Shown here: positions 1-24,219 of the stretch, in pieces | How positions within the stretch are numbered: position 1 is the stretch's first letter | How the letters are laid out: every line of letters begins with the position of its first letter | DNA from: Emiliania huxleyi CCMP1516 | Taxonomy: Eukaryota | DNA length: 24,219 bases | Direction: 5' to 3' | NCBI RefSeq assembly: GCF_000372725.1 | Contig: NW_005201165.1 | Location: 312,853-337,071 of the forward strand | Translations under genes and position numbers: made by a program | Notes under the pieces: generated by a model | Databases searched by the model: none | What the model saw: the letters and a program-made list of their open reading frames with translations, nothing else | What the model was told of the DNA's origin: nothing

Positions 1-1240
1 GGCCTCGAGCGTACTGAGGTCGGCTGTCCCGAGCTCGTTGAGCAGACCCTCCAGCACAATGCTGAGCTGCGTCGGTGCCATGTGTCGACGTGTCCAAGGG
101 AACGGACGTCGCCGAAGGCCTTAGTTCACGCCGAAAAGTACGTCGAACGCCCCCTGCTAGCTGGGGCACGCTCCCACGCGGCTGGGGGCCGCTCTCCAGC
201 TCGATTAGGGCGCTTTTCGCGCGATTTTACGGAATTACGGATTGGAGGGGGGTGGCGGCACATAGGGGGAGGGGGAGACGCGCATCTACGAATCAAGTTG
301 GTGCCGGAAAAGACACCGCCACATTCCTGAGACGCGCGAGGGCAGCCTCCTTAAAGGCAATGGGGTCTAGATTCGGAGCGCTCGCCGAAGGGGAGTACGA
401 CAAAATAGCGCCCGTGATTGCCTGCACGCTGCCCGCACTCACGGACCCCATACCCGAAAGAAAGAGAGGGGAGCTCGCGGGAGAGGTGACGAGTGAACTA
501 CAGGTAGTGGGGAAGGCAGCCTCGATTGCCATACAGACATGGGTGCGAAACAACGACAAGACCAAGGCACGGGCAGAGGAACGAGAGAAGAATATAGGGC
601 GGATAAAGCGCCTGTTCACGGCATGGAGGGTGAGCCCACGCCGAACGTACTGAACGTAGAGCCGAGCGGAAGGAAGAGGGGGAAGACGACTCCGAGGAGG
701 ACGAACCAGTGGAAATCCCGTTGTCAGCCGTCACGATGCACCCGAAGGGGACCCCAGCGCCGGCATCATCAGTGAAGGCACAAGTGTTCGAAGAGAGAGT
801 GGACCTGAGCAACGATATGACTGGGTGGCAAATGATCGCAGTGGGCGTCAGAAGACTCGTCCTTGCTCGAGGAGAGCTCGATAGACTCGAGGGGCCAGGA
901 TATGCAGCGAGGAGGACGGAGCTGCGCCGAAAGGCGCAAGAAGCCGCGAGAGCAAGGGACCGGCAGGCGGCGGCGGCGTCGCAGAACGAGGCAGACGAGA
1001 GCGACGCGACAGAGGAGGAAGCGACAGGAGGGAGAACGACGAGAGTGGGACGACCGCGAGGTGGCATGAAGGTTGCAGCGAGAATCGGCGAGAGACTGCG
1101 AAGAGAGATAGGAAGAGGCGGACGCCCAAGGGTGGGCGACGGCTAGCGCACCACACTCCTCTCTTAAAATCCCTGTGTGGTGGCGGCGTGCCGTCCTCCC
1201 ATCCCTCCCTTGGGTTGTCCGTTTTCTTTCTTTCTTTCTT
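1..1240 (+). mobile_element. Degenerate 3' part of a non-LTR (LINE-like) retroelement with 3' UTR and (TTTC)n tail
   Basis: Broken ORFs (75-653, 709-1146). A frameshifted C...EQTLQH.LSC motif near 25-70 resembles the C-terminal zinc knuckle of LINE ORF2. It ends in a (TTTC)n tail at ~1222-1240, and the last ~78 bp recur inverted at ~3165-3248. Confidence 0.45.
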
Positions 1241-1261
1241 ACACTGGGCACGGGGACTGGC

Positions 1262-1361
1262 NNNNNNNNNNNNNNNNNNNNNNNNNNNNNNNNNNNNNNN
1301 NNNNNNNNNNNNNNNNNNNNNNNNNNNNNNNNNNNNNNNNNNNNNNNNNNNNNNNNNNNNN
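1262..1361. other. Assembly gap (100 N)
   Basis: Run of exactly 100 N. Confidence 0.99.
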
Positions 1362-1634
1362 CGCGCCACCAGTCCCGTGCCCAGTGTTGTGCAAAAGAAA
1401 AGAACACGGTTCTCTATTTATTGATATAATAGGTAGGCTAGTCGTAAGAGGTAGTCGCAGGGTCCTACTGTAGGTTAAGTGTCGATCGATATAAGGCCTG
1501 ATACATGGGTCAAGTCTCTCATCGCTGCCGTCGCTATCGCTTTCGTGCGCAAAGTGCCCTCTGCATTCGCCGAGACAGCCACTGACACCCCATACGCAGA
1601 GACGAACGTGTGTCGTACTCGTAGCGTCAACGGG

Positions 1635-2930
1635 CTAGTCGAAAGGGTCCTCGCCGCCCTGATGCAGCAGCATGTTGCCCAGAAGCTTGAGCTGCATATC
1701 TGCGGGCAGTCCGGGCCCGAGCGGCATGGCAGGCACCGTCTCGGACGATGATGCAGCCGGCGGAGCTGTGCGCTTCGCGGCCTTCTTCTTTCGCGAGCGT
1801 GCCGCTGCAGCTTCCTCCGCCGCAGCCTGCTCCTCCCGTCGCCGCTTCTCCTTCTGTGCCAGCGGCAGCAGCGTTTTCTTCCAGTCCTCGCCCGCCTTTT
1901 GGATACACCTGTCTCGCAGCTTTGTGCTGGCGTCGCTGCCGGGATGCTTCATCGCCGCCTCGAGCAGCGGCATTGCGACGTCACTGCCGAGGTTGTCCAG
2001 GAACGACTCGTCGACGACGGCCTCCAGGAAGCTCGCGTCAATATCGTCCGCGCGCCGGGTGCAGTAGTCTGCGACAAGCCGCACGACACACCACGACACA
2101 CCAGCTCCCCCGTGCCTCTGGTGGTAGTAGCCCCCGCCGTGGTAGTAGCCCCCGTGGTCGGCCTCCGGTCTGTGGTCCGATGTGACCACACGAGCGAAGA
2201 GCGTGTGGTGCAGAGCAAACAGATCGTGGAGCTCCGGGCAGCCGCTGAAGTTATCGGCCGTAGCCGGGTCGAAACGATGATCTCCAGGCAAAAAGACGTG
2301 GTCCGCGTACAGCTGGAGTTGTTCGGCGGCAGCCTCCACCGCAGCGTCTATCAGCTTGTCCTGCGAGAAGAGATGAGCGTGCGCGATGTACGTCGGAGCG
2401 CACGTGTAGTCGAGACTCTCCTCGAGATACAGCTTCACCTCAGCATGGAGCGAGGGGTTCGCCGTATACTCGGCCAGGTGGAACAGCGCGCAAGCGTTTT
2501 CTTTGGTCGCTTGCAGCTCACCCGTGTACACATAATCGAGGAAAGCGGGCATCGCCTCCGCAGCCTCGGCATCCAGGTCCAGCTTGCTCTCGCCACGCGC
2601 TGCCTCTGCGAGGCGCGAAGCGCCATTGCCGCGGCACTGTCGCACGAAATAGTCACTCTTGCGCGGGCCGCCTGCAATCACGACCTTGTGGACATGATAC
2701 GTCTTGCTGTTCCGGGCGGCGTCCGGCACGTTGACCTCGATGCGCCAATCAGAGAGAGTCTCATCCGGATCATCACGCCACGAGAGCGACGCGCCCTTCG
2801 CCGCTGGCTCATCGCCGCCGCCGTAGTCGCCGACATTGAAGCGACGAGTCATGGCATCAACAAGCACAGACGACCACGTGTCAAACGTGTCACTTCTTTG
2901 TACTGGTAAAAAAGGAGGTCGTGCGTCCAT
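1635..2930 (-). CDS. BTB/POZ domain protein (431 aa, intronless)
   Basis: BTB signature: LSDWRIEV...YHVHKVVIA...SDYF...MPAFLDYVYTGEL...NACALFHLAEY. A helical BACK-like region and a basic tail follow. Confidence 0.85.
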   Translation of the reverse strand: MDARPPFLPVQRSDTFDTWSSVLVDAMTRRFNVGDYGGGDEPAAKGASLSWRDDPDETLSDWRIEVNVPDAARNSKTYHVHKVVIAGGPRKSDYFVRQCRGNGASRLAEAARGESKLDLDAEAAEAMPAFLDYVYTGELQATKENACALFHLAEYTANPSLHAEVKLYLEESLDYTCAPTYIAHAHLFSQDKLIDAAVEAAAEQLQLYADHVFLPGDHRFDPATADNFSGCPELHDLFALHHTLFARVVTSDHRPEADHGGYYHGGGYYHQRHGGAGVSWCVVRLVADYCTRRADDIDASFLEAVVDESFLDNLGSDVAMPLLEAAMKHPGSDASTKLRDRCIQKAGEDWKKTLLPLAQKEKRRREEQAAAEEAAAARSRKKKAAKRTAPPAASSSETVPAMPLGPGLPADMQLKLLGNMLLHQGGEDPFD

Positions 2931-3164
2931 CGCGCCAGCCTAAATTATGCTGCTTTGGATTTGAGGTGAGAGAGAGATTTTAGAAAACTTGAGGTGAGAT
3001 AACTCTTTCATGCGTGTAACTTGTGGTTTCATCTATTACGCTGCGCGAGCTGTGCAGCTTGCTGTGGAGTTTCTTTTGCACACGTAGTGTACCTGTGTTA
3101 GTGCCAGTGCCCGCCAGTAAAAACGAGAAAACAAAAAGACAACCCAAACGAGGGAACAGAAAAA

Positions 3165-3248
3165 GAAAGAAAGAAAGAAAGAAAGAAAACAGACAGCCCA
3201 AGGGAGGGATGGGAGGACGGCACGCCGCCACCACACAGGGATTTTAAG
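3165..3248 (-). repeat. 5'-truncated copy of the retroelement 3' end at 1163-1240, (TTTC)n tail
   Basis: Reverse complement matches 1163-1240 (cttaaaatccctgtgtggtggcggcgtgccgtcctcccatccctcccttggg...) with 2 mismatches. Confidence 0.9.
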
Positions 3249-3271
3249 GTGATTTTTTTGTGCGAGGGAAA

Positions 3272-3465
3272 AGAATAAATAAATAAATAAAACGGGCACG
3301 CCAAACGAGGGGTGGGAGAAGGACAGGGTCCCCACCTGCACGAGCAGGATCTTGTAAGGACGATCAGGGACACAGGGGAAAGGGAGTGGGGAGCGCATCG
3401 CGACACGGAGGGGGGCTGGGCAGGGTTCACCCAGACGACAGGGTCCCAGGGAGGAGGGGAAAGAA
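3272..3465 (-). mobile_element. Second retroelement-like 3' end with (TTTA)n tail
   Basis: Minus strand ends ...cccacccctcgtttggcgtgcccg followed by (ttta)n. The terminal motif is related to that of the (TTTC)-tailed element. The 5' boundary is uncertain. Confidence 0.45.
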
Positions 3466-3511
3466 CACAGACAAGTTCGCCGCAAATTTCTTTTTGCACA
3501 CACATCGCACG

Positions 3512-4873
3512 ATGTTGGGCGCCGCCGCGTTAGCAACCTTGGCGGATGTTCCTTTTGGCTGGGAGTACCACTGCTTCTACGGCGCCAGCCTCTTCCGCGA
3601 ACTGGACAGCTCGGGCACCGTGTACAACGAATTTCCTCAGGCTGCACAGCTCGTCCCGGCCGGCGCAAAGGCAGGCGAGAGCTCCGCGGCGGCGGCGGCC
3701 GTCTCCCCATCGTCGACGGCGACCGAGCGCGTGCGCGACGCGCTCGGCGCGCTCTCCGGTACCTGCTTCTTTATGCGCTCGGGGTACTGGACGTACGAGG
3801 TGTGCCCCGGCAACTCGGTGCGGCAGTACCACGCGGAGAACGCTCTCTCGGGCGCCGCCAAGGTGAGGACCGAGTTCTCGCTCGGAACGCACAACCCCGC
3901 CGCGGACAAGTACATCGAGAGCTCGCAGCGCTTCATTCAGAAGTACGTGAGCGGCGCAGACGGCCGCTCATCGACCGTGCAGCACATCTGCGCCGGAAAC
4001 CGACGCGACGAGGACGGAGTCATCTCGGTGGCGGAGCCGGCTGCACGGAGCTACCTCATCACGCTCCGCTCAGCCGCCATGTGCGCCGCCGCCGCCGCCG
4101 CCGCTGGCGCCGACGCCGACACAGGAGGCAAGGCGACTCGCGGTTCCTCCGCCGCCGCCGCCTCCGCCGCCGCCTCCTCCGCCGCCGCCTCCGCCGCCGC
4201 CTCTCCGGCCGCGGCGGCGTCTGTTGGTGCGAGCGGGGGCGTGGAGGAGGTGCCCGTGGCGCCTGACCTCGAGCTGGCTCCGCTGCGGCTGCTCGACAAG
4301 CTCGGCCGGCGCTGCTTCCAGCACTCTAAGGACTACTGGACGTACGAGGTCTGCCCCACCAAGCAGGTGCGGCAGTACCACCTCGAGGGCCGAAAGGTGA
4401 CGACAGAGTTCCTGCTCGGCAAGTACGACCCCGCCGCCGACAAGCTCGGCACCGGCGCCACGTACACCCAGACGTACGTCAACGGCTCGGGCGCACGAAG
4501 CGCGGCTCTGCGCGTGCGGTGCGGACGGAAGAACGAGCACACGCTGCTCGGCGTCGAGGCGAGATGCGAGCCGAGATGCGAGCCGAGATGCAGGCCGAGA
4601 TGCGGGGCGGTTAGCAGCCGAGATGCAGCCGAGATGCAGCCGAGTCGCTGCTCGGCGTCGGGGAGAGAGGTTTGTTACGAAAGCCGCGCGCGAAGAGTCC
4701 CCCTCGCGCCCTGCTGCCCGCAGGAGCCGGCCAAGCACCAGTACGTCCTCGACTTTACCACCCCGTTCGCGTGCGCCCCTCTGCAGCGCCCTCTTGCCCG
4801 CCTCCTTTCCCCGCTCGTGTCCCCGCAGCGCCGCTCTTGGCCGCAAGCCTCCACCCCCACCGCCCGCAGCTAG
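3512..4873 (+). CDS. OS9/ERLEC1(XTP3-B)-like ER lectin with two MRH (PRKCSH-type) domains; GC-AG intron 4559-4723; 3' end uncertain (possible further intron after ~4775)
   Basis: Two copies of C...YWTYEVCP...VRQYH...TEFxLG...QxYVxG...C...EPA..Y...C separated by an Ala-rich linker. Short hydrophobic N-terminus. Removing the intron gives GVE|EPAKHQYVLDF, parallel to SVAEPAARSYLITL in domain 1. Confidence 0.85.
   Translation: MLGAAALATLADVPFGWEYHCFYGASLFRELDSSGTVYNEFPQAAQLVPAGAKAGESSAAAAAVSPSSTATERVRDALGALSGTCFFMRSGYWTYEVCPGNSVRQYHAENALSGAAKVRTEFSLGTHNPAADKYIESSQRFIQKYVSGADGRSSTVQHICAGNRRDEDGVISVAEPAARSYLITLRSAAMCAAAAAAAGADADTGGKATRGSSAAAASAAASSAAASAAASPAAAASVGASGGVEEVPVAPDLELAPLRLLDKLGRRCFQHSKDYWTYEVCPTKQVRQYHLEGRKVTTEFLLGKYDPAADKLGTGATYTQTYVNGSGARSAALRVRCGRKNEHTLLGVEARCEPRCEPRCRPRCGAVSSRDAAEMQPSRCSASGREVCYESRARRVPLAPCCPQEPAKHQYVLDFTTPFACAPLQRPLARLLSPLVSPQRRSWPQASTPTARS
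4559..4645 (+). repeat. Intronic tandem repeat (gccgagatgc-type units)
   Basis: Repeated ccgagatgc units inside the predicted intron. Confidence 0.8.
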
Positions 4874-5334
4874 TACCCGTCGTCGTGGCCCGCACCTCCC
4901 TCACTTCGGCCTCCGACGCCCCAAAGGTGCGACATCAACTGCGTAAGGGCGAGGCCGCGACCAGCAAAGCGCGGGGAGGCAGAGGAGCAGCAGGGTGGGT
5001 CTCCCTGAGCGCGCTGGAGCGGGGGCCGCTGTGCGGCGCTCGTGCTAGACAGTATGAGAGTGGGGGGGAGCCGGAGAGGGAAAGCGCGAGACGCGGGCGG
5101 TCTGTGGGGCTGCGGGCTGTCGCCGCGCATTGGAGGTCGCGTCGCTTATTTAATGGGAGAACTCCAGGAATCCGCGTTCGCGCGTCTCTCAAGCTTCCTG
5201 GGGCAGAAAACACTGCAAGTGTAAGCCGCGCACCCGCGCGGATGCGCCCCCGCAGCCGCACGCGATCCTCTCAGATGGAAACAGATGCGATCTCTCACCA
5301 CTTTTCTCTGGCCGCCTCGACTGCGTTATCTCAG

Positions 5335-5949
5335 TCACGCAAGCCACACGTGCCGCATCCAGTGGGGAATGACAATGGCCGAGCCGTGCATCGCAAGTGC
5401 GGTCGCGCCGCCCAGGACAAGCGAACGGAAGGCGGCGCGCTTGACTCGCGGGGCGAGGTCAGCCTCGGCTTGATAAAAATCCCGGTTTAGCAGCAGCGTC
5501 TCGTAGATGAAGCTCAGGCCGGCTCCGAGCATGAATCCGCGTAGCATGGTTTCGAGCGAGGCGAAGATCATGCTGACTCGCTCTCCCTGCCTGCCCTCCT
5601 GCGCCCTCGTGGCTCGGCGGCGCTCCCGAGCCTCGCTCGCCAGCGCCATCAGGATGGTTCTCTTGACCTCGGGAATGGGAAGCTTTGCTATCTGCTCGTC
5701 AGAGAGGAAGCGCACATCGTCTGGCGAGTCCACGCCCGCGCCGCCGGCTAGAAAGCTCGGGTTGCGCATGATGGGATCGATGCAGCACTCAAGGCCGTGG
5801 TCGGCGAGAAAAGTCCTCGTGTCGCTCGCGTGTCGCTGGTGCTCGGTGGAAGGAGCCATGCTGGGATCGGCTGCGCCATCGAAGGCGGCAGCTACACCGT
5901 GCACGTCGACGAACGATTTTACTACTGCGAGGGAGAAGAGCGCTTGCAT
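5335..5949 (-). CDS. Hypothetical protein with SAM-like domain and C-terminal hydrophobic segments
   Basis: FLADHGLECCIDPI...GVDSPDDVRFLSDEQIAKLPIPEVKRTILMAL fits the SAM helix pattern. Two hydrophobic stretches follow. ATG at 5949; 3' end may be spliced. Confidence 0.5.
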   Translation of the reverse strand: MQALFSLAVVKSFVDVHGVAAAFDGAADPSMAPSTEHQRHASDTRTFLADHGLECCIDPIMRNPSFLAGGAGVDSPDDVRFLSDEQIAKLPIPEVKRTILMALASEARERRRATRAQEGRQGERVSMIFASLETMLRGFMLGAGLSFIYETLLLNRDFYQAEADLAPRVKRAAFRSLVLGGATALAMHGSAIVIPHWMRHVWLA

Positions 5950-5958
5950 GATTGATGA

Positions 5959-6235
5959 TGCTCTGGTGGCGCCTTCGGCCGCGTCGTGCGACCCGTGCGT
6001 GACACGGAACGGACGCGTCCCGGCAAAAAAGGAAACTCTAGATCCAAGTGTGTGTGTGTGTGTGTGATCCCAAGGGGGGGAGCTGATCCCACTCGTAACC
6101 AACTCTCGACTTGTTGACGAGACCAACAAGGCTAAAGATGGCGTCAGGCAGTCGGGTCAACTTGCTCTGGTGGCGCCCTCGGTCCCGGCCGCGTCGTGCG
6201 ACCCGTGTCACGCACGGCAAAAAAGGAAACTCTAG
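5959..6235 (+). repeat. Imperfect ~75-80 bp direct repeat (5959-6041, 6163-6235)
   Basis: Shared blocks tgctctggtggcgcc, cggccgcgtcgtgcgacccgtg and cggcaaaaaaggaaactctag. Confidence 0.9.
6048..6162 (-). mobile_element. Short (CA)n-tailed insert, possible retroelement 3' end
   Basis: Minus strand ends ...cccccccttgggat(ca)n. Internal hairpin cttgttg/caacaag at 6110-6130. It sits between the direct repeats. Confidence 0.35.
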
Positions 6236-6239
6236 TTTC

Positions 6240-6745
6240 GAGGGAGGAGGCGGCGAATTTGGTTTTGCTTTTCTTTTCGACCACGCGTATGGAAAGGGGT
6301 GGGTCAAGACGGATACGGGCTGGAAGTGGATGGGGGCGCAGTACTACGACGCGAAGTGGGTCAAGAAGGCCATAACGCGGCTGGTGCTCGTGGAAACTTT
6401 GGGAGGCATTGCGCCGCCCACCAAGCAGTTTCTCCACGTGTTCGCCAAGGAGGCGGCGGGCGCCAACACGGACCGGACGGTGTACGGGGCGGCGTCGGCG
6501 CGAGCGCCTCCTCCTTCGTCGTCCACCACACGCAGCAGATCTCCAAGGCGGCGGTGGCGGGCGACGCCGAAAACATCAACAAGCAGGCGCGCAAGGAGCG
6601 TACCGACTGGATCAACAAGCAAAAGAACAAGCAAGCGACAAACGGCTTCTTGTCCTCGGCCCCAGTGGGGGGTGCCCGCGCCGCCTACCTAGCTCTGCAG
6701 ACGGGCCCCTCCACCCTTCGTGTAATCATGTAGATTGTAGTCCCC
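6240..6745 (+). pseudogene. Frameshifted C-terminal fragment of a restriction-like-endonuclease (CRE/R2-type) non-LTR retrotransposon
   Basis: LVLVETLGGIAPPTKQFL...DRTVYG, a frameshift near 6490, then SFVVHHTQQISKAAVAGDA. This resembles the VETxGG...QRISxAxxxGNA end of RLE elements. Confidence 0.6.
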
Positions 6746-6997
6746 ACATTCGCAATCGTGGGATCGCTTGTCATGTTGTTGTGTTCAACGCGGTATGGGT
6801 GGACGCTAGACAGATGATGACGGCACGCACGAGCGACAAGACACAAGGTGCTAAATTCTCTTTCCCGTGGTGTACCTGTGTTAGTGCCAGTGCGAGCCAG
6901 TCCCGTGCCCAGTCCTGTGCCCAGTGTCGTGCGAGGGAGTTTTGTTGTAAAATTCTCTTTTCACTCGCGCGGTGCACACTTTTGGTTGTCTCGACGT

Positions 6998-8258
<1,261 letters not shown>

Positions 8259-8543
8259 TGTTCTTGTGCGTTGTGGGCGAATCGTGCTAAACGTCTGATC
8301 TCTGTTACTGTCATGGCACACGACAATTCTCGCTGTGACTGACAAACTTACTAGTTAGGCCACGGAGAGGATTGTGAGGATGCCAGCCGTCTGCCCACAC
8401 GATGCAAGAGAAGACGGAGGCGTGTAATCACTTACACGACGACGAAAATAGGAATCACTTATTCGAAAATAGGAATTCGAATTGCTAATCTCTTTTTTCG
8501 AGACGCTGCGAAGAACGCCGGGCGCCCGGCTCCGTGCGCTAGC

Positions 8544-9113
8544 ATGACGACCACGATGACCACGCTGGTGCTACTCCTGCTGTCGCAAGGCGCGCAGGCG
8601 GCCTTACATCAGCGCATGCCTCAGCAGCGGTCACGGCCAGGCGCTGAGGTGTCCATGCAGGACGCGTCTCAACCGGCTGTGACCGCGCGAGCCGCGTCTG
8701 CCGCGCTCCTTCGCATTGGCACGGTGCCGTTCTGTCTGCTGCCGCTTATGCCGCTCGTCTCAGACGACCTCCGACCAATTTGCGAGCCACTGCTGATATG
8801 CCACGCGAGCGTGATCATCGCCTTCATCGGCGGCCTTCAGCAGGCTGCGGCGATCCAGCACGATCTGCCGCCGTGGATCGCAGTCCTGGCCATAGGCATT
8901 GCCCTCTTCGGAACGACGACCACTTCTGCCATCGCAACCGGCCTCATCTCAACCCACCTGGCGTTTATCACGCTCACGGTCGCCTACCTTTTGCAGCTGC
9001 TGATCGAGAGGACCATCCCGCCCACGGCGAAGCAGTCCATGCTCGCCGCCGAGCGCCAGCTGCCGATGATCGTGGCTAGTTTCTCTCTTGCGGTGGGCGC
9101 GGCTCTCACCTGA
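8544..9113 (+). CDS. DUF3429/TMEM69-like multi-pass membrane protein with N-terminal signal-like peptide
   Basis: LICHASVIIAFIGGLQQAAAI resembles the YGAVILSFLGGxxW motif. Four to five hydrophobic segments. Confidence 0.6.
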   Translation: MTTTMTTLVLLLLSQGAQAALHQRMPQQRSRPGAEVSMQDASQPAVTARAASAALLRIGTVPFCLLPLMPLVSDDLRPICEPLLICHASVIIAFIGGLQQAAAIQHDLPPWIAVLAIGIALFGTTTTSAIATGLISTHLAFITLTVAYLLQLLIERTIPPTAKQSMLAAERQLPMIVASFSLAVGAALT

Positions 9114-9524
9114 CGCAGATGTTCGGCGCGGGCCGACGTTGGCTAATGTAGGATACTCCGCGGAACTCTAAGGGTAGGGGAGCAACACATCAGTTTGCGT
9201 CGAGATATTCTATGACGATAGCAATAGCATCTAGTATCTTTGTTTCTCTTGTCTTTTCACTTTAGACTTTTTTGTGTTTTTCGCGTCACCGTCGTTTGGA
9301 AGGCTCTCCACACACACATCCGCTAAACATCACATCCATGCGGCCCACGCCACACGCCACCACGAACATGAACAAGCCGACGCGACAAGCACCCACACAA
9401 CGCTCACAATCGACAATGCTGGGGAAAGGATCTGAAGTGACTAGAAGTCAGATGGATAGTCACCCTCTGCGACTCGCCCGCTCGGGTCACCACACGGCCA
9501 TCGCAGGGGGGGGGGGGGGGGGCA

Positions 9525-12500
9525 TCAGGGGGAGGGGGTCCGTTTCACAAAAGCTCTCCCCAAAAAAGGCCGCTTCGGCTTGGAAAGCTTCCTCTCCTCG
9601 GCCTTGGGTGCATCAACCTGGGGGCCGTAAAGGGCCTCGACCCACTCCGCCACGTACTCGTCCCGCTGCCGCTCCGCATTGCCCCACGAGGCCGGCACGC
9701 CGAGCGCGCTCCGCACGTTGGCGAGCAGCGGCGGCAGCTGCCGCACGGGGTGGCGCAGGAGCGCCGTCGAGCGGAGGAGCGCCAGCAGCTCCTCCCGCTC
9801 GTCCGAGGGCGGCGGCAGCAGGTGCAGCACGCCGCCGCCGTCGCAGGCCGCCTCACGCAGCCGGCGGCGGAGGACGTGCGCCTGGAGAGGCGAGAGGCGG
9901 CTCCGGGAGGGCGAGGGGGGAGCAGAGGGCGCGGGTGGGCGGCCTCGCAGGCCGGGAGGGGGGGCGCGCCTCGGACGCGTTTGCGTGGCTGATCGGCAGG
10001 CTCGAGCCCAGCGAGTGCGCGAGGATCCTCCCCGCGGTGCCGCACGCCTCGGCGTTGTGGTGCGGGTGGTGCGGGTGGTGCGGGTGGTGCGGGTGCCCCT
10101 CCGGTGGCCCTCCCCCCTCCACATGCTCGTGGTGCCTCTGCTGCCTCCGCTCCGGGCCGTTCTGCGCGGCCCGGAGCTGCGCCCTCGCTCGGGCGAGGTC
10201 GTCCGAGGCGGCGTCGCGGAGCCGCGTCAGCTGCGACAGCGTCGGAACCTCCTCCTCCAACCGACGCCCTCCTGCCACGGGCGCACGCCCGAGCAGCCCC
10301 GCGATTCCAGACAGGAAGCTGCCCAGCGGGCCGGTCGAGCCTGCCGCCGGCCCGGCCTGCGGCGACGCGGCCGGCCGGCTGTCGGACGAGGAGCAGCGCG
10401 GCAGCTCGGCGGCGTGCGAGCCCTTGGCGTCGACGAGCTCGGCCGCGGTGCTGTAGTGGAGGCGGTAGCAGGCGCGAGGCGGCATCCAGCCGCAAGTGCC
10501 GAGGAGGGCGCGGTGCGCGCCGCCTCGCCTCGTGAAGGGACGCACGCGGTGGCCGATGGTCTGCCCTGGCTTGTGCAGGCCGGCGCAGCCAACCTGCGCG
10601 GACACTCGGCCTCGCGCCTCGGCACGGCACGCCTCGGCGTATCGCGGCGTATCGCGGGCGTATCGCGGCGCATATCTCGTGCGCATCTCGTGCGCATCTC
10701 GTGCGCATCTCGTGCGCATACCTCGTGCGCATACCTCGGGCGCATCTCGGGCGCATCTCGGGCGCATCTCGGGCGCCGCTCCTGCGGGACGACGGGCACA
10801 CGGCCGAGCGCGTGGCTGATGAGGATGAGGTTGCCGACGAGCAAGTCGAGCTGCTTGAGCGGACCTGCGGGGGCGGGGTCCGCTCGACGTGTCATGGACG
10901 TGTCGTGGACGTGTCATGGACATGCCCTGCCGCGCGCAGCACGCTCGCGGCGGCTCTTCCCGTGGCGGCTCTCCCCCCACAGCTGCTCTCTCTCTCTCCG
11001 CCTCGCCTGACTCGAGCGGCGCGGCGCAGCTGCCGTTCCGCACCTCTCCCGCCGGCTCGGCGACCGCAAGGCGCGAGGTGCGGTTGGCCCAGCCGTAGTA
11101 GGCGGAGAGGAGGCGGTCGGCGCCAGCCTCCCACCAGCCGTGCGCCCGCAGGATGGCGCGGCGAGACCAGGCGCCTACTCTCGGAGCATCTGGTGCGACG
11201 TCGCACCCTCTCTCGCCCGGAGGATAGGCGCGGCGTCGGCAGGCGCCGGTGCGGATGCCCGCCATGTGACCCATCACAAACGGGGCGCCGCCTGCCACCC
11301 CGCGCGCGGCAACACGCGGGAGTGAGCACGCTGGCGCGGGAGGGAGGTGGCCCGCGAACCCTCTCGGTGGCCCTCGGGCCTCCACCAGACAGGCTTGGCG
11401 CGGCGCCTGCGCCGTCGACGCCCATCGTCCCGTTCCGCTCGCACGTGCGGATCTCGCGCGCGGAGAAGGAGCTCGGGAAGGGCATGAAGAGCCAGAGCGG
11501 CGCGATCGAGAGCCATGCGCGGGCCGGCCTCGGCGAGCCAACCTCGTGGAGGGGGCGACGCGTTCTCCCACTTCATCGCCGGAGGTGCCTCCGAGGTGCC
11601 TCCGAGGTGCCTCCGAGGTGCCTCCGAGGTGCTGCCGAGGTGCTGCCGAGGTGCAGCCGAGGTGCAGCCGAGGTGCTGCCGAAGGTGCTGCCGAGGTGCC
11701 GGGAGCCGGGAGCCGGCACCTCGTGGAGGGGGTACTTGCTGAGCCCGTTGAGGCGCGGCGCGCCGCACAACTCACCTACGCGCGCGGTCGCGTTGAGCTT
11801 CGCCCGCACCTTGCGGCGAGGCACCTCCTTGCCCAGAAAGTTGAGCAGCGCGTACTCTGCCGTCTCCTTCCACCTACGCCACTCCGACGGCCGACAGCGT
11901 CACCGACGCTCGTCGCACGACCGCGCGGGGGCGGGCCGCCGGCGCCGGAAGGTGCGGTTCTTGCGCGTGCCCGTCGCCCCCTTCTTCACCTCCCAGTGCG
12001 CCGTCGCCTGCGGGACGCGTCGCGGACGTGTCGCGGACGTGTCGCGGCGTGCAGCCTCCTCGCCGCCGCCGCCGCCCGCTCACGGCGCCTGCGCGTAGCT
12101 GGTGACGTTTGCGATCGAGGAGCGGAGCACCTGCGGCGCGGCGGCGGCGGGTCAAGCCACCGCGCCCCGCCGTCGCGCCCGGCCGGCCGGAGGCCGTCTC
12201 TCACATCGTTCATGAGCGTCTGCTCGTCGATGTTTGCAAAGTACGGCGGCTGCGCCCACGGCACATACTGCTTGACTGCGCTCGAGTTGGTGATGAAGAG
12301 GTGGAGGCGGCGGGAGAGCTCGCGCAGCACCCAGGCGGCGCCGTCGCCCGGCCTCACGTCCTGCGCGTAGAAGACGCCCGCGTTGACGAGCGGCGTGTCC
12401 GACATCGAGACGAGCTGGACGCCTCGATAGATGCCCTTGAGAGTCGGGTACGGGTTGGACAGCCACACGACGTCGGTGTCTGTCTGCAGCACGTTGACGC

Positions 12501-12900
12501 CAAACTCGATGGCGAGCCGCGCCGCATAGTGCTTGCGCAGGTCGTAAAAGTAGAAGGCGTACCCCCAGTACATCTTGGCGCACAGGCCCGGGTTGGCCGG
12601 CATCGTCTTTGGCAGACGCGACGACCAGACGCAGGCGATGTCGGGCAGCGCGCCGCGCATGGAGAGGCAGGACGCAGGCGAGTCGGAGAGGAAGAGCACG
12701 TGGTGCAGGCCGAGCGCACGCAACTGCAGCACCGTGTTGAGAGCATTCGACGCGGAGGCAGTCGGCGCGGCGTCACTGCAGACGATAATGAGCTCGCGCT
12801 GGTAGGCGAGCTGCGACGCGACCCGAGCCAGGGCGCCCTCGGCCTCGAGGTCAGTGCCGAAGGCCGTGAAGGGCGGCAGCCTGCCAGCCGACTCGAGCAT
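9525..12900 (-). CDS. Nucleotide-diphospho-sugar transferase (GT77-like), multi-exon; start codon and 3' exon structure approximate
   Basis: GVNVLQTDTDVVWLSNPYP (DxD), VNAGVFY, DEQTLMNDV. Introns at 12204-12131 (GT-AG), 12088-12008 (GC-AG) and 11719-11543, plus further repeat-filled introns. The last exon ends at 9525. Confidence 0.75.
10630..10773 (+). repeat. Intronic 11-bp tandem repeat (gcgcatctcgt/g)
   Basis: Directly visible tandem units. Confidence 0.9.
11582..11700 (+). repeat. Intronic 11-bp tandem repeat (gaggtgcctcc / gaggtgctgcc)
   Basis: Directly visible tandem units. Confidence 0.9.
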
Positions 12901-13156
12901 TACGGCCGCGTCAAGAGCAGGTCTCGCATGCGGGCGGCCCCCCACGGCGGGGACGCTCGCGGGGGAAATTCTTTTTCAGCGCACACATTCCACATTCGCT
13001 GTCGTGGGATCCCGAAGTTTCTCTTTTCGCCGAGCATGCTGCCTTCGCTGCCACAACTCGTCGCCTGCTTGCTGGTGCCACCAACGCCTTTGGGAGCGCC
13101 GGCCGTGCAACGAGCACAACACACGGTGCGTAGCCTTGCGCAGCGGCGGCGCCAGG

Positions 13157-13876
13157 ATGCAGCACGCCGCTGCCGCGCCGGCCTCGGTCCTGTCTGGCTG
13201 CAAGCTTTCCTACTTTGGAATCCCAGGTCGGGCAGAAGCGATTCGCCTCTCCTTGGCCATTGGCGGCGTCGACTTTGAGGACAAGCGCATTCCCTTTCCG
13301 GAGTGGGGCAAGGTGAAGCACACGACTCCGTGGGCCACCGCCCCTGTGCTGGAGCTCGCCGACGGGTCGGAGCTTGCTCAGGCGCGGAGCATCTTGCGCT
13401 TCGTCGGCAGGCATGCCGGCCTGTACCCGGCCGACCCGCTCGCGGCGCAGCGAGCGGACGAGCTGATGGACGCACTCGAGGACCTCGGCGCGATCGTGAC
13501 CAGCGTCGGCCAGGGCCTCCCGAAGGAGGAGCAGGAGGCCGCGCGCCGAGCCGCAGTGGCGGAGGGTGGGTCGGTGTACGACTTCCTTGCGAGGCTCGAA
13601 AAGTTCGTCGCAGCGCACGGCGTAGGCGGCCACGCGGTGGGCGACGAGCTCGACGTCGCGAGCATCCTGACGTTCACCGCGCTCGGCAGGCTGGTCGGCG
13701 GCGTCTACTTTGGTGTCCCTCCCACAGCATGCGACCCCTTCCCGCGCCTCCAGGCGGTTCGGAAGACCGTGGGCGCCCACCCTGCTGTCGTCGCGTGGTA
13801 CCGGGCGCGGGTTGCGCAAACGTCGCTGGAGTCGCTCTCGCCCGCGGAGCGGGTGCTAGCGGGAGGCGCGACATGA
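13157..13876 (+). CDS. Glutathione S-transferase (sigma-like)
   Basis: KLSYFGIPGRAEAIRLSL...FEDKRI...TPWATAPVLE...LAQARSILRFVGRHAGLYP.DPLAA...D; C-terminal FPRLQAV...HPAVVAW. Confidence 0.92.
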   Translation: MQHAAAAPASVLSGCKLSYFGIPGRAEAIRLSLAIGGVDFEDKRIPFPEWGKVKHTTPWATAPVLELADGSELAQARSILRFVGRHAGLYPADPLAAQRADELMDALEDLGAIVTSVGQGLPKEEQEAARRAAVAEGGSVYDFLARLEKFVAAHGVGGHAVGDELDVASILTFTALGRLVGGVYFGVPPTACDPFPRLQAVRKTVGAHPAVVAWYRARVAQTSLESLSPAERVLAGGAT

Positions 13877-13959
13877 TGTGTGAGGATCTCCCAAGATATT
13901 GCCGGAGACTACACCGTGCGGTGCACGTCTGCCCAGAATTTGTGTATGTATGTAAAAGA

Positions 13960-13983
13960 GAGCGAGTGACGGATAAAGTCGTG
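13960..13983 (+). repeat. Left terminal inverted repeat
   Basis: gagcgagtgacggataaagtcgtg, preceded by TSD aaga. Confidence 0.85.
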
Positions 13984-14129
13984 TGAAAGAGCTGTGAAAG
14001 CGAAAGTAGCGAAATTAATTGCCCGCCGCAGGCGAAGAAAATTTCAGGGTTTTTGGTCCCCTACGCCAAAGAAATCGAAGATTCCGCCGGCGGGCGGGAG
14101 GACGCGCCAACGGGCACGCGACTCGCGCT

Positions 14130-14329
14130 ATGATCGCGCTGGTGCTTGCGTTGCTGTGGCCGTCTTCATCCGTGTCGTACACCGAGCTGGCGCCACAGCA
14201 GTACAACAACGGCTCGGTAGAGCTGCTCCACGGGACTACTATCATCATCAGAGGGCCCGGCAATGTCCACGGCGGAGCTGGCGGTGGCGGTGGCGGCGGT
14301 GGTTATGGCGGCGGCGGCGGCGGAAGCGG

Positions 14330-14378
<49 letters not shown>

Positions 14379-17300
14379 TCTTACTGGACGGGGGCGCTCG
14401 CCGCTGCCAGCTTCGCGCTGATGCGGACGTCACATGTGCAAAGTGCCAATGGTCTCCAGCGAGGCTTGCTGAACAGCTGGAACGCAGTCGTGCTGGGCGC
14501 CACTCTGTACGCCTACATGCCTACCCACTACGGGCAGCTGACCACCACCGATTGGATACCCTGGTCGGCAGAGTCGGCGGCGGCAGTGGAGGAGCTTGCG
14601 GCTGCTACGCTCGAGGAGAAGTGCGCAAGGGCGCGGCTCACGATCGACGAGCTGTGGCTCGAGGCGGCGGACGCCCAGGTGCACCCACCGCGTGTAGAAG
14701 ACCTCTCCTGTCCCCGGGTCCCAACTGCGCGCCATCTTTCGCTCTAGGAGGATGCACTCTTGCTTCGCCAACGTCAAATTGTACTCGCTGAGCACGCCCA
14801 CTGGCTAGCCACGTGTCTCGAGTCGGACATGTGCCAGCCGTGCGAGGGAGGGGGGGGGGCAGGGCCAGGGCGTCCGTCGAAGGAGACTATGCAAAAGCGA
14901 AAGGCCGCAGATCAGCTGGCCTCTCAACATGGACGCTCCTTCTTTCAGAACGCGGGTTTCGCAATTCCTTCGCGGCCGCCGAAGCCTGCCTTGCCCTCGC
15001 AGCAGCGCACTATCACTGAACCTTCTGCCTCCTCCTCTACCCTCGGCAATGAGGCCGCCGAGTCGGCTACTCCCACCTCCGGCGCCGACGCAGAACTCAC
15101 TGGCAGCGATGACGCGATGGACGGCAGTTCCTGCGCAGACCTGCCCGAGGCTCAGGCAGCGGAGGAAGCGGCAGAAGCAGAAGCCTCAGAGGCCGCAGAG
15201 AAAGCGGCCGCGGCTGTTCGCGCTGCGGAGCAGGCGGAGTCGAGGGTTGACTACGCCAGTGCTCTTCCGCAGGGTCGCATGCCGGCGCATGGCGAGCCGA
15301 GCTCGACGGGTCGCGAAGGTGCCTTGCGCGTGACAGCGACCCCGTACAATGATGGCCGGTACGATTTCAGCGGAGCATACAACATCTACGTCAGCGTCGC
15401 CGTACTCAAAGGTTCTGGTGGCAGATGGGAGGCCCTTAATCGGCAGACAACATACACCGCCACGTCTACCGATCCTGAGGATTGCCAGGCCGAGGCACTT
15501 GCAGAGGCGCGACGCATCGCGTGGCGCCTCTTGGAGCAGTCCAGGCAGCAGAGCGAAAAAAAGAAAAGGCGGCGCGGCCAACAGCTTCCCGCACCACCAG
15601 CCTCCGACCGCAGACTCCGGGAGAGAGGAGCGGCACAGCCGTCAGCAAAGCCTACGGATGGGCGCGCAAGCAACGGCCGCAAGAAAGGCTCATCCTCGCA
15701 GGCATCAGCCGAGTCATCAGCCGGCGCGGCACTGGCCGCTCACAGCTACGGAAACCCTTCGGTCAACTCGCAGCTTTTTGTGCCACTCGCAGAGAAGGCG
15801 CCTTCTATGCAGCTGGCAATGCTCCAGCGCACTCAGGGCGAGCTTCGGCGCGTCCAATTGCAGCTGGCGCAGGAGAAGACGGCGCACGAGGCAAGCAAGG
15901 AGACAATCAGCGGCTTGAAGGTCGACCTCGGGCGGCTCCAACAGTGGGCGACCTCTCAGTTGGCCGTCGATATGGACCAGCTACCGAGCCCCCGACAGCT
16001 CGATGCGCTACTCGGCCAGGGCTACACCGCCACGGAGCGAGGCCGCACGATTTACAATCATCTCGACCGCGCCTTCAACGCCATCCAAACCATCACTGGT
16101 GGCGACCTGAGGAAGACGGCAGAGCTCATCGCCTTTGCGAGCAAGAAACTGGATCTCAATCGCGACGATCACGTGGATGAGCGGAAGCAAAGGGCAGTGA
16201 AGGGCATTATTGATTCGTTGCGCCAATTCTTTGTAAAGGCGCGAGGCATCACCGGCGGGGGACGTCCTCCCAAAAAGCTCTCGCAGGCTGTCCAGGCAAT
16301 CGTCACGGCGATTGCACACGCGCCCGAGCTGGGTGGATCGAGTCTGGCAGCGGTAGCGAGCGTGCTCGAGATGGGTGGGTCAGGTGCGAGCAAGCTCTCG
16401 GCCCGCGGGGATGCGGCGGACGCCTTTATTTCCGACGGCGACTACTCGATCCTCTTTGAAGACCGATCCAAGGTGCGTTCGGATGCGTACACAGATGAGC
16501 AGCTAGATTGGGTCAAGACCAACGTCTGGTTGAGCGACGACTTTACGAGAGAGTCGGAGGCAAAGAAGGATGAGATATTCGATCCAAAGTCTCGGAAGTC
16601 CAATCGTGCGCACCACCGACTGCGGTGGCTCGAAGTTCCCCTCATGGAACTCTATCAACGCGGCAGAGAACTCTACCAGGAAGAGGCGGCGAGGAGAGAG
16701 TGGAAGGTGACGAAGATGTCGTCAACAACGATACGCAATCTACGTCCCTTTTGGGTCAAGGATCCGACGAGAGACGTCTGCCTCTGCCGCTATCACCTTG
16801 AGTTTGATCTTCTCGCCAAGGGGTTCACTCGACTCTGCTCCGCCATCAAGTGCCCGAACGACTGCGATATCTGCGAAAATGCGCCCAAGTTGACGACCGG
16901 GCTCAAACTCCGCGCCGCACTCACGTGCCCGAGGCCAGAGGGGGAGGAGCGGTACGACGACCGCGCGTGTGTGGACGGGGAATGCCAAAAGTGCAAGGAG
17001 CTGCAGCTAATGGCAAATATTGTTTGCCCGGCTCGACGTGCATTGATGGCCGACCATCAACTCAAGTGGGAGAAGTATGAAAAGACCCACATCGGACAAG
17101 ATAAGGCGACGGGGGAGGACCGATACAAAAATGACTTCATCGAGCAGGCTAGCCTAGCCTCCCCCCAAAGCCCCAACGCCCAACGCCATCCTAACGTCTG
17201 ACGCCGTCCTTCGGCCTGTAGTCCGGCGTCGGGGAAGAGCTGTTCCAAGAGATTGGCGAATGCCTCAAGACGTTCAACCCGCATCACGATCTTGCCAAGC

Positions 17301-20251
17301 GACAGGTGTCTCACACGCAATCCCCGCCTCCCCTCGCGCGTTCGCCTCCGCTCGCGCGTCAGCCTCCTCCCGGCCAGCACACAACATTGACACACCGTGC
17401 CGTCTGTGCTCAGGACGACGACTGGTCGGCACTCAAGACTGACTTTCCGAGGGGCAGTTTCGTCTCGGTGCAGGACTTTTCTGAGAATCATCACCATAAA
17501 GTGCGCAACGAGCCCCAGGCCAAGTATTACCAGTCGGTCGACAGCACGCTCTACATGGTTGTGGTCCGATACCACCTCGATGACGCGACCAAGCTACCAG
17601 ACGAGGTGAGAGACGAGCTTCGCGCCACTTATGCGAGTGTCGATCGGCCGCCGATCATCGTCGAGACCCTGGCCTTTGTGAGCGCAGATCGAAAGCACGA
17701 CAACGCATTTGTGCGTCACGTGAACGATCGCTACGTCGTGCCATACATGCAGTCGATCGGCGATTTCAGTACGCACTATGCTCGATCGGATGGTTGCAAA
17801 TCGCAGTTCAAGTGCGCGATGCACTTTGATTGGGTCAGTCGCCGCCAGTTTGAAACGGGGGTGCGAACGGACTGGTCCTTCTTTTGCAGCTGTCACGGCA
17901 AGTGCGACTGCGATCCGGAGGGCGGGTCGATCAAGTCAGCGGCGGCGAACTGGGAGCGCCATGGCGACCTCGAGGGCATGCGGGTTCAAGCCAAGCTCCC
18001 GGACGCGGCCAGCTTTGTCAAGTGGGCCAACGAGGGCAGTGCCGCCGGCTCGCCACACGGATATCACGCCGGCCTCACCGAACCTAAGGATTCCCTGTTG
18101 ACCAAGCTGCGATGGGGCCGAAAAAATGCAATCTGGCGGCGGCAATTCATCAACGTGCCGACCACCGGCCCACAGGCAGTCTCCCGCATCTACTCCGAGT
18201 GCACGCTCGACGGCTCCGCTCGCATGCACTCTTTTGTTGACGTTGGTACACCGGGCACCATCTTGTGGCGTGAGCGTTCGTGCCATCAGTGCGAGAACTG
18301 CTGGGCTGGCAGAGCATCGACCGGGTGCTCCGACGAGAAAAGGTTTGGGCGGGCGGTCCGCATGCCGATCATCCACCAGAAGAAACCGGAGAGCAGCCTC
18401 ACCCGAACGCTGCGGAGTGTGCAGTCAAAGCCGCTGCCTGAGATGATCAAAGAGGTAACCGATGGTCAGTATGTTTGCGTCGTTGTGAAGGACAACCCGC
18501 ACGAGCCGTGGATGCTTGGCCGTGCCGGCGGCGGCGTGGAGAAGGCGACGGCCAATGACGTGACGGAGGCGGCGAAGCTCGGCTTTACTATCAAAACGGG
18601 GGCGGAGGTGCTGCGACTCATCAAATTTGAGCCATTTGAGCTTGGCTCGCGACGATACATTGAGACCAAGGTGCCGTTGGTGGTGCCAGCGACGGCCTTG
18701 CGGCGAGGAGAGCTCAAACCAAACAACGTGAACGAGCTGCGCAAATCGGTCAGGATCAAAAATCAAGCCAGCCGCTATGGTGAGTCGACCTTTGAACTCA
18801 AAGAAGAAGATCTACGTGCAATCGTCGCGATCCTTGGGAGCGAGATTGGAGACTTTAAAGTCGACAAGCTTCTCGCACACCGAGTCGTCGTCCAGAGGGG
18901 CAAGCCGGTGGACCAGTTCCAAGTCAAGTGGCAGGGATGGGAGCGTGAGGAGGACTTGACTTGGGAGCCGCTAAGCGCCTTTGGCGGCGATGAGACACTG
19001 CTCGCCGAGGCGGCCGACGTGAAAGCCAAAGCTGCTGCAGCAGCCCAGGCTGCCACGAAGCAGCGGGCAGCGACGGCGCAGCGTGAGGCAGAGCAGGAGA
19101 GGGCGGCGGTAGAAGCGGCCAAGGCGGCGGCCGAGGCGGCGGCAGCGGAGCACGCAAAGCGAGAGCAAGAGGCGGTGGAGCAAGCGGCAGCGGCGGAGAA
19201 AGCCGAGGCAGCGGCGGCGGCAGCGGCGGCGGCGGAGGCTGCGGCGGCGAAGGCGGCGGCGGCAGAGGCGGCGGCGGCAGAGGCGGCGGCGGATGAGGTG
19301 GCGTCGGCAGAGCAGGCGGCGCGGGAGGGGACGTCAAAGGCAGGGGCCACCAACCGCGCTCTGACTCAGGCACCGATATCGATGCTTATGGCAGAGTCGG
19401 GGGCGGAGCGTGACACCGCAGCCGCCGCGGCGAGCTCTACTGCATCTCGTGCGGCCGAGGAGGCTAAGCTATCGCGTGCTCGGGCGGAGGAGGCGGAGGA
19501 GGCTGCCGCCAAAGCTGCTGCCGCGGTTGCGCGTGCAGAGCAGGCCAGTCGTCAGATCACAGTTCGTACGGGTTACTTCGGGTCGCTCAAGGAGATGCTG
19601 TCGCTGGCGGGGCGTGAGGTCGTGCCGGTCGCAGGCGACGGCAACTGCGGCTTCTACGCATTTTTGGGGTGCGAAGACGCCATTGAGCACTGCCGGGGCC
19701 GGACGCGGGCACCGACTGCGCGTGACTATGCCGCTCAGCAGAATCTACGCGAGGAATGCGTCAAATGGCTGCAGGATCGCCCGCAGCTAACAGCATGGCA
19801 TGCGGGCATGGACGCCGTCTCCAACTCTCGGAGACAATCATCGTGGAGCGACGCGGCAATCAAAAATTTGGAGGGCGGCAAGCAGAGCACATCTGATAGC
19901 ATGGGAGTGTACGCGAACGAGGCTGCTCTCCGCGCGATGGCGGGGCTTCGGAAGGAGCCCCTTGTGGTTGTTGATTCCAAAGCTGGGCCGTCTCTGAGCA
20001 AGCAGGTTCGCAATCGCCCGCCAGACCAAGTGGCGGTGTATGAAACTCATGCAGGGCCAGAGGATAAGCGGCGCTGGTTTGCCTCTGTGATGAAATGGAT
20101 GTCATGGGCGAACGACATTGCGCCGGTGCTGCAGCGTCGCCTCGAGGGCAACCAGCTGGAGGACGACCCCAAGTATCGCGTGATTGTCCACAATGGCGAG
20201 CCGGCATCGAGCCGCGGCGGCCACTTTGACGCAACGCGCGTGGTAGTGTAG
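14130..20251 (+). CDS. Sola2-type DDD transposase-chromodomain-OTU fusion; predicted exons 14130-14678, 14748-17147, 17222-17305, 17414-20251 (~1956 aa; ~1746 aa if it starts at ATG 14829)
   Basis: CLCRYH and Cys clusters; spliced HHDLAKRQ|DDDWSALK...QDFSEN (D at 17474); SDGCKSQFK (D at 17789); WSFFCSCHGKCDCDPEGGSIK; RERSCHQCENC; chromodomain ~18854-18985; OTU GDGNC (C at 19646)...GHFDA (H at 20222). All three introns are phase 0 and restore one open frame. Confidence 0.85.
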
Positions 20252-20335
20252 TAGCGTGTCATAGCGTGCGTGCGTGTGTAAGGAATGGACCGCGTGTTTT
20301 CTTTTATTTTCCTCGACGGGCGCTCGACGCGCCGT

Positions 20336-20989
20336 ATGGAGCACGCGCGCGCCCGCTCACGCTGCCCAGCATGCCTGCAGCATCCAAACGAGGCGCACGG
20401 CGTCGCTCAGCCGTGTCCACGCGGCTTCGCTCCTGTCCTAACCGGCGCCATCTGGGCGGCTGCTGCGGAGCTGCTGCCGGCGGTGCGACAACTGGCCGAC
20501 AGATACGACGCTCAGGGCACCCGTCGGCGATCCACCGGGAAAGGAACGAAGGCGCCGCTGTCGGCGATTCACCGCCGCTCGTTCCCGTCTCTTAAAGCTG
20601 GCTGCACCGTCGATGCGCACATCGAGGCGCTCGTGGACGAGGGAGACGTCGCCTCCTCTTTCGTACCGGGGCACTGTTCGCGCCGGAAGGCACCGCGCAC
20701 TGCCAAGTACATTAGCCTTCATCTCTCCTACCGCCGGCCGGGAGTGCAGCCTTCGCCATCGCTGGGTGAGATGGTCCTCGACTTTGGCACCTGCGAAGTA
20801 ATGAACAACATGCAGTACATCATATGGCGCTATGACAGCCCTGCGATGGGCGACCTCGACGCAGACGAGGCGGAGCTCATCTGCGCGGCGCAGATCGCCG
20901 ACTTTCTCTCTCTCCCTGCGCGAGTGGTTGCGCCACCTTGGATGAGGCATATGGGCTGGGCAGGGGAGGTGGTAGAGGAGGTCGACTGA
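20336..20989 (+). CDS. Second transposon-internal ORF, unknown function (alternative start 20285)
   Basis: 217-234 aa uninterrupted ORF with protein-like composition, N-terminal CPAC..H....H.....C cluster and acidic C-terminus. Confidence 0.5.
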   Translation: MEHARARSRCPACLQHPNEAHGVAQPCPRGFAPVLTGAIWAAAAELLPAVRQLADRYDAQGTRRRSTGKGTKAPLSAIHRRSFPSLKAGCTVDAHIEALVDEGDVASSFVPGHCSRRKAPRTAKYISLHLSYRRPGVQPSPSLGEMVLDFGTCEVMNNMQYIIWRYDSPAMGDLDADEAELICAAQIADFLSLPARVVAPPWMRHMGWAGEVVEEVD

Positions 20990-21189
20990 GGGCGCGAGGC
21001 CGCCAATCGTCACAGTCTGCTGCTGACTGTCGGTCACTGACTGGTTGCGCATTGCGCTGGCCGCGCAGCGGCCTTTAGAAAATTTTGGCCGCAGGCCTAG
21101 GTTTTGAAAGATCAAGAGAATAAGCGCGGGTGAGGCTTTGAGAAGCTGCCGTTTGCGGCTTCCTAAGTCAATTTTTCGAGAGGAACGTT

Positions 21190-21286
21190 TTGGCTGAGCT
21201 AGAACTTCTCCAAAGTCGCGCGATCATCGAGTTTTGAGTCAATAATTATGAAAGGGAAGGGAGAGGGAGAGTTCTAGCTCAGCCAA
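21190..21286. repeat. Subterminal 17-bp perfect inverted repeat
   Basis: ttggctgagctagaact (21190-21206) / agttctagctcagccaa (21270-21286). Confidence 0.92.
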
Positions 21287-21379
21287 TCGATTCAGCGTGC
21301 TCTGAAACGCCCAAAACCGTCGAGTTTTTCGCCGTGGTCCAAACAGAGAGCTTAATATTTTGATTTTCTTGGCCACGGC

Positions 21380-21401
21380 CACGATTACCCGTCACTCGCT
21401 C
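21380..21401 (-). repeat. Right terminal inverted repeat
   Basis: cacgattacccgtcactcgctc, followed by TSD aaga. Confidence 0.85.
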
Positions 21402-22352
21402 AAGAGGGATCGCGAATGTTGGAGACGGAGCTCGGAGGGTGTGGACGCGTCCAGTACACATGCATATCAAGTGAAAGAGCGAGTCAAAAGACCTCCCATT
21501 GCAAGAAGCCAGTGAGCGTGTGAGAGAGACAGACCCAGGAAGGTTTTACAGCGTTACACGGCCCCTGCCCGAGGCCGAGCTCAGGCTCGACAGAGTCGTC
21601 TCGGTCCTCGGTGAACATTGTGCATGCTCCATGCACTCCGCCCTCATCTTCACTCACTTGTTCGATGTCCCGGTCGGCGTGTTCACGGAAAAACGAAAAA
21701 GCACAACCCCGGGCCCGAAATCGCACAGTGACAGTCACGCAACGCGCAGGAGCAAACACCTTCCTTCTCGCGCGCGCAAACGCCGACTCGCTCGGAGGCC
21801 GCACTGGCTGTTCACGTAAATAAAAGCACAACCGGACAAACAAACGTGTGAGTGTTAGAGTTGTTTGGTATTGGACCTTACACGCCTGTAACCTCTCTTT
21901 AAGGTATTGCTAAAAATCTCTCTCTCTCTCAACCGGACCCAAGACGCACAAGCACAGACAGTCGAGAAGGGTCAGACAGCAGCGACAGTCAGAATTGATT
22001 GATTGATAGTCAGAAGTCAGCGGCTGTTCACACAGAAACACAACCACGGTCGAGAGACCCCAGATTGGCATCCATGCCTCTCTGGACAGGGTGGCCCGCC
22101 ACAACGACCCCTGGAATTGCGACTCGCCGCTTTCCTCCCGCTGTGATCCTGTGTGAGCTCTGTGTCTTGATTTGCCAACAACATACCTAAAACCCAAAAA
22201 CGGACCCAGAGCACAAGCTCAGAGAAGTCAGCGGCTGTTCACACCCTGCTTTCGCTAGTCTGGCTCGGCCCTTTCGGCTCGCCCTGTGCTCGGTCCGCAG
22301 ACGGTCCGCAGTCAGACGACAGCGCTCGCTCGACGTCCAACCGTCTGAGAAT

Positions 22353-24219
22353 ATGACGCCCCGCTCGCTCTTTGCGCTGCTCGCGCTCTCGTCCACCGAT
22401 GCCTGCACCATGTACGGCGTCAGCCGCACCGCGAGCGCCGATGGATCCACCATGGTCTCGCACAGCGACGACGGCGCCGGAGACTCAGATTCTCGGCTCT
22501 CGTATGTACCTCCCGCGCGGCACAAGCCTGGCTCGATGCGAGACATCTACCCTACCATCGACGAGTACCCAAAATTCATCGGAGACGCCTTTGGCAAGAC
22601 CTTTCTGCCGCTTCCAGGGCAGGCGCTCACAAAGCCGATCGGACAAATCCCACAGGTTGAGGCGACGCACGGCTACTACCTCAACGGCTACGCCATCCAG
22701 AACGACTGCGAGCTGAGCTTCGGCGAGAGCACCGCCTCGGCGGTCTTCCGTGCCGATGCGGTCGGGACGCCAAACGGCACCGCCCTCCTCGCCATTGAGG
22801 CGAGCTGAGCCGCTCGCCGCCACGACCGTCCTGCTACTTCCCTTCTGAGCGTCGGCATTCGGCTGTAGGAGCTGAGCCACCTCGCCGCGGAGCGCGTCTG
22901 CACGGCGAGGGAGGCGGTCCAGCTGATGGGCGACCTCGCCGTCCAGTACGGCTTCTTCGGGCCGGATGGCGGCGCGGGCGAGATGCTGGTCGTCGGAGAC
23001 CCGGACGAGGTCTTCGTCTTCCACATCCTCTCTGACCCGACGGCGAGGAGCGCCATCTGGGCGGCGCAGCGGGTGCCCGAGGGGGAGGTGATGGTGGCGG
23101 CCAACCACTTTGTCATCCGCGAAGTGGACCTCGACGACGCGGACCGCTTCCTCGGCTCGCCGCACATGCACCGCGTCGCGCTGCAGCACGGCCTGTGGGA
23201 CGGGAGAGGGAAGCTCGACTTCACCGCCGCCTTCTCGCTCGGCGAGTACGGAAACAAGTGCGGCTCGCCCCCGCCGCAGGCCCGAGGCGCCACTCCGTCG
23301 CACACGCACCTAGCCGCCTCCGCCCGCCAGGTACTACTCCGGCCGTCGGATGTGGGACGGCTTCCGCCGCTTCGCGCCGTCGGTGGCGCTCCCACCCGCG
23401 TACAACAGCACCGACCCGTGGAGCGGGCTCAAGGAGAGTAGGCCGTACCCCTTCTCCGTCCCGCCGGACGCGCCGCTCGCCCTGACCGACCTGCTCGCCG
23501 CCCACCGCTCCCACTACGAGGGGACGAGCTTCGACATGACGCGCGGCGTCGCCGCGGGCCCCTTCGGCTCGCCCGATCGCTACGCCGTCCCGGGCACGCC
23601 AGGCGACACGAAGAGGGGCGCGTGGGAGCGCTCCGTCGCAATCTACCGCGCCGCCTTCGCCTGGATCGCGCAGGCGGGCGGGAGCGCGGACAGGGACCGC
23701 AAGCAGGACTCCGCCGTAGTGGACAGGGACTCCGCCGCGGCGTCGGGTGCGGTCGCCCTCCAGAAACTCCTTCCGGACCCTCCTCCCGAGGAGACCGGCG
23801 CGCTGCGACGGGGCGACCGCGGGGACGGGTGCGGCTGCCGCAGCAAGATCTGGTTCGGGCCTGCCGACCCCGCCACCACAGTCTTTGTGCCTCTGAGTGT
23901 CTGCGCGGGCCCTCCGCCCGAGCAGTACACGCGCGGAGGGCCGGGCAAGGTGGACCGCGAGTCGGCGTACTGGGCGCACCGGTACACGCAGAACCTGGCG
24001 CAGGTCCGCTACTCGGCGATGATCGTCGACATCCGCGCCCACTCGCTGGAGTGGGAGGAGCAGGGCGCGGCGCTGGCCCTCCAGATCGGCGCTCTCCAGT
24101 GCGGCGGCGGCGCCCCAGGCCAAGGCCAGGCAGCCTCCCCTCCGCCCGACGCGCTGCAGCGCCTCCGCGGCGACTCGGCCCCGAGCCTCCGCCGGCAGAT
24201 TGAGCGGCACGCGGCGGCG
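22353..24219 (+). CDS. Peptidase family C69 (dipeptidase/secernin-like Ntn hydrolase), secreted; exons 22353-22799, 22869-23257, 23331-beyond window end
   Basis: Signal peptide followed by nucleophile CTMYGVSRTASADGSTMVSHSDD; FGEST; ELSHLAAERVCTAREAVQLMGDLAVQYG; AIWAAQRVP...AANHFVIR; YSGRRMW; HRSHYEGT.FDMTRG.AAGPFGSPDRY; WERSVAIYR. Introns 22800-22868 (GC-AG) and 23258-23330 (GT-AG). Confidence 0.92.

Follow-up and report, generated by a model that had tools for sequence, protein, structure and literature searches.

A Sola2-type DNA transposon of Emiliania huxleyi with a very probable fusion of its transposase to a chromodomain and an OTU-fold protease domain

Within a 24,219-nucleotide stretch of Emiliania huxleyi CCMP1516 DNA (hereafter the window; contig NW_005201165.1), we identified what is very probably a Sola2 element with a genuine fusion of its transposase to a chromodomain and an OTU-fold domain. 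At positions 13960-21401 of the window (7,442 bp), this transposon is bounded by terminal inverted repeats (TIRs) and a target-site duplication (TSD), and is an intact-looking cut-and-paste DNA transposon. The original prediction had delimited the feature as 14130..20251; the feature itself is real, but the element is larger, and both its ends and a beta-barrel domain at ~18431-18775 had been missed. The parts of the element, with the evidence for each, are as follows.

13956..13959, no strand: left TSD copy, AAGA (flank comparison, 4 bp)
13960..13972, + strand: left TIR, 13 bp, perfect, starting GAG (inverted-repeat match to 21389-21401)
14130..14678, + strand: predicted exon 1, hydrophobic start and Gly-rich tract (sequence; in frame with exon 2 if the predicted intron is spliced)
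14679-14747, + strand: predicted intron 1, GT-AG, 69 nt (prediction; the RNA contig starts only at 14809)
14748..17147, + strand: exon 2, with a low-complexity start, a helical region and the Cys/His-rich segment found ahead of catalytic cores in Sola2 (P0166 match; Sola2 motif order)
17148..17221, + strand: intron 2, GC-AG, 74 nt (skipped in run X10, present in DNA contigs of X1-X4)
17222..17305, + strand: exon 3, 28 codons (X10 contig; matches P0166 residues 1360-1386)
17306..17413, + strand: intron 3, GT-AG, 108 nt (skipped in X10, present in DNA contigs)
17414..18139, + strand: RNase H-like catalytic core (motif alignment; integrase-like predicted fold)
18431..18775, + strand: beta-barrel domain, possibly BAH-like (predicted structure; family alignment)
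18848..19003, + strand: chromodomain, HP1/Polycomb-like (Pfam, PDB sequence matches, cage residues)
19004..19558, + strand: Ala/Glu-rich low-complexity linker, ~185 aa (composition 89 Ala, 27 Glu)
19568..20251, + strand: OTU-fold cysteine protease domain and stop (predicted fold, conserved residues)
20282..20989, + strand: 235-codon open frame in the 3' arm (kept in many non-autonomous copies)
21389..21401, - strand: right TIR, 13 bp (inverted-repeat match; X12 contig diverging exactly after 21401)
21402..21405, no strand: right TSD copy, AAGA (flank comparison)

When both flanking regions were subjected to 1000 doublet shuffles, a 13-bp inverted repeat arose in 11 of them and a repeat together with a duplication in none; the TIR was absent among the 25 longest inverted-repeat pairs listed by the automatic search. 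The X12 contig, which comes from a metatranscriptome, departs from the sequence immediately past 21401, as expected of another insertion. The 13-bp TIR, the 7,442-bp length and the 4-bp TSD, determined at this one site, agree with the Sola superfamily. Sola2 termini read 5'-GRG, which the terminal GAG fits, and TIRs opening with GGG were found in the distant relatives L057-L059 and L061. The target duplication of Sola3 is TTAA, whereas that of the window element is AAGA. In terms of insertion context, the window is gene-rich, and a transcribed glutathione S-transferase (GST) gene lies upstream, with its stop codon 84 bp from the element and with its contig in X10 extending to 13959. This proximity, observed at one site, does not favour heterochromatin targeting.

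The frame at 17222-20251 is open over 1009 codons and, as originally predicted, the exon at 17414-20251 reads without a stop from the core through the chromodomain and spacer to the OTU module, with all of the listed motifs located. Contig 3 of X10 spans 14809-19198, from exon 2 to beyond the chromodomain, and skips stretches of 74 nt (GC-AG) and 108 nt (GT-AG), both of which are retained in DNA contigs of X1, X2, X3, and X4; their splicing restores a single frame. X1-X4 are four runs that we treated as DNA, two of them without a recorded kind, and X10 could only be guessed as RNA from its record, a guess supported by the splices. In X10, splicing uses the acceptor that precedes 17414, the joint 17302>17411 giving GT..AG at cut +3. 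The expressed contig differs from the window at 79 of ~4,100 letters, suggesting that it derives from a sibling copy or strain. Further X10 contigs cover 19373-20283, and one X12 metatranscriptome contig (record 19) is unspliced. The continuity expected at the RNA level thus holds as far as 19198, past the chromodomain, but no contig, RNA or DNA, spans the Ala-rich repeat at 19199-19306, where all runs break. The predicted product is 1956 aa from 14130, assuming the predicted intron at 14679-14747. Exon 1 had no match among the relatives, and the helical region of exon 2 gave a weak HTH_32 match (E 0.013, below cut-off). An intron-less relative, P0166 (2568 aa), aligns to exons 2, 3, and 4 in order, with 48% identity to exon 2 over 663 columns.

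The core carries the motifs DFSEN (17474), SDGC (17786), and HGKCDCD (17894), with the likely catalytic DDD Asp codons at 17474, 17789, and 17912. D126 and D167 are invariant in 18/18 aligned rows, the third Asp (D167) being the one that falls on the Asp of the HGK-x-x-x-D motif. The core was not recognised in Pfam or in single-sequence PDB searches; the model of residues 1-242 matched retroviral integrases, IstA, and Mos1 (Z 8-9, and Z 8-10 over all structural comparisons of the core). When the core was compared by eye, with no score, with the published Sola2 alignment (supplementary file 10 of PMC3627910), all of the Sola2 core motifs were found in order. This motif-by-motif agreement, together with the integrase-like predicted fold, supports the earlier assignment to the Sola2 type. 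In the available part of PMC3627910, which covers Repbase families and the dictyostelid elements DFa and PPa, the motifs in common with the window element run from RP-aromatic, C-x-C-x-x-H, DF[SA]EN, and D-x-x-H-D through SDG-x3-Q[FY]K and W-x-FF-x-x-x-HGK-x-x-x-D-x-x-GG to a final G-x-x-x-x-H-x-F. The TIRs of 12-13 bp and TSDs of 4 bp described there for Sola2 elements are also common to the window element. On the other hand, the window element differs from those elements in an insertion of ~40 aa after the first strands, in the variant HGKCDCDPEGG, and in its TSD (AAGA versus AWWT), and it has a C-terminal chromodomain, linker, and OTU domain, the published alignment covering the core only (PMC3627910, available part). 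For the Sola superfamily as a whole, the accessible text of PMC10741241 gives a DDD transposase with an RNase H-like fold, TIRs of 11-1124 bp, and elements of mostly 2-9 kb.

Pfam PF00385 matched the chromodomain, whose motifs lie at 18848-18970, with 38 bits, above its cut-off of 25.1 (E 1.6e-9). In a sequence comparison with the PDB, each of the 52 matches at E<=1 was a protein that contains a chromodomain, with Oxpecker and Rhino at the top. Its cage residues, Phe 18854, Trp 18929, and Trp 18938, align to the Y/W/F-Y of HP1-type chains; of 31 distinct chromodomains in the family, 30 have an aromatic residue at each of the three positions. The chromodomain with aromatic-cage residues that had been read from the window is therefore upheld by a Pfam match above cut-off, by an intact cage, and by the retention of these positions in the family, and it is likely a reader of methylated histones. 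The barrel that precedes it, also present in distant relatives without a chromodomain, had no Pfam or PDB sequence match and fell into unnamed Atlas clusters only, with low recognition. Its best listed structural match was the BAH domain of EBS (rmsd 3.7 over 90 residues), at a Z of 5.9 that lies within the range of common arrangements, and weak Foldseek rows included ZMET2, DNMT1 BAH1, and a polybromo BAH (E 0.001-0.04). The modelled barrel is possibly BAH-like, a lead rather than an assignment.

At the C-terminus, the motifs GDGNC (19634) and GHFDA (20219) contain the OTU catalytic positions Asp 19637, Cys 19646, His 20222, and Asp 20228. The OTU domain of the window had no Pfam OTU match and no PDB sequence match, and a five-sequence OTU profile returned non-significant PDB rows only (best E 0.45). 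Two weak family-profile matches in turn matched PF02338, P0164 above the cut-off and P0153 below it. The top Atlas match scored 0.95 (192/256 features), in a cluster of which 35% of the members contain OTU. The AlphaFold2 model, built from 61 sequences, had a pLDDT of 93.7; all seven of its Foldseek matches at E<=0.001 were OTU domains, and VIA-align placed OTUD3 first (Z 14.8, rmsd 2.4, 140 residues). The fold is common to OTUD3, Otu2, OTUD1, and the Wolbachia OTU (4bou, 7pl7, 4bop, and 6w9r; Z 12.4-14.8), and the D-x-x-C and H-x-D catalytic motifs are common to known OTU deubiquitinases. The window domain differs from the known OTUs in its low identity (14-19%), in ~80 extra residues, and in falling below the Pfam OTU model. 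Among 142 profile matches, counted per column covered, the Cys was conserved in 71/71, the Asp that precedes it in 70/71, and the His in 68/69; the third triad position was D, E, N, S, or Q in all 68 matches that cover it, and the 25 matches covering both Cys and His all retained both. The OTU-like module of the original prediction thus stands on its predicted fold and conserved catalytic residues, even though Pfam gives no match, and it is probably an active ubiquitin or ubiquitin-like protease.

The same domain order, for which a search of haptophyte genomes had been proposed, does occur elsewhere. A chromodomain adjoined the core or barrel in 41 rows, and 12 of these (the window and 11 relatives) had an OTU domain in the same frame; in L003 the OTU lay in a neighbouring frame, and the rest ended after the chromodomain or were incomplete. 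The OTU domains of the 11 relatives were 34-51% identical to that of the window, except for one family member at 96%. P0001 belongs to the same family as the window, and P0018 and P0145 probably represent one element. A relative with 70% core identity came from Phaeocystis antarctica, as named in its source, which is in keeping with a haptophyte host, as are the high GC content, the GC-AG intron and the marine origin of the runs. No relatives were found among viral contigs (pattern matches: OTU 0/57, core 0/49). A quick tree was built from 55 core rows, with SH-aLRT support only; P0018, P0166, near-duplicates and rows of <200 core residues were not included. In it, the OTU bearers fell in one 12-row clade (support 99), on several of its sub-branches. 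A separate 15-row clade had chromodomains and no row with OTU; the sister clade P0009-P0016 ends directly after the chromodomain, and P0017 and P0020 have no chromodomain. These rows without OTU or chromodomain indicate that neither addition is needed by the wider lineage. In the distant, long-branched L023, the chromodomain is followed by Ulp1 instead of OTU (E 2e-6, above cut-off).

The Ala/Glu spacer between the two C-terminal domains is present as predicted, slightly longer than the ~170 aa first given, and across the relatives the distance from chromodomain to OTU ranges from 124 to 432 aa. A RING motif lies in this linker in six of the 12 rows that combine chromodomain and OTU, the window linker having none. 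The motif is C3HC4-like in P0007 and P0008 and RING-H2-like in P0018, P0145, P0166, and L002; four of the six have Pfam support (E 4e-6 to 4e-4), P0007 alone lying above the cut-off. It is possible, as a tentative reading, that a haptophyte Sola2 lineage has gathered a full chromatin toolkit in one chain, in which the BAH-like barrel and chromodomain would form a double reader of histone methylation and OTU an eraser, with a RING writer captured twice in relatives and, on a distant branch, Ulp1 in the place of OTU. On this reading, if true, such cut-and-paste transposases would by themselves select chromatin that is methylated and alter its ubiquitin marks. A BAH domain and a chromodomain are paired in plant chromomethylases.

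In the DNA runs, the element arms and the core differ strongly in depth, a quantity that does not give copy number: ~1,400-2,300 versus 22.5 in X2 contigs, and up to 3,000 versus 21.8 in X3 contigs. Internal-deletion joints such as 14178>19326 and 14789>19432 were present in these runs, and in the database proteins P0256 and P0259 the left arm reads directly into the right arm. Together, these observations suggest that there is one full copy, or a few, and that non-autonomous copies are numerous; the window transposase would probably mobilise many internally deleted copies. No empty site, that is, a joint spanning the entire element, was listed in the four DNA runs. One contig of X3 breaks off at 13960, showing 14 unlike letters; in X2 the flanks have about twice the depth of the core, depth again giving no copy number; these two observations no more than hint at a hemizygous insertion. 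The open frame at 20282-20989 was considered as a conserved second gene and rejected, since it had no Pfam match and contained frame-breaking indels in high-depth DNA contigs. Its 95 database matches were mostly near-identical partial pieces, several of which shift frame among those inspected, and the frame is probably not a conserved gene.

From this anatomy a mechanism can be proposed. It includes, as inferences, the two functions suggested earlier, target choice through methylated histone lysine and removal of ubiquitin, and we give the whole of it, tethering together with ubiquitin removal, an even chance. The DDD core would cut at the 13-bp repeats and insert with a 4-bp stagger, while the chromodomain, perhaps aided by the BAH-like barrel, would bind a methyl-lysine histone tail of the H3K9me or H3K27me type and so bias target capture. 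The OTU protease, on its long linker, would deubiquitinate histones or repair factors where the DNA is broken, letting integration and gap repair be completed. Counting against this mechanism are the position behind the GST gene, the break of all contigs at 19199-19306, the relatives that have no OTU or no chromodomain, the differences between the expressed contig and the window, and the unspliced X12 contig. Alternatively, the two domains may serve against silencing: the chromodomain would recognise silenced donor copies and OTU (with RING in relatives) would edit ubiquitin there, freeing transcription or excision and leaving target choice unaffected. The insertion beside an active GST gene is consistent with this, as are element ends far deeper than the core (~1,400-2,300 versus 22.5 in X2), which imply many copies to mobilise, and the available text of 10.1101/2021.11.30.470311 proposes that such fusions serve to evade suppression by the host. 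However, the domains are joined to the catalytic enzyme and not separately encoded, and we consider an anti-silencing role unlikely, if still to be reckoned with.

A role directed at the transposase itself, in which OTU would deubiquitinate it or cleave the ~1,950-aa product and chromatin ubiquitin would be no substrate, appears more doubtful. It would suit the long low-complexity linkers, the OTU-fold viral proteases among the structural matches, and the RING beside OTU in six relatives, which could tune the protein's own turnover; yet it is deubiquitinases of cells and bacteria that match the structure best (OTUD3, Wolbachia OTU, Otu2, and OTUD1), and no conserved cleavage site was seen in a linker that varies from 124 to 432 aa. 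That the domains are passengers, pieces of host genes captured with no role in transposition, is very improbable: N-terminal and linker regions are indeed freely variable, with J-domain-like starts and RING motifs of two types, and parts are shuffled among the deletion derivatives, but families 31-51% identical in OTU retain the catalytic and cage residues, and within one clade OTU is present on several sub-branches. The least probable explanation is a domesticated, immobile host chromatin gene of transposase origin. Such a gene would be spliced and expressed, with its core at approximately flank-level depth in DNA runs, as seen here, but perfect TIRs, an intact TSD, and intact DDD residues argue against it, as do the other junction at the same end and the internally deleted derivatives.

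The fusion of a reader and a protease to a transposase has partial counterparts in known elements. According to the accessible part of PMC2836005, Ginger1 transposases carry a C-terminal OTU or Ulp1 domain, with Ulp1 and a PHD in Ginger1-9_HM, and the Ginger1 proteases are proposed to act on repair; Ulp1 also occurs in Mutator and OTU in Helitron. The window element thus has in common with Ginger1 a ubiquitin/SUMO protease at the transposase C-terminus and, in one case, the pairing of reader and protease; it differs in its transposase superfamily, in having a chromodomain as the reader, paired with OTU, and in the RING motifs of its relatives (PMC2836005, in part). Chromodomains occur on several Gypsy lineages, including chromoviruses and Ectocarpus lineages (PMC12477816, in part), and in hAT fusions of the sponge Ephydatia (10.1101/2021.11.30.470311, in part); the latter source cites the direction of the MAGGY retrotransposon to H3K9me regions by its chromodomain. 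As in the window, the chromodomain in the Gypsy integrases and the Ephydatia hAT elements is C-terminal to an enzyme of the DDE/D integrase fold, whereas neither Sola nor OTU is mentioned in the available text of these two sources, the 823-fusion table of the preprint aside. A full-text literature search, whose coverage lay outside Repbase, the 2009 Sola paper, and supplementary table 6 of the preprint, all of which may bear on novelty, found neither domain on any Sola element; nor did the portions seen of PMC5751038, PMC6839031, PMC6875170, PMC10741241, and 10.1101/2021.09.26.461848. The earlier statement that the reader-plus-eraser pair is not known on a Sola transposase therefore holds for the literature searched, but Ginger1-9_HM provides a precedent on a DDE transposase. 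Given this and the hAT chromodomain fusions, the novelty is limited to the Sola family and to the particular set of domains.

This lineage offers a natural series on one catalytic core, with barrel only, with chromodomain, with chromodomain and OTU, with RING in addition, or with Ulp1, and one of its members is intact-looking and spliced and has defined ends; each module is open to testing by point mutation. The series bears on two wider questions, namely by what means cut-and-paste transposons select their chromatin and for what reason ubiquitin or SUMO proteases occur on many transposases, for which PMC2836005, in its available part, offers a proposal only. Tools for chromatin-directed integration might also be developed from a transposase with a built-in putative methyl-lysine reader.

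An internal deletion in a copy of the element is marked by a joint connecting window positions 14178 and 19326 in sequencing run X2. Provided that nothing intervenes, this joint would fuse the first 16 codons of the element's gene, in a single reading frame, to the final part of the Ala/Glu linker and the whole OTU domain. In both X2 and X3, which were treated as DNA, the contig depth, which is not a copy number, was greater over the OTU region than over the transposase core. Together, the joint in X2 and the OTU depth in the two runs suggest that OTU-only derivatives of the element may exist.

The following features were located in the surroundings of the element:

Window 13157-13876, plus strand: glutathione S-transferase gene (RNA contig)
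Window 1163-1240 and 3171-3248: inverted repeat, 78 bp, 97% complementary

The RNA contig of the glutathione S-transferase gene stops at 13959, the base preceding the element. Immediately beyond the right end of the element, repeats of very high depth occupy 21690-22195, with numerous loose contig ends near 21697, 21737, 21933, 22047, and 22193, and these repeats are probably other small mobile elements. The inverted repeat encloses a 434-codon minus-strand frame, putatively BTB-like by eye.

The start of some relatives comprises hydrophobic sequence and a segment resembling a J domain (residues 61-112 of protein P0166, the 5' end of DNA sequence L002, and residues 25-65 of protein P0045). The segment contains the HPD motif, and the Pfam DnaJ matches (E = 0.02 and 0.001) were both below the cut-off. 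The predicted start of the window element is likewise hydrophobic and resembles a signal peptide, an unexpected feature in an enzyme of the nucleus.

Four distant relatives were compact elements of 4.4-4.6 kb:

L057:42-4650
L058:23-4637
L059:4407-9015
L061:77-4446

In all four, the TIRs start with GGG and span 20 bp or more, and the flanks are AT-rich. Another distant relative (L023:31-3846, plus strand) combines the core, a chromodomain, and a Ulp1 (Peptidase_C48) domain. The chromodomain reader is thus common to L023 and the window element, whereas a SUMO-type protease (Ulp1) replaces the OTU domain in L023.

A search with the OTU profile detected a weak match (E = 2.7e-6) at residues 1590-1781 of P0142, a database protein that also has PIF1 helicase and UCH domains and is therefore Helitron-like. 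Judging from this weak sequence match, the OTU module may be common to different transposon classes.
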